A DNA stretch of 64,000 bases from Macrostomum lignano (Eukaryota): positions 1 through 64,000 of the forward strand of contig NIVC01000054.1 of assembly GCA_002269645.1 (NCBI GenBank). The letters run 5' to 3'. Shown here one piece after another: positions 1 through 64,000 of this stretch. Each line of letters starts with the position of its first letter. The stretch's first letter is position 1. Under the pieces are notes generated by a model. It ran no database searches. It worked only from the letters and a program-made list of their open reading frames with translations, and was not told the DNA's origin. Position numbers and translations under genes: made by a program.

Positions 1-501
1 TTTCTATGGATAATTTCTTGATCTATCTATGGGTGATTCTAGATCTGTCAATGGCAATTCTTGATCCATTCTATGGGTGACTGTTTTGCGATGCAGTTTG
101 GGAGCTGCTGGACGAATGCACGCAATTTAACAGCCTACCTAAAGTCATATTTATCTCTGTAATTTTAAAAAAAAACAGGTAAAGCTTTAAATTGGAATAG
201 AACTACTCTTCTTAGTAGAGTGAATTGAATAACACTATCATTTAGAAGCAAATATAAAAGAGGCGATCCAGCGAAACTCCCATTGAAAAACCAAATTCGA
301 TTTGGCCGCTACTCCACCGTTGCTTCCTCAACTTCAAGCCAGTCGTGTCGTCACATGTTATTAGGTTAAAAAATTGTTGGGCAAGCAGGAGCAACAGGAG
401 CAACAGTCACAGCAAGCATACTCGTGCACTAATCTGGACTCAGAACAAAGCATGCGCCCAGTTAAAACAAGTATTTCACGGAGATATAAATTAATATTTA
501 C

Positions 502-564
502 CTCGGCAAGCCGGCGGGTCAGGCTCTTAATCTGAGTCTCGTACGACTCCTCTCTGGATGCAGA
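502..564 (-). CDS. tpm: Tropomyosin chain-A exon 7a, SASREESYETQIKSLTRRLAE
   Basis: 63 nt, tttcag acceptor, GAG|gtaaat donor, phase 0/0; paralogous to [21 protein letters not shown]. Confidence 0.9.
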
Positions 565-1282
565 CTGAAAGATGGGCAGGCAGTTAGTTGAACTAATGGG
601 CGACTGTTCGCGATCAAGGGCATCAGACTAAGATAGAAATGATGCGGCAAGAGGATGGGGTAGAGACTAGAGAGAATGGAGAATAGGAGATGGAGCTGGT
701 TTGAAGATTGGTTGGTAGGGATGGAGTCAGTCACCAGAATGTCTGAACAGCAAACTGGCATGCACAAGAGATTACAATATTTAAAAGATGTTAACAATTA
801 CAAAAAATCATAATGAAAATCATAAAGTTTGTAAATATAAAGTAATGAAAAACGCCATGCTTCAAACTACTCTTACTCAATACCCCTCCCCCCCCCTAAG
901 TGAACGCATAAAACGCAGCATAGTTCAAACTGAACTGAACTTTGGTCTTCAAGTTTCAAAGAAGCAATGCTTGGATTTTTGCAAATTATACAAGAGGGCA
1001 CGGCACTCGGTGTGTTAATACAGTAATATGCGATGCAAGTCGACGAAGAACGACACGACGAGGCTTTGGAGACTGTTTCTTCTAAAATACTGGTTTTGCT
1101 TACGACTGCTTTGGCGCGCTATGAAAATATGCGACATAAGTTTCGTATTACTGAGCGAAATCGCCTCTGTAGCATAAACTATAATCTAGAACCTAACCCG
1201 TTCGACACCCACCTCAATCCAGAGCCACTCTAGCTAAACCACTCACTCTAGCCTGCAATATAAAAAATTCAGCCAGCCAGCT

Positions 1283-1640
1283 AAACTTTCCTACCCCTCC
1301 GACACCCACCCCATTCTAGCTTAGTCAACCGAGATAAAAGCAGGAGCCTCTAAACTTTTCTACCCCCCCCTGACACCCACCCCATTCTAGCTAGTCAATC
1401 TAGATAAGAGCAGAGCCCGCTAAACTTTCCTACCCCTCCGACACCCACCCCGTTCTAGCTAGTCAATCTAGATAAGAGCCAGAGCCCGCCTAACTTTCCT
1501 ACCCCTCCGACACCCACCCCGTTCTAGCTAGTCAATCTAGATAAGAGCCAGAGCCCGCTAAACTTTCCTACCCCTCCAACACCCACCCCGTTCTAGCTAG
1601 TCAATCTAGATAAGAGCCAGAGCCGCTAAACTTTTCTACG
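1283..1640. repeat. 69-bp tandem repeat, ~5 copies (tropomyosin intron)
   Basis: aactttcctacccctcc recurs at 1423, 1492, 1561. Confidence 0.9.
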
Positions 1641-1802
1641 TACTCACACCTGCCCTCCAGCACATTTTACAGTCTAGACACACCGTAATTTCCTCCAATA
1701 TTAATTTAAAATGCTTTGAACTAATTGACTTATCTTTTTATTGTAGTTCAACTATGGCATACTGCAATCTAATTGCAAATCCAATTCAATCTAAGCCCTT
1801 AC

Positions 1803-1941
1803 AGCCTTGAGACGCTCGGAGAGATCTCGGATAGTTTTCCTCGTAAGACTCCTCGCGCTGGGCGCCTCCTGCTCGGAGATCTCCAACGATTTCATGTTGC
1901 TGCCAACAACGCGCAGCTCCTCTTCCAGTTCCAGGATTTTG
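1803..1941 (-). CDS. tpm: Tropomyosin chain-B fused exon 6b+7b, [46 protein letters not shown]
   Basis: 139 nt = 76+63; atgcag acceptor (phase 2), GCT|gtaagg donor; compensating -1 (~1863) and +1 (~1836) indels. Confidence 0.92.
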
Positions 1942-2233
1942 CTGCATTTCAGTGCACAGTTTCTTTATCGTTGATTTCAATTGCAACTTTATAGTAATTG
2001 TTCATACAAATAGACAGATTAATTTATTCGCTTGAACCATGCCATGCGCAGCGTGCAAACACAGACTTTTCCTATTGTACAATAATTAGCTACTTGTGAG
2101 TAGTGAATACTGACTAAACCTCCATAAATTCTTTATGGCGTTAAAAACATAAAATTATAAAATAATCGAATCGTTAACGTGAATAATGAATATGATGGGC
2201 GCTTAAAAATAACCAAAAAGGTAAACTAAGAAC

Positions 2234-2379
2234 CTTGGCATCCTCTGCTCAAGCGATTTTAGACTGTTAGCGACAGAGTGCAGCTCGTCCGACAGATCCT
2301 TGACTTTGCGCTCAGCGGCCTCGGCCCTCTGTTCCGCCCTGTCCAGCTGGGCTTCGGTCAGAAGCAGCTTCCGGTTGAC
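2234..2379 (-). CDS. tpm: Tropomyosin chain-A fused exon 5a+6a, VNRKLLLTEAQLDRAEQRAEAAERKVKDLSDELHSVANSLKSLE(A/Q)EDAK
   Basis: catcag acceptor, phase 0; 146 nt as assembled vs 147 expected (one G missing near 2250); weak AAG|gttctt donor. Confidence 0.85.
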
Positions 2380-2751
2380 CTGATGACGACATGGCCCCCA
2401 GGTAGGCGGTTAGTAACAACAAATAAATATATACCCTGCCAGCTATATTTAAAACTATTTATGTGCCAGTACTGGGAAGTAAAACTCCCATCTAAGCCGG
2501 AGTTAGAGGATAACGCTAGAATAAGGATTACACTCCTAATAATTACAATTTTTAAACCAACTCAAATTCACTGGCACTATAGTTCTTGGCACCCGAACAG
2601 CTTCATGCTTCTACTTAGTTCTATCTTCTAGCTCTCTAAAAAACACAGCAATTCCCGACAAGCAAAAGCAAGACTCTTGTTTAAAAAACGTTAATGCCAA
2701 AAAACTCGAAAAGCATTTCGAAAAACTTTAAAAAACGTTTCTGACTTCATA

Positions 2752-3135
2752 CTGGGATTTTAGTTGTCAGATTGGGATTTTAGCCGCCAGGTTGGGATTT
2801 TAGCTGTCAGATTGGGATTTTAGCTGTCAGATTGGGATTTTAGCTGTCAGATTGGGATTTTAGCCGCCAGGTTGGGATTTTAGCTGTCAGATTGGGATTT
2901 TAGCTGTCAGATTGGGATTTTAGCTGTCAGATTGGGATTTTAGCCGCCAGGTTGGGATTTTAGCTGTCAGATTGGGATTTTAGCTGTCAGATTGGGATTT
3001 TAGCCGCCACGTTTGGATTTTAGCTGTCAGATTGATTGGGATTTTAGCTGACAGGTTGGGATTTTAGCTGACAGGTTGGGATAATTGTTGTCACATTAGG
3101 ATTTCAGCCGCCAGGTTGGGATTTTAACTTTCAAA
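2752..3135. repeat. 20-bp minisatellite TTGGGATTTTAGCTGTCAGA
   Basis: Direct reading. Confidence 0.95.
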
Positions 3136-3411
3136 TCGGGATCACAAGTGTCAGTTTAGGATTTATATTCGCACTGGGATCATAACAGTTTAAATCTGCA
3201 GTTCATAAATAGAAATCGAGCATGAAAATACAAGCAAGACGGGCAATTAGTAAATAGTTATTATAAATTCTCTAATTTGTTTTTGAGAACTCAAAATATC
3301 CTGGAACAGGTCTCTGGACAAAAACATTCACAACAGGACGAAGATTTAAATGCAGTCATAAAAAAAAACTGAAAACACTTCAATGGGACACGCAGGGCAT
3401 GCCAAGGGCAC

Positions 3412-3600
3412 CTTTCAGCCGCCTCCAGGCGGGACTCGGCCCGCTCGAGGTCCACCTCGGTGATGGCCAGCTTCCTGGCTGCCTCATCATATTTGCGGTC
3501 CGCGTCCTCTGCGATGAACTTCGCCTCCTTGAGCTGCTCCTCCAGTGTGTTGACGCGCTCCTCGTCAGCGATGGAGCGGGTCTCCAGCACCTTGCGGCCT
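3412..3600 (-). CDS. tpm: Tropomyosin chain-B fused exon 4b+5b, [62 protein letters not shown](S)
   Basis: 189 nt = 118+71; ccgcag acceptor, AG|gtgccc donor (phase 2); highly conserved muscle-type sequence. Confidence 0.95.
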
Positions 3601-3632
3601 CTGCGGCAGCGACAGCGGTTCCGTCAGTGTGT

Positions 3633-3633
<1 letters not shown>

Positions 3634-3691
<58 letters not shown>

Positions 3692-3718
3692 TTGTGTCTG
3701 TCTGTCTGTCTGTCTTTG

Positions 3719-3763
<45 letters not shown>

Positions 3764-3793
3764 GCCTGTCTGTCTGTCTGTCTGTCTGTCTGC

Positions 3794-3825
<32 letters not shown>

Positions 3826-3850
3826 TTGTCTGCCTATCTGTCTGTCTGCC

Positions 3851-3883
<33 letters not shown>

Positions 3884-4020
3884 TTGTGTCTGTCTGCCTA
3901 TCTGTCTGTCTGTCTGTCTTTGTGTCTGTCGACTCTGTCTGTCTGTCTGTCTGCCTATCTGTCTGTCTGTCTGCCTATCTGTCTTAGTGTCTGTCTGTCT
4001 TAGTGTCTGTTTGTCAGTCT
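3634..4020. repeat. (TCTG)n microsatellite with CTTAGT variants
   Basis: Direct reading. Confidence 0.95.
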
Positions 4021-4407
4021 GTCTTGTTTATTGCTATCAATCTATTTATCTATCAAGCATGTTTAACTAAACATACTGAATATTCGATAGCATACGAGTA
4101 TATCGGATATAAAAGCGAATGAATGTTTAAAGGAAAAAATGGTCAATAGTAGCACCGGACAAACGCGAATGACCAAATAATTTAGCAAGTTGATAAACGT
4201 TCCAAAAATGAACAAGTTTACAGAAATTTGGTTATCAGAATGACTTCATCTACAAAATAAAAACAACATGAAGTTAAGCGTTTTACCAACAACACTGATG
4301 AATTGCTGTGTTTCCTGCTGGCAAAAACAACTCCCACAGACTAGGCCCACAAAATCCGGAGCCTAAATAAAAAGCATCTTACGGATACCATCAAGCCCTC
4401 TCTGTAC

Positions 4408-4525
4408 CTCTTCGTATCTTTTCTCAGCTTCTTTGGCCGCATCCGTGGCCTCCTTGACCATCTGGTCCAGCGAGCTCAGCCTGGCTTCGTCCTCGTTCTG
4501 GCGACTCTCCAGCACTTTGCGGGAT
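4408..4525 (-). CDS. tpm: Tropomyosin chain-A exon 4a, SRKVLESRQNEDEARLSSLDQMVKEATDAAKEAEKRYEE
   Basis: 118 nt, attag acceptor, GAG|gtacag donor (phase 0); paralogous to canonical exon 4. Confidence 0.9.
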
Positions 4526-4730
4526 CTAATAGAGAGCAGAAATCAATTATTTAAATAAAAGTACAACGGGAACTTTGAATTCTGTCATCCTCTGAAATCG
4601 AAAAGCACGGCACGCGATGGGCATGCGAATATAAAATAGTCATGAAAAGCTAAAAAATACTACTTATTCCTGTTCAGTAGTGTAGTAAGGACATAACGAC
4701 TGGCAAGTATTGATTAACTAATCAGCTCAC

Positions 4731-4864
4731 CGCTCGCTCTCGTCAGCTGCCTTGCTGGCCTCCTCCAGCTTCTGCGTGGCCTCCTGCAGGCGGCCCTCAG
4801 TCTGCTCCAGGTCCTCCTCAATCAGGCGGATGCGCCGGGTCAGGGCCTGCACCTCCGCCTCGGC
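4731..4864 (-). CDS. tpm: Tropomyosin shared exon 3, [44 protein letters not shown](R)
   Basis: 134 nt (canonical size), tcaag acceptor, CG|gtgagc donor, phase 2. Confidence 0.96.
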
Positions 4865-5835
4865 CTTGAGACAGGGAAAAATGAGCAAGATTATAAGATG
4901 CTAGTTACATTATACCCAGCAAAATTCCATTCAGATTAATAATAAGGGCATTGAATAAAAGTTCATACTGTATCGGAATAAAATTCAGTAAAAATATCTT
5001 ATATATCTTATACACATCTTAATCTCTAAGTAAATCTTAGATATTCACAGCTTTGACAAAGACAAAAAATCATTGAATTGAAGTCTTGATTTCATAGACT
5101 TATAGAAGCAATAAAGCATTCTAGATCAGTTTTTAAATAAGAGAACAAATATGACTAGAGTGGATTGAAATTTGGAAAGCTAATTTACAACATATGTATG
5201 GTAAGACTGCATTTTTTACACAATAGTATTTAAATCAAAATTTGCAGTTGCTTCAATGATTGGCATGGAAACTGGCTTATTTGTGAGCTTTATAAAATGT
5301 GTCAAGTCTTTACAAATGAACTGATCCTACTATGCCAACTCCCTGGCCTAAAGTATATAAATATGAAATCACAAATACATTAAATTTAATGGAAATGCAT
5401 TAATTTTTAGGCAAAATGTTACAATTAAGCTGTTTCAAACATTGCATAGTAAGTGAGGTTTCCACCATTAACAGTAGGATTTTTCTGCCTATCAAACTAC
5501 CAATAGGGGGGGGGGATTCCCCCCTTTTTGACAATTTTTTGCTGCACCAGAATGGAGCAACGCAGGCACACAAAATTCAAGAACATAGGCTAAATTTTTG
5601 TTGCACACCTTCTCAAACAAGAATCAAGTCGCCAGCCCTCCAGACTGTTGAGATATTCAACTATTCTGCCAGAAGGTTGGATTATCCCATAAGCACCAGT
5701 GTATTCAGTACACCCCTGTGTGCCAAAGTGCAGCTTTTTTAAGTCTCCAAATTTTATCAGCACATTGACCACATGTGTCTGCATCAGCTCTGACTTTGTT
5801 GGTCACTGGCCTTCACCGAGACAAAGCTTCTAGAC

Positions 5836-6162
5836 CTTCAACAGGTGGCACCAGGTGACTATGAACATCCTGATACTAATTTCTCTAGTTTTGCTGATCA
5901 AACCTTGACAGTGGGTAAGCCTCAACTACTAGGTATCCTCAGCTGGTCTCTCAAGTAGTTAGTCTTCACCTGGATGCCGTTGGCACCTTCAACAGATGAC
6001 ACTAGGTGACTATGAACACCCTGATGCAAATTTCTAGAGTTTCACCAATCAAGACTTGACAGTGGGCAAGCCTTAATTTCTGGACACTTTCAGCTAGTCT
6101 CACGAGCATTTAGCCATCACTTGGACCCCATTGGCGCCTTCAATAGGTGACTATGGACATCC
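5836..6162. repeat. Diverged ~151-bp tandem repeat, ~2.2 copies
   Basis: ccttcaa...ggtgactatg(a/g)aca(t/c)cc at about 5836, 5987, 6138. Confidence 0.7.
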
Positions 6163-6701
6163 TTTTGCAACTATGTCAGGTTTTTCTTATCAAGCTTCAA
6201 TAATGATAAGATTGAGAAGGTGTGCGACAAAAAGTTAGCCCATGTTCTTGAATTTTGTGTGCCTATATTGCTCTGTTCCAGTGTAGCAAAAAATTGACAG
6301 GTGGGGGGGGGAATTTTCTTCCTAGTTTTACTGTTAAGATATTTAATTCATCTAAAGGCAGGTGGCAGCTAAGCTGCCTAGCCAAAACTGGACTTGTATT
6401 GCCACTTGCCTATCACATTAAGTCAGCTATGGCAAGGAGGCACATTTTCTATTTTAAGCTGCATTTTCTAGGAACTTAATAAGCACCCCTCATAAAACAA
6501 CAAAAGTAAACTATTTGCATTTTTGTTTTAAAAAATCACAACTTTTAATTCATAAAAACAGATTTTTTATGGTATATCATTTTTTTCAAAAAAATGATTA
6601 TATCTCTTAATATAGGTAGCACTAAAATGAGTTGAATTTTTGGCACCAATTTTTAATCAGTTTGAATTCAATATATTTATATTGATGTCTAGATATCTAT
6701 G

Positions 6702-7105
6702 CAGTAGTGAGCCAGGGGGGATATAAGAATATATCACCCCATCTTGATGAGTTATAAGAAACAAAAATGAGGTTTTTTGATAAAAAAATGCAAAATACAG
6801 TGGCTTAGACTTAGCAAAATTCCCAAAAATTGGCCCATTTCACTTGTAAATTACTAATAAAATGTTTTAAATGATATTTCAGCAAATCCCTACCCTAGTT
6901 TTTAAAGGCTAAAATACCTTAGTCAAGACAGATATCTGCTGGCTTTATTTTGATTTCAACAAAGTAAAGTTTTTTAGCCTAAAAACATGGTTTTTGTACC
7001 TTCTTAAATGTATATTTTAAGCATAAATTGCAAAAAAACTATTGAATCAGTCTAAAACTTTGTCCCTTAAAGTAACCCCCTTTTCAAAATCCTAGCTTTG
7101 CCACT
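6702..7105. mobile_element. Possible degenerate MITE
   Basis: cagtagtgagccagggggg ... cccccttttcaaaatcctagctttgccact imperfect inverted termini. Confidence 0.2.
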
Positions 7106-7399
7106 ATATCTGTTATATTTAGAATATTGGTATCCAACCTAGGGCACTTTATTATATACTAAGAGTAAGATGCTAGCTAAATAGTGACCAACTCATTGAA
7201 TAGTACCAGCGAGCTTATTTGACCAGCGTAAGCACTGCCACATTAAAATATTGCTATCTAATAAATGTAAAATGTCTTGTTATCAGCAATTAGGCATACT
7301 TGCTAATTGCTGTTTTAGAATTTAGTTAAATTTTAAAACAAAAAAATTGCAGAATTGGTACTAGAAAATTCTGCAGTAAATATTAAATATTTAGAGTAC

Positions 7400-7540
7400 C
7401 TGAGTGCGCAGATTCTTTTCGTTTTCTAGCTCAGCACCTTTGGTAGAAAGTTCATCCTGAACAGAATCCAGATCATTTTTCAGTGCCTGCAATCTCTGCT
7501 TCAGTGAAGCTAGAACAGATTCCTTATTGTTTGTCGTCAT
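7400..7540 (-). CDS. tpm: Tropomyosin alternative first exon 1b (low-MW/cytoskeletal isoform), MTTNNKESVLASLKQRLQALKNDLDSVQDELSTKGAELENEKNLRTQ
   Basis: 47 codons, heptad pattern, resembles short-isoform exon 1b (..ERKLRET type end); CAG|gtactc phase-0 donor fits exon 3. Confidence 0.88.
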
Positions 7541-9460
7541 TGTAACTGATATAGCTAAAATAAGCACAAAGCTATATAACTATATAAAGAAAGTTTTAGA
7601 AGGATAATTATTTAGGAAAGAACGTTCTTTACTACTTTTTTATTGCTGATTCTTGTTCCGCAGTTTCTAGGAATATTTTAATGCTTGAAAATTTTTTAGT
7701 GCCTTTAAAACAAAAAAACAACCTTTAGTGGCTTTTAAAGCCATTAAGTAGCAGTTAGAATGACATGAATCGACCAAGTTATATTATTCGTTTTAAGAAT
7801 TTTTGAAAGATTTTTTTAATGTGCATACAAGCACCTTTATAAATATTGGTTTGTTAATTCAAATTTCAAAGCGTAAAACTAAATGGATGGAACTTGCACC
7901 CAATATCGCTCATCTGAACTCCGTAGCAGATTTTTATATTTCCGTCCTATTACTTCCCCGTAAAAAAATTGGACTTCCACCGACGTACCCGACGTCGATG
8001 GATGTCTATTAGCAATGGGTACTTCTTTAATACGCCTTACGCGAGATGCCAGGGTACAGTTACTAGCAATTTCATTATTTTGCATTTTGTTCACTTTTTG
8101 CCGTCTTGAATGCATATGTACACCTCAGTAATTTCTGATATAATATTGATGAACGTCTGGTAAACTACTTAACTCATTTAGAATTGTCGAACTCTGATTC
8201 TTGTATTACATTTTCATTCTGGGCCATCCCCCCATAAGCCCTAAAGACACAAATTTTAACGTAGGGAAACAATATTTCTTGATGACTAAATTATATGTCC
8301 CGATTCGAACGTCTGGTTAAGCCTATAAAAATCCGGATCATTTTGCATGTACATGCATCAAGGACCTCTGAAGTCACTTCGTTACACAGGACGTAACTCT
8401 CCGGAATAGTGGATAATTTTTGATGGGTAAATTCACGATGCTATGCTTAGCGATTTTTTTCATATGATAGCAACTCCACATGTATATAAGTGAATAATAG
8501 AGGATGAATTTGACAGGAAAACATTATTTTTTACTATATAAATGACTTTTCTGGTGTTTTATAACGTCTATTTATTGCGTTGAATTGAGTTTCTTGAGTG
8601 CAAACTGAGTATTACTATACGTTTAGTGTTACGAGGAGTTCCACTCGTTGAGACTAAAATTTAAGGTGGGATGGGATTATGGTGGCCCAGTCCCAGTTGT
8701 GACAGAATCCCTGAATAGGTAAATATATTCTTCAAAGCAGTCTGTTCTTTAAGTTTTGTAATCTGCCTAATCAGTGTACGTACGATACTGCATTTTATGC
8801 TTCTGTGTATTCATTTTCGTTCGAATTCGTTGTGTTTTGATGTTTTTTTCAAGCAATATTATTTTTACTGATCTATGAAATGCAATTGTTTCCGGTTATG
8901 TTTACAATGAGTTTATGTTCTTTGTTTTTACATTTTTCAACATTCATTTGTTTCCAATTGCCTTCCATAAATATACTACTTTTTGTTCCCTTCTTTGTCA
9001 CAAAAACTGACCTTAAAATCATCTTGTTTCTTACACTGACTCGAAGTCAGAGGTCAAAAGGTTAGCTAATTGAACTGACTATGAGCATTACTTTTTTACT
9101 GGTTAATAAACGTGGTGTGTGTTGCTTTCCACTGCCAAAAAGAAGTCAAGATTTTGCATTGAAAGGCATGCAATCTACGGGGTTACTGTACTAAAAAGTC
9201 AATTCTTTCGTATTCTGGGGGGGGAATAAATAAAAGGCCATGCAGCAATCGAAAGAGCACAGAAATCTGCCCGATTCATCAATCCGTTTAGACGTGCCAC
9301 AATTGCAAAATTTGGCCTTCAAAAAATTTTCCACGATTTTGGAGTGTTCAGTCCTTCTACTTAAGTAGTCCTTGACATGCATGAGCTAAATTAGTTTTGG
9401 TTTTGCCACTGGTAAAAGGCTTTAACATCACAAAAATGATTATATATATAATGGACTTAC

Positions 9461-9638
9461 ATCGCTGGCTCGCTTCTCTGTTCCCTCCAAATTGGTGTTA
9501 GTGGTGGTGAGAGACTCCTGGGCGGTGTCGAGATCCTGCTGCAGCTGCTGGAACTTCTTCTGCATCTCGCCCATCTCCTCTTCCTTCTTGGCCATCTCAG
9601 CCTCCTTCTCCTTCAGCTTGGTCTCCAGCTGGTCGGCC
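9461..9638 (-). CDS. tpm: Tropomyosin exon 2, (A)ADQLETKLKEKEAEMAKKEEEMGEMQKKFQQLQQDLDTAQESLTTTNTNLEETEKRASD
   Basis: tttcag acceptor, GAT|gtaagt donor; exons 1a+2 = 240 nt = 80 codons, as in canonical tropomyosin. Confidence 0.95.
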
Positions 9639-9729
9639 CTGAAATGATTTTGTAAATAAAATACAGTTGTTCATCATTGCGTCTTGGTGGAACGATTCAA
9701 AAGCAAAAAATAATATGCAAACCACGTAC

Positions 9730-9791
9730 GCGTCAACGGCATTCTCCTTCTCTAGCTTCATCACCAGCATCTTCTTCTTGATGGCGTCCAT
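9730..9791 (-). CDS. tpm: Tropomyosin exon 1a (high-MW/muscle-type start), MDAIKKKMLVMKLEKENAVD
   Basis: ATG at 9791; classic MDAIKKKM start, close to schistosome tropomyosin; donor GC|GTACGT, phase 2. Confidence 0.95.
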
Positions 9792-10696
9792 CTCTTGTTA
9801 AACTTTTTCAATTAGTCGAATAAATTAAAACTAAAACGAGTTGATTCTCGAAGACCCGAACCGAAAATGCTGAAATGCGATCCGAAGGCTGAGATGAACA
9901 GACGGGGGCTTCAGGAGCGACTGCAGGAGACTGAGAGGTAGAGAGGGCCAACTGCCGTTCCTGTGGATGCAGCATTTTATAACGGCCGATCCTCCGCAAT
10001 GGGAAGCGGAGGGGGGCTGAAAGGAAGGTCGGGAGTACCAAAGGAGGGGGTTGGGCGCGTTCACCAAAATGTTGGACCTGAAGCAGGCTTTAGCGAATGC
10101 CATCCATTCAAGCAGTCCCAGAATTCCGCTTTGACCCCCGGGAGGCCTGCAGCCTCTCTCTGCCTTGCACCACCGGCAAGGAGCAAAACTTTCGCTTAGG
10201 AACGTTCGAAACTCTCCCTCTGCAGCCCACGCACCTCCTGAAAGCCAGCAATCGATAGTCGCTGATAGCGCTTCTGCCCCCTCTTTCTCTCTGACTGGAT
10301 CTGATCTGCTTCATGGCATTTAAGCCACAGATTCAGGCAGCGAATAGATTGGGACGCAGCTTGCATTGCGCCAATGAACATTCAGTCGTACAGGGACCTC
10401 CTAGCCAGACTGAAGACTCCAGCATCTGCGCAGCTACCGCATTTTGGGTTGCAGCACTCTTGTCAGGCCTTCCCCGCTGCATGGGTCCGTTGTAGCTGCA
10501 CACTGTCGTCCTGTCCTGCATGTCCTTTGCCTCGACTGCTGGGGAAGGAAACTGCAGTGGAAACGGCGCCGGTTGCAGTCAAAATCGAAGCTCTTTTTGC
10601 TTAAGCATTCAGCGGAATCTTATAGCAACAACTGTTTTATAATGTCTTTACTTTAGACGGCGGTGCCTGGCTGGCATGAAAAAATATTGTTTAAGA

Positions 10697-11420
10697 ACAG
10701 GACGAGCTCGAACAGTGTCACAAAATGGTTGAAGGACGAGCTCAAAGAGTGTCAGAGAACGGTTGTAGGACGAGCTCAAAGAGTGTCAGAGAATGGTTGT
10801 AGGACGAGCTCAAAGAGTATTAGAGAATGGTTGTAGGACGAGCTCAAAGAGTGTCAGAGAACGGTTGTAGGACGAGCTCGAAGAGTGTCACAAAATGGTT
10901 GAAGGACGAGCTCAAAGAGTGTCAGAGAATGGTTGTAGGACGAGCTCAAAGAGTATTAGAGAATGGTTGTAGGACGAGCTCAAAGAGTGTCAGAGAACGG
11001 TTGTAGGACGAGCTCGAAGAGTGTCACAAAATGGTTGAAGGACGAGCTCAAAGAGTGTCAGAGAATGGTTGTAGGACGAGCTCAAAGAGTATTAGAGAAT
11101 GGTTGTAGGACGAGCTCAAAGAGTATTAGAGAATGGTTGTAGGACGAGCTCAAAGAGCGTCACAAAATGGTTGACGGACGAGCTCAGAGTGTCAGAGAAT
11201 GGTTTTAGGACGAGCTTAAAGAGTATTAGAGAATGGTTGTAGGACGACCTCAGAGTGTCAGAGAATGGTTGTAGGACGAGCTCGAAGAGTGTCACAAAAT
11301 GGTTGAAGGACGAGCTCGAAGAGTGTCAGAGAACGGTTGTAGGACGAGCTCGAAGAGTGTCAGAGAATGGTTGTAGGACGAGCTCGAAGAGTGTCAGAGA
11401 ACGGTTGTAGGACGAGCTCA
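10697..11420. repeat. 34-bp minisatellite with 4-unit higher-order structure
   Basis: CTCAAAGAGTGTCAGAGAATGGTTGTAGGACGAG variants in recurring order. Confidence 0.95.
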
Positions 11421-11819
11421 AAGTGTCAGAGAACTGTCAAGTTAAGCCTTACAGGCCACTTCATCGATAGAGATTTTGCTGTAGCAATGTTATGTAGCAG
11501 AAAACGAGTTCTGATGAGGTGCAAAGAATTAATTGACCCTAGGACTCAATTACTCAAAGTCGCCGAATTTGTAATTATATTATAACAAACAATTAACCGA
11601 TCAATCAATAGTTGACTTGCAATACAGACTCCTTTCTATTTATTTAAATTAAAATTTATTCAGATAAAACACAGATTTACGAATATGCGGCGTGGGGGAC
11701 AGCAAGCGAATGAACTGACAAAACAGGTCTGGTGAGCGCAGCGGGTGCTGAGTTTGCTGCTGGCAATAAGATAGCTGCTTTCTTGGAGGTGGACACAGAT
11801 GGGAAGAGGCGAACAGAAA

Positions 11820-12118
11820 TGGTGAGAGGTGGACAGAGATGCTGAGAGGTGGGCAGAGATGCTGAGAGGTGGACAGAGATGCTGAGAGGTGGGCAGAGAT
11901 GCTGAGAGGTGGGCAGAGATGCTGAGAGGTGGACAGAGATGCTGAGAGGTGGGCAGAGATGGGGGGAGGTGGACAGAGATACTGAGAGGTGGGCAGAGAT
12001 GCTGAGAGGTGGACAGAGATGCTGAGAGGTGGACAGAGATGCTGAGAGGTGGGCAGAGATGGGGGGAGGTGGACAGAGATACTGAGAGGTGGGCAGAGAT
12101 GGGGAGAGGTGGACAGGA
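11820..12118. repeat. 20-bp minisatellite GAGAGGTGG(A/G)CAGAGATGCT
   Basis: Direct reading. Confidence 0.95.
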
Positions 12119-12792
12119 GTGCAATCAAAATCCCAAAACCATAAGGTTAGCTGAAATTAGAAGCTGCAATCAAACGAGACGAGATTAGCGATAAAATATT
12201 CGTCTAACGCAAAAGTGCAATTGAAACGAACAAATTAAAAGACAAAAGTACAAATAAAAAATAAAATAAAAACCTCTTTCACGCATAAATAATATGTGAT
12301 AAATATTAACTATCACTGTTTCTACAATAATAAAAAAAGAATCCAAATTTGAAACAAAGAGATACTATAAATAATCAAGTATTGAATAGCGGTGGTTTAA
12401 CAGAATGAGTGCTATAGAACTTTGAGTACACACACACAGAGAGAGTCCGCAAGCTGTTGTCAGCCAGGGACAGCTTGAGACGCGGATTGAACAGGTGTTT
12501 TATCGCGTACATGCAGTCCGCAAAAGCCCACGGCCCAGGAAGCACAGGGAGAGACCAGAGATGGGTCAAAATGAAACCCTAATAGAGCCCCGATTTTGCA
12601 CACGGACAGGAGTGTCGCACAGGATAGCAGGTAGGGTAATAATGATAATAGTATATTTATATAAACTATAATTAAACAATAGTATTAAAGACCTAGCCTA
12701 GCACGAGACTTCGAATCTGTGAGAGTTACTAAGGGGGGGGGGTTAACCAGCTGCTGGAGGATTTATGAGCAGCTCCGCGGGTTGTCCGTCCG

Positions 12793-12955
12793 TCACTCAT
12801 CGTCTGGCACCAGGCGGGACTCGAAGATGGTCGCGTCGCAGCGTTGCACCTCGCCGCTGCTCAGCTTCTGGCCGATGATTCGCCAGTTGCTGACGTTGCG
12901 GTCGATCTGGCTGGTGAGCACAGAGCACTGGGCTGGCCACACCTTCACCATGGCT
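12793..12955 (-). CDS. PDE2A: PDE2 terminal coding exon (AMVKVWPAQCSVLTSQIDRNVSNW...VPDDE*)
   Basis: cccgcag acceptor phase 2, TGA at 12793; matches position of PDE catalytic C-terminal helices. Confidence 0.85.
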
Positions 12956-13164
12956 CTGCGGGACGCGAGTTGAGAGACGCACAGGTGAGCAATCTTACTG
13001 ACTACTCTACTAACAGTAAGCAAGTTAGGAAAATTATGAAATAAGTCCTATAAAGATGTTCGGACACTCTGTTCGGATATTCTTGTACATCTGTCAGAAA
13101 AATAAAAGCTCACCAACACATTACTAAAATCTGTTGTCATTACTAAATTAAACCAGAGTGGTTG

Positions 13165-13673
13165 CAGGTAACACAGTGTAAAATAGAAAAGAAGTGACTC
13201 TAGACGACTCTAAAATGACAAGCTGTCACGGTACAGGTCGCCACAAAGTCGTCAAAAAGTCGCTGAATTTAAGACGTTTCATCGTCTGCGACTTTGAACC
13301 GACTCTGGGGCCATAGAGTCGGATCTGAGGCGTGCTGGAGTCGCTGCAGAGTCACTTTATGGATTAGAGTCGCATTTCGACTTTAGAACAACTCTATTAG
13401 CCTACTTAAGTTAGTAGAAAGCTAAGCGCTAGCACACGACTCTTGGAACGACTTTTTTTGCGACTTCTCGACCCATGCGATGCGTTCGTGACTCAACAGT
13501 CGCCTCTACATCGCATTGCAGTCGTTTGAGTCGTTAAAAAGTCACAAGAGTCACTAGAGAGTTTGCAAGGACTATTTTGGCGATTCTTCAACGAGTTTCA
13601 TTCATCCAAAATGTGTCTAGTCTTTACAAATAGGACCTTAGAAAATGTTTTTAAGCAACAATTTTTTTACCTG
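13165..13673. mobile_element. Putative degenerate MITE in the last PDE2 intron
   Basis: Short inverted ends CAGGTAA / TTACCTG; interior dense in GACTC/GAGTC and CGAC/GTCG in both orientations. Confidence 0.3.
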
Positions 13674-13780
13674 GTATGATACCTACTACTTACAGTAGAC
13701 TTGATTGAAAACGCGAGCATTGGTGCAAAAATTCTATTCAGCTATTGATAGTAGCATTTTACAAAATTTTAGCCACTCAC

Positions 13781-14139
13781 TTGTAGACCGGAGCCGCGAT
13801 TATGTTCAGGAAGTTGACCTGCAGCTGCGGGATGTCCGCCTTGTCCCTGTCCATGCCCTCCGCCGGCTGCTTGCCCAGCGATTTCTCTTTGTCACCAAGG
13901 CTGAAGAACTCCTGATAGATGAGCTTAGCAACCTGCCTGGTGTTCTTCCACACCTTGGTCTGGTCGCTGAGGTCCGAGGCGGTCATGAGCAGGCAGAGCA
14001 TGAGGTAGCGGTGCTGCTGCTTGGACCAGTCCGGGCCCGACTCAGCCACCGCATCGATTTCAGACTTGATTTTCAAGTGGTGCGCCAGGTCCGTGGCCAG
14101 GATGATGTCACGGATGATGTCCAGCACGGCTGAGTACTC
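13781..14139 (-). CDS. PDE2A: PDE2 catalytic domain exon (DIILATDLAHHL...LLMTASDLSDQTK...DIPQLQVNF...PVYK)
   Basis: Near-identical motifs to PDE2A incl. ATDL, metal-ligand D of SDL, invariant Gln and clamp Phe; cag/gtgagt sites. Confidence 0.96.
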
Positions 14140-14189
14140 CTGAGGGGAGGGCGGCACTCCAGCTGATCACTGCCAACTGTGCAATCTTG

Positions 14190-14870
14190 AAGCTGGACTT
14201 CAGTAAGCCAAGCTGGACTTCAGTAAGCCAAGCTGGACTTCAGTAAGCCAAGCTGGACTTCAGTAAGCCAAGCTGGACTTCAGGACAAAACTGAACTTCA
14301 GGATACTAAACTGGACTTCAGAACACTAAACTAGACTTCAGGACACTAAAATGGACTTCAGGACACTAAACTGGACTTCAGGACACTAAGCTGGATTTCA
14401 GGACACTAAACTGGACTTCAGGACACTAAGCTGGATTTCAGGACACTAAACTGGACTTCAGGACACTAAACTGGACTTCAGGACACTAAACTAGACTTCA
14501 GGACACTAAAATGGACTTCAGAACACTAAACTAGACTTCAGGACACTAAAATGGACTTCAGGACACTAAACTAGGCTTCAGGACACTAAACTGGACTTCA
14601 GAACACTAAACTAGACTTCATGACACTAAAATGGACTTCAGGACACTAAACTGGACTTCAGGACACTAAGCTGGATTTCAGGACACTAAACTGGACTTCA
14701 GGACACTAAGCTGGATTTCAGGACACTAAACTGGACTTCAGGACACTAAACTGGACTTCAGGACACTAAGCTGGATTTCAGGACACTAAACTGGACTTCA
14801 GGACACTAAACTGGACTTCAGGACACTAAACTGGATTTCAGGACACTAAGCTGAACTTCAGGATACTAAA
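14190..14870. repeat. 20-bp minisatellite GGACACTAAACTGGACTTCA with a sub-array AGCTGGACTTCAGTAAGCCA
   Basis: Direct reading. Confidence 0.95.
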
Positions 14871-14911
14871 CTGGAGTAGCCAAGTAAACAGATAGCAAGA
14901 GAATCGCTCAC

Positions 14912-15215
14912 CTTCTCAGACAAATTCTCGAACACATTGCAGCCCTCCCTGTTGAGGATACACACAGTCTGGGAGAAGTGGTGGCGCTCCAGCACCGAGC
15001 CCTCGGAGCTGTACAGGCCCGATAGAGCCGAGCCGCTCGAGTTCTCAAAGGAGTTGTTGGTGCCGCGGTGGTCAATGTCGTGACAGAGCGAGGCCACCAG
15101 AAAAGAGAAGTACTCCAGCGGGGTCAGGCACTTGTCCAGTCGCAGGTTCTTCAGGCACAGGTAGGTGAAGTGCGCCACGGAGAATGCGTGAGACCAGTTG
15201 TGGTAGGGCGGGTCC
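14912..15215 (-). CDS. PDE2A: PDE2 catalytic domain exon ([13 protein letters not shown]...[13 protein letters not shown]...[13 protein letters not shown])
   Basis: YHN..H and HD.DHRGTNN class I PDE signature; YSSEGSV is PDE2-specific; phases consistent. Confidence 0.97.
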
Positions 15216-15261
15216 CTGCGGAGTGCGGTTCGGGTGCAGGATCACCAGAGACATTGGCAGC

Positions 15262-15600
15262 CCAAATCCCATGCACCTATGATCCCACAATGAAATCCCA
15301 AATCCTACAATAAAATCCCAAATCCCAAATCCTACAATCAAATCCCGAACCCCACAATGAAATCCCAAATCCCACATTCAAATCAAATCCCACAATGAAA
15401 TCCCAAATCCCACAATCAAATCCGAAATCCCAAAATGAAATCGCAAATCCCACAATAAAATCTCGAATCCTACAATGAAATCCCAAATCCCATATATCAA
15501 AGATCCCAGAATGAAATCGCAAATCCCATTTATCAAAGATCCCACAATGAAATCCCAAATCCCATGCATCAAAGATCCCACAATAGGATCCCAAATCCCA
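15262..15600. repeat. AAATCCC-based degenerate minisatellite
   Basis: Direct reading. Confidence 0.9.
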
Positions 15601-15615
15601 GCCCACTTCCCCAAC

Positions 15616-15917
15616 CTGTATCCCTTCCTGGCCAGCAGCACAAAGCGAGCCAGGGTGGTGCGGCGGATGCGCCAGGTTTTGGTGAGCTTGAGGTCGTCAA
15701 ACATCTGCACGACCGCTGAGCAGCTGTCGGCCTCCACAATGTCCCGGGGCACCGACACGAACTGGTCGAAGTGCGGGCAGAATTCGTCAAGCCGTCGCAC
15801 GGCAGCGTTCGCCAGGTCGTACACCGCGCGCTCGGGCACGTGCATGTGGTAGGTCATCAGCTCGGTGGCCAGCTGGTGCCGGGCCTGGGCCGCCTGCACC
15901 CTCTTGTACATCAGCGA
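15616..15917 (-). CDS. PDE2A: PDE2 exon, GAF-B/catalytic linker (SLMYKRVQAAQARHQLATELMTYHM...RFVLLARKGY)
   Basis: Matches PDE2A [25 protein letters not shown]; ccgcag / AG|gttggg. Confidence 0.95.
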
Positions 15918-15984
15918 CTGCGGAGAGCGGGCGGCAGTTCAGCACCCGTTTAATCTGCGCCGCTGCTGTCACACGTGAATGTTT

Positions 15985-16520
15985 AGCGTTCACACATCTA
16001 GCATTCACACACCTAGCTTAGCATTCACACACCTAGCTTAGCATTCACACACCTAGCTTAGCGTTCACACACCTAGCTTAGCATTCACACACCTAGCTTA
16101 GCGTTCACACACCTAGCTTAGCATTCACACACCTAGCTTAGCATTCACGCCTCTGTTTAGCATTCACACACGCAGCTTAGCATTCACACACCTAGCTTAG
16201 CATTCACGCCTCTGCTTAGCATTCACACACCCAGCTTAGCATTCACACACCTAGCTTAGCATTCACGCCTCTGCTTAGCATTCACACACCTAGCTTAGCG
16301 TTCACACACCTAGCTTAGCATTCACACACCTAGCTTAGCATTCAAACACCTTGCTTAGCATTCACGCCTCTGCTTAGCATTCACGCATCTAGCTTAGCAT
16401 TCACACCCTTGATTAGAATTCACACCCCTGCTTATCATTCACGCTCCTAGCTTAGCATTCACGCCCCTAGATTAGCATTCACGCCCCAAGCTTAAAATTC
16501 GCACCCCTAGATTCACGCAG
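15985..16520. repeat. 20-bp minisatellite GCATTCACACACCTAGCTTA
   Basis: Direct reading. Confidence 0.95.
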
Positions 16521-16617
16521 CTAGCTTGGATTTCACACGCGTTCCTCTGCATTCACGCCTGCCACTCTGCAATCACTCAGTATTCACACTGCATCCTCAG
16601 CCGCAGTCCAGACTCAC

Positions 16618-16768
16618 GTGAATGATGGCGATGCAGCAGTACACGGAGAAGGCCCTGGCCAAATCTTCGTCAAAGGTGGAGAAATGCGCGGCTTTGATTT
16701 TATTGCACAGCTGGGCCACACCGACTATGGTGCCGTGCTCGTCTTGGATGGGGAAGCAGAGAATGTTC
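16618..16768 (-). CDS. PDE2A: PDE2 GAF-B exon ([50 protein letters not shown])
   Basis: NK..FDE GAF motif; ttccag / CAC|gtgagt. Confidence 0.96.
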
Positions 16769-16805
16769 CTGGAAAGAGGGGGGAGTTTGCACTGTGTGCG
16801 TCATT

Positions 16806-17150
16806 GGTGGTTGAATGGGGTGGTGGTTGAATGGGGTGGTGGTTAAATGGAGTGGTGGTTGAATAGGGTGTTAGTTGAATGGGGTGGTGGTTAAATGGAG
16901 TGGTAGTTAAATGGGGTGGTGGTTGAATGGGGTGGTGGTTAAATGGAGTGGTGGTTGAATGGGGTGGTGGTTGAATAGGGTGTTAGTTGAATGGGGTGGT
17001 GGTTAAATGGAGTGGTGGTTGAATAGGGTGGTAGTTGAATAGGGTGGTGGTTGAATGGGGTGGTGGTTAAATAGGGTGGTGCGTGAATGGGGTGGTGAGT
17101 GAATAGGGTGGTGAGTGAATGGGGTGGTGGGTGAATAAAGGGTGTGTGCA
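16806..17150. repeat. 16-bp minisatellite GTGGTGGTTGAATGGG
   Basis: Direct reading. Confidence 0.95.
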
Positions 17151-17244
17151 TTGTGTGGTGGGTGAAAATGAAAACAGAATGCTGAGAAAGACTGTCGCAA
17201 TTGCCCAGTCAGATCAAAGCAGTGACTCGCAGCGGCGCTCTCAC

Positions 17245-17326
17245 CGAGTCCTAAAGCCGGTGTCCTCGTCCACCTTGCTGTAGAACAACGGATGCGAGTA
17301 GGCGTCTTTGATGTTGAGTAGTTCGC
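17245..17326 (-). CDS. PDE2A: PDE2 GAF-B exon ([26 protein letters not shown])
   Basis: LNI.DAY.HPLF...VD..TGFRT GAF motif; ccgcag / CG|gtgaga. Confidence 0.95.
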
Positions 17327-17424
17327 CTGCGGATTTGTTTGAATTGGTGGCAATATTTTCAAAGATTTAAATGCCTAGAGTTATAAAAGTATACAAGAGA
17401 AATGTCAGTCAAAGGGGTTTTCAG

Positions 17425-17555
17425 TTTGGGTCAAGGGAAGTTTGGGTCAAGGGAAGTTTGGGTCAAGGGAAGTTTGGGTCAAGGGCAATTTGGGTCAAGG
17501 GCAATTTGGGTCAATGGCAGTTTGGATCAAAGGCAGTTTGGGTCTTTGGGTCAAA
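17425..17555. repeat. 16-bp repeat TTTGGGTCAAGGGAAG
   Basis: Direct reading. Confidence 0.9.
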
Positions 17556-17640
17556 GTTTCTGAGTTTTAATCAGGTTTAAGAGTTTCTGTATTGCATTAT
17601 TAAAGCAAAAATGTTTATTAACAGACAATAAATTGCTCAC

Positions 17641-17701
17641 CTTTGGTGGCCACGTAGCCAGCAACTCCGTGGGTTGCGGGGATTCGAATCTCCACTGGTT
17701 G
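17641..17701 (-). CDS. PDE2A: PDE2 GAF-B exon (QPVEIRIPATHGVAGYVATK)
   Basis: EIRIP...G.AG.VAT motif; ccccag / G|gtgagc. Confidence 0.94.
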
Positions 17702-17866
17702 CTGGGGAAGAGAGGAAATGGAGAGCACAGATATTGTAATTAGCTGTGTGAACTGTTCGTAGCAGCTTAATGTTTTTTTTCAGAATTCTTCCGAGAAAAA
17801 TGGCTAAAATCGAATAATTTCGTTCAGCTAAAGCTATTTTATACCGTATACATATAGCTAAAGGCA

Positions 17867-18270
17867 TCTATCCACCAGCATATATCCACCAACATCTATC
17901 CACCAACATCTATCCACCAGCATCTATCCACCAACATCTATCCACCAACATCTATCCACCAGCATCTATCCACCAACATCTATCCACCAGCATCTATCCA
18001 CCAACATCTATCCACCAACATCTACCCAACAGCATCCATCCACCAGCATCCATCCACCAGCATCCATCCACCAGCATCCATCCACCAGCATCCATCCACC
18101 AGCATCTATCCACCAACATCTATCCACCAACATCTATCCAACAGCATCCATCCAACAGCATCTATCTAACAGCATCTATCCACCAGCATCTATCCAACAG
18201 CATCTATCCACCAGCATCTATCCACCAGCATCTTTCCACCAGCATCTATTCACCAGCATCTATCTATCCA
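17867..18270. repeat. ~14-bp minisatellite CATCTATCCACCA(A/G)
   Basis: Direct reading. Confidence 0.95.
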
Positions 18271-19029
18271 CAACAACCCACAAACCGCAGGACAAAGAAG
18301 TGAGCACCCAAATCGGTCCTCACTCGAACTCATACACAACAGTACAAGGAATTCAAGCACAAAGCGAAGCAAATTCGAAGCGCACAACGTCAAAATATAA
18401 ATATGGTTACAAGTTGTTGACTAACTCTGCTACTGTTAGTAGAGGAGTTGCAAAGCCAGCGTAAAGTTTTGTTATTTCGAGAATAAATAGATTTTCAAAA
18501 GCTAAAGTATATATTCGTCACAACGGTAGGATTTGGATTTATTAGACCAGGTCAGCAAGCCGATGCGACCAACATTTGGAATCCAAATGAAATCAACAGA
18601 CAGACATAAATTACTACTTAACTATGATCTACGAGAAATAAGCAATCGTTGGGCATAAATATAATTGGGAGCACAAAAATGGAAACTGAGACAGCGCAGC
18701 GGGTGCACCTCGATTTCTGTTCCGTCCGATAAGAGAATTTTTCTCTGAACAACCTGAGCAGAAGAGGAAGGCGCGGATTGTTATAGTAAAACAGAAACAA
18801 AAAATAAATAACTCCAGAGATCAGGTAGATTAAAAACTAGATTAATAAATCCGCCATAAAAACTTTTGTCCGTCGTACGAGCTGGATAAATGCCCTGTGC
18901 GTGTGTACTACTTAAAGTAGTTTAATTTCTTACCAGTGCATCATTACTGAATCTGTTGCAAGTGCCCAGGAACTAAAAAATGGAGTCTAGCGGCACAGCG
19001 TTTAGTCCTGGCGCAGCTGATAAGGGCAG

Positions 19030-19248
19030 CGTGGGAGGTGTGGCGGCTCATCAAAGATTGTGTGGGAGGGTGTGGCGGCTCATCAAAGACTGTGTGGGAG
19101 GGTGTGGCGGCTCATCAAAGACTGTGTGGGAGGGTGTGGCGGCTCATCAAAGATTGTGTGGGAGGGTGTGGCGGCTCATCAAAGATTGTGTGGGGGTGTG
19201 GCGGCTCATCAAAGATTGTGTGGGAGGGTGGCGGCTCATCAAAGACTG
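19030..19248. repeat. 32-bp minisatellite GTGTGGGAGGGTGTGGCGGCTCATCAAAGACT
   Basis: Direct reading. Confidence 0.95.
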
Positions 19249-19444
19249 TTAAACATACTTCACTCTGAAGTTAAGAGTTCGAGCGCAAAGTGCTTTAATT
19301 CAAGTTGGTAAATGGTGCAATAAAGTAATGGTCTATTTTTAAACACGGTTTGAGTGCGTGAAGTTAATTTTAAGATTAACTGCACTATGCGATCAACTGA
19401 ACTGCAGGCAAGCAGGTTAAGAAGGAGCTGCAAAAGCAACTCAC

Positions 19445-19531
19445 CTCCTTCTCGTTAGATGTGGTTGGCAGTCCATCGAACACCTTGGCAACCAGTTCGT
19501 TGGTCTCGCGTCAAGTAGGAAGACTGAGCAC
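19445..19531 (-). CDS. PDE2A: PDE2 GAF-B exon (CSVFLLDRETNELVAKVFDGLPTTSNEKE)
   Basis: CSVFLLD and ELVAKVFDG motifs in frames offset by 1 nt (one C missing near 19510); aacag / GAG|gtga. Confidence 0.9.
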
Positions 19532-19602
19532 CTGTTATTTAGCGGTTGAACGATTTTTTTTTCATTCCGATCCGTATTCTTTCTGCGTTTTCAAGCCCTC
19601 AC

Positions 19603-21560
19603 CTGTTCCTCCCCTCCTCTGTTCCTCCCCTCCCCTGTTCCTCCCATCCCCTGTTCCTTCCCTCCCCTGTTCCTCCCCTCCTCTGTTCCTCCCTCCCCTG
19701 TTCCTCCCATCCCCTGTTCCTTCCCTCCCCTGTTCCTCCCCTCCCCTGTTCCTCCCCTCCCCTGTTCCTCCCCTCCCCTGTTCCTCCCTCCCCTGTTCCT
19801 CCCTCCCCTGATCCTCCCTCCCCTGTTCCTCCCTCCCCTGTTCCTCCCTCACTGTTCCTCCCATCCCCTGTTCCTCCCTCTGTTCCTCCCCTCCCCTGTT
19901 CCTTCCCTCCCTGTTCCTCTCATCCCTTTCCTCCCCTCTCTGTTCCTCCCCTCTCTGTTCCTCCCTCTCTGTTCCTCCCTCTCTGTTCCTCCCCTCTCTG
20001 TTCCTCCCTCCCCTGTTCCTCCCCTCCCCTGTTCCTCCCCTCCCCTGTTCTTCCCCTCTCTGTTCCTCCCCTCTCTGTTCCTCCCTCCCTGTTCTTCCCC
20101 TCTCTGTTCTTCCCCTCTCTGTTCCTCCCCTCTCTGTTCCTCCCATCCCCTGTTCCTCCCCTCTGTTCCTCCCCTCTCTGTTCCTCCCTTCTCTGTTCTT
20201 CCCCTCTCTGTTCCTCCCCTCTCTGTTCCTCCCTTCTCTGTTCTTCCCCTCTCTGTTCCTCCCTCTCTGTTCCTCCCCTCTCTGTTCCTCCCCTCTCTGT
20301 TCCTCCCTCTCTGTTCCTCCCCTCTCTGTTCTTCCCCTCTCTGTTCCTCCCATCCCCTGTTCTTCCCCTCTCTGTTCCTCCCCTCTATGTTCCTCCCCTC
20401 CCTGTTCTTCCCCTCTCTGTTCTTCCCCTCTCTGTTCCCCCCTCTCTGTTCCTCCCATCCCCTGTTCCTCCCCTCTGTTCCTCCCCTCTCTGTTCCTCCC
20501 TTCTCTGTTCTTCCCCTCTCTGTTCCTCCCCTCTCTGTTCCTCCCCTCTCTGTTCTTCCCCTCTCTGTTCCTCCCCTCTCTGTTCCTCCCCTCTCTGTTC
20601 CTCCCTCTCTGTTCCTCCCTCTCCGTTCCTCCCCTCTCTGTTCCTCCCCTCTCTGTTCTTCCCCTCTCTGTTCCTCCCCTCCCCTGTTCTTCCCCTCTCT
20701 GTTCCTCCCTCTCTGTTCCTCCCCTCTCTGTTCCTCCCTCTCTGTTCCTCCCCTCTCTGTTCCTCCCCTCTCTGTTCCTCCCCTCCCCTGTTCTTCCCCT
20801 CTCTGTTCCTCCCCTCTCTGTTCCTCCCTCCCTGTTCTTCCCCTCTCTGTTCTTCCCCTCTCTGTTCCTCCCCTCTCTGTTCCTCCCATCCCCTGTTCCT
20901 CCCCTCTGTTCCTCCCCTCTCTGTTCCTCCCCTCCCCTGTTCTTCCCCTCTCTGTTCCTCCCTCTCTGTTCCTCCCTCTCTGTTCCTCCCCTCTCTGTTC
21001 CTCCCCTCTCTGTTCCTCCCTCTCTGTTCCTCCCTCTCTGTTCCTCCCTCTCTGTTCTTCCCCTCTCTGTTCCTCCCATCCCCTGTTCTTCCCCTCTCTG
21101 TTCCTCCCCTCTCTGTTCCTCCCCTCCCTGTTCTTCCCCTCTCTGTTCTTCCCCTCTCTGTTCCTCCCCTCTCTGTTCCTCCCATCCCCTGTTCCTCCCC
21201 TCTGTTCCTCCCCTCTCTGTTCCTCCCCTCTCTGTTCTTCCCCTCTCTGTTCCTCCCCTCTCTGTTCCTCCCCTCTTTGTTCTTCCCCTCTCTGTTCCTC
21301 CCCTCTCTGTTCCTCCCCTCTCTGTTCCTCCCCTCTCTGTTCCTCCCCTCTCTGTTCCTCCCCTCTCTGTTCCTCCCCTCTCTGTTCTTCCCCTCTCTGT
21401 TCCTCCCCTCTCTGTTCCTCCCATCCCCTGTTCCTCCCCTCTGTTCCTCCCCTTTCTGTTCCTCCCTTCTCTGTTCTTCCCCTCTCTGTTCCTCCCCTCT
21501 CTGTTCCTCCTCTCTCTGTTCCTCCCTCTCTGTAACTCCCCTCTCTGTTCCTACCTCCCC
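19603..21560. repeat. ~16-17-bp polypyrimidine minisatellite (CTGTTCCTCCCCTCT), ~2 kb
   Basis: Direct reading. Confidence 0.97.
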
Positions 21561-21587
21561 GATCCTCCCCTCCCCCGCCAGTCTCAC

Positions 21588-21691
21588 CTCTCGGCCTGTG
21601 TGAGATTCCTGGCCTCGGCCATGATTTCCCGGAGCAGAACGGTCAGGTCATCCAGTTTGCGAAAAATATTCTGAGCCACCTGCAGCAAGGC
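21588..21691 (-). CDS. PDE2A: PDE2 exon ([34 protein letters not shown])
   Basis: Matches PDE2A [30 protein letters not shown]; atccag / AG|gtgaga. Confidence 0.95.
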
Positions 21692-21793
21692 CTGGATGCA
21701 GGTGGGACGGGAGGGAACAGACAGCTAAGCTGGATAGCCCTGGTCATTCTGGAGTCAGAAGCTGAGTGAAAATGCGTCTCATAACGCGCTCAC

Positions 21794-21905
21794 CTGAGTC
21801 TGGTTCTTCAGCATCCGCTCAGTCTGGAACGCGATGGTGCTGGTCAGCACGGTGCTCGTGTAGCGAAAACACTCGTGAATCACGTCTACGTCAACTGAGG
21901 AAAAA
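21794..21905 (-). CDS. PDE2A: PDE2 GAF-A end (FSSVDVDVIHECFRYTSTVLTSTIAFQTERMLKNQTQ)
   Basis: CF.YTSTVLTST.AFQ motif; only the aag acceptor at 21906 keeps frame; CAG|gtgagc. Confidence 0.92.
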
Positions 21906-22005
21906 CTTTAGTAGCGGAGAATAATGAAAATCGATGCAAATCTTAACATTTATGCTACTGAAAGTAGGCAAGTTTTGAATTTTATGCTTAAAAAATTGTG
22001 CTCAC

Positions 22006-22142
22006 TCGGCGGACGATAATTTATTAACCATGCAAGCGATGGCAACCACTTGGGAGGCGCCTCGGCTGGTGACCGGGACGCAGAGTAGCGACCTGATGGA
22101 CACCGAGTCACCGAGCACCGACTGGATGTCAGCCAGCTGCTC
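22006..22142 (-). CDS. PDE2A: PDE2 GAF-A exon (EQLADIQSVLGDSVSIRSLLCVPVTSRGASQVVAIACMVNKLSSA)
   Basis: LCVPV.SR...VVA.AC..NK motif; ccacag / GA|gtgagc. Confidence 0.94.
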
Positions 22143-22146
22143 CTGT

Positions 22147-22592
22147 GGGTGAATAGGGGTTTGTGTGAATAAGGGTGTGTGTGAATAGGGGTTTGTGTGT
22201 GAATAGAGGTTTGTGTGTGAATAGGGGTTTGTTTGTGAATAGTGGTTTGTGTGTGAATAGGGGTTTGTTTGTGAATAGTGGTTTGTGTGTGAATAGGGGT
22301 TTGTTTGTGAATAGAGGTTTGTGTGTGAATAGTGGTGTGTGGGTGAATAGGGGTTTGTGTGTGAATAGGGGTTTGTGTGTAAATAGGGGTTTGTGTGTGA
22401 ATAGGGGTTTGTTTGTGAATAGTGGTTTGTGTGTAAATAGGGGTTTGTGTGTGAATAGGGGTTTGTTTGTGAATAGTGGTTTGTGTGTGAATAGGGGTTT
22501 GTTTGTGAATAGTGGTTTGTGTGTGAATAGGGGTTTGTTTGTGAATAGGGGTTTGTGTGTGAATAGGGGTTTGTGTGTGAATAGGGGTGCGT
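22147..22592. repeat. 18-bp minisatellite GTGTGTGAATAGGGGTTT
   Basis: Direct reading. Confidence 0.95.
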
Positions 22593-22651
22593 GAATACGG
22601 GTGTAGGTGGTATGGGGTGAGTATGCAAGAATTGCGTGAAAAATTGCTCAC

Positions 22652-22720
22652 TTGCGGTATGTCATCCAGGTAGTGCGACTTGCTGCTTTCAATCATGGTT
22701 TCAAAAAAATTCATGTGGGC
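22652..22720 (-). CDS. PDE2A: PDE2 GAF-A exon (AHMNFFETMIESSKSHYLDDIPQ)
   Basis: tttcag / CAA|gtgagc, phase 0/0, positional homology. Confidence 0.8.
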
Positions 22721-22986
22721 CTGAAATTTTTTTTGGATTTTTTCTTCCTTGCTTTGTATGAAACGATGAAATTAAAACGTAATCAGGCTACTACTAATGA
22801 CATATATTGAATATGCACATCAGGAATCTCTCGACTAAACTCGCATAGAATGCATCATAAATAGATATTCTTAAATTCATAAATGGAATGGGCCACCTAA
22901 TCGCAGAACAGCCGTCCGAATGTGTGTGAATAGGTGGATTTCAGATGGACCAGAAAGCATTGAAGTCATAGATCTGGCCTTTGAGT

Positions 22987-23823
<837 letters not shown>

Positions 23824-24409
23824 ACACACCGAGTCGGCAAAGGGAGATGGGGACAACTCAAACGCAGTCCCAGTCGCAGATTAATTTTAGCTCACAGAGA
23901 AAAATTCCTTTCAAGATTTCTAAATTGCATTTTTGCGCGCATTCGTAGAAACTACACGCAGGAAGAGAGAGGGGGAGAGACAGAAGACACCCCCCTTAAT
24001 CCGCTAGAGGAAGCTGGAGATGCGGCCGGAGCGCCGGCGGGGCAGGAGCAAATAAAGGAAATTGAGCGCGGCTGCAGAAACTCGGCTGGCAGTCCCAGCT
24101 GACCAGAGCAGCCCAGCTCAGACTGGCCGGCCTGAAGAGACTGACAGCCCCGTTTTGCGTCAACTAATTAATGAGAGTTCGATAGGGCGGAATGCTCAGA
24201 CTTGAGTCCGGGGCCTGAGCTGTCTGAGATTTCCTGGGGAATTTGCAGGGCAGAGCATAGCGATATGCAACTGCACTGTTTTAGTCAAGACGCATTCGTG
24301 CTGCATATCTGCGTTCGTGATGCTGTGAGCAGTAGAGAGACTGACTGTACCGGCAAACGGCTGCGTGCCAATGAGTTCAACAATAAACATAATGGAGTGG
24401 CAGATTCAA

Positions 24410-24585
24410 AGAGTAGACAAGCAGATTCAAAGAGTAGTCAAGTAGATTCAAGAAGTAGACAAGTAGATTCAAGAAGTAGACAAGTAGATTCACAGAGTAT
24501 ATGAGTAGATTTAAGAAGTAGACAAGTAGATCCAAGAAGTAGACAAGTAGATTAAAAAAGTAGATTTAAAGAGTAGACAAGTAGA
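24410..24585. repeat. 21-bp repeat AGTAGACAAGTAGATTCAAGA
   Basis: Direct reading. Confidence 0.9.
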
Positions 24586-24799
24586 CAAGAAACTGGAATT
24601 CAGGGAAGATAAAAGCGGGCTTCAATGGCCAGAATTCTGTCTGCATTCAGGCTACCTTCTGAAGCTCAGAATCTGTTTGCTTTAAAAGAAGAAGGCCTTG
24701 ACTAGGAGAGAATTTCATTAGTGCCTAAGTTTAAAATTTTCTTTGTCCAGCATCCTCAGCGCCATCAACTCTTGGTCTGGGCAATCAATCAATACGTAC

Positions 24800-24841
24800 A
24801 CCGATGTGAATCTGATCCGGCAGAATGCTATCGCCCACGAC
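24800..24841 (-). CDS. PDE2A: PDE2 GAF-A micro-exon (VVGDSILPDQIHIG)
   Basis: Matches PDE2A VIGDKVLGEEVSF; tttcag / GGT|gtacgt. Confidence 0.85.
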
Positions 24842-24971
24842 CTGAAAAGTTGTGGGACGGACGCTGTTTGAGATTAAGGCTTTGGCTTTGCTCATTTCCT
24901 GCATTCCTCATAGCCAGGCATTCATTCATTGGTACTTTTCATAAGAAAATTGCTTCTTTTTCTTTATACAG

Positions 24972-25700
24972 CCTGAGTGTACATTCCTTCCTTTTCACTC
25001 CCCCTATACACTCAGAGAGTGTATATTTGTCCCCTCTCTCGTCCTATCCACCCAGCTTAGATACATTCCTTCCCTCTTTCCCTCTATCCACCCAGAGAGT
25101 GTACATCCCTTCCCCCTCTCCACCTATCCACCCAGCCCAAAGAGTGTACATTCCTTCCCTCTCTCGTCCTATCCACCCAGCCCAGAGAGTGTACATTCCT
25201 TCCCTCTTTCCCTCTATCCACCCAGAGAGTGTACATCCCTTCCCCCTCTCCACCTATCCACCCAGCCCAAAGAGTGTACATTCCTTCCCTCTCTCGCCCT
25301 ATCCACCCAGCCCAGAGAGCGTACATTCCTTCTCTCTCTCCCTATCCAATCAGAGAGTGTACATTCCTTCTCTCTCTCCCTATCCAATCAGAGAGTGTAC
25401 ATTACTTCTCTCTCTCTCCCTATCCAATCAGAGAATGTACATTCCTTCTCTCTCTCCCTATCCAATCAGAGAGTGTACATTCTTTCCCTCTCTCCCCCTA
25501 TTCACTCAGAGAGTGTACATCCCTTCCCCCTCTTCCCCTATCCAGCCCAGCCCAAAGAGTGTACATTCCTTCTCTCTCACTCCCTATCCAATCAGAGAGT
25601 GTACATTCCTTCCCTCTCTCGCCCTATCCACCCAGCCCAGAGAGTGTACATTCCTTCTCTCTCTCTCCCTATCCAATCAGAGAGTGTAAATTCCTTCCCC
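24972..25700. repeat. Complex minisatellite AGAGTGTACATTCCTTCCCTCTCTC...CTATCC
   Basis: Direct reading. Confidence 0.9.
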
Positions 25701-25727
25701 CTCTCGCCCGTTTCTCCCGCCCCTTAC

Positions 25728-25802
25728 CTGACAGAACACATGCGCCCTGTCCTGCGACACGAGCAATAGAAATCCGGTCTCGCAGTTAATGCGATTTTTC
25801 AG
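25728..25802 (-). CDS. PDE2A: PDE2 GAF-A exon (LKNRINCETGFLLLVSQDRAHVFCQ)
   Basis: LLLVS.D motif; tttcag / CAG|gtaagg. Confidence 0.88.
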
Positions 25803-25893
25803 CTGAAACACAGCGTGGGCTTGTTTTGAAGTTAAGATGCAGGGGCAGCTGTAGCGATAGGTCTAAAACAAATAATTGAAGAAGCGGTCTTAC

Positions 25894-25946
25894 ATATTTG
25901 ATTACTTTCAGCTGCAGGTGCTCCGAGTCCTGGTCGTAGAGCTCGC
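25894..25946 (-). CDS. PDE2A: PDE2 exon (GELYDQDSEHLQLKVIKY)
   Basis: Matches PDE2A GELYDLDASSLQLKVLQY; ttttag / TAT|gtaaga. Confidence 0.92.
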
Positions 25947-26084
25947 CTAAAACAGCAAGGATTTGCCGGTTGCGACTTTTTGCAATTCTTAGGAATTCTT
26001 TTTATGCTATAAACATTAAAAATGCTTTGATTCAACAAAAGAGAGTCAGCAGAGAAATTGCTCAGCGGTCAAACACTTAAAGAG

Positions 26085-26416
26085 TCACTCATAGCCCAGA
26101 CCTGGAGAATCGCTCATAGCCTACACCCGGAGAATCGCTCATAGCTCACACCCGGAGAATCGCTCATAGCCCACACCCGGAGAATAGCTCATAGCCCACA
26201 CCTGGATAATCGCTCATAGCCCACATCTGGAAAATCGCTCATAGCCCACACCTGGATAATCGCTCATAGCCCACATCTGGAAAATCGCTCATAGCCCACA
26301 CCTGGATAATCGCTCAACGCCCACACCTGGATAATCGCTCATAGCCCTCACCTAGAAAATCGCTCATAGCCCACACCTGGATAATCGCTCATAGCCCACA
26401 CCTGGAGAATCGCTCA
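26085..26416. repeat. 25-bp minisatellite CGCTCATAGCCCACACCTGGAGAAT
   Basis: Direct reading. Confidence 0.95.
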
Positions 26417-26457
26417 CAACATGCAACAAAGGGCAATAAACCAGTCAGATTTCTCAC

Positions 26458-26632
26458 CGCACAGGGCGAGTATTGGATGGCAGTCAGACTGAAGCAGCGG
26501 CGCGGAACCTGCGGCGGTTGGAGTCGACGCCAGGGCGCCACCGTCCGCAGCCGCAGTGGCGGGAGCTCTGCCGCCGCTGCCTGAGAAGCCCATCGAAGCC
26601 AGGCGGATTAACCGCGAGCAGGTGGCATCCAG
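26458..26632 (-). CDS. PDE2A: PDE2 linker exon (LDATCSRLIRLASMG...LLQSDCHPILALC)
   Basis: Ends ILALC|G like PDE2A KILQLCG; attcag / G|gtgaga; phases fit neighbours. Confidence 0.85.
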
Positions 26633-26699
26633 CTGAATGGCATTGTTAGTAATTGTGAGACTTTTGCTAGCAATAGAGTTGCGAAAGGTGCCAGCTGAA

Positions 26700-27636
26700 G
26701 GGGCGGGAAGGGGCAACTGAAGGATCGGGAATCGGCAACTGAAGGATCGGGAAGGAAGGCTACTGAAGGATCGGGAAGGGGCAACTGAAGGATCGGGAAT
26801 CGGCAACTGAAGGATCGGGAATCGGCAACTGAAGGATCGGGAAGGAAGGCAACTGAAGGATCGGGAAGGGACAACTGAAAGATCGGGAATCGGCAACTGA
26901 AGGATCGGGAAGGGACAACTGAAGGATCGGGAAGGGGCAACTGAAGGATGGGGAAGGAAGGCAACTGAAGGATCGGGAAGGAAGGCTACTGAAGGATCGG
27001 GAAGGGGCAACTGAAGGATGGGGAAGGAAGGCAACTAAATGATCGGGAAGGAAGGCAACTGAAGGATCGGGAAGGAAGGCTACTGAAGGATCGGGAAGGG
27101 GCAACTGAAGGATGGGGAAGGAAGGCAACTGAAGGAACGGGAAGGAAGGCAACTGAAGGATCGGGAAGGGACAACTGAAGGATCGGGAAGGAAGGCTACT
27201 GAAGGATCGGGAAGGAAGGCTACTGAAGGATCGGGAAGGGGCAACTGAAGGATGGGGAAGGAAGGCTACTGAAGGATCGGGAAGGAAGGCAACTGAAGGA
27301 TCGGGAAGGAAGGCTACTGAAGGATCGGGAAGGAAGGCAACTGAAGGAACGGCAAGGAAGGCTACTGAAGGATGGGGAAGGAAGGCAACTGAAGGATCGG
27401 GAAGGAAGGCAACTGAAGGATCGGGAAGGAAGGCAACTGAAGGATCGGGAAGGAAGGCAACTGAAGGATGGGGAAGGAAGGCTACTGAAGGATCGGGAAG
27501 GAAGGCAACTGAAGGATGGGGAAGGAAGGCTACTGAAGGATCGGGAAGGAAGGCAACTGAAGGATCGGGAAGGTAGGCAACTGAAGGATCGGGAAGGTAG
27601 GCAACTGAAGGATTGGGAAGGAAGGCAACTGAAGGA
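26700..27636. repeat. 21-24-bp minisatellite CAACTGAAGGATCGGGAAGGAAGG
   Basis: Direct reading. Confidence 0.95.
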
Positions 27637-27904
27637 TATAGGAAGCGACAATCAAAGGATCAGTCAGTTAAAGGTAGACGTGAGCAGGGTGAGGCCAGCG
27701 TACCTCACAGGTACTTCATTTTGATAAACAGTCACTGTGGCAGACTGAGGCGCAGATGGCGGCAGCTGGTCATGAGTTTTCTTAATTAACCAAACAGCTT
27801 CAAAATGACGGCGCAGTCTCATATTGAAAGCGTCGAAGCCTTTCCCTGAGCCGCCGTCTCCTTCTTAATTAAGATGCAGAGTAATTAATGATGATCTTAC
27901 TCAC

Positions 27905-27967
27905 CTGTCTCCTGAGGCTCTCCATGCTCGCTCTGTGCCGCTCAGTCACCTCCTCAGCTGGGTAGGC
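27905..27967 (-). CDS. PDE2A: PDE2 N-terminal region exon (AYPAEEVTERHRASMESLRRQ)
   Basis: ctcaag / CAG|gtgagt, phase 0/0; aligns with PDE2A LSDNEEWSLQAVEKH. Confidence 0.75.
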
Positions 27968-28602
27968 CTTGAGTAGAGACGGCATTATGAAATGAAAAGA
28001 AAGGCAGGGGGAGGTGTCCGGGACGGGGAGCGGAGCGGAGGTTGGACGCGATGGCCAGTAAGTGAGACTGGGAAAGAGTCAAAGCGATCTTAGTAACCCA
28101 GCATCTGGAGGGGCCGACTCCTTCATCATCTAAAACCCTTGTATCGCTTGATCGTAGATTTTTAAAAAACCGATTCTACATCAAGAATTGTTTGTGTGAA
28201 GCTAAAAATTAAAAAATCTGTATTTGACTTATTGATATTGAAACTGCAGTTGAGTTTATTAAAGCTTTGCTACGCAAAAATAGCTTAATTTAGGATGAGT
28301 TTAGCGATTAGGAGGAGGCAGAGAAACTTTGAAAATGTCTGAAAATGAAGGCCTTGAGGAAGAAGCTGGCAATCCAGATCCTAGTTCGTGATCGCGGGTG
28401 CCCTCAACCCGCAGCTCCTCACACAGCTGGACTCTGACACGAGACTTGAGCAGGAGGCTGGGCAAGAATGAGATTGAGCACAATAGACCCTGGCGCGGAT
28501 AAGCTAGATGAAATGGCGGGCTGCAAACATTGAGGCCTTGATTGAATAAAGAGCAGTGCTGAGCACAATGTGAGCACTGTGTGAGCACAGTCTGCCACTT
28601 AC

Positions 28603-28652
28603 CGTGAGCAGGCAATGCGATGTGCTCCGGTCCCCGACAGGAATCACCAAGC
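28603..28652 (-). CDS. PDE2A: PDE2 N-terminal region exon (LVIPVGDRSTSHCLLT)
   Basis: ctgcag / ACG|gtaagt; aligns with PDE2A VLVMPLADK. Confidence 0.75.
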
Positions 28653-28800
28653 CTGCAGTGCGGTGGAAAATATTGAGAAAGACCATAGAAACTAAATTGC
28701 ATTGAGTAACTCTATTTAGCAAGCCTAAGCGAAATTATGGTAATTCGAAAAACACTTTTCGTACAGCAGTGCTAACCGAGACCAACTCTGCTTAACTTAC

Positions 28801-28835
28801 AGTAGCGCTGGCGGCGGACGCTCTGGTGTGATCAC
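28801..28835 (-). CDS. PDE2A: PDE2 micro-exon (35 nt as assembled; 36 nt needed)
   Basis: gctag acceptor and gtaagt donor; phase bookkeeping needs one missing base. Confidence 0.5.
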
Positions 28836-28944
28836 CTAGCAGGCCTCAATAGGAATCCCCTAAAGGAGACCCAATGAAGGGAATTCCAGAAAACGGAAAT
28901 CACCATAGGGAATCCCGTAATGGCGAATCCCTAACGGGAATTCC

Positions 28945-29582
28945 CGAAACAGAAACCACCAGAGGGAATTCTCAAAACTGAAACCACCAGAGGGAATTCT
29001 CAAAACTGAAACCACCAGAGGGAATTCTCAAAACTGAAACCACCAAAGGGAATTCTCAAAACTGAAACCACCAGAGGGAATTCTCAAAACTGAAACCACC
29101 AGAGGGAATTCTCAAAAACAGAAACCACCAGAGGGAATTCCCAAAAACAGAAACCCCCAGACGGAATTCCCAAAACAGAAACCCCCAGAGGGAATTCCAA
29201 AAAACAGAAACCCCCAGACGGAATTCCCAAAAACAGAAACCCCTAGAGGGAATTCCCAAAAACAGAAACCCCCAGACGGAATTCCCAAAACAGAAACCCC
29301 CAGAGGGAATTCCCAAAAACAGAAACCCCCAGACGGAATTCCCAAAAACAGAAACCCCTAGAGGGAATTCCCAAAAACAGAAACCCCCAGACGGAATTCC
29401 CAAAACAGAAACCCCCAGAGGGAATTCCCAAAAACAGAAACCCCCAGACGGAATTCCCAAAACAGAAACCCCCAGAGGGAAGTTCCAGAAACAGAAACCC
29501 CCAGAGGGAAGTCCCAAAAACAGAAACCCCCAGACGGAATTCCCAAAACAGAAACCCCCAGAGGGAAGTCCCAGAAACAGAA
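28945..29582. repeat. ~29-30-bp minisatellite GGGAATTCCCAAAAACAGAAACCCCCAGA
   Basis: Direct reading. Confidence 0.95.
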
Positions 29583-29608
29583 ACAGCACCCTGAGCAGCC
29601 CGGCTCAC

Positions 29609-29721
29609 CCTGTGTGCAGCCGCCAGGCGGCGGTGCGCCGAACAGCCGCGTCGCTTCGTCCGCAAAGTCGCGAAAAGCCGCCGCGTCCAGCAGCGTGACG
29701 GCGCCGGTGCCGGCCAGAGTT
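29609..29721 (-). CDS. PDE2A: PDE2 N-terminal region exon (TLAGTGAVTLLDAAAFRDFADEATRLFGAPPPGGCTQ)
   Basis: ccgcag / G|gtgagc; GC3-rich; phase 2 start fits upstream exon. Confidence 0.7.
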
Positions 29722-30055
29722 CTGCGGCGGGCGAATAGAAATAAAAGTACATTTGCAGCAGCGAGATTTAGCAAAACTTCCAAGCCTGCGCGTTAAAAGT
29801 TTAACCTATCTGTAATAAAAAACTGATTTCTGCAGGAACGATACGGCGAGAGAGAGAGAGAGCAAGGGGAGACGGTTAATAATGCAGCGGTAGCCATAAA
29901 ACTTTTGATTTACGACAACCCCCCCCCCACAGTATAGAAAAAAGTTCCCGACTCAGAGCGACAGTCTGCGGCACGGTGAGTCAGGAAAAGGAAATAAGGG
30001 CTGGGATAACTGAAAAGGTGGGAAAGGTAAAGAGGCGAGACATAAACATAAACAA

Positions 30056-30638
<583 letters not shown>

Positions 30639-31075
30639 ACACGGGGTGCACTCAGACAGGCTGTAATTGACACGCAGCAGTTGCGCCAGACTCAAAATCA
30701 GCTGATTGTCACGAGGTGCCCGCCAGACCCGGAGCCGCAACTCTGCGGATGGAGGCTGCAATGCTTGCTGCACGCAAATCGGAACATATTTTATATCTTT
30801 GGAGGAATCTGGGGCAGAGGCCGATTGCGCATCGTGGCGGATCGGAGTGGATTCGTGACGGATGGTCGGACAGGCCAAAAATTCTTTTCCTATCTGCTTT
30901 TGGGCAGAAATCAGAAACACCTGTTGGTCCTGCTGCATTGGGTCTTCTGTCTCTAAGACTAATCTAGCAGTTAATTTATATAACTACCAGTAGTACAGAA
31001 GAAAAGGGTCGGGCATATGGGAACACTAGCCGGCAATGCTTGAAGCAGATTTGCAGAAGTCTGCGTGCGTGTGAA

Positions 31076-31460
31076 TGCACATTAGACACAATATTGAATG
31101 CAAATTAGACACAATATTGAATGCACATTAGACACAATATTGAATGCACATTAGACACAATATTGAATGCAAATTAGACACAATATTGAATGCACATTAG
31201 ACACAATATTGAATGCACATTAGACACAATATTGAATGCACATTAGACACAATATTGAATGCACATTAGACACAATATTGAATGCACATTAGACACAATA
31301 TTGAATTCACATTAGACACAATATTGAATGCACATTAGACACGATGTTGAATGCACATTAGACACAATATTGAATGCACATTAGACACAATATTGAATGC
31401 ACATTAGACACAATATTAAATGCACATTAGACACAATATTGAATGCACATTAGACACAAT
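31076..31460. repeat. 23-bp minisatellite ACATTAGACACAATATTGAATGC
   Basis: Direct reading. Confidence 0.95.
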
Positions 31461-31538
31461 AGCCAATAAAAGTACACAAAAGCACTAACAGCAAGCCAGA
31501 AGCAGAAGACACCCGCATCAGCTCCCTGTCCGCCTCAC

Positions 31539-31648
31539 CTGGCATAGCCGGAGCACTGGAAGGTCAGCGCCTTCTGCTGCTCGCCCGCCTGCTGCTGACG
31601 CCAGCTCGACAATGGGGAGGCCTCGTTGAACTGCAGGCGAACCGAGTG
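31539..31648 (-). CDS. PDE2A: PDE2 N-terminal region exon (HSVRLQFNEASPLSSWRQQQAGEQQKALTFQCSGYA)
   Basis: AG|gtgagg donor; two in-frame acceptors (exon start 31648 or 31630). Confidence 0.7.
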
Positions 31649-31736
31649 CTGCCAGAAGGTTGGAAAGTTTTATATGACGCAATTTTTTATGCTGGGGTCT
31701 GATCCCAGTTGGCCCCTATATCCGAGCCCAGCCAAT

Positions 31737-32150
31737 GTCATTCACACACCAGCCCCAGTCATTCACACCCAGTCACAGCCATTCATACCCCAGCCACATC
31801 CATTCATACCCCAGCCACAGCCATTCACACCCAATCACAGCCATTCACACACCAGCCACAGCCATTCACACCCAGCCACAGTCATTCACACCCAGCCACA
31901 GTCATTCACACCCCAGCCACAGTCATTCACACACCAGACACAGTCATTCACACCCAGCCACAGTCATTCACACACCAGACACAGTCATTCACACCCCAGC
32001 CACAGTCATTCACACCCTAGCTACAGTTATTCACACCCAGCGACAGTCAGTCACACCCCAGAGTCATTCACACCCCAGATTCACACCCAGCCACAGTCAT
32101 TCACACCCCAGACACAGGCATTCACACCCCAACCACTGACATTCACACCT
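31737..32150. repeat. ~21-bp minisatellite CAGTCATTCACACCCCAGCCA
   Basis: Direct reading. Confidence 0.92.
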
Positions 32151-32531
32151 CAGCTGCTATCAATAAGCTTTAATTTTACACATGTATGTTCTGCAGTTTA
32201 TAAAATTGGTGATAATAATTAAAAATAGGAATCTGCAGGATTCAGGGAGTCAGGGATTAAAAGATAATGCCAGCCAGACACAGAAATTCGCACTTTAAAA
32301 ACCATAAACAGCAACAATCTCAACCGTAGCATGGGAGGAGTGGAATCAGCTTGGCTGAATAGGCTGAACTAATGAGAACAGCGCCTTAGCTGATCTCCCA
32401 GGGACTTCGGACGGCACGAATACCAACGCATCTCTCCAGTGTCCAATCAATTTTTGACATGCAATTTTTTATCAAATGCTTAGACTGAATACTTTGTATC
32501 GTAATGCATAACTCCCTTTTGAAATTTGTGA

Positions 32532-33348
32532 CGGTGAATGAGAGTGAATGATGCAGTGAATGAGACAGTGAATGACAGTGAATGAGAATAAATGAGACAG
32601 TGAATGAGGAAGTGAATGAGGCGGTGAATGAGACTTTGAAGGAAACAGTGAATGACACAGTGAATGAGACGGTGTATTACACAGTAATGGGACAGTGAAT
32701 GAGGCAGTGAATGAGGCAGTGAATGAGGCAGTGAATGAGGCAGTGAACGAGACAGTGAATGAGGCAGTGAATGAGACAGTGAATGACGCAGTGAACGAGA
32801 CTGTGAATGAGACAGTAAATGAGACAGTGAATGACAGTGAATGAGACTGTGAATGAGACTGTGAATGAGACAGTGAATGACGCAGTGAACGAGACTGTGA
32901 ATGAGACAGTTAATGAGACAGTGAATGACAGTGAATGAGACTGTGAATGAGACTGTGAATGAGACAGTGAATGAGACAGTGAATGGGACAGTGAATAAAG
33001 CTGTGAATGAGACTGTGAATGAGACAGTGAATGAGGCAGTGAATGGGACAGTGAATGAAGCTGTGAATGAGACAGTGAATGAGACTGTGAATGAGACAGT
33101 GAATGGGGCAGTGAATGGGACAGTGAATGAAGCTGTGAATGAGACTGTTAATGAGACAGTGAATGAGGCAGTGAATGGGACAGTGAATGAAGCTGTGAAT
33201 GAGACTGTGAATGAGATAGTGAATGAGGCAGTGAATGAGACTGTGAATGAGACTGTGAATGAGACTGTGAATGAGACAGTGAATGAGACAGTGAATGAGA
33301 CTGTGAATGAGGCTGTGAATGAGACTGTGAATGAGGCAGTGAATGAGG
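32532..33348. repeat. 12-bp minisatellite GTGAATGAGAC(A/T)
   Basis: Direct reading. Confidence 0.95.
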
Positions 33349-33674
33349 TGCGGGAATGTGAGTTCAGCTTGCCACATGGCGTTAAAACTCATCAGCAAGC
33401 AGGCAAGCTAGCGCCGACACAAAAAATCAATGGAAGCAACGCAAGCCCAAACAGCACGCGAATTTTCACTTTCCGAGAAAGCAATTTTCTCAACCAATCT
33501 TTTTACCCAGAGACCCAGCTTCATGCCAGCTTCATCAGACAGCCAGAGACAGACTAGCTGCCTAGCTGCTTCATCTGCGCTCAATTAGGGGAACTGAGGT
33601 GATGTAGAAGGACGGGCAACAGACAGACAGGAAGCCCTATTGGCTTTCAATACAACAGTAGGTGAGTTTCCCTA

Positions 33675-34185
33675 TCCAGATGTTCAACTCTAGAAGTCCA
33701 TGGCGGTTAAGCGAGCTTCCCCATCTAGTTGTTAGCTCTAGAAATCCATGGCGCCTAAAGAGTTTCTCCACCCAGATCTTAACTCTTAGAAATCCATGGC
33801 GGCTATAGCGAGCTTCCCCATCCAGATGTTCAACTCTAGAGGTCCATGGCGGTTAGCGAGCTTCCCCATCCAGATGTTCAACTCTAGAAGTCCATGGCGG
33901 CTAGCGAGCTTCGACATCCAGATGTTCAACTCTAGAAGTCCATGGCGGCTAGCGAGCTTCCCCATCTAGATGTTAGCTCTAGAAATTCATGGCGCCTAAA
34001 GAGTTTCTCCACCCAGATCTTAACTCTTAGAAATCCATGGCGGCTATAGCGAGCTTTCCCATCCAGATGTTCAACTCTAGAGGTCCATGGCGGCTAGCGA
34101 GCTTTCCCATCCAGATGTTCAACTCTAGAGGTCCATGGCGGCTAGCGAGCTTCCCCATCCAGATGCTTAGCTCTAGAAGTCTATG
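33675..34185. repeat. ~48-bp minisatellite CATCCAGATGTTCAACTCTAGAAGTCCATGGCGGCTAGCGAGCTTCCC
   Basis: Direct reading. Confidence 0.92.
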
Positions 34186-35151
34186 GCTGACTACACCTTG
34201 AATTGCTATATCTAATAATCGAATATTCTCAGCCCTTCGAACCAAAAAGAGGGGCGTTGAAGCCTTTTTAAAAATCCGTCTCCTTCGAAAGGCTAGCAAG
34301 AAGCTTCACTCATTTCCTTTGCTTTGAGCCCGTGCCAGTCTTTTAGGGCTCTCCCGAGTTTTTCTGCTCCAGCTGAACTGAGAGCAGCTTCGATTTTTTC
34401 ATTCCGCATAGCTCTGGAATTGGAACTGGGAGACTCGGCCCGGCTTGAAATTAGTGAATTATTGGATAAATAAATTGATTCCACAGTCAGTGCCAGGCAG
34501 AGGGAAGGACCTGAGGGAATGCACTGAACTTTTTATGCGCAGGATGGGCTGGGCGGCAATAAGGTGGGTCAGGAAGATAGACGGGGGTTTGAGAGACATG
34601 GGACATCTGGAAAGGGACAGGAAAAAAGAAGAGACAGGGAGAGAGATGAAGGAGAGAAGGGGAGACGGGGGAGGAGAGAGGGGGCTGATTGAGAAAAAGA
34701 AAGAGTGAGAGATTGAGGAGGTGAGAGGAGACAGGAAGATGAGAGAAAGAAAGAGGAGAGGAGGAGAGGGAGGCAAAGAGAATTGAGGGGAGAGAGTGAG
34801 GGAGAGGAGGAGAGGGAGGCAAAGAGAATTGAGGGGAGAGAGTGAGGGAGAGAGAGAGAGAGAGTGAGTAAAGCAAGTCAGGAGCAGGTAGAAAGCTGAG
34901 AACTTGGCAGCTCGCAGGGCTCATTAACTCGCCGCCCAGCTCAGCAGGCAAACAGAGACAAAGCAGAGAAAAAATGGACAAACAGCTGCCTAACAGAAGC
35001 AGCAGTGCAGAGGCGGCGGACCACCCACTGCCGCAGCTCAGTGGCAGGTAATTTTCAGTGGAAAAACAGGCACAGCTTGTCTCTGAGGCCACAGGTAGGT
35101 AAATTATCTGCCCACTCCGACGCTGCGATGCAAAACAAACAGGCTACTCAC

Positions 35152-35271
35152 GCATTTGAGCAGTTCTCGGATTGTATCAATGGCGACAGACTCGAATTCT
35201 TCGGCTGAGAGAACTTCGCCTAATCTGGCGAAATAGTCCTGGAATGTCGCACAAGGGGGGGGGCGCAGAGG
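35152..35271 (-). CDS. PDE2A: PDE2 N-terminal exon (PLRPPPCATFQDYFARLGEVLSAEEFESVAIDTIRELLKC)
   Basis: Aligns with PDE2A [38 protein letters not shown]; TGC|gtgagt donor; acceptor position uncertain. Confidence 0.75.
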
Positions 35272-35499
35272 CTGGCGATAAACTCTGATTAAACTCTGAT
35301 CGTTGGAAAAAATCAACTTGTTTAGTGCAGGTAACATCACGTGAATATTGAGGAGGAAAAATTGATTATTTTAATTGTACAGACTGGCCCGAAGCTTTAA
35401 AAATGGCCCGCGGAGAAGGCGGGCAGAAAAAGGTGGAGGGGCGGATCAAGGGCGGAAAGGGCGGAACGAGGATGGAGAGGGCATTGGTATGGTTGGGAG

Positions 35500-35923
35500 G
35501 GCGGAAGGAGGGCGGAAGGAGGGCGGAAAGAGTGCGGAAGAAGGGCGGAAGGAGAGCGGAAGGAGGGCGGAAGGAGAGCGGAAAGAGTGCGGAAGGAGGG
35601 CGGAAGGAGGGCGGAAGGAGGGTGGAAGGAGGGCAGAAGGAGGGCGGAAGGAGGGCGGAAGGAGGGCGGAAGGAGGGCGGAAGGAGGGTGGAAGGAGGGC
35701 AGAAGGAGAGCGGAAGGAGGGTGGAAGGAGGGCAGAAGGAGGGCGGAAGGAGGGCGGAAGGAGGGCGGAAGGAGGGCGGAAGGAGAGCGGAAGGAGAGCG
35801 GAAGGAGAGCGGAAGGAGGGCGGAAGGAGAGCGGAAGGAGGGCGGAAGGAGGGCGGAAGGAGGGCGGAAGGAGAGCGGAAGGAGAGCGGAAGGAGGGCGG
35901 AAGGAGGGCGGAAGGAGGGCGGA
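35500..35923. repeat. 11-bp minisatellite GGAAGGAGGGC
   Basis: Direct reading. Confidence 0.95.
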
Positions 35924-36606
35924 ATCTTCGCCTAGAAATAAGCCATCAAAGAAGCAGACAGGAAATAAGAATCAGAGTAAAAACAAGCGCGCAGAGGCCA
36001 GCGCAACCTGGCAGCTGAGACACAGCTGGGCAGCTCTTCATCTTCTATTTCTCAAATTTCAACCACACCGCCAGCTTAATCCCTCAAATCGTTGCCTCAA
36101 TGTAAAAATAGGTGGCGGCAAAGCCAAGCAAAGATTACAAACGATAGGGGGGGGGGGATTTGAGACCGCTCGTGCGGCAGTTTAGCCAGCAGGTCTAAAA
36201 GCGGCAATATCCATGAAATTTGCAAACACAGAGAGAGAAAGAGAGGAAAGCGAGAGACTTCAAGCTCAAGCCACCCCTCGCCGCCGACTTGCAGGGCAAA
36301 ATAATAGCGCCTGACTATGAAGCCATGTCGCCATGGGGCTCTCCGCATCCGGGAAGGCATTGCGGGAGGGGGGCAGAAGGGTCTCTAAGCCTCGCGCGTA
36401 CTGCCCCCCTCCCCGGGTCCCATGCCCCCCGGACTGCCCGAGTCTGGCCGCTCTCCGCTATACTCTCAACCCTCCCCCCGCCCTATCTGCTTAGCCTTAG
36501 CCTTAATCCTCACCTGAATTCTCTCATTAGCTTTGCCATTTACATTCTGCTTGATCCCAGTCTCATTTTCACTGATCTCCCCTCTCTAATCTTCTCTCTG
36601 ATATGA

Positions 36607-36822
36607 TCTCCACTCTCTATGACCCTCTCTATGACTTCCCACTCTATGACGTCCCACTCTATGACCTCCATCTCTATGACCTCCCACTCTATGACTTCTC
36701 ACTCTATGACCTCGCATTCTATGACCTCCCTCTCTATGACCTCCCTCTCTGCGATGTCCCTCTTTATGATCCCATTTATGATCCCCTTTTATTAATTCCC
36801 CTCTATGATCCCCCTATATGAT
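36607..36822. repeat. 18-bp degenerate repeat CTATGACCTCCCACT
   Basis: Direct reading. Confidence 0.85.
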
Positions 36823-37477
36823 CCCTCCTTCCCTCTCTCTGACAGCGTCTCCCCAAACACTCATCCAGTGGAGAAGGGCACGGGTGCTCAGCAGGGCGGC
36901 ACAGATTTTCCCAATGCGCCAGACAAGAATATAAAAAGACACAAGTGCTCAGCAAACATCAGCCGGACATCTGCCACTGACACTGATGCGCGCAGGAAAG
37001 AAAGGATTTTTATTGTAAAAAGTCATTCCTCTGGAGAGGGAGAGTGAACTCACATCGATTGACAAGACTTAGAAACAAAACAGAAGACAACTCTGTCCCG
37101 TCTCTCACTGCCTCTCATCGTTTGCGGCCAGTCTCCCATTGTGTCCTGCTGTCACTCACAATGCTACTCGCTTAGCTTCGGTCAAAGTCAGGCCAGCCGA
37201 GGTAGGAGTGACAGCCAGCCAATCCATTCAGCCTTCTGACGCCTCGGGGGACGGGCATTGCTTTGGCATTGTTGCCCCCACAGAGGGAGGGAGGCGCAAA
37301 GAATGGGAAGCCTCCCGAATCGATGCCAGGGATGAGATAAATAAAAGTACACGGACATTTTGGAAAAAGGTATTCTTTTGAGAGATATTTGAGTGCAGGA
37401 GTGACATTGGGCGGGAAAGACGCACAAAGGAAAGAGTAAGTGAGACTGAGACTCACCAGACATTGTTAGATAAGGGT

Positions 37478-38080
37478 CAGATATTGGGTAGATAAGGATC
37501 AGATATTGGGAGATAAGAGGATCAGATATTGAGAGATAAGAGGATCAGATATTGGGTAGATAAGGATCAGATATTGGGAGATAAGGATCAGATATTGGAA
37601 GATAAGGATCAGATATTGGAAGATAAGGATCAGATATTGGGAGATAAGGATCAGATATTGGGAGATAAGAGGATCAGATATTGGGAGATAAGGATCAGAT
37701 ATTGGGAGATAAGGATCAGATATTGGGAGATAAGGATCAGATATTGGGAGATAAGGATCAGACATTGGGAGATAAGGATCAGACATTGGGAGATAAGGAT
37801 CAGATATTGGGAGATAAGGATCAGACATTGGGAGATAAGGATCAGACATTGGGAGATAAGGATCAGATATTGGGAGATAAGGATCAGACATTGGGAGATA
37901 AGGATCAGACATTGGGAGATAAGGATCAGATATTTGGAGATAAGGATCAGACATGGGGAGATAAGGATCAGACATTGGGAGATAAGAGGATCAGATATTG
38001 GGTAGATAAGGATCAGATATAGGGAGATAAGGATCAGATTTAGGGAGATAAGGATCAGATTTAGGGAGATAAGGATCAGG
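37478..38080. repeat. 21-bp minisatellite GGGAGATAAGGATCAGATATT
   Basis: Direct reading. Confidence 0.95.
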
Positions 38081-38565
38081 AACAGGCAGAGGCAGACAAA
38101 GATCAGATAGGGGTAGCAACAAGACTCAGAGAAGAGAGGGAGTGTGCAATGCGGAAGTTGTCCGCAGACACGGAGGCAACGCGCTCAGAGTTAGGGACAG
38201 CCTGCATCATTAATTCCAATCAAAAACCGGGTCCCTATGATTGCAATCCCAATCAGCTATGCTTGATTCGATTTGCTCCTCTGGGCAAGTGAGGAGAAAC
38301 ACACAGCCGCTATCCACTGGCACCGTGTCTTTTTTAAATCCCCATCCCGCCCTGCTGACACGGCCTCACAGAAACCAAAAATATGCAATCCACTGGGACG
38401 GCAGAATAAGGGGTGACGAGAGTCTGTCCCCTTCTCATCGCTTCTGGATGAATAATCCCGCTTTTTTGCCTGTCCCCATTTTTTGCTTCTTTCCAAAATT
38501 GACAGCCAACCGGGTCTTCCGACAGTCTGTGCCGCGCTTACTCGGCTTATTTTTCCTGTTCCTCG

Positions 38566-39960
38566 GCTAGTCACTCATCTAGTCACTAATCTAGTCACTC
38601 TTCTAGTCACTCATCTAGTCACTTATTTAGTCACTTATCTAGTCACTTATCTAGTCATTTATTTAGTCACTCATCTAGTCACTTATCTAGTCACTTATCT
38701 AGTCACTTATCTAGTCACTTATCTAGTCACTTATTTAGTCACTTATCTAGTCACTTATCTAGTCACTTATTTAGTCACTTATCTAGTCACTTATCTAGTC
38801 ACTTATCTAGTCACTTATTTAGTCACTCATCTAGTCACTTATTTAGTCATTTATTTAGTCACTCATCTAGTCACTTATCTAGTCACTTATTTAGTCACTC
38901 ATCTAGTCACTTATTTAGTCATTTATTTAGTCACTCATCTAGTCACTTATCTAGTCACTTATTTAGTCACTCATCTAGTCACTTATCTAGTCATTTATTT
39001 AGTCATTGATCTAGTCACTGATCTAGTCACTGATCTAGTCACTCTTCTAGTCACTTATTTAGTCACTTATCTAGTCACTTATCTAGTCATTTATTTAGTC
39101 ACTCATCTAGTCACTTATCTAGTCACTTATCTAGTCACTTATCTAGTCACTTATCTAGTCACTTATTTAGTCACTTATCTAGTCACTTATCTAGTCATTT
39201 ATTTAGTCACTCATCTAGTCACTTATCTAGTCACTTATTTAGTCACTCATCTAGTCACTTATCTAGTCATTTATTTAGTCACTCATCTAGTCACTTATCT
39301 AGTCACTTATCTAGTCACTTATCTAGTCACTTATCTAGTCACTTATTTAGTCACTTATCTAGTCACTTATCTAGTCACTTATCTAGTCATTTATTTAGTC
39401 ACTCATCTAGTCACTTATCTAGTCACTTATCTAGTCACTTATCTAGTCACTTATCTAGTCACTTATTTAGTCACTTATCTAGTCACTTATCTAGTCACTT
39501 ATTTAGTCACTTATCTAGTCACTTATCTATTCACTTATTTAGTCACTCATCTAGTCACTTATTTAGTCATTTATTTAGTCACTCATCTAGTCACTTATCT
39601 AGTCACTTATTTAGTCATTTATTTAGTCACTCATCTAGTCACTTATCTAGTCACTTATTTAGTCACTCATCTAGTCACTTATCTAGTCATTTATTTAGTC
39701 ACTCATCTAGTCACTTATCTAGTCACTTATCTAGTCATTGATCTAGTCACTGATCTAGTCACTTATCTAGTCATTGATCTAGTCACTGATCTAGTCACTG
39801 ATCTAGTCACTTATCTAGTCACTGATCTAGTCATTGATCTAGTCATTGATCTAGTCATTGATCTAGTCATTGATCTAGTCATTGATCTAGTCACTGATCT
39901 AGTCACTTATCTGTCACTTATCCGGCCAGTCACTCCGGCCAGTCACTCCGGCCAGTCACT
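38566..39960. repeat. 12-bp minisatellite AGTCACTTATCT, ~1.4 kb
   Basis: Direct reading. Confidence 0.97.
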
Positions 39961-39963
39961 CAC

Positions 39964-40111
39964 CAGCTGGTCCCAGTGCAGCGACCATCTCCGCCGCAGC
40001 AGGCGGCAGAAGCGGCACGCCTGTCTGAGCAGGCGGTCGCGCGACCATTCAAGCAGTTCGGCGCCAGCCTCCATAGAGGAGCCCCCCGGTGACAAGTCAC
40101 GGTCTTGGCGG
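39964..40111 (-). CDS. Candidate alternative 5' PDE2 exon (MEAGAELLEWSRDRLLRQACRFCRLLRRRWSLHWDQL; ATG at 40074)
   Basis: GC-rich open frame ending at a perfect CTG|GTGAGT donor, phase 0; no homology support. Confidence 0.4.
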
Positions 40112-40865
40112 CTGAGCAGAAACTCAACTTTTGCCAGAAAACACTTTGCAACTTTTAAATAGCAGAGCGGCACAGGCGGGCACGGAGAAGACACACAGAG
40201 AAGCAAGGAACACAGGAGCCACTCGAAGGCTAAAACAGGGAATTAAATGCTCCCCCTTGTTCGTCACACTGACTGCCCGGAGATGAGGTGGCTGAGAACA
40301 TGTGAGCAAGACAGCGGCAAGGGGAACAGAGAGGGAGGCAACGAGAGACGGGGAGCCCCAAATGATGAAGGAGGAGCGGACGAAGAACAAGTGAGTAGCC
40401 AGTAGCTTGAGGAGAAGAAGGCTGTCGGAATTTCGCAGCCGACGGGCGAGGCAAAACACAGGAGGAAGTGTCCGCAGGCGCAGGGGCCAGAGAGAGCTTG
40501 AAGCGCCCTGTTAAGTGCCCGCCTTCCTGCGCAAAGGCACTTCGGAGACAGAAAAGCACAACTCCTCGCTCGCTCATTCGAAAGTAAAGGGAACCGGAGT
40601 CTGGGTGGCTGCTTCTTTCGGGGAGGCCACCATCACGGGGGGGGCGGTTTGATTGAATCTGTTGAGGAGAAAGAAGACGCGACACTGGGAGTTTTGGCGG
40701 CCGCTTATAGAAAAGTAGAAAGGGAGCCCTGGGGAGAATTTCCCCGAATAGTGACGCTTGTTTGCCTGAAGACCTAGACAAGAAGTCTGAGTAGTGAGGA
40801 CTCCACTTCAGAAGGGGATAATGAAAAAACGAGTGGAAGAGAAGAACACGAAATCCTTGCACGCA

Positions 40866-41624
40866 GGAGAGGCTGGCCCAGCAACTGAGGATCTTGGAGG
40901 CTGGCCCAGCAACTGAGGATCTGAGAGGCTGGCCTAGCAACTGAGGATCTGGGAGGCTGGCCCAGCAACTGAGGATCTGGGAGGCTGGCCCAGCAACTGA
41001 GGATCTGGGAGGCTGGCCCAGAAACTGAGGAGCTGGGAGGCTGGCCCAGCAACTGAGGATCTGGGAGGCTGGCCTAGCAACTGAGAATCTGGGAGGCTGG
41101 CTCAGCAACTGAGGAGCTGGGAGGCTGGCTCAGCAACTGAGAATCTGGGAGGCTGGCTCAGCAACTGAGGATCTGGGAGGCTGGCCCAGCAACTGACACT
41201 CTGGGAGGCTGGCCCAGCAACTGACACTCTGGGAGGCTGGCCTAGCAACTGAGGATCTGGGAGGCTGGCCCAGCAACTGAAGATCTGGGAGGCTGGCCCA
41301 GCAACTGAATATCTGGGAGGCTGGCCCAGCAACTGAGGATCTGGGAGGCTGGCCCAGAAACTGAGGATCTGGGAGGCTGGCCCAGAAACTGAGGATCTGG
41401 GGGGCTGGCCCAGCAACTGAGGATCTGGGGGGCTGGCCCAGCAACTGAGGATCTGGGGGGCTGGCCCAGCAACTGAGGATCTGGGAGGCTGGCCCAGCAA
41501 CTGAGCATCTGGGGGGCTGGCCCAGCAACTGAGCATCTGGGAGGCTGGCCCAGCAACTGACACTCTGGGAGGCTGGCCCAGCAACTGAGCATCTGGGAGG
41601 CTGGCCCAGAAACTGAGGATCTGG
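40866..41624. repeat. 28-bp minisatellite GGGAGGCTGGCCCAGCAACTGAGGATCT
   Basis: Direct reading. Confidence 0.95.
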
Positions 41625-42321
41625 GGTGAGCAGGTTAAAGCCAATTTCAGCGGCTGCGTCCAACACGCCAAACGACAAAAAATCACCCAAAACAGGATCG
41701 CAGACACAGCGCTGATAGCAGCAGCTGCCGGAATGCGATAAATAATTGAATGCAGAAAAATAGTAATAAATAATATACCAGAAGTAAACGGCCGAGAGAC
41801 CCTAAGAGCTGGGGGGTCAAAGATTAATGACCGGCAGGGACTTAAGACCCTGAGCTATTCGGTCCCTCAGTCCGGCAGGGAATCATTTCATTAAAATATA
41901 ACTGAGCCACACACGAAGAGCCAGAGATAGAAAGAGAAGGCAGTGGGGTGAGCCAGCAGCAGCAGCAGAGGGTAAAGTCAAGCGGAAGAAGAGAGTAGAC
42001 TCCAGCTCAGGATGGCAGCCGGGCGCGCTGCGGCAGTTCAGGAAAAAAAGAATGAGTAGAGCAGTTTTTAGGGCGGAAGAGAAAGTCGGGACTGTGGCGG
42101 GGATTAAACTGTCCGATTGCTCCTCGGGCTCATGCAGGCCGTGAGCTTCCACTCGGGGGGGGGGGGGGGCAGGAGGGGAGGAAAAAGTCCAGCTGCATTG
42201 GCGCTGAAATTCTAAAATATCCCGCGGGGGGGGGGGAACAGAGAGTGGAGTTTAATCTGGCACTGCGGAGCTTCCTCTAGCCCCCCCCCCTCGATTCATC
42301 AAAATTCACCATAGCTAATAC

Positions 42322-42686
42322 CAAGGCTAAGGTTAAGGTGAAGGTTAGGGCTAAGGTTAAAGCTACCGCTAAGGCTAAGGCAAGGCTAAGGCAAGTTTAG
42401 GGCTAAAGCAAGGCTAAGGCAAGGCTAAGGCAAGACTAAGGCAAGGCTAAGGCTACGGCAAAAGTTTAACGCAAGGCTAAGGCTAAGGCTACGGCTAAGC
42501 CTACGGCTAAAGGTAAGGCTACGGCTAAGGCTAAGACTAAGGCTAAAGGTAAGGCTACGGCTAAGGCTGAGACTAAGGCTAAAGGTAAGGCTGCGGCTAA
42601 GGCTAAGACTAAGGCTAAAGGTAAGGCTGCGGCTAAGGCTAAGACTAAGGCTAAAGGTAAGGCTGCGGCTAAGGCTAAGACTAAGG
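42322..42686. repeat. (GGCTAA)n hexamer array with ~30-36-bp higher-order unit
   Basis: Direct reading. Confidence 0.9.
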
Positions 42687-43439
42687 TTCATAGCTGCAAA
42701 AAAACGATAGTTTCCTCGCCTTCAACCGCTGCACTCGGATATAAGAAATCCAAAATAATCAGAGGCAGTAAGTTTCTGTTTAAGCTTGGAAGTATCAGGC
42801 TTAAAATTGTGAAAATTTTGAGGAAAAAGGCAGGCCTAGATTACGAGGGAGACTGTATATATTACACTGTAGAATAGGTCGAATAGAGAGGCTCCGGGGA
42901 GACTCGAAAGTAAAAAGCCAATTAGCCATAAAACAGACAGACACAGAATCTGTGCTGGCTGGGCAGCGAAGCCAGCGAGAGAAGAATGCTAAGATAGCTA
43001 GAGAGATGTGGGAGATTTTTATGCGAAATATCCTCTCAGCTTGTCCCTAGAGTGCGCGCAGCGGGCACGCACGCAACTAGCGATAAGGCACGGATCCAGT
43101 CAGATCTCCCCAGTGTGCACTATAATAGGCATAACTGTGCCCGCGTATTGTGTCCAATAAAACCAACGAATAGGGACAAAAACTTCGAGTAAAAAATGTA
43201 CATTATGCAACGCAAAAAGCACAAAAAAGTTTTTCAGTTAGCTAACTAAACTGAGTTCATTCCTTTCATCAATAAATATATTCGCCGCTTTTGTGTTTGA
43301 AAAGCTCAAAAATGTCTATCTCGGGGAGTTTTTCTAAGAAACAAAGATTGTGACAATACACTGGCAATACACCAGGGGTCGGCCAACTATAACTTAATGG
43401 CCATGCAGATAAAGAATCTTCAGTGCATGACTGCGGGCC

Positions 43440-44095
43440 AGAGAGTGGAGAAGAGAGAAGAGAGGGGAGAAAGGAAAGAGGGGGTATAAGAGAGACGAGA
43501 GGGGAGAGGAGGGGAGAGACGAGAGGGGAGAGGAGGGGAGAGAGGAGAGGGAAGAGAGGAGAGGGGAGAGAGGAGAGGGAAGAGAGGAGAGGGAAGAGAG
43601 GAGAGGGGACGGAATAGGAGGGTAGAGAGTGGAGAAGAGGGAGAGAGGAGATGAAGAGAGGAGAGGGAGAGAGGAGAGGGAAAGAGGAGAGGGAAGAGAG
43701 GAGAGGGGAGAGAGGAGATGAAGAGAGGAGAGGGAGAGAGGAGAGGGAAAGAGGAGAGGGAAGAGAGGAGAGGGGAGAGAGGGGATGGGAGAGAGGAGAG
43801 GGAAGAGAGGAGATGGGAGAGAAGAGAGGGAAGAGAGGAGAGGGGAGAGAGGAGATGAAGAGAGGAGAGGGGAAAGAGGAGATGGGAGAGAGGGGAGATA
43901 AGAGAGGAGAGGAAAGAGAGGAGAGGGGAGAGAGGAGATGGGAGAGAGGGGAGATAAGAGAGGAGAGGGAAGAGAGGAGAGGGGAAAGAGGAGAGGGAGA
44001 GAGGAGAGGGAAGAGAGGAGAGTGGACGGGAGAGGAGGGTAGAGAGTGGAGGGGAGAAAGGGGAGATAAGAGAGGAGAGGAAAGAGAAGGGAGCT
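43440..44095. repeat. Polypurine (GAGAG/GGAGA) low-complexity tract
   Basis: Direct reading. Confidence 0.9.
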
Positions 44096-44794
44096 GAGAA
44101 CAGACACAAGCCTTGAGCAGGCCGGATTGCTACTGTAAAGTTTCAAAGGACCCGAGGGCCGGATAGAGAGGTTCAGTGGGCCGACCCCTGCAATACACGG
44201 ACAATAAACACATAGCAAATAAACACACAAGACTGCCACTCAGGCTCCAGTCTGGGGGGGTCACTGACCCGTGCACTGCAGATTGGATAGATGGCGCAGT
44301 CAGCGAGGACTCTGTTGGGAGGGGAGAAGTGGCCAAGACGGCAAGAGCTTCCCCTAAGAGTGAGTGAGAGCATGCAGGAGCTGACAGGCCGGAAAATGAG
44401 AGCTGGCACCGGTTATGATGAGCTGCCAGCTTAGCGAACTCCGCGAGCTACTCGATAGGTTGCTCAACTGCCTGCAAGACATTCGCGCGCCTGAATCGCT
44501 TTCATCCGCTCTCCCTCTTCCTCTCCATCTCTCTTGCGGCTTATCACTGTATCGATTTGCCTGCCGCTTGGGTTGCCAATCGCTTTTAACGGCTTCCCGA
44601 TCCGGGGCTGGGCTGGCTGGTTTGCTAGATTCCCAGTCTGATAAACTTCATTTGCCCTTGCAGAGTTTTACCTATACTGCACAGGTCCATGTTGCTAGCT
44701 TGACCTGCTCTCAATCCCCTGCTTTGCGTTTGCCTTTATCCTGTCACTCTACTCTACCTACTGCCCTGTCTACTCCTTTACCCTAACAGTCTAT

Positions 44795-45060
44795 ACACTG
44801 CAGCATGCATCTCCACCCTACCTCTCTGCCTTACCTCTCTATCCTACTTCTCTGCTCCACCTCTCTGCCTTACCTCTCTACCCTACAATCTGCTCTACTT
44901 CTCTCCCTTACCTTTCTATCCTACCTCTCTGCCTTACCTCTCTACCCTACAATCTGCTCTACTTCTCTCCCTTACCTTTCTATCCTACCTCTCTGCCTTA
45001 CCTCTCTATCCTACTTCTCTGCTCTACCTTTATACTCTACATCTATACCTTGCTCTCTTC
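44795..45060. repeat. Degenerate repeat CTCTGCCTTACCTCTCTATCCTAC
   Basis: Direct reading. Confidence 0.85.
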
Positions 45061-45661
45061 TACCTTAACTCTATACCCTACCCTACCTCTCACCCCTACC
45101 TCTCTGTCTGCCATTCGAGGCTACCCCTCTACCTTTTTCTTAACCCCGCTCAGACGCAAATCCATGGACCATGGATACAAACTAATGGACTTTACTAAGT
45201 TCTCTTATTTTCCTCTCATTTTGTCAGCCTTTCCTTCTCTCCAAAAAATTATTAAAGCTAACATTGTAAACCTCAGTGCAAAAGTGTACTATTATCAAAG
45301 TGAAATTTGCACAAACTTTCTCTAAGTAGGTTCAACGCACCAGCTTCGTGTCTAGCGTCTGGAGTTCGCCATTCAATCTCAGCTTTTTTCAGTTTCTAGT
45401 GCCCTGGCCTATGCATACATTACTAGCTAGTTACTAATCATAGTCCAGCGCTGCTTGTTCAAAAAGATTGATATCAGGTCCAGCAATGCAAACACAGACT
45501 CAGCATATTTTATAAACATATTGAAAGCGGCAAAGTGGACCTTTTCTCACGTTCGAGTAAACAGGATCGCTTGACAAGTGTGCAGAGAGCATCAGCTCAC
45601 GTGCGCATACAGGAGTCTCTTTCTACACCCTATATAAACTTGCTAATAATACACTGCTCAC

Positions 45662-45679
45662 TTGCTCAGCCGAGGCCAT
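45662..45679 (-). CDS. Candidate first coding exon of PDE2 (MASAEQ)
   Basis: taacATGG start context, CAA|gtgagc phase-0 donor; promoter-like GA-repeat/CRE region upstream. Confidence 0.45.
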
Positions 45680-45697
45680 GTTAATCCCTGCTGTTGA

Positions 45698-45705
45698 TGA
45701 CGTCA
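45698..45705. promoter_or_regulatory. Perfect CRE palindrome TGACGTCA
   Basis: Exact 8-mer about 19 bp upstream of the candidate PDE2 ATG. Confidence 0.45.
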
Positions 45706-46623
45706 GCGCTGCTGGCTGAGTTCGCTGGTGCTGATTCGGCTTGCCGTCCCGATCGACTGCTGAGCTCCTGCGAAGCCTACGGAGACCGCAGCACGCTTTC
45801 ATCTTTATATGGGTCTGCTGTCTCTCTCTCTCTCTCTCTCTTTCAGCAAACTGGACTGATGGGGCAGCGTTTGGAAGCTGGAAGGCTACTGCTCTCTCTC
45901 TCTCTCTCTCTCTGTGTGCTGTGCTGTGCGTGCACGCCTGTGTGTCAGCCTTGCCGGTTGCCAATCAATGGGGCAGGAGCCCCTGGGGGGGGGGGCGCAC
46001 AAATGGAGTTGAAGAGAAAAGTAAAAAAAAGGGCAGCAAAATTTAGCGCCTAAAAAAACTGCCCGGGCTGGGGGATGCGCCGTCTGGTCCTCGAATGGCG
46101 GCGCTTACTTATTATTGCGAGCGATCTCTCTCAGAGAGTGCACTGTGTGCGCTCGAATAGCCTCCAGTGAGGGACTGGGGTTGGAAAACAGTCTATATTA
46201 ACTACTGGTGAAGAAATTGTCTCCTAAAAGCTGCAGATGGAGCTGCTGATCGAGTCTTGACAAAAAAGCGATGCCTGACGTGAATTCAATTCAGCGGCTG
46301 GGCTGGGTGTCTTCTCCGTCTTGAGATCTGTTAATTTTCCTCCGCTAGACTTTTTTATACACCCAGCTAGCTGACAGGGCCGAAGCTCAGGCCACATGGC
46401 ACTCCCCCGGTTCCCCCTTCATGTGCAAGTGAGCGAGAGAGCCAGAGGGAGGGCCTGGCCAAGGTGGAATTGGTCAGAATCCGCTGCGCCGAATCAAATC
46501 TAACTTAGAAGAAGTTTCTCTTCAGTTTAGCTCTTCATCGCACCCCAGAGCCCGGGCACGGCAGATGCGGGCTAACAGTCTCAGAAAGAATCATTTTTAA
46601 TCAAATTTACACAAAGCAAATCA

Positions 46624-46636
46624 GTGACGTCACGTG
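46624..46636. promoter_or_regulatory. CRE palindrome (GTGACGTCAC) overlapping E-box CACGTG
   Basis: Exact motifs at the GC-to-AT-rich boundary upstream of PDE2. Confidence 0.5.
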
Positions 46637-48741
46637 ATTTTTTCAAGAATCAACAAGAGATAGCGCCCGTACTTTTTGAATGTGCGAAATCGGGTCGCAA
46701 TTTAACACAGACTACTACTGCCAAAAGTGTTAGTAGGGTGAAGCGCATCTACTCAGAAAAAATATAAATAGAATCTCAATTGAAACAATTCACTAATTTC
46801 TAATACTAGCATAATTATCTTTTATCAAAGGTGGTAGATGTGGCGGACAGTTGTTACATGAATATCACAGGTTTCGGTTCAATAAATTAATGCTACAACA
46901 AGTAGGGAGCGATAAATGGCATAATAAAATTAATTGTATTAACATAATTTGGCATTTAAAGATTTGAAATTTAATATAGGTGGAATATATAATCGTTGAT
47001 CTATGCAGAATTTGTAGAAACTATAAAACCACAGCTGCTACATAGTAAAAATTGAAGGCTTTGCCCTGAAAATTATTAAAGAAAGTATAATACTACTGCC
47101 TCGAAAAGATGACACTGGCACGACAAATGGTTGGAGTAAAGTGTGGGAAACTCAACACAGCTAGGCAATTAAGGATAAGTTGAGTACCAAGGAACTGATT
47201 ATGTGCTGGTGAGAACTTTTATATTAATTGTAAAAAGACATGTTGACTAAGTAATTGTAGAGACTAGACTTCATAATAGCTACCAAAATACTAACATATA
47301 AGTAAGCCAATACTCAAAGCTGCAGACAAGCCATGGCTCTATGCAAAAATTTACATTTGCTGACAAGCTGAAATGTCTTACTTTTGGCCTGCAATTTTAA
47401 TAGTAGAGAAGAAGGGATGATAGAAAGATTGAATAAGCCAGCTCAATTGTAACTCAGTACAAAACTAATGTGTACTTGATTAGTTGGCTGATATTCGTCC
47501 ATGTTAATAATTTGCAGTTGGTGCATTTCCACACAAATTAGAATAAAATGAAGGCTAAAATACAATGAATTTCTTACCAATAGAGCTGTCCAGTTTGATG
47601 GCATTTTAATGACTTTGCTCTTGTAGTTTATCTAATAGCATCAGACAATAGGGGAGTCAGACAGCCCTGAAATTTTTGTTGACAAAATTATGAACCACAC
47701 ATAATATTTAAAGGGTATTTTAAAGCAGGAAAAATTTTAACAATAATGTTCTATTATATTGTTACAAGCATACTAGCTATAGATGCTTTATTAATATTAT
47801 ATATATAAGCATTCAAATTCATGTTTTAGTTCAGTGATATTAAATCTTAAATATTTATTTTTATAAACAACAACAACTTTTCAGTTTTAACATTTATACA
47901 CAAAGGCCATAAATAAAATTCACCACAACCGTAATAAAGTCAATGAATTATGGATATTATAAAAAATTCTACCATCTTATGTACATAGAACTATCTATCT
48001 TTTACTAATAATCAGTTCAGTGTCATGGAAGCAAGAATCAGACGAGGCATATATTTAATCCAAGTTTTAAAAAATAGTTCTAGGTATTCATTTTGAATAA
48101 AAAATTAAATTCAACGCAATTAGCAATTTTATATGTTAATTAAAAGGCCAACATGCCAGCTACAATTGACCCAACATTTTCTTACAGTTAATAACAGGTA
48201 AAGAGGTAAACTTTAAATTCTACAGATACAATTACCGTTCCTTTGTAAATACCATCCTGCTTATTTATAATTCTTGGATTCATGGATTGTTATCCTTTGT
48301 ATAAAGTTCTCGTTCAGACCTGTATTCGACTATTTCTTCGATGTTTCTATGATACACGAAATTTCATAAATATTATGAATTGGAAAATAAAGCAGCTTAA
48401 ATTCAGGCCAGAAACAAAATTTGAACCTAAAATACAATTAAAAACATAAAAATATAATAGAGAAAACAAAACTGCGTGTTAGCTACTTTTGAACTGAACT
48501 ATTTGTTTTAAAGTTGTTTTATCTTTTAATTTAGTAAAAACTTGTTGATAAGTTGCAATGGACACATTCGCCACATGTCGTTCCGCGTCCTACTCGTAAT
48601 AGAAAGTATCCACTGCAATAAAAACTTTTTGCCCTTCTTCCTTTACTGGAAAGAGCATGCATAAAAAAATTGCATAATATAACTCATGGCCATAGCATAA
48701 GCTTATCGAGGACCATTAGGCATTAAACAGAATTGCGTTAC

Positions 48742-48745
48742 AAAA
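48742..48745 (-). terminator. Pol III T4 terminator just 3' of tRNA-Ile
   Basis: gatacTTTTg begins 5 nt after the discriminator base. Confidence 0.55.
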
Positions 48746-48750
48746 GTATC

Positions 48751-48824
48751 TGGCCGGGGAGGGGCTCGAACCCTCGACCTTCGCGTTATCAGCACGACGC
48801 TCTAACCAACTGAGCTACTCGGCC
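48751..48824 (-). tRNA. trnI-GAT: tRNA-Ile, anticodon GAT
   Basis: GGCCGAGTAGCTCAGTTGGTTAGAGCGTCGTGCTGATAACGCGAAGGTCGAGGGTTCGAGCCCCTCCCCGGCCA folds to a cloverleaf; intact A and B boxes; one A6:C67 mismatch; no encoded CCA. Confidence 0.93.
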
Positions 48825-49421
48825 TTGCAAATGCCGACCTTTTTGTATCCGATATATACAATATACGATCATTTCAAATGATTTTAATAATTATTTTAGT
48901 TAGTTTGTCTGACAGGTCGAGCTGTCGAGCAGTTGTTAGTAGCTAGTTACAGCAAACAGCAGCTGAATTGCCTGAATCGACTGCTAGCGTTGCACCACCC
49001 TCAGCCTCAGGGAACGAGTGGCATTCTCTGAGCTGCGTAAACAAATAAAAATAAATGGTGGAAGTCTCGGCTCTGTACAAGCCATAAACAGCCCTCCGCT
49101 TCTCGAATAAGCTGTTAGCTGCATACCTGGCCACTTTTGCAGAGTGTTCAAGCTAGTTCAGACTTTTTCAAACCTTTAAGGTTGTATCTTGAATCCTTAA
49201 AGTGGCGCTCAACATGCCACCAGTGAGTGCCACGTCTAGCGGAATGGGCGCCCGCGCCTTCCCGCTGTGTCCCCTCCGGGACAGCCCTGCAGCTAAGTAA
49301 AGAGTGCCACGTCAACCTGCTGTTCGAGCCAGCTGTCAGCTTCCAAGCCAGCTTAAAGCAGGACGGTCTGGACCATTGCCTGAGAAAATACCGGCCTCTG
49401 GCAGTCTGGTAAGCTTGAAAG

Positions 49422-49610
49422 ACAACAACAACAACAAACAACAACAACAAACAAACAAAAACAACAACAAAAACAAATAAAGACAACAACAGCAACATCA
49501 ACAGTACCAACAACAACAAAAACAACAAAAACGGCAGCAGTAAGCAATTAGCAACAAGAATAACAGCATCACAGCAACAACAACCACACAACAAAAACAA
49601 CAAGACAGAA
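49422..49610. repeat. (CAA)n low-complexity tract
   Basis: Direct reading. Confidence 0.85.
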
Positions 49611-49636
49611 TTTTACTGGAGCGCCACTTCATTTGA

Positions 49637-50028
49637 GCACCAGAGGCGCCAGCACCAGAGGCGCCAGCACCAGAGGCGCCAGCACCAGAGGCGCCAGCAC
49701 CAGAGGCGCCAGCACCAGAGGCGCCAGCACCAGAGGCGCCAGCACCAGAGGCGCCAGCACCAGAGGCGCCAGCACCAGAGGCGCCAGCACCAGAGGCGCC
49801 AGCACCAGAGGCGCCAGCACCAGAGGCGCCAGCACCAGAGGCGCCAGCACCAGAGGCGCCAGCACCAGAGGCGCCAGCACCAGAGGCGCCAGCACCAGAG
49901 GCGCCAGCACCAGAGGCGCCAGCACCAGAGGCGCCAGCACCAGAGGCGCCAGCACCAGAGGCGCCAGCACCAGAGGCGCCAGCACCAGAGGCGCCAGCAC
50001 CAGAGGCGCCAGGACCAGAGGCGCCAGC
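49637..50028. repeat. Near-perfect 15-bp array GCACCAGAGGCGCCA (~26 copies)
   Basis: Direct reading. Confidence 0.97.
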
Positions 50029-50814
50029 CGAGAGACTACTGCATGGAACTCCATGGGAATGAAAAGTTCGCATTCTTGAACATTGCCTATACCTGCAGTC
50101 TTACAAACAAACCTGTCACGGTCAAGGGGCCTGGAATTTCCACCTCCTCTGTAGTCATGCAGCCAGTCGTACTTTGGCTGAAAGTGACAGCCTTTTTCAG
50201 CCACAGAGCTTCCGGCACAGTTATCTGCACAGTGCTTGACTGTGGTTGTCAATTCTATATGGCTGCAGTTGCTCCGATAAGATGGCAGCGAAAAAGATTA
50301 GTTATTCTGTTTAGAGAAGTCTCCCTCACTTCGGAGTTACCAAGGATGCTTGGAACTGACTTTTTTCTGGGTATGGAAGCTTTTTACGTTGGAATATACC
50401 AATATTGATGGGCTGCAGAGGGCAGAAATGAGCTATAATGCCGAGGCGTGTTAGTTCGTTTCGGCCCGATGCGGCCCATCCATATTAGTGTTATAGTTAG
50501 CGGGCAAAAAACCGCGTTTCACGGCCCGCTGAGACTGTCTATGGCAAAATCAGAAGACAGCGGGGTCAAGGGCACAGTCACGAGTGCGGGAATGTATAAT
50601 TCTTGAACGCTTACGAGTGCGTCAATGGCAAAAGCACGAGTGCGCGAAGTGCGCGAAACGACTGCCACCCCTTTGCAGGCGATCTCTGCCTTGTCCTTGT
50701 CCTTTGGATGTTCACGTGCTTTGATCACAAGCCAATGGCACTCTTTCGACAGCCTAGCATATAGTCCACAATGCTGGGGCTGATCTTGCTCCTCTGCAGC
50801 AGTTGCAAATGCAG

Positions 50815-51200
50815 CTGGACCAAATTGATGCTTGTTGGACCAAATTGATGCTTGTTGGACCAAATTGATGCTTGTTGGACCAAATTGATGCTTGTTGGAC
50901 CAAATTGATCCTTGTTGGACCAAATTGATGCTTGTTGGACCAAATTGATGCTTGTTGGACCAAATTGATGCTTGTTGGACCAAATTGATGCTTGTTGGAC
51001 CAAATTGATGCTTGTTGGACCAAATTGATGCTTGTTGGACCAAATTGATGCTTGTTGGACCAAATTGATCCTTGTTGGACCAAATTGATGCTTGTTGGAC
51101 CAAATTAATGCTTGTTGGACCAAATTGATGCTTGTTGGACCAAATTGATGCTTGTTGGACCAAATTGATGCTTGTTGGACCAAATTGATGCTTGTTGGAC
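50815..51200. repeat. 20-bp minisatellite CAAATTGATGCTTGTTGGAC
   Basis: Direct reading. Confidence 0.97.
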
Positions 51201-51936
51201 TAAATTAAATGCCGCTGTGCCAGCCTTGCTACCATAGACAAAAGCTCCATTGCATTGGCAAACGTATCTCGGATTAAATTCAATGCGCGTAAGCCCAAGA
51301 GGGCTGCAAAAAGCTATACGAACTGACATACTTTCATAGCTCTGGTAATTTCTGCACTTTTCGATTAGCAAAGCTGTTCATCGTTTGGATATTAAAAACT
51401 CTCGGTGGTCTTCTCCATAATTCACAAAATTAATTTGAAGCAAAATAGAGCTGGGCACACTGTAGCCCATTGTTAATGCGAATACGCCCAGCCTTATAAT
51501 ATATCAATAATTCAATCAGCACATCGCCGTGGAGGTGGCCCAATATTATAACTGTAAAAATCTGCTATGGATATAATAACTAATCGCTCTGAACCTGCCA
51601 ATCTTAGTTCTGTCTGCCAGGCAGTAGTTAATTCAGTTCTGAAGTCTGAAGCTTTTAAATAGATTGCTAAAACTCTGTTCGCAGTCCTGGCTTCATCAGA
51701 CAGTCTCACCCACAGAATATATTCTGTGGCCTCACCTGAACATTAATTATTCCTCTTCGATGGCATTATTCGAGCCAACTTGGACGGGATAAAAAACTCT
51801 GGCTTCAGCTTAAAAAGCTCGTGTGAAAGATCATTAGTATAGCATTGCTTTGATATTCGCCTGAGCGAAATATTTCTCACGGTAGTTGATCTTTGTTGAA
51901 GGTAACTCATCTGCTACCCCAGCTTCCAGCTTTCAC

Positions 51937-53182
51937 CCAGTTGGTTCCACACTTACCCCAGTTGGTTCCACACTTACCCCAGTTGGTTCCACACTTACCC
52001 CAGTTGGTTCCACACTTACCCCAGTTGGTTCCACACTTACCCCAGTTGGTTCCACACTTACCCCAGTTGGTTCCACACTTACCCCAGTTGGTTCCACACT
52101 TACCCCAGTTGGTTCCACACTTACCCCAGTTAGTTCCACACTTACCCCAGTTGGTTCCACACTTACCCCAGTTGGTTCCACACTTACCCCAGTTAGTTCC
52201 ACACTTACCCCAGTTGGTTCTACACTTACCCCAGTTGGTTCCACACTTACCCCAGTTGGTTCTACACTTACCCGAGTTGGTTCCACACTTACCCCAGTTT
52301 GTTCCACACTTACCCCAGTTGGTTCCACACTTACCCCAGTTGGTTCCACACTTACCCCAGTTGGTTCCACACTTACCCGAGTTGGTTCCACACTTACCCC
52401 AGTTGGTTCCACACTTACCCCAGTTGGTTCCACACTTACCCCAGTTAGTTCCACACTTACCCCAGTTGGTTCTACACTTACCCCAGTTGGTTCCACACTT
52501 ACCCCACTTGGTTCTACACTTACCCCAGTTGGTTCCACACTTACCCCAGTTGGTTCCACACTTACCCCAGTTGGTTCCACACTTACCCCAGTTGGTTCCA
52601 CACTTACCCCAGTTGGTTCCACACTTACCCCAGTTGGTTCTACACTTACCCCAGTTGGTTCCACACTTACCCCAGTTGGTTCCACACTTACCCCAGTTGG
52701 TTCCACACTTACCCCACTTGGTTCTACACTTACCCCAGTTGGTTCCACACTTACCCGAGTTGGTTCCACACTTACCCCAGTTAGTTCCACACTTACCCCA
52801 GTTGGTTCCACACTTACCCGAGTTGGTTCCACACTTACCCGAGTTGGTTCCACACTTACCCCAGTTGGTTCCACACTTACCCCAGTTGGTTTCACACTTA
52901 CCCCAGTTGGTTCCACACTTACCCCAGTTGGTTCCACACTTACCCCAGTTGGTTTCACACTTACCCCAGTTAGTTCCACACTTACCCCAGTTGGTTCCAC
53001 ACTTACCCCAGTTGGTTCCACACTTACCCCAGTTGGTTCTACACTTACCCCAGTTGGTTCCACACTTACCCCAGTTGGTTCCACACTTACCCTAGTTAGT
53101 TCCACACTTACCCCAGTTAGTTCCACACTTACCCCAGTTGGTTCCACACTTCCCCCAGTTGGTTCCACACTTACCCCAGTTG
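51937..53182. repeat. 21-bp minisatellite CCCAGTTGGTTCCACACTTAC (~59 copies; minus strand carries G|GTAAGT)
   Basis: Direct reading. Confidence 0.97.
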
Positions 53183-54199
53183 GGTCCACCGCCCAGAGGA
53201 GTTAGCCAGTGCAGCCAGCTATGCATAATTAATGATGCAGCGCGAAGGAGTCGAATGTCGCCGTTACAGCTTGGCCCGACAAGTGAGGGCCAATTTGTCA
53301 CAAAATTACAATAAAACCGACGTGAATGTCGTAAAGCAGTGCTTTTTTCACCGCATCCGATGACGTGCGCAATAACCAGGCTCCCCGCTGCGCCTCGGGT
53401 TCATTATACTGCTGCATGCGCGCGCCGATACACTTTCCCAAGTCTAGATAGCGGCCTTGCTTTCCCTGAATCATTTTCTCTCTTTCCATTTCTCGGCAAT
53501 CTCCTCCCTCGCTATACTGCAGCTGCATTCCAGCCTGTGTGAAAGTTTTTCTTGTCCAAGCACCAGCTTACTAGTATAGCTTAGCAACAGATTCACCTTC
53601 GCCCTCGGTGAAGGAAGTCAGTTGGCCAGCGGGGTTGGGGGGCAGTCAGTTTATTATCAGCATCAAGTCGGTGGGTCCAGCAGCCTTCCGTATCCCCTCA
53701 GCACTGATTGGTCCCAGCACTGAGAGAGGAGGGAGCGCAGAGAATAGAGACTTTTTCAAGACGAAAATAATTGCATCGCGTGGAGCCCATGCCTCCCATC
53801 CGGTAGCGCACTTCATTCTCGGGTGCTGACAACTGTGTTTGGGAGCATTCCGGAGGCAATAGAAGCTGTGTTATAATTTATCTCAATTGATATTTCTTCT
53901 AATCTCTCTATTGGCCAGTTACTATAATATTAGAGCAGCAGGTGCCTGCTATTCTCTGCATTTGACAGCTTTGCATTGTAAGTGCAAGTGGGTCGGTTGG
54001 ATCCGTTTATGATTTATTACTGTTATTACTACAGCCGTTATTTATCTTGGGAATATTGGGAGCTATTTTCTAGGGAATTGTTTCTCGTGCAATTGTGCAT
54101 CTACTTTATTATGAGTTAAAAGCGTACATTTTAAGGGGGCGCAAGTGTTTGTAAGGCGTTTGGTTTCTGAATTGCTGTTAGTAGTGACTACTAACATCC

Positions 54200-55019
54200 T
54201 GACACTCCAGTATAGGGCTTCTGACAATCCAGTATAGAGCTCCTGACAATCCAGTATAGAGCTCCTGACACTCCAGTAAAGAGCTCCTGATACTCCAGTA
54301 TCGAGCTCCTGACACTCCAGTATAGAGCTCCTGACAATCCAGTATAGAGCTCCTGACACTCCAGTATAGAGCTCCTGACACTCCAGTATAGAGCTCCTGA
54401 CACTCCAGTATAGAGCTCCTGACACTCCAGTACAGAGCTCCTGACACTCCAGTATAGAGCTCCTGACACTCCAGTATAGAGCTCCTGACACTCCAGTATA
54501 GAGCTCCTGACACTCCAGTGTAGAGCTCCTGACACTCCAGTATAGAGCTCCTGACACTCCAGTATAGAGCTCCTGACACTCCAGTATAGAGCTCCTGACA
54601 CTCCAGTATAGAGCTCCTGACACTCCAGTATAGAGCTCCTGATACTCCAGTATAGAGCTCCTGACACTCCAGTATAGAGCTCCTGACACTCCAGTACAGA
54701 GCTCCTGACACTCCAGTATAGAGCTCCTGACACTCCAGTATAGAGCTCCTGACACTCCAGTATAGAGCTCCTGACACTCCAGTACAGAGCTCCTGACACT
54801 CCAGTACAGAGCTCCTGACACTCCAGTACAGAGCTCCTGACACTCCAGTATAGAGCTCCTGACACTCCAGTATAGAGCTCCTGACACTCCAGTATAGAGC
54901 TCCTGACACTCCAGTATAGAGCTCCTGACACTCCAGTATAGAGCTCCTGACACTCCAGTATAGAGCTCCTGACACTCCAGTATAGAGCTCCTGACACTCC
55001 AGTATAGAGCTCCTGACAC
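54200..55019. repeat. 22-bp minisatellite CTGACACTCCAGTATAGAGCTC
   Basis: Direct reading. Confidence 0.97.
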
Positions 55020-55605
55020 CCCTCGAAGGTTCCATCGCCAAGTGCAGTTGGTGCACTCCTTTCGCCCGTAGGAGTTGCGCAAACGGTGCGCGGTCCCCAG
55101 CGCAGGTACCAACGAGCGCAGCAGTAGCAGAATGTGTCGCCTGAATCCCCTCAGCATACAAAATCACTGCAGCAAATGACAGGTTAAACGCCAAAGGCGT
55201 GCTTCCATTCTAGCAACGGCATTTTCCATCTCGCGAACCGAGCAAAATATTTTTTGCCTTAGCTCGTTTGTCAATGTCATGGATTTAGCCAGTGTTTGCC
55301 CAATTGCCCAAGCTCCATCAAGAATGGATCAGCGACCTCCTGCGATCGCTGGGACGCGACGCCCAAAAAAAGTTGCAGAAGACAGAATTTAAAAGCAATT
55401 CATCCAGCAGCTTTTATCGATTACTTTTTTGAACGTCAAGTTGAAAACGGATTAGCGAGTTTTAAGTTGAGAAATTTATTGATTGATCTCAGGGTCTCAA
55501 TAAGAAACTCGAGCGTAAACAGTAAGATGGCCTGAACTTGTAGATAAATGGAAGAGGACATCAGCGAGCCTGCTTCTGAGAACGGTAACATTGCATTAAG
55601 GGTAA

Positions 55606-56215
55606 CATGCAATGACTCAAACTGTCTATGATCTAATGACTGAACTTATGATGTAATGACTCAAACTGAACTTATGATGTAATGACTCAAACTGAACTTA
55701 TGATGTAATGACTCAAACTGAACTTATGATGTAATTACTCAAACTGTCTATTGTGTAATGACTCAAACTGTCTATGGTGTAATGACTCAAACTGTCTATG
55801 ATCTAATGACTGAACTTATGATGTAATGAATCAAACTGTCTATTGTGTAATGACTCAAACCGTCTATGTTGTAATGAATCAAACTTTCTATTATGTCATC
55901 ATTCAAAATGTCTAGGATATATTACTCAAATTGTCTATGGTGTAATGACTCAAAATGTCTATGGTGTAATGACTCAAAGTGTCTATGGTGTAATGACTCA
56001 AAATGTCTATAGTGTAATGACTCAAAATGTCTATAGTGTAATGACTCAAACTGTCTATGGTGTAATGACTCAAAATGTCTATGGTGTAATGACTCAAAAT
56101 GTCTATGGTGTATTGACTTTAACTGTCAATGTTGCAATGACTTGAACTTTCTATGATCTATGACTCAAAATGTCTATGATGCAATGATTCAAAATGCCTA
56201 TGATGTAATGAGTCA
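55606..56215. repeat. 24-bp minisatellite ATGGTGTAATGACTCAAAATGTCT
   Basis: Direct reading. Confidence 0.92.
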
Positions 56216-56407
56216 AACCATCAAACGCGCCGATGCATACCACGCGCATATCGATAGAATGTGTAATAAAACATTTATTTCGAACCACAGCAGTTTTGTT
56301 TACAAGAAACCTGCGCAGCTTATAATACTGGCCGCAGTCAAAACAGCCTACTTCAAGTAGGTGACAGACAATCGTTTCCCATCGCAGACGCCGCGGCGCC
56401 AGCCGAC

Positions 56408-56648
56408 ATGGCGCACTTCATGTCGCACCAGCGCGGTCGGGCAGCCCAGCAGAAGTCACCGTCGCGCAGCTTCCTGGCCGGGCCACCGCCGCTGCCGCCG
56501 CCGCCGGCAGAGCCAACAATGCGACGCCACGTGTCGCCGCCGCCGACTTCGGCCCAGGCTGCCAAGCGGGAGCTCACGGAGTCCACGGTGAAGAGGCCGG
56601 AGACTGCAAGTGTTGCAATGACCGTGAGGATATTCGAGAACGCCAACG
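56408..56648 (+). CDS. Shaw: Shaw/Kv3 channel candidate exon 1 (MAHFMSHQRGRAAQQKSPSRSFLAGPPPLPPPP...VRIFENAN)
   Basis: gacATGG start, GC3-rich, G|gtgaga phase-1 donor compatible with the T1 exon acceptor. Confidence 0.65.
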
Positions 56649-56741
56649 GTGAGAGTAGAGAAGCTTATTTTCCATTTTCCTTTATGAGTTCTTACCTTAT
56701 AAGGTATCTGAGATTTATATGGTAGCAGAAGTAGCAGAAGT

Positions 56742-57175
56742 GGAGTAGAGTAGATTTGAGTGGAGTAGAGTAGATTTGAGTGGAGTAGAGTAGATTTGAG
56801 TGGAGTAGAGTAGAGTAGAGTAGAGTAGAGTAGAGTAAAGAAGAGTATAGTAGAGTAGATTAGATTAGAGTAGAGTAGAGTAGAGTAGAGTAGAGTAGAG
56901 TAGAGTAGAGTAGAGTAGAGTAGAGTAGAGTAGAGTAGAGTAGAGTAGAGTGAAGAAGAGTAGAGTAGAGTAGAGTAGAGTAGAGTAGAGTAGAGTAGAG
57001 TGAAGAAGAGTAGAGTAGAGTAGAGTAGAGTAGAGTAGAGTAGAGTAGAATAGAGTAGAGTAGATTAGATTAGAGTAGAATAGAGTAGAGTAGATTAGAT
57101 TAGAGTAGAGTAGAGTAGAGTAGAGTAGAGTAGAGTAGAGTAGAGAAAGTGGAGTAGAGTAGAGTAGAGTAGAGC
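56742..57175. repeat. (AGAGT)n pentamer array
   Basis: Direct reading. Confidence 0.95.
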
Positions 57176-57768
57176 GAGTGGAATAAACTATTCTTCGAGA
57201 AGAAATGCATAAGACCGCATGCAAAGATAAAACTGCGCCAAAGACAAAGTTGTGCCTGCCAGGTTCAAGGCCAAAATGCAAAGAAATTCACTCGCTACAC
57301 TGGGATTTTAGTATGGCCCCCAAAGTGTCTTTGGACCGTCTTCAATGTCTCGCACAGAAAGGAATAATGCTAATTGACAAAGAGCATTTGGCATGCCTTG
57401 CTGCTCTGCTAGGGCTTAACAAGAGATCCTCCTAGCTAAAAATATCCCCTATAAGCAATACTGGCAGAAAGCGTGAGGAAATTTTCCTCTTCGAGTGTGG
57501 CCACTTTGCCCCCCCCCTGGAAGGAGCTTCTGTGCGCAGATTCTGGCGAACGGGGGCGGCCGCGACCTTTACTGGCCAGCAGCCTGCCGGGCCCCGCATC
57601 AAACTTGCCATCATTTGCTTTCGCTACTGCTTGCTGCTGCCAGCGTGTTCCATTTTTTCCGCTTCAGCTTTTGCACTTTTACTGATTTCGGCTGAATCGC
57701 AGGTCTGGGCCAGCTTGATAGGTCCTCCTGCCTACCTCTCCCACTCTACATCACTCTTTAGCGCATAA

Positions 57769-59393
<1,625 letters not shown>

Positions 59394-59892
59394 TAGAGAG
59401 AGCGGTAAAGAACATCGAAGGCCAGAGGCTCATAGCGACGCGCTGCGCAGAAGTGGCGAGCCTTCATTTTTCAACATCAGACGCTTCCGGTTCCGCGCGG
59501 GCTCCTGGCAGGGGGTGGAAGGGGATGATGGAGAGAGGCGAGGGGGAAAACTCCGTGTCGGGAAAACAAAGCCCCCTCTGAATTGACTGACGAGGAACGG
59601 CCGCTCTTGTCAACGGGGCTCGGCAGCGCACTGATTTCCGTGGTTGAAGGGCTGGGGGCTGCGGACATTCATTATTTAATAAGGTCTGCCGAGGCACCTT
59701 CAGCTCCAGGCGCTGCAGCCCGCAGTTCTGCGATCCCCAATCTCCCCGTCCGTGGCTTTGCAACAGTTTATCAATTTCACTGATAAGAGATTAGCCAACA
59801 GATTGAAGCTGCAGAGTCGCGCACCGCTCTGGGCCGGGGCTCTCATTGGATATGTCTTGTTGCAGCGGCTAATCCTTCTTCGCGTGTGCATG

Positions 59893-60750
59893 GGCTCGGG
59901 ACTCGGGACTCGGGACTCGGGACTCGGGACTCGGGACTCGGGACTCGGGACTCGGGACTCGGGACTCGGGACTCGGGACTCGGGACTCGGGACTCGGGAC
60001 TCGGGACTCGGGACTCGGGACTCGGGACTCGGGACTCGGGACTCGGGACTCGGGACTCGGGACTCGGGACTCGGGACTCGGGACTCGGGACTCGGGACTC
60101 GGGACTCGGGACTCGGGACTCGGGACTCGGGACTCGGGACTCGGGACTCGGGACTCGGGACTCGGGACTCGGGACTCGGGACTCGGGACTCGGGACTCGG
60201 GACTCGGGACTCGGGACTCGGGACTCGGGACTCGGGACTCGGGACTCGGGACTCGGGACTCGGGACTCGGGACTTGGGACTCGGGACTCGGGACTCGGGA
60301 CTCGAGACTCGGGACTCGGGACTCGGGACTCGGGACTCGGGACTCGGGACTCGGGACTCGGGACTCGGGACTCGGGACTCGGGACTCGGGACTCGGGACT
60401 CGGGACTCGGGACACGGGACTCGGGACTCGGGACTCGGGACTCGGGACACGGGACTCGGGACTCGGGACTCGGGACTCGGGACTCGGGACTCGAGAATCG
60501 GGACTCGGGACTCGGGACTCGGGACTCGGGACTCGGGACTTGGGACTCGGGACTCGGGACTCGGGACTCGGGACTCGGGACTCGGGACTCGGGACTCGGG
60601 ACACGGGACTCGGGACTCGGGACTCGGGACTCGGGACACGGGACTCGGGACTCGGGACTCGGGACTCGGGACTCGGGACTCGAGAATCGGGACTCGGGAC
60701 TCGGGACTCGGGACTCGGGACTCGGGACTCGGGACTCGGGACTCGGGACT
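59893..60750. repeat. 7-bp G-rich array (GGGACTC)n
   Basis: Direct reading. Confidence 0.97.
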
Positions 60751-61223
60751 CAAAAAATTAGGATTTAGGACTCGGGACTTGGGATACAGGCCTCGAGAAT
60801 CAGGACTCAGGATTCGGGACTCTAACCGCCTGAGATTTAGCGGATGCCCCTAATTTACTTTGGGAAGCGCGCAAAGCCAGAAGCATCCAACCAACCCCCG
60901 CATCATGGGGAAGTCGGAGAATCCCCTCTGCAAATGCGAACCCCGGAACCTCTGTATCTGGCTGGCAAGAGCCGCCATTTGCATTCATTCATTTAGGAGC
61001 GGCTGCAGTTTATTCCACATCCACTGCACTGACTGACTGGCCGACTTTCTCCCCCTATCCCTACCGCTTCTGAAGGGCTCGATAGCACTTACCGGCTTTA
61101 AACGGCTTTTCTTTCTTAAATTGACCCCCCTCTTTTGCACCTGAAAAGAGACCGCAAACTTTTTCCTTTGCTGACCATTAGCCATCGAAAGGAGGTCGAC
61201 TTCTCCGGTCGGTGCCCCTCCAG

Positions 61224-61943
61224 CCTCCGAAGGGATGCCACGGCAGAAGCAGCAGGGCCTGAGCGACTCCAATACCCAGCCGCCGCTCCTGCCGCCACCG
61301 CCTCCCCCGGCTCCGCCGCCACCGCCGTCGCAAACTCAGCGGCCTTCGCCGTCGCCTTCGCCCTCGCCGCCGCCTCCGCCGCCGCCCCAGCAGCAGCCGA
61401 AGCTGCAGCCGCACCATCTGGAAGACATCTGCGAAGCCGCGGCCAACATGCACTTCATTGACGATGGCTCGCTCGACGAGCTCATGGCCGACATCGAGGA
61501 CGCTGACGTCCTGAGCCTCATTCGCGTCAACGTCGGCGGCAGACGCTTCGAGGTGCTCAAATCGACGCTGATGCGGCAGCACTTCATCTACGAAAAGCTG
61601 CTGCACGACGGCGTGTACAGGGCGGGCCAGGAGGAATACTTCTTCGACCGCGACCCCACCGTGTTCAACATCGTGCTGTGGTACTGCCGCTACGGCGAGC
61701 TGCACGTGCCCCACCACCTGTGCGGCCCGCTGCTGGAGCGGGAGCTTGCCCTCTGGGGCATCCAGCCGGCTATTGAGATTCAGAACTGCTGCGTGAGCCA
61801 CCTGATGGACACTAAAAGCCGATTAATCAGTCTGAAGCAGTTTGAGAACTTCTTCAAAGAGGAGATGGAAACGGAGCCGGTGGTGCCGCTGGACTGCATA
61901 GAGAACGACGATTTTGGCGGTCCGACATCCAACAGCTCCAAGG
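61224..61943 (+). CDS. Shaw: Shaw/Kv3 channel exon 2: poly-Pro linker plus T1 tetramerisation domain
   Basis: VNVGG..F, EYFFDRDP, ELH.....CGPL...EL..WGI......CC (Kv3-type Zn motif); ctccag / G|gtgaga. Confidence 0.93.
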
Positions 61944-61977
61944 GTGAGAATTTCGGGCACGGAGCACAGGGGGATGG

Positions 61978-62464
61978 CCAGGGACTAGCGATGAGTCGGA
62001 TCCCTCAGGGACTAGCAATGAGTCGGCTCCCTCAGGGACTAGCAATGAGTCGGATCCCTCAGGGACTAGCGATGAGTCGTATCCCTCAGGGACTAGCAAT
62101 GAGTCGACTCCCTCAGGGACTAGCGATGAGTCGGATCCCTCAGGGACTAGCGATGAGTCGGATCCCTCAGGGACTAGCGATGAGTCGTATCCCTCAGGGA
62201 CTAGCGATGAGTCGGATCCCTCAGGGACTAGCGATGAGTCGGATCCCTCAGGGACTAGCAATGAGTCGGCTCCCTCAGGGACTAGCAATGAGTCGACTCC
62301 CTCAGGGACTAGCGATGAGTCGGATCCCTCAGGGACTAGCGATGAGTCGGATCCCTCAGGGACTAGCGATGAGTCGTATCCCTCAGGGACTAGCGATGAG
62401 TCGGATCCCTCAGGGACTAGCGATGAGTCGGATCCCTCAGGGACTAGCGATGAGTCGACTCCCT
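61978..62464. repeat. 27-bp minisatellite CAGGGACTAGCGATGAGTCGGATCCCT in Kv intron 2
   Basis: Direct reading. Confidence 0.97.
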
Positions 62465-62677
62465 CCTTGAAATGGCGCTGGAAGTTCCATTTAAGCAAGG
62501 GGCTCAGCGGTAAACTTACGACCCTGGTTCGACCCCGTGTCCGGCCACATTAATTTGGGACTTGTGCTCAATGGCCTCAGGCAACTCACACCCTCTAGGG
62601 CCAACCCCAAGGCACAGAGGATGAGAAAGGCGGGGCTGCTGTACATCCAACTCACCGAGGCAGTTCAACACCCTCAG

Positions 62678-63225
62678 GCTGGCAGAGAGTCAAAGCTTTC
62701 TTGGCCTCGCTGCGTCGGCGCTGCTGGAAGATTCTCGACCATCCGTCGTCGGGCTTCCCGGCGACCGTGTACGCGGTGCTTCTGACCATCACGGTTCTGT
62801 ACGCGGTGTTCAGCTTCGTCGCAAGCACGTCGGAGCAGTTCCAGCGGCTGCTGACCCAGCGAGAGATCCAGTTCTACTCCAACAAGCACCCCTCCTGGTA
62901 CGGCAACCACACGGACGCGCAGACCCGGATCAAAGCCGATTGGCTGGTCTTCTCCGACTGGTTCGCCTTCGGCGTGCTCACCTTCGACTTCCTGGTGCGT
63001 CTGCTGTGCTGCAAGAACAAGCTGGCCTACTTCAAGAACGCCTACACCGTGATCGACCTGCTCTCCATCCTTCCGTTCTACGTGAACGAGCTGCTGAAGC
63101 TCACCTGGGGCATCATCGAATTCTCCGAGCCTAACAGCTTCGGGGTGACTGAGTACATCGCCTTCCTGAAGATCTCGCTGTTCGTCAGGCTGCTCAGAAT
63201 CGGTCGGCACTATCGAGGACTGCAG
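62678..63225 (+). CDS. Shaw: Shaw/Kv3 channel exon 3: S1-S4
   Basis: WKILDHPSS, DFLVR (S2), IDLLSILPFY (S3), FVRLLRIGRH (S4); cctcag / CAG|gtgcgt. Confidence 0.93.
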
Positions 63226-63640
63226 GTGCGTCTGCTCTGCCATGTACCTTGAAAACGGTTTGTTTCTAATCGTTGTGACTCTCACTGTAAGATTCTCAGT
63301 GGGCATTGTGATGCTTTTTCAAGCATAACTTTCGACTGGGGAATGACCAAAATGTGCCTCTTCAAAATGGCAACAAAGTTGAGATGGCAGCTGCTTCCGT
63401 TTTTGTTCTGAGATTAAAAAATGTCAGAACTTCCCGGACAGCCCCTTGCACCATTGAGCCTTTCATCAGCTGCTGTGGAAAAGTTTTAGAAGGACACGCA
63501 AATCAATTTTCTCTGTTTCCAGTCTTCAATCCAAACCAGTACAAAAGCTTCCCAAGGAGCCAAAAATCACAGGCACTTCATCAACTCTTTGTAATTGATT
63601 GTTCTTTTACTAATCTTCTCTGACCCTCCCGCCCGCGCAG

Positions 63641-63935
63641 GTGCTCATCTACACGTTGAAAACGTCGCTCCGCGACCTCATGCTTATGGGCGTGTTCGTG
63701 GCGCTCGGCACCCTGCTGTTCAGCACGCTGATCTTCTTCTGCGAGAAGTCGCGCAGCGGCGGCGAGACGCACCTGGCCCCGACAGCGCCGCCCGACAAGA
63801 AAAAAGTCGACTGCTCAAAGTGTCAGAAAGGTGACACCGATTCGAAGTTCAACTCCATGTTCGACGGCTTCTGGTGGTCGCTGGTTACTATGACAACTGT
63901 TGGATACGGAGACCTGGTGCCGCAGACCAGCTCAG
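63641..63935 (+). CDS. Shaw: Shaw/Kv3 channel exon 4: S4-S5 linker, S5, turret, pore (FWWSLVTMTTVGYGDLVPQT); gene continues past the window
   Basis: K+ filter TTVGYGD; cgcgcag acceptor; 3' boundary (G|gtcggg) less certain. Confidence 0.92.
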
Positions 63936-64000
63936 GTCGGGCTCTGAGACCTTCTGTTTTTATAAGAAACTAATCCGCTACCTAGATTAGCGGTCCACTT

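What the first reader, a model, noticed from the sequence alone, without database searches (positions are those of the whole stretch)
502..4525. Two-track tropomyosin: interleaved, equal-length exon chains locked by different intron positions
Seen: after shared exon 3 the gene carries two full versions of residues ~125-234, interdigitated in the order 4a, 4b5b, 5a6a, 6b7b, 7a. Chain A is 118+147+63 = 328 nt (147 after restoring one base); chain B is 189+139 = 328 nt. Relative to the canonical 118/71/76/63 exon set, chain A lacks the 5/6 intron and chain B lacks the 4/5 and 6/7 introns. Internal junctions are therefore phase 0/0 in A and phase 2 in B. The cross-overs 4a>4b5b, 4a>6b7b, 4b5b>5a6a, 4b5b>7a and 5a6a>6b7b all frameshift; only 6b7b>7a stays in frame. 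Known: tropomyosins use single mutually exclusive exons and two promoters. Inference: this is a ~110-residue all-or-none module switch (conserved muscle-type B vs divergent A), effectively two genes woven together and enforced by reading frame/NMD. It probably arose by block duplication plus reciprocal intron loss.
Basis: partly seen in the sequence, partly recalled or inferred. Interest (0 to 1): 0.85.

Follow-up and report, generated by a model that had tools for sequence, protein, structure and literature searches.

The report
Flatworm-type tropomyosin gene with fused alternative exons
This is the middle of a flatworm-type tropomyosin gene that carries two interleaved alternative exon sets, a layout already known in parasitic flatworms, here simplified by the loss of three introns so that only all-A or all-B full-length proteins stay in frame.

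Summary
The anatomy is real. On the minus strand, constitutive exon 3 is followed by 4a (118 nt), 4b5b (189), 5a6a (146 as written), 6b7b (139) and 7a (63). All have AG/GT borders and coding-like GC3.

The interleaving is neither new nor a misassembly. Four cestode and trematode tropomyosin genes have the same order (4a 4b 5b 5a 6a 6b 7b 7a), but with every canonical intron present. The window gene has lost exactly the three introns that separate neighbouring same-set exons. This refutes block duplication and supports reciprocal intron loss.

After one-base repairs, only 3-4a-5a6a-7a and 3-4b5b-6b7b give full-length open products. So the all-or-none logic holds on paper.

As written, both sets are damaged. 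5a6a lacks one base, so set A hits a stop in 7a. 6b7b carries a -1/+1 pair that scrambles 11 codons. All three lesions are homopolymer-length changes within about 420 bp. They are either local consensus errors or very recent decay.

No transcripts from this organism are available. Duplicated, isoform-assigned tropomyosin exons are published (S. mansoni TpmII; "internal paralogy"). This is a new variant of a known kind, of modest interest.

The parts
9730..9791 (-). Exon 1a. It holds the ATG of the high-molecular-weight isoform (MDAIKKKMLVMKLEKENAVD) and 62 coding nt, followed by a phase-2 intron.
   Evidence: H. diminuta has the same 62-nt exon 1a, and so does contig L004.
9461..9638 (-). Exon 2, 178 nt, residues 21-80.
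   Evidence: E = 4e-18 against the cestode exon 2.
7400..7540 (-). Alternative first exon 1b, 47 codons (MTTNNKESVLASLKQRLQ...NLRTQ). It would start a low-molecular-weight isoform from an internal promoter. It is AT-rich (GC3 0.40).
   Evidence: It ends ...LRTQ|AEAEV, like vertebrate exon 1b joined to exon 3.
4731..4864 (-). Constitutive exon 3, 134 nt, residues 81-125. It ends in phase 2.
   Evidence: E = 5e-19.
4408..4525 (-). Exon 4a (set A), 118 nt, residues 126-164, with canonical borders.
3412..3600 (-). Exon 4b5b (set B), 189 nt, residues 126-188. The 4|5 intron is absent. The exon is intact.
   Evidence: Exons 4b and 5b are separate in L001, L002, L005 and L006.
2234..2379 (-). Exon 5a6a (set A), 146 nt as written where 147 is expected. 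The 5|6 intron is absent. One base is missing near 2234-2250 (GAGCAGAGGATGCCAAG).
   Evidence: Exons 5a and 6a are separate in all four relatives.
1803..1941 (-). Exon 6b7b (set B), 139 nt. The 6|7 intron is absent. It carries a -1 at about 1858-1868 (GGC-GCC) and a +1 at about 1830-1842 (GAAAAC). Together they scramble 11 codons.
   Evidence: Exons 6b and 7b are separate in all four relatives.
502..564 (-). Exon 7a (set A), 63 nt, residues 214-234 (SASREESYETQIKSLTRRLAE).
   Evidence: There are no exon 8 or 9 matches in 1-501, so the 3' end of the gene lies off the window.
4300..4316 (-). 5' arm of a candidate intronic RNA helix, about 92-108 nt downstream of the 4a donor.
2638..2654 (-). 3' arm of the same helix, about 260 nt upstream of the 5a6a acceptor. 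Pairing would loop out exon 4b5b.
3633..4024 (.). (TCTG)n microsatellite, about 98 copies, in intron 4a|4b5b.
2753..3142 (.). 20-nt minisatellite, about 19 copies, in intron 4b5b|5a6a.
1275..1639 (.). 69-nt minisatellite, about 5 copies, in intron 6b7b|7a.

Best explanation
Positions 502-9791 (minus strand) hold the 5' two-thirds of a flatworm-type tropomyosin gene.

Layout. Two alternative starts (1a+2, or 1b) join constitutive exon 3. After exon 3, residues 126-234 are encoded twice:
- Set B (4b5b, 6b7b) is the conserved muscle-type sequence.
- Set A (4a, 5a6a, 7a) is a divergent version. It is probably cytoskeletal or non-muscle, by analogy with S. mansoni TpmII.3.

Origin (inferred from comparison). 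Exons 4, 5, 6 and 7 were each duplicated in tandem in an ancestor. This gave the order 4a 4b | 5b 5a | 6a 6b | 7b 7a, which cestodes and trematodes still have with all introns. In that order, same-set exons are neighbours at three places. In the lineage of this window, precisely those three introns (4b|5b, 5a|6a, 6b|7b) were lost, probably by recombination with spliced cDNA. The introns that house an exon of the other set had to stay.

Consequence (shown in silico). No separate 5b, 6a or 7b exon is left. Every full-length, in-frame product is therefore all-A or all-B. Cross-overs shift the frame and would presumably be removed by NMD. The exception is 6b7b+7a, which adds 21 residues in frame.

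Not shown. Whether both sets are expressed, mutually exclusive and NMD-policed in this animal is inferred, not demonstrated.

The indels. The three one-base indels confined to 5a6a and 6b7b are most likely local consensus errors. The region lies between two minisatellites. The displaced ancestral frame is still perfectly readable.
For: Exon map, borders and phases.

The best protein hits are flatworm tropomyosins. A PDE exon elsewhere in the window also hits monogenean and schistosome proteins best among named sequences.

Gene-model read-throughs in Hymenolepis, Paragonimus and Echinococcus contain both sets in the same order.

Exact mapping gives 1a, 2, (1b), 3, 4a, 4b, 5b, 5a, 6a, 6b, 7b, 7a, 8b, 8a, (9a), 9b, with all canonical introns, in four loci:
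- H. diminuta L001
- P. westermani L002
- E. granulosus L005 and S. margrebowiei L006

Set A keeps the tropomyosin heptad core. 24 of 31 a/d positions are hydrophobic, including D137, Y162, E218 and Y221, the same as set B and human.

Path enumeration: only the two pure sets are full-length and open after repair.

Set-A exons are really co-spliced in a relative. Logan transcript contig L007 joins 5a-6a-7a-8a-9a. It also carries a precise out-of-frame 5b>5a junction, so cross-set splicing does occur and does break the frame.

S. mansoni TpmII has six mutually exclusive duplicated pairs after common exon E. Its isoform TpmII.3, with a high degree of exon substitution relative to the muscle-type isoform, was cloned and is expressed in every life-cycle stage tested (PMC4026961).

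Intron loss is active in this gene family. Contigs L003 and L004 are B-only tropomyosin genes with exons 2-7b fused.

On the indels: all three are homopolymer-length changes within 1830-2250. About 740 nt of the other tropomyosin exons, and about 1.4 kb of Kv-channel and PDE coding sequence in the window, show none.
Against: There is no transcript, EST or protein from this organism. The closest tropomyosin in the databases is 58% identical, and a metagenome scan found no relative.

As written, set A is out of frame and set B has a proline-containing scrambled patch that breaks the heptad at Y221. If these lesions are real, the locus is not functional.

Orthology of the window's set A with the neodermatan set A is weakly supported. 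The evidence is the shared order (chance about 1/16) and two A-specific residues, Q134 and A233. By identity, the window's set A is closer to B-type exons (46-50%) than to other A sets (31-33%). Independent duplication in the same order is therefore not excluded, although the test for lineage-specific A/B sharing found no signal for it.
Confidence: 0.75

Rival explanations
1. The locus is a freshly disabled copy, either an unprocessed pseudogene or a decaying allele or paralogue. On this reading the three indels are real, set A is frameshifted, and set B encodes a defective coiled coil.
For: 5a6a is 146 nt, which gives a stop in 7a. 6b7b has a -1/+1 pair. The lesions are concentrated: 3 in 285 nt against 0 in about 2.1 kb of other conserved coding sequence in the window. 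A uniform sequencing-error model does not predict that.
Against: There are no stop codons, splice-site losses or excess substitutions in any exon. The heptad core and GC3 are preserved. The ancestral frame between the -1 and +1 still reads AQREESYEE perfectly, so the changes are either extremely recent or artefacts. All three are homopolymer run-length changes. They lie within about 420 bp, between the 69-mer minisatellite at 1275-1639 and the 20-mer minisatellite at 2753-3142. That is the typical setting for unpolished long-read consensus errors.
Confidence: 0.2
2. Set A (4a, 5a6a, 7a) is a dead relic that is never spliced. On this reading the gene makes only B-type tropomyosin.
For: Set A is the divergent one and carries the frame-breaking lesion. 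The 5a6a donor (AAG|gttctt) is weak.
Against: Set A keeps 24 of 31 core positions, AG/GT borders and GC3 of 0.71-0.74. The positionally equivalent A exons are expressed in cestodes (L007). S. mansoni also expresses an isoform, TpmII.3, built largely from the alternative exon copies (PMC4026961). Retention of the introns that house A exons, while the A-free introns were lost, argues that these exons matter.
Confidence: 0.08
3. One reading: one block duplication of exons 4-7, followed by interleaving and reciprocal intron loss.
For: Both sets sum to the same canonical length of 328 nt.
Against: Four relatives show adjacent pairs with canonical introns in both copies. A block duplication gives 4-5-6-7-4'-5'-6'-7' and would then need several rearrangements to reach this order.
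Confidence: 0.03
4. The interleaving is a misassembly that merges two paralogous tropomyosin genes.
For: The region is full of tandem repeats, and such regions are prone to assembly error.
Against: The identical order is found in four independently assembled flatworm genomes. There is a single exon 3 and single 5' exons, and no duplicated flanks.
Confidence: 0.02

Closest known systems
Neodermatan tropomyosin genes with internally duplicated exons: S. mansoni TpmII (Smp_031770), cestode tpm-1/tpm-2, and here L001, L002, L005 and L006
   Same: Two alternative starts, a common exon 3, a 62-nt exon 1a, and duplicated exons 4-7 in the same order a b b a a b b a. One conserved muscle-type set and one divergent set.
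   Different: In those genes every copy is a separate exon with the canonical sizes 118/71/76/63. A and B copies are therefore interchangeable in frame. In the window, 4b+5b, 5a+6a and 6b+7b are fused, so no in-frame full-length chimera is possible.
'Internal paralogy' of tropomyosin (Irimia et al. 2010 Mol Biol Evol, as summarised in PMC3342872)
   Same: Duplicated exons are each assigned to one of two isoforms, so that one gene in effect holds two genes.
   Different: The concept as summarised does not involve intron loss that fixes the linkage between exon copies. The primary paper could not be read here.
Vertebrate TPM1-4, C. elegans lev-11 and Drosophila Tm1
   Same: Alternative promoters, mutually exclusive exon pairs, and exon lengths that are not multiples of 3, so that double inclusion shifts the frame.
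   Different: Their pairs are separate and are combined in several ways. No staggered fused exons have been reported for them, to my knowledge.
Arthropod Mhc genes and their 'partially processed' paralogues (PMC2257972)
   Same: Lineage-specific intron loss around clusters of mutually exclusive exons. Paralogues that keep one variant of each cluster with exons fused. The B-only contigs L003 and L004 are analogous.
   Different: A different gene family. The fusions there remove the alternatives rather than interlocking two sets.
RNA-bridge control of mutually exclusive exons (Dscam, 14-3-3xi, ATE1; PMC7797038)
   Same: A candidate 17-bp intronic helix flanks the exon to be skipped (4b5b).
   Different: It is a single helix of modest significance. 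No competing selector arms were found and no conservation data exist.

Membership tests
Tropomyosin (Pfam PF00261) | Sequence similarity to tropomyosin over the whole encoded part | tested here: met
   (hits carry PF00261; best E = 3e-57). Searches give exon-by-exon matches.
Tropomyosin (Pfam PF00261) | Unbroken heptad repeat with hydrophobic a/d core through residues 126-234 in both versions | tested here: inconclusive
   Met after one-base repairs (24-25 of 31 core positions). As written, set A is frameshifted and set B loses E218 and Y221.
Flatworm tropomyosin gene with duplicated mutually exclusive exons (S. mansoni TpmII type) | Alternative first exons (1a+2 or 1b) joining a common exon 3 | tested here: met
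   Only the sequences and splice sites were examined, not transcripts.
Flatworm tropomyosin gene with duplicated mutually exclusive exons (S. mansoni TpmII type) | Two copies of exons 4, 5, 6 and 7 in the order a b | b a | a b | b a | tested here: met
   Window. Relatives.
Flatworm tropomyosin gene with duplicated mutually exclusive exons (S. mansoni TpmII type) | Each copy is a separate exon at the canonical intron positions 4|5, 5|6 and 6|7 | tested here: not met
   4b5b (189 nt), 5a6a (146/147 nt) and 6b7b (139 nt) are single exons. This is why it is filed as a variant.
Flatworm tropomyosin gene with duplicated mutually exclusive exons (S. mansoni TpmII type) | The copies are used in a mutually exclusive way in mRNA | not testable with these tools
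   No transcripts of this organism are available. It is shown in relatives only (PMC4026961; L007).
Frame/NMD-enforced mutually exclusive splicing | Joint inclusion or cross-over of alternatives shifts the reading frame | tested here: met
   for all cross-overs except 6b7b+7a. For 5a6a>6b7b it holds only after the one-base repair.
Frame/NMD-enforced mutually exclusive splicing | The aberrant products are degraded by NMD | not testable with these tools
   This needs UPF1/SMG1 knock-down with RNA-seq.
Unprocessed pseudogene | Frame-disrupting lesions in coding exons | tested here: met
   A -1 in 5a6a and a -1/+1 pair in 6b7b. Whether these are real or assembly errors is unknown.
Unprocessed pseudogene | General decay: stop codons, lost splice sites, relaxed constraint across the gene | tested here: not met
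   All the other exons are intact and all borders are AG/GT.
RNA-bridge (docking/selector) controlled mutually exclusive exons | Complementary intronic elements that flank the skipped exon, beyond chance and conserved | tested here: inconclusive
   One 14-nt perfect match (17 bp with G.U pairs). For that intron pair P is about 0.01. For the maximum over all pairs, 8 of 300 shuffles reach it. z = 3.5 in the donor-by-acceptor scan. Conservation cannot be tested.

The most novel reading that the evidence does not exclude
In this lineage, intron loss has turned four independently choosable pairs of mutually exclusive exons into a hard-wired two-track module. One decision at exon 3 commits the transcript to an all-A or all-B 109-residue segment, and the reading frame acts as proof-reader. 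A 17-bp intronic helix (4316-4300 with 2654-2638) helps by looping out 4b5b so that the 4a donor finds the 5a6a acceptor. This would be a clear natural example of exon fusion fixing the coordination between distant alternative splicing choices.
Probability: 0.3. Interest if true: 0.5.

Novelty: new variant of a known kind. Interest (0 to 1): 0.3.

Why it matters
How cells coordinate several distant alternative-splicing choices within one transcript is an open question. Flatworm tropomyosin genes need such coordination at up to six exon pairs.

This locus shows a simple evolutionary solution. Losing the introns between neighbouring same-set exons makes mixed full-length isoforms impossible. It also illustrates a rule for intron retention: introns that house alternative exons stay, while the others can go.

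The practical points are more mundane. Gene predictors will mis-model such loci; the public models for relatives read through both sets. The three indels also flag a local quality problem, or a dying gene copy, in this assembly.

Tried and rejected
- Whole-intron RNA duplex folding to look for bridging structures was too slow, and it gave global rather than local pairings (timed out). It was replaced by exact-match and ungapped-helix statistics. Of the inverted repeats listed, only the 4a/5a6a helix stood out. The pairs that would loop out 5a6a (3295-3310 with 1925-1940) and 7a (1697-1735 with 460-498) were not significant in the donor-by-acceptor scan.
- A profile search with three aligned set-A sequences returned only five fragments.
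- A metagenome scan for close relatives found one arthropod-like tropomyosin cDNA, which is irrelevant.
- The key primary paper, Irimia et al. 2010 (PMC2912468), is not held.
- Rfam found only a tRNA in the window.
- An alternative 3' splice site 11 nt inside 7a (CCAG|AG) would put the as-written 146-nt 5a6a back in frame. I rejected it for two reasons. It deletes four residues from a coiled coil whose A-set counterparts in the relatives have the canonical length. The skipped codons (S-A-S-R) are also homologous to A-S/A-Q-R of set B.
- An internal donor at the canonical 5|6 position of 5a6a does not exist (the sequence there is CG|CA).
- Independent recent duplication, or gene conversion between A and B, in this lineage: no excess of A=B lineage-specific residues was found.
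- I did not run the representative-library search or structure prediction. Neither would discriminate between the hypotheses.


Full report
**What is there**

The finding lies on the minus strand. Three-frame translation and a tblastn with human TPM1 show a tropomyosin gene that runs from 9791 down to the left edge of the window.

| Exon | Coordinates | Length | Note |
|---|---|---|---|
| 1a | 9791-9730 | 62 nt | ATG of the high-molecular-weight isoform |
| 2 | 9638-9461 | 178 nt | |
| 1b | 7540-7400 | 47 codons | alternative first exon |
| 3 | 4864-4731 | 134 nt | constitutive |
| 4a | 4525-4408 | 118 nt | set A |
| 4b5b | 3600-3412 | 189 nt | set B |
| 5a6a | 2379-2234 | 146 nt | set A |
| 6b7b | 1941-1803 | 139 nt | set B |
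| 7a | 564-502 | 63 nt | set A |

Every exon has an AG acceptor and a GT donor. Exon GC3 is 0.70-0.91 (0.40 for 1b), against intron GC of 0.32-0.44. Exon peptides taken from cestode and trematode genes hit each window exon. There is no match to exons 8 or 9 in 1-501, so the 3' end of the gene is off the window.

**Two defects in the sequence as written**

First, 5a6a is 146 nt, not 147. The path 3-4a-5a6a-7a then reads ...SLEQRMPSLHPERSRTRLRLRA* and stops inside 7a. It did not say that, as written, 5a6a>6b7b is the junction that stays in frame.

Second, 6b7b has a -1 at GGC-GCC and a +1 at GAAAAC, 26 nt apart. This shows in the frame jump of the tblastn matches: [10 protein letters not shown] sits in one frame and [12 protein letters not shown] in another. 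It also shows in a DNA alignment with three related 6b7b sequences. The net length is unchanged, but 11 codons read [10 protein letters not shown] instead of [10 protein letters not shown]. That removes the core residues E218 and Y221 and introduces a proline.

All three lesions are homopolymer-length changes (AA>A, GG>G, AAA>AAAA). They fall within 1830-2250, between the 69-mer minisatellite at 1275-1639 and the 20-mer minisatellite at 2753-3142. Several other stretches have none:
- the other tropomyosin exons, about 740 nt
- a Kv-channel T1 and transmembrane region
- a PDE catalytic exon in the same window

The ancestral frame between the -1 and the +1 is still perfectly readable. The changes are therefore either artefacts of a poorly polished patch or very recent mutations. 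I consider consensus error more likely (about 3:1) but cannot decide with these tools.

**Where the arrangement comes from**

The best protein hits are flatworm tropomyosins: Spirometra at 58%, then Echinococcus, Hymenolepis, Paragonimus and Schistosoma. Nothing is closer, so this organism is not in the databases. A PDE exon elsewhere in the window likewise hits monogenean and schistosome proteins best among named sequences.

Several public gene models are over-long because they read through both exon sets in the same interleaved order. I fetched four loci and mapped the exons:
- H. diminuta L001
- P. westermani L002
- E. granulosus L005 and S. margrebowiei L006

All four have the order 1a (62 nt in H. 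diminuta), 2, (1b), 3, 4a, 4b, 5b, 5a, 6a, 6b, 7b, 7a, 8b, 8a, (9a), 9b. Every canonical intron is present in both sets.

The interleaving is therefore old and real. It is the footprint of exon-by-exon tandem duplication, in which the conserved copy lies first or second at random. With that order, same-set exons are neighbours at 4b-5b, 5a-6a and 6b-7b. The window gene lacks exactly these three introns and keeps every intron that contains an exon of the other set.

Positions 4|5, 5|6 and 6|7 are the ancient ones shared with vertebrates (118/71/76/63). Loss in this lineage is thus far more parsimonious than gain elsewhere.

The result refutes block duplication and misassembly. It supports reciprocal intron loss, and it adds a reason for which introns were lost.

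Intron loss is clearly active in this gene family. Two environmental or Logan contigs (L003, L004) carry B-only tropomyosin genes in which exons 2-7b are one exon. They keep the 62-nt exon 1a (seen directly in L004; L003 begins at the matching acceptor) and the 7|8 intron, and L004 also keeps the 8|9 intron.

**Is the window's set A the same as the neodermatan set A?**

The support is modest. It consists of the shared order (about 1/16 by chance) and two A-specific residues, Q134 and A233. By identity, the window's set A is closer to B-type exons (46-50%) than to other A sets (31-33%). That is expected if the A sets evolve fast, but it also fits independent duplication. Tests for lineage-specific sharing between A and B found no signal either way. 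In either case both sets must descend from copies that still had all three introns, so at least three losses are required.

**How it would work**

After the one-base repairs I enumerated all 32 ordered subsets of the five alternative exons.
- Only 3-4a-5a6a-7a and 3-4b5b-6b7b give the full 109-residue segment in frame.
- The other open paths are large in-frame skips (for example 3-4a-8) or 6b7b+7a, which adds 21 residues.
- 4a>4b5b, 4b5b>5a6a and 4b5b>7a meet stops 19-43 nt after the junction.
- 4a>6b7b and 5a6a>6b7b shift the frame into the unseen exon 8.

In the relatives, A and B copies have equal length and phase, so mixed isoforms are in frame. Here the fusions make mixed full-length isoforms impossible. 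Expression, exclusivity and NMD remain inferences.

Indirect support comes from several sources:
- Set A keeps the heptad core (24 of 31 positions).
- A cestode transcript contig (L007) joins 5a-6a-7a-8a-9a. At its 5' end it also carries a precise 5b>5a junction that shifts the frame, so cross-set splicing happens and is out of frame.
- S. mansoni TpmII has six mutually exclusive duplicated pairs. Its isoform TpmII.3 shows a high degree of exon substitution relative to the muscle-type isoform, has less than 50% identity to TpmII.7, and is expressed in every life-cycle stage tested (PMC4026961).

**A possible helper**

The longest complement between any two introns of the region is a 14-nt perfect match, 17 bp with G.U pairs. 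One arm lies about 100 nt downstream of the 4a donor (4316-4300). The other lies about 260 nt upstream of the 5a6a acceptor (2654-2638). In the pre-mRNA it would loop out 4b5b.

For that intron pair P is about 0.01. For the maximum over all 15 pairs, 8 of 300 shuffles reach it. It is the only one of 20 donor-by-acceptor comparisons to stand out (z = 3.5). The 14-mer occurs only at these two places in 64 kb. This is a lead, not a finding.

**Comparison with what is known**

Duplicated, mutually exclusive tropomyosin exons and two promoters are textbook. Six duplicated pairs after a common exon are published for S. mansoni (PMC4026961). The idea that each copy is assigned to one of two isoforms ('internal paralogy', Irimia et al. 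2010) is summarised in PMC3342872. I could not read the primary paper.

I found no description of staggered exon fusions that interlock the two sets. Arthropod Mhc genes offer the nearest parallel for intron loss around such clusters.

**Verdict**

This is a genuine, derived variant of a known flatworm gene architecture. It comes with a tidy evolutionary explanation and a logical frame lock, but with unverified expression and three suspicious indels. Interest is modest (0.3).

Noticed in passing
window 4300-4316 and 2638-2654: A 14-nt perfect inverted repeat (17 bp with G.U pairs) in the introns on either side of exon 4b5b. In the pre-mRNA it would bring the 4a donor close to the 5a6a acceptor. 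It is the longest inter-intron complement in the locus (8 of 300 shuffles reach it), and the 14-mer has only these two copies in 64 kb.
   Followed up: partly
L007 1-392 (Logan SRR32634150 contig): A cestode tropomyosin transcript with set-A exons 5a-6a-7a-8a-9a joined. Its 5' end is a precise 5b>5a junction (GCTGAAAG|GCAACTCAG). That is a double inclusion which shifts the frame and stops after 12 codons. It is a natural cross-set splice product.
   Followed up: partly
L003 1-839 and L004 419-1454: Intron-poor, B-only tropomyosin genes from unidentified relatives. Exons 2 to 7b form one exon. The intron after codon 20 and the 7|8 intron are retained, and in L004 the 8|9 intron as well. They resemble the 'partially processed' paralogues described for arthropod Mhc.
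   Followed up: partly
window 1275-1639, 2753-3142, 3633-4024: Three of the four introns between the alternative exons hold a large tandem array: a 69-mer x5, a 20-mer x19 and (TCTG)n x98. The whole window is unusually rich in minisatellites; many long 'ORFs' are translated repeats.
   Followed up: no
window 7400-7540: The alternative first exon 1b has a much lower GC3 (0.40) than all the other tropomyosin exons (0.70-0.91).
   Followed up: no
window 13777-14157 (-), perhaps up to about 15900: A cyclic-nucleotide phosphodiesterase catalytic exon (PF00233, profile positions 96-222). The best hits overall are unnamed Logan contigs at 57-61% identity. The best named hits are Protopolystoma and Schistosoma at 56-59%.
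   Followed up: partly
window 61235-64000 (+): A voltage-gated K+ channel gene: a T1/BTB_2 domain, then S1-S4, then S5 and the pore (TVGYGD), in three open stretches. It runs off the right end of the window. A QGLAMSRIP minisatellite lies after the T1 exon.
   Followed up: no
window 48751-48824 (-): One tRNA gene. It is the only Rfam match at gathering threshold in the window.
   Followed up: no
L001, L002, L005, L006: The public gene models for H. diminuta, P. westermani, E. granulosus and S. margrebowiei tropomyosins (P0071, P0021, P0005, P0011) concatenate mutually exclusive exons and intron read-through. They are not real isoforms. In H. diminuta the 5' high-molecular-weight exons are also split off as a separate 'gene'.
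   Followed up: yes

What the first reader, a model, noticed from the sequence alone, without database searches (positions are those of the whole stretch)
62770..63225. Shaw/Kv3 channel with a remodelled voltage sensor: candidate natural gating-pore (omega) or voltage-insensitive channel
Seen: S4 is YIA-FLK-ISL-FVR-LLR-IGR-H versus Kv3.1 FLR-VVR-FVR-ILR-IFK-LTR-H. Anchored on RH, R1 becomes A and R3 becomes L; the alternative alignment gives R2 to L plus a 3-residue deletion. S2 is SDWFAFGVLTFDFLVR versus IEGVCVVWFTFEFLMR, so the charge-transfer-centre Phe (Shaker F290) is Leu and both acidic residues are shortened to Asp. The S1 'LET' Glu is Ser (AST). The TVGYG filter is intact. Known: neutralising S4 charges opens gating-pore currents, and (from memory) the flatworm channel N.at-Kv3.2 has neutral residues at S4 positions 1 and 3 and a natural omega current. 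Invertebrate Shaw already has only four S4 charges, so the pattern plus plug loss, not the count, is what is unusual.
Basis: partly seen in the sequence, partly recalled or inferred. Interest (0 to 1): 0.75.

Follow-up and report, generated by a model that had tools for sequence, protein, structure and literature searches.

The report
Flatworm Shaw potassium channel, remodelled voltage sensor
This is a real, conserved potassium-channel gene of the flatworm Macrostomum lignano whose voltage sensor lacks two usual positive charges; the pattern is shared by a flatworm-wide channel subfamily that includes major parasites, and what it does to gating is untested.

Summary
Window 62770-63225 is S1-S4 of exon 2 of a Shaw/Kv3-family K+ channel gene (+ strand; exons 61235-61943, 62678-63225, 63641-63935; S6 lies beyond the window). 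The organism is Macrostomum lignano (99% identical to BOX15_Mlig014518g2).

- The pattern is a clade trait. Monogenean, trematode (Schistosoma, Fasciola, Paragonimus) and cestode relatives share K at R2, an aliphatic residue at R3, Asp at E293 and Ser at the S1 Glu.
- This clade is distinct from an "H..R..G" flatworm clade that matches the published description of N.at-Kv3.2.
- Neutral R1, E283D and loss of the S1 Glu are common in invertebrate Shaw channels. The distinctive changes are R3→L, E293→D and F290→L.
- "Plug loss" is overstated: a rare Phe sits one helical turn above, at the Shaker I287 position.

S4 is as conserved as the pore, so the sensor is functional. My best guess is a K+-selective channel with reduced gating charge. 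A gating-pore current remains a live minority hypothesis (~0.2). Electrophysiology is needed.

The parts
61235..61943 (+). Exon 1: start codon, Pro-rich low-complexity N-terminus, T1 (BTB_2) tetramerisation domain and a post-T1 helix. Ends in phase 1 (AAG G|GTGAGA).
   Evidence: Identical exon in L001 and P0001.
61700..61792 (+). T1 zinc-site motif of non-Shaker Kv channels: H-x5-C-x21-CC (LHVPHHLCGPLLERELALWGIQPAIEIQNCC). The C-to-CC spacer is one residue longer than in Kv3.1.
   Evidence: Read from the translation. Aligned to the Kv3.1 T1 domain.
61944..62677 (+). Intron 1. It contains a 27-bp minisatellite (61979-62465) with 18 copies here and 9 in the second genomic copy.
   Evidence: The acceptor CCCTCAG|GC restores the frame.
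62678..63225 (+). Exon 2: pre-S1 helix and the whole voltage-sensor domain S1-S4.
62755..62826 (+). S1 (FPATVYAVLLTITVLYAVFSFVAS). V280 sits at the Shaker-I241 position. S286 (AGC 62824-62826) sits at the Shaker-E247 / Kv3.1 'LET' Glu position.
62941..63012 (+). S2 (WLVFSDWFAFGVLTFDFLVRLLCC). D330 = E283 position, F334 = I287 position, L337 = F290 (charge-transfer-centre Phe) position, D340 = E293 position. R344 is conserved.
63040..63102 (+). S3 (AYTVIDLLSILPFYVNELLKL), with the conserved countercharge D363 (Shaker D316 position).
63151..63219 (+). S4 (EYIAFLKISLFVRLLRIGRHYRG). E395 = 'R0', A398 = R1, K401 = R2, L404 = R3, R407 = R4, R410 = K5, R413 = R6, R416 = K7 position.
63226..63640 (+). 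Intron 2 (phase 0, GTGCGT...CGCGCAG), between S4 and the S4-S5 linker.
63641..63935 (+). Exon 3: S4-S5 linker, S5, a long turret insertion with a D-C-S-K-C motif, the pore helix and the filter. The donor is TCAG|GTCGGG. The gene continues beyond the window; exon 4 (S6 and C-terminus) lies about 2.2 kb downstream in the second copy L001.
63893..63913 (+). Selectivity filter TTVGYGD, canonical for K+ selectivity. It is followed by L-V-P, with Val at the Shaker-T449 / Kv3.1-Tyr external TEA site.

Best explanation
The region encodes the voltage-sensor domain of a functional alpha-subunit gene of the Shaw (Kv3) family in Macrostomum lignano. It belongs to a flatworm-specific subfamily, which I call the 'K-phi clade', present in Macrostomorpha, Monogenea, Trematoda and Cestoda.

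The clade's ancestral sensor is remodelled as follows:
- Ser instead of the S1 Glu.
- Asp at both S2 acidic positions.
- An uncharged residue at R1.
- Lys at R2.
- An aliphatic residue (L/I/V) at R3.
- R4, K5 (as Arg) and R6 retained, plus an extra Arg at the K7 position.

In the Macrostomum branch the charge-transfer-centre Phe has become Leu, while a Phe appears one turn further out.

Shown: gene structure, family assignment, conservation, an intact T1 zinc site, filter and S6, and strong constraint on S4.

Inferred: the protein tetramerises through T1 and conducts K+ through the canonical pore. Its sensor still moves, but with fewer effective gating charges (K401, R407, R410, R413) and a lowered barrier at the charge-transfer centre. 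Gating is therefore expected to be shallow in voltage and probably shifted, giving a weakly voltage-dependent, Shaw-like K+ conductance rather than a steep Kv3-type delayed rectifier. Conduction through the sensor itself is possible but is not the leading expectation.
For: - Family and organism.
- Intact gene: canonical splice sites and a second genomic copy 97-98.7% identical including introns. There are 8 synonymous and 7 non-synonymous codon differences, and none lie in S1-S4.
- Paralog comparison: paralog P0002 is 72% identical overall. S4 is 90% identical, S4-S5 plus S5 92%, filter 100% and S6 94%. Loops are 22-61% identical.
- Clade-wide signature: the same pattern appears in Protopolystoma, Paragonimus, Schistosoma (a 22-member cluster), Fasciola, Calicophoron and Mesocestoides. 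A shared post-T1 motif, CCxxxxMDTKSxLxSLxKFE, also appears in Echinococcus.
- Phylogeny: the NJ tree recovers the clade with 61.5% bootstrap support.
- Countercharges and R4/K5 are invariant in the clade; R6 is Arg except in the two cestode-type sequences (Gln).
- Hydrophobic septum: positions V280, F334 and L337 are all hydrophobic.
- Literature: F233L/F290L lowers the barrier for charge transfer by about 10 kJ/mol in simulation. It either shifts activation by -40 to -50 mV or is near wild type. F233 substitutions do not create omega currents (PMC3477161).
Against: - No functional data exist for any member of this clade.
- The only characterised flatworm Shaw channel with neutral R1 and R3, N.at-Kv3.2, conducts through the gating pore despite an intact canonical pore. 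Pore conservation therefore does not prove that the pore is the working pathway.
- In that channel the A/A combination at R1/R3 (H325A+G331A) was still an inward rectifier (Table 1).
- R1=Ala together with E283→Asp is the combination that enlarges omega current in Shaker (PMC3982104).
- The direction and size of any voltage shift cannot be predicted from sequence.
Confidence: 0.5

Rival explanations
1. Natural gating-pore (omega) channel. With a small Ala at R1, Asp at E283, Leu at R3 and no aromatic at the canonical charge-transfer position, the sensor leaks cations in one or more S4 positions, as N.at-Kv3.2 does. The canonical pore contributes little at physiological voltages.
For: [quoted passage not shown] Its H325A+G331A mutant remains an inward rectifier.
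- Shaker R362A/C/S/V give omega currents, and E283D enlarges them.
- The flatworm clade matching N.at-Kv3.2 also has E293→D and the same S4-S5 linker GLQVLIYTL as this gene.
- That clade is the nearest neighbour in the NJ tree, though with only 39% bootstrap support.
Against: - R3 here is a bulky Leu, not Gly.
- In N.at-Kv3.2 the single mutant H325A (Ala at R1 with Gly at R3) became a delayed rectifier, so the phenotype is finely context-dependent.
- The septum residues V280, F334 and L337 are all hydrophobic.
- F233/F290 substitutions do not cause omega currents.
- A non-basic R1 is the norm in the invertebrate Shaw proteins sampled (377 of 451). To my knowledge the characterised members (Drosophila Shaw, Aplysia, C. 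elegans) show no omega current.
- K401 can seal the constriction at rest.
- The gene is outside the HG clade, which has 100% bootstrap support.
Confidence: 0.2
2. Electrically silent or modulatory subunit. The protein does not form conducting homotetramers. It co-assembles with other Shaw-type subunits of the worm and shifts their gating, as vertebrate KvS or cnidarian regulatory subunits do.
For: - M. lignano carries several divergent Shaw-like paralogs (P0002; P0222/P0453).
- Trematodes carry at least two, for example Calicophoron P0186 and P0189.
- The sensor is atypical while the pore and T1 are conserved.
Against: - The T1 zinc motif, filter, pore helix and S6 V-P hinge are intact.
- The T1 domain is itself clade-specific (42-47% identical within the clade), which fits self-assembly.
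- Nothing in the sequence marks it as assembly-deficient.
Confidence: 0.15
3. Voltage-insensitive, constitutively open K+ leak. The sensor is locked, for example in the up state, and no longer gates the pore.
For: - Two of the outer charges are missing.
- The S1 acidic residue is lost.
- The barrier residue is changed to Leu.
Against: - Four to five basic S4 residues and all three inner countercharges are conserved across flatworm classes.
- S4 is as constrained as the pore. This would not be expected for a sensor that no longer senses.
Confidence: 0.1
4. Degenerating pseudogene, sequencing error or gene-model artefact.
For: - Each key substitution is one nucleotide away from the canonical codon.
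- Several database models of this locus are wrong (P0003, P0004).
Against: - The exons are open with GT-AG introns.
- The key codons are identical in two genomic copies.
- The same residues are present in a 72% paralog, and equivalent residues in distant flatworms.
Confidence: 0.02

Closest known systems
N.at-Kv3.2 of the polyclad flatworm Notoplana atomata (Klassen et al. 2008, PMC2443804)
   Same: - Flatworm Shaw/Kv3-family channel with an intact GYG pore.
- Non-basic residues at S4 positions R1 and R3.
- Asp at the first S2 acidic position.
- The clade I infer to be N.at-Kv3.2-type also shares E293→Asp, the S4-S5 linker GLQVLIYTL and the S6 sequence AFTVPILVNxFMLYYSH.
   Different: - Residues differ: H/G there, A/L here.
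- R2 is Arg there and Lys here.
- F290 and the S1 Glu are kept there and changed here.
- S3 Asp→Glu there, not here.
- Tyr at the external TEA site there, Val here.
- It is a separate clade (HG 100% bootstrap; the two together only 39%).
- The N.at-Kv3.2 sequence itself could not be retrieved. The link rests on the H..R..G motif and the exact 65-residue spacing from D (E1) to H (R1), which matches D260 to H325.
Human Kv3.1 / KCNC1 (PDB 7phh, 7pqt)
   Same: - Best sequence match (E 6.7e-50) and best fold match.
- Same architecture: T1 with a zinc site, S1-S6, TxGYGD.
   Different: - Only about 30% identical.
- Kv3.1 has all six S4 charges, Glu at both S2 sites, the charge-transfer Phe and the S1 Glu.
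- It has no long turret insertion.
Drosophila Shaw and other invertebrate Shaw channels
   Same: - Reduced S4 charge.
- Non-basic R1.
- Same family.
   Different: - Shaw lacks R1 and R2 (E, S) but keeps R3, Phe and both Glu.
- Here the gap lies inside the charge ladder, at R3 between K401 and R407.
Shaker R362A/C with or without E283D (engineered omega pore; Tombola et al. 2005, as summarised in PMC3982104)
   Same: - Small residue at R1.
- Asp at the first S2 acid.
   Different: - Engineered on a full-charge Shaker background.
- Here R0 is Glu, R2 is Lys and R3 is Leu, with a different septum.
KCNQ1/Kv7 sensors (from my own knowledge: Gln at R3)
   Same: Natural Kv sensor with a neutral R3 that still gates with voltage.
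   Different: - Different family, with no T1 domain.
- A polar Gln rather than an aliphatic residue.
- The charge-transfer Phe is retained.

Membership tests
Shaw / Kv3 family of voltage-gated K+ channels | Closest to Kv3/Shaw rather than Kv1, Kv2 or Kv4 by sequence and by fold. | tested here: met
   Kv3.1 E 6.7e-50, against Kv2.1 1e-34, Kv1.2 about 1e-32 and Kv4 about 1e-29. Database neighbours are named Shaw / KCNC. Foldseek ranks Kv3.1 first.
Shaw / Kv3 family of voltage-gated K+ channels | N-terminal T1 domain with the non-Shaker zinc motif HX5C...CC. | tested here: met
   BTB_2 E 2.6e-18. H-x5-C-x21-CC at 61700-61792, one residue longer than in Kv3.1.
Shaw / Kv3 family of voltage-gated K+ channels | Six transmembrane segments with a K+ filter T-x-G-Y-G-D and an S6 V-P hinge. 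| tested here: met
   TTVGYGD at 63893-63913. S6 ...AFTVPILVNHF is taken from the 99% identical P0001, because S6 is outside the window.
Shaw / Kv3 family of voltage-gated K+ channels | Regular S4 ladder with basic residues at R3-R6. | tested here: not met
   R3 is Leu (L404). R3 is basic in 410 of 451 family sensors. R4-R6 are present. This marks a divergent subfamily; it does not exclude the protein from the family.
N.at-Kv3.2-type natural omega channel | His at R1 and Gly at R3 (H325, G331). | tested here: not met
   Ala and Leu here. The H..R..G motif is present in a different flatworm clade.
N.at-Kv3.2-type natural omega channel | Orthology with N.at-Kv3.2. | tested here: not met
   The HG clade has 100% bootstrap support and excludes this gene. 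N.at-Kv3.2 itself was not available, so HG = N.at-Kv3.2-type is inferred from the motif and the 65-residue spacing.
N.at-Kv3.2-type natural omega channel | Non-basic residues at both R1 and R3. | tested here: met
   A398 and L404.
N.at-Kv3.2-type natural omega channel | Poorly selective, TEA-insensitive, 4-AP-sensitive inward current through the sensor. | not testable with these tools
   Requires electrophysiology.
Silent (modulatory) Kv subunits | No homomeric current; obligate heteromerisation. | not testable with these tools
   Sequence shows an intact T1, filter and S6 hinge, which neither proves nor excludes this.
Flatworm 'K-phi' Shaw subfamily (defined here) | The signature has three parts:
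- S1 Ser.
- S2 D...[L/I/F]..D.
- S4 x-K-[L/I/V]-R-R-R with Arg at K7, plus the post-T1 motif MDTKSxLxSLxKFE. | tested here: met
   NJ clade support is 61.5%.

The most novel reading that the evidence does not exclude
The whole flatworm K-phi subfamily, from free-living Macrostomum to Schistosoma, Fasciola, Paragonimus and tapeworms, would be a second, independently remodelled lineage of natural gating-pore channels. Together with the N.at-Kv3.2-type clade, this would make conduction through a voltage sensor an ancient and conserved physiological mechanism in Platyhelminthes rather than a one-off curiosity.
Probability: 0.2. Interest if true: 0.8.

Novelty: new variant of a known kind. Interest (0 to 1): 0.55.

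Why it matters
According to a 2014 review (PMC3982104), natural gating-pore conduction is known only from Hv1 and a single flatworm channel, N.at-Kv3.2. This gene shows that loss of the R3 charge in Shaw-type sensors is not a singleton. It is fixed in a subfamily spanning at least four flatworm classes, and it is accompanied by coordinated changes in the charge-transfer centre.

That provides a set of natural 'experiments' on how a Kv sensor works with a hydrophobic gap in its charge ladder: L, I or V at R3; F, L or I at the F290 position; and Phe relocated to the I287 position.

Orthologues exist in medically and veterinary important flukes and tapeworms and have no close counterpart in vertebrates (about 30% identity to Kv3.1). 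An unusual permeation or gating mechanism would therefore also be of pharmacological interest.

If the channel turns out to be an ordinary weakly voltage-dependent K+ channel, the value is more modest. It would be a well-defined divergent subfamily and a caution against reading omega currents from S4 sequence alone.

Tried and rejected
1. Profile search for flatworm orthologues through the word-indexed search. The exhaustive representative search solved this.

I repeated it with exact substrings.

3. Retrieving N.at-Kv3.2 by name failed in all three homolog searches, all three cluster look-ups and the paper text. I identified its clade indirectly, through the H..R..G motif, the 65-residue D-to-H spacing and Tyr at the TEA site.

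4. I rejected the 3-residue-deletion alignment of S4 (phmmer). Multiple and profile alignments are gap-free from S4 through S5 in all family members.

5. I rejected pseudogene or sequencing error.

6. dN/dS against the 72% paralog could not be computed, because no DNA is on record for P0002. Only the near-identical copy could be compared (8 synonymous and 7 non-synonymous changes), and this is too few for a firm ratio.

7. The AlphaFold model returns no coordinates, so which S4 residue sits in the constriction, and whether a water path exists, could not be examined.

8. The NJ tree (Kimura distances, 255 columns) does not resolve whether the K-phi and HG clades are sisters (39%). No maximum-likelihood tree software was available.

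Full report
**What is at the coordinates**

The window is eukaryotic DNA that is rich in minisatellites. On the + strand near its 3' end lies a spliced gene.
- Exon 1 (61235-61943) starts at an ATG. It encodes a Pro-rich N-terminus and a T1 domain.
- Exon 2 (62678-63225) encodes the pre-S1 helix and S1-S4.
- Exon 3 (63641-63935) encodes the S4-S5 linker, S5, a long turret, the pore helix and the filter TTVGYGD.

All junctions are GT-AG and the phases are consistent. The gene runs off the window. In a second genomic copy the last exon (S6 and C-terminus) lies about 2.2 kb further on.

**Identity**

- Pfam finds Ion_trans, BTB_2 and Ion_trans_2.
- The best solved structure by sequence is human Kv3.1 (E 6.7e-50), well ahead of Kv2.1, Kv1.2 and Kv4.
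- An AlphaFold2 model (pLDDT 85.2, pTM 0.72) matches Kv3.1 best by fold.
- The protein is 99% identical to Macrostomum lignano BOX15_Mlig014518g2 (P0001, 649 aa). A 72% paralog (P0002) exists in the same species.
- Beyond Macrostomum, identity drops to about 30-35%, and all neighbours are Shaw/KCNC proteins.

This is a Shaw-family gene of the free-living flatworm M. lignano, and a very divergent one.

- S4 is EYIAFLKISLFVRLLRIGRHYRG.
- S2 is LVFSDWFAFGVLTFDFLVR.
- S1 ends in FVASTSEQF.

Pairwise phmmer puts a 3-residue gap into S4. MAFFT over 115 proteins and a profile-HMM alignment of 451 sensors are gap-free from S4 to S5. I therefore use the gap-free register:

| Residue | Position |
|---|---|
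| A398 | R1 |
| K401 | R2 |
| L404 | R3 |
| R407 | R4 |
| R410 | K5 |
| R413 | R6 |
| R416 | K7 |
| D330 | Shaker E283 |
| L337 | Shaker F290 |
| D340 | Shaker E293 |
| D363 | Shaker D316 |
| S286 | Shaker E247 |

The second genomic copy is L001 (NIVC01000052.1), 97-98.7% identical including introns. It differs at 8 synonymous and 7 non-synonymous codons, and none lie in S1-S4. The paralog has the same residues at every key position. Sequencing error and decay are excluded.

**How unusual is each change?**

It is redundant and biased towards relatives of my queries.

| Position | Distribution in the sample |
|---|---|
| R1 | basic in only 74 |
| First S2 acid (E283) | Asp in 207 |
| S1 Glu position | Lys in 125, Ser in 33 |
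| R3 | basic in 410 |
| F290 | Phe in 418 |
| E293 | Glu in 379, Asp in 69 |

R3→L, F290→L and E293→D are the real departures.

**A clade-level trait**

An exhaustive profile search of 1.84 billion representatives and cluster look-ups recovered relatives scoring above the general Shaw background. They come from these taxa:
- Protopolystoma (Monogenea).
- Paragonimus, Schistosoma (several species), Fasciola (annotated 'egl-36') and Calicophoron, with two genes (Trematoda).
- Mesocestoides and, for the T1 part, Echinococcus (Cestoda).
- Several unnamed assembly contigs.

They share a post-T1 motif, CCxxxxMDTKSxLxSLxKFE, and the following sensor signature:
- Ser at the S1 Glu position.
- Asp at E293.
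- Lys at R2.
- L, I or V at R3.
- Arg at R4, K5 and K7. R6 is Arg except in the two cestode-type sequences, where it is Gln.

The F290 position is L in Macrostomum and Protopolystoma, I in most trematodes, and F in cestodes and one Calicophoron gene.

A neighbour-joining tree (145 taxa, 255 core columns, 200 bootstraps) recovers this 'K-phi' clade with 61.5% support. The clade includes another M. lignano gene, P0222.

**Constraint**

Between the two M. lignano paralogs, identity by region is as follows.

| Region | Identity |
|---|---|
| S4 | 90% |
| S4-S5 plus S5 | 92% |
| Filter | 100% |
| S6 | 94% |
| Loops | 22-61% |

Across flatworm classes K401, R407, R410 and the three countercharges are invariant; R413 is Gln only in the two cestode-type sequences. 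The sensor is being maintained, not lost.

**Relation to N.at-Kv3.2**

I could not retrieve that sequence. A regex for H..[RK]..G..[RK]..[RK] found a second flatworm clade, which I call 'HG':
- It includes a Protopolystoma protein.
- Its S4 is vH..R..G..R..K..R.
- It has Asp at both S2 acids.
- It has Tyr at the TEA site, as the paper implies.
- In four of five members the spacing from the first S2 Asp to the His is exactly 65 residues, matching D260 to H325.

I take this to be the N.at-Kv3.2 type. It is a separate clade with 100% bootstrap support. It groups with the K-phi clade and two rotifer (Seison) genes, which also lack a basic R3, at only 39%. By raw similarity it is closer to molluscan Shaw-like proteins than to the K-phi clade. 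Whether R3 was lost once or twice in flatworms is unresolved.

**The 'plug'**

In M. lignano the residue at the Shaker-I287 position, one helical turn above F290 on the same face, is Phe. Phe is found there in only 13 of 451 sensors. The nearest non-Macrostomum relative, P0220, has an almost identical S4 and keeps the usual V/F arrangement.

With V280 in S1, the septum positions are V, F and L, all hydrophobic. Published simulation and mutagenesis work reports three things (PMC3477161):
- F233L/F290L lowers the charge-transfer barrier.
- It shifts activation negatively or is nearly neutral.
- F233 substitutions do not create omega currents.

So 'plug loss' is not established for this protein. 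The trematode orthologues (Ser/Ile at these positions) are the more radical case.

**Mechanism**

Shown: an intact, constrained Shaw-type subunit with a T1 zinc site, a K+ filter, an S6 hinge, and a sensor carrying K401, R407, R410, R413 and R416 against D330, D340 and D363.

Inferred: the sensor moves but transfers less charge. The state with L404 in the constriction has no charge to be stabilised by D340 and D363, so the step from K401 to R407 is probably concerted. Leu at the F290 position lowers the barrier. I therefore expect a K+-selective conductance with shallow, probably shifted, voltage dependence (confidence about 0.5).

The omega hypothesis keeps real support:
- Ala at R1 is omega-permissive in Shaker.
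- E283D enhances that current (PMC3982104).
- The N.at-Kv3.2 double mutant with Ala at both R1 and R3 stays an inward rectifier.

The same table also shows how fragile the phenotype is: H325A alone becomes a delayed rectifier. In addition, Leu is bulky, K401 can seal the resting state, and a neutral R1 is the family norm. I give omega about 0.2, a silent or modulatory subunit 0.15, a voltage-insensitive leak 0.1, and an artefact 0.02.

**Novelty**

The gene is in GenBank as a hypothetical protein. The family and the idea of a natural omega pore are known. Five full-text literature searches found no description of this flatworm-wide subfamily or of its sensor signature. The 2014 review still lists N.at-Kv3.2 and Hv1 as the only natural gating pores. 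I class the finding as a new variant of a known kind. It is interesting mainly because it turns a single odd channel into a testable, phylum-wide pattern.

Noticed in passing
window 13777-15911, minus strand: Exons of a 3',5'-cyclic nucleotide phosphodiesterase gene. ORFs 13777-14157(-) and 14858-15178(-) hit Pfam PDEase_I (E 4.6e-31 and 3.5e-29), with the HDIDHRG signature. ORF 15378-15911(-) looks like an upstream exon but has no Pfam hit.
   Followed up: partly
window, whole length; e.g. 19603-21572, 38567-39922, 51936-53189, 57772-59156, 59895-60751: The window is packed with minisatellites: 48 Tandem Repeats Finder rows with score >=300 and periods of 2-241 bp. A 7-bp (CTCGGGA) x122 array ends about 480 bp upstream of the channel's start codon. 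Many long mechanical ORFs in the window are just these repeats.
   Followed up: no
window 61979-62465 (intron 1 of the channel gene): A 27-bp minisatellite with 18 copies here and 9 copies in the otherwise 97-99% identical second genomic copy L001. Because 27 is a multiple of 3, the array stays open in the exon-1 frame (ORF 61235-62470) and could mislead gene callers.
   Followed up: partly
window 62678-63998; database models P0003, P0004, P0002: Public gene models of this locus are faulty. P0003 and P0004 match the window exactly but mis-splice exon 2 and read through the exon-3 donor (...GRALRPSVFIRN*). The paralog model P0002 retains an intron between the filter and S6.
   Followed up: yes
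window 62968-62979 (F334, L337): The aromatic residue of the S2 charge-transfer centre appears to have moved one helical turn outward in Macrostomum: Phe at the Shaker-I287 position and Leu at the F290 position. The closest outside relative, P0220, keeps Val/Phe. This is a possible compensatory swap.
   Followed up: partly
window 63746-63856: An unusually long S5-pore turret (about 37 residues) with a D-C-S-K-C motif conserved in the 72% paralog. It is absent from Kv3.1 and from the trematode and cestode relatives. The AlphaFold model has low confidence here.
   Followed up: no
related proteins P0199, P0248 (Seison nebaliae), P0197, P0244 (nematodes), P0196 (Lymnaea), P0420 (Haliotis): Other natural Shaw-family sensors without a basic R3: Q, T, C, C, M and N respectively. 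Seison P0248 also has Leu at the F290 position and no basic residue at R1-R3, which makes it an even more stripped sensor.
   Followed up: no
L002 799-2205 (ERZ25070786) and L003 697-1749 (ERZ27256860): The closest non-Macrostomum relative (P0220) and an HG-type protein (P0289) are each encoded by a single uninterrupted ORF from S1 to the C-terminus on metagenome contigs. The M. lignano gene has introns after S4 and after the filter. The source organisms are unknown.
   Followed up: partly
L001 15762-16478, minus strand (downstream of the gene, outside the window): In the second genomic copy, a glutathione S-transferase-like gene (GST_N_4 / GST_C) lies about 0.7 kb downstream of the channel's stop codon.
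   Followed up: no
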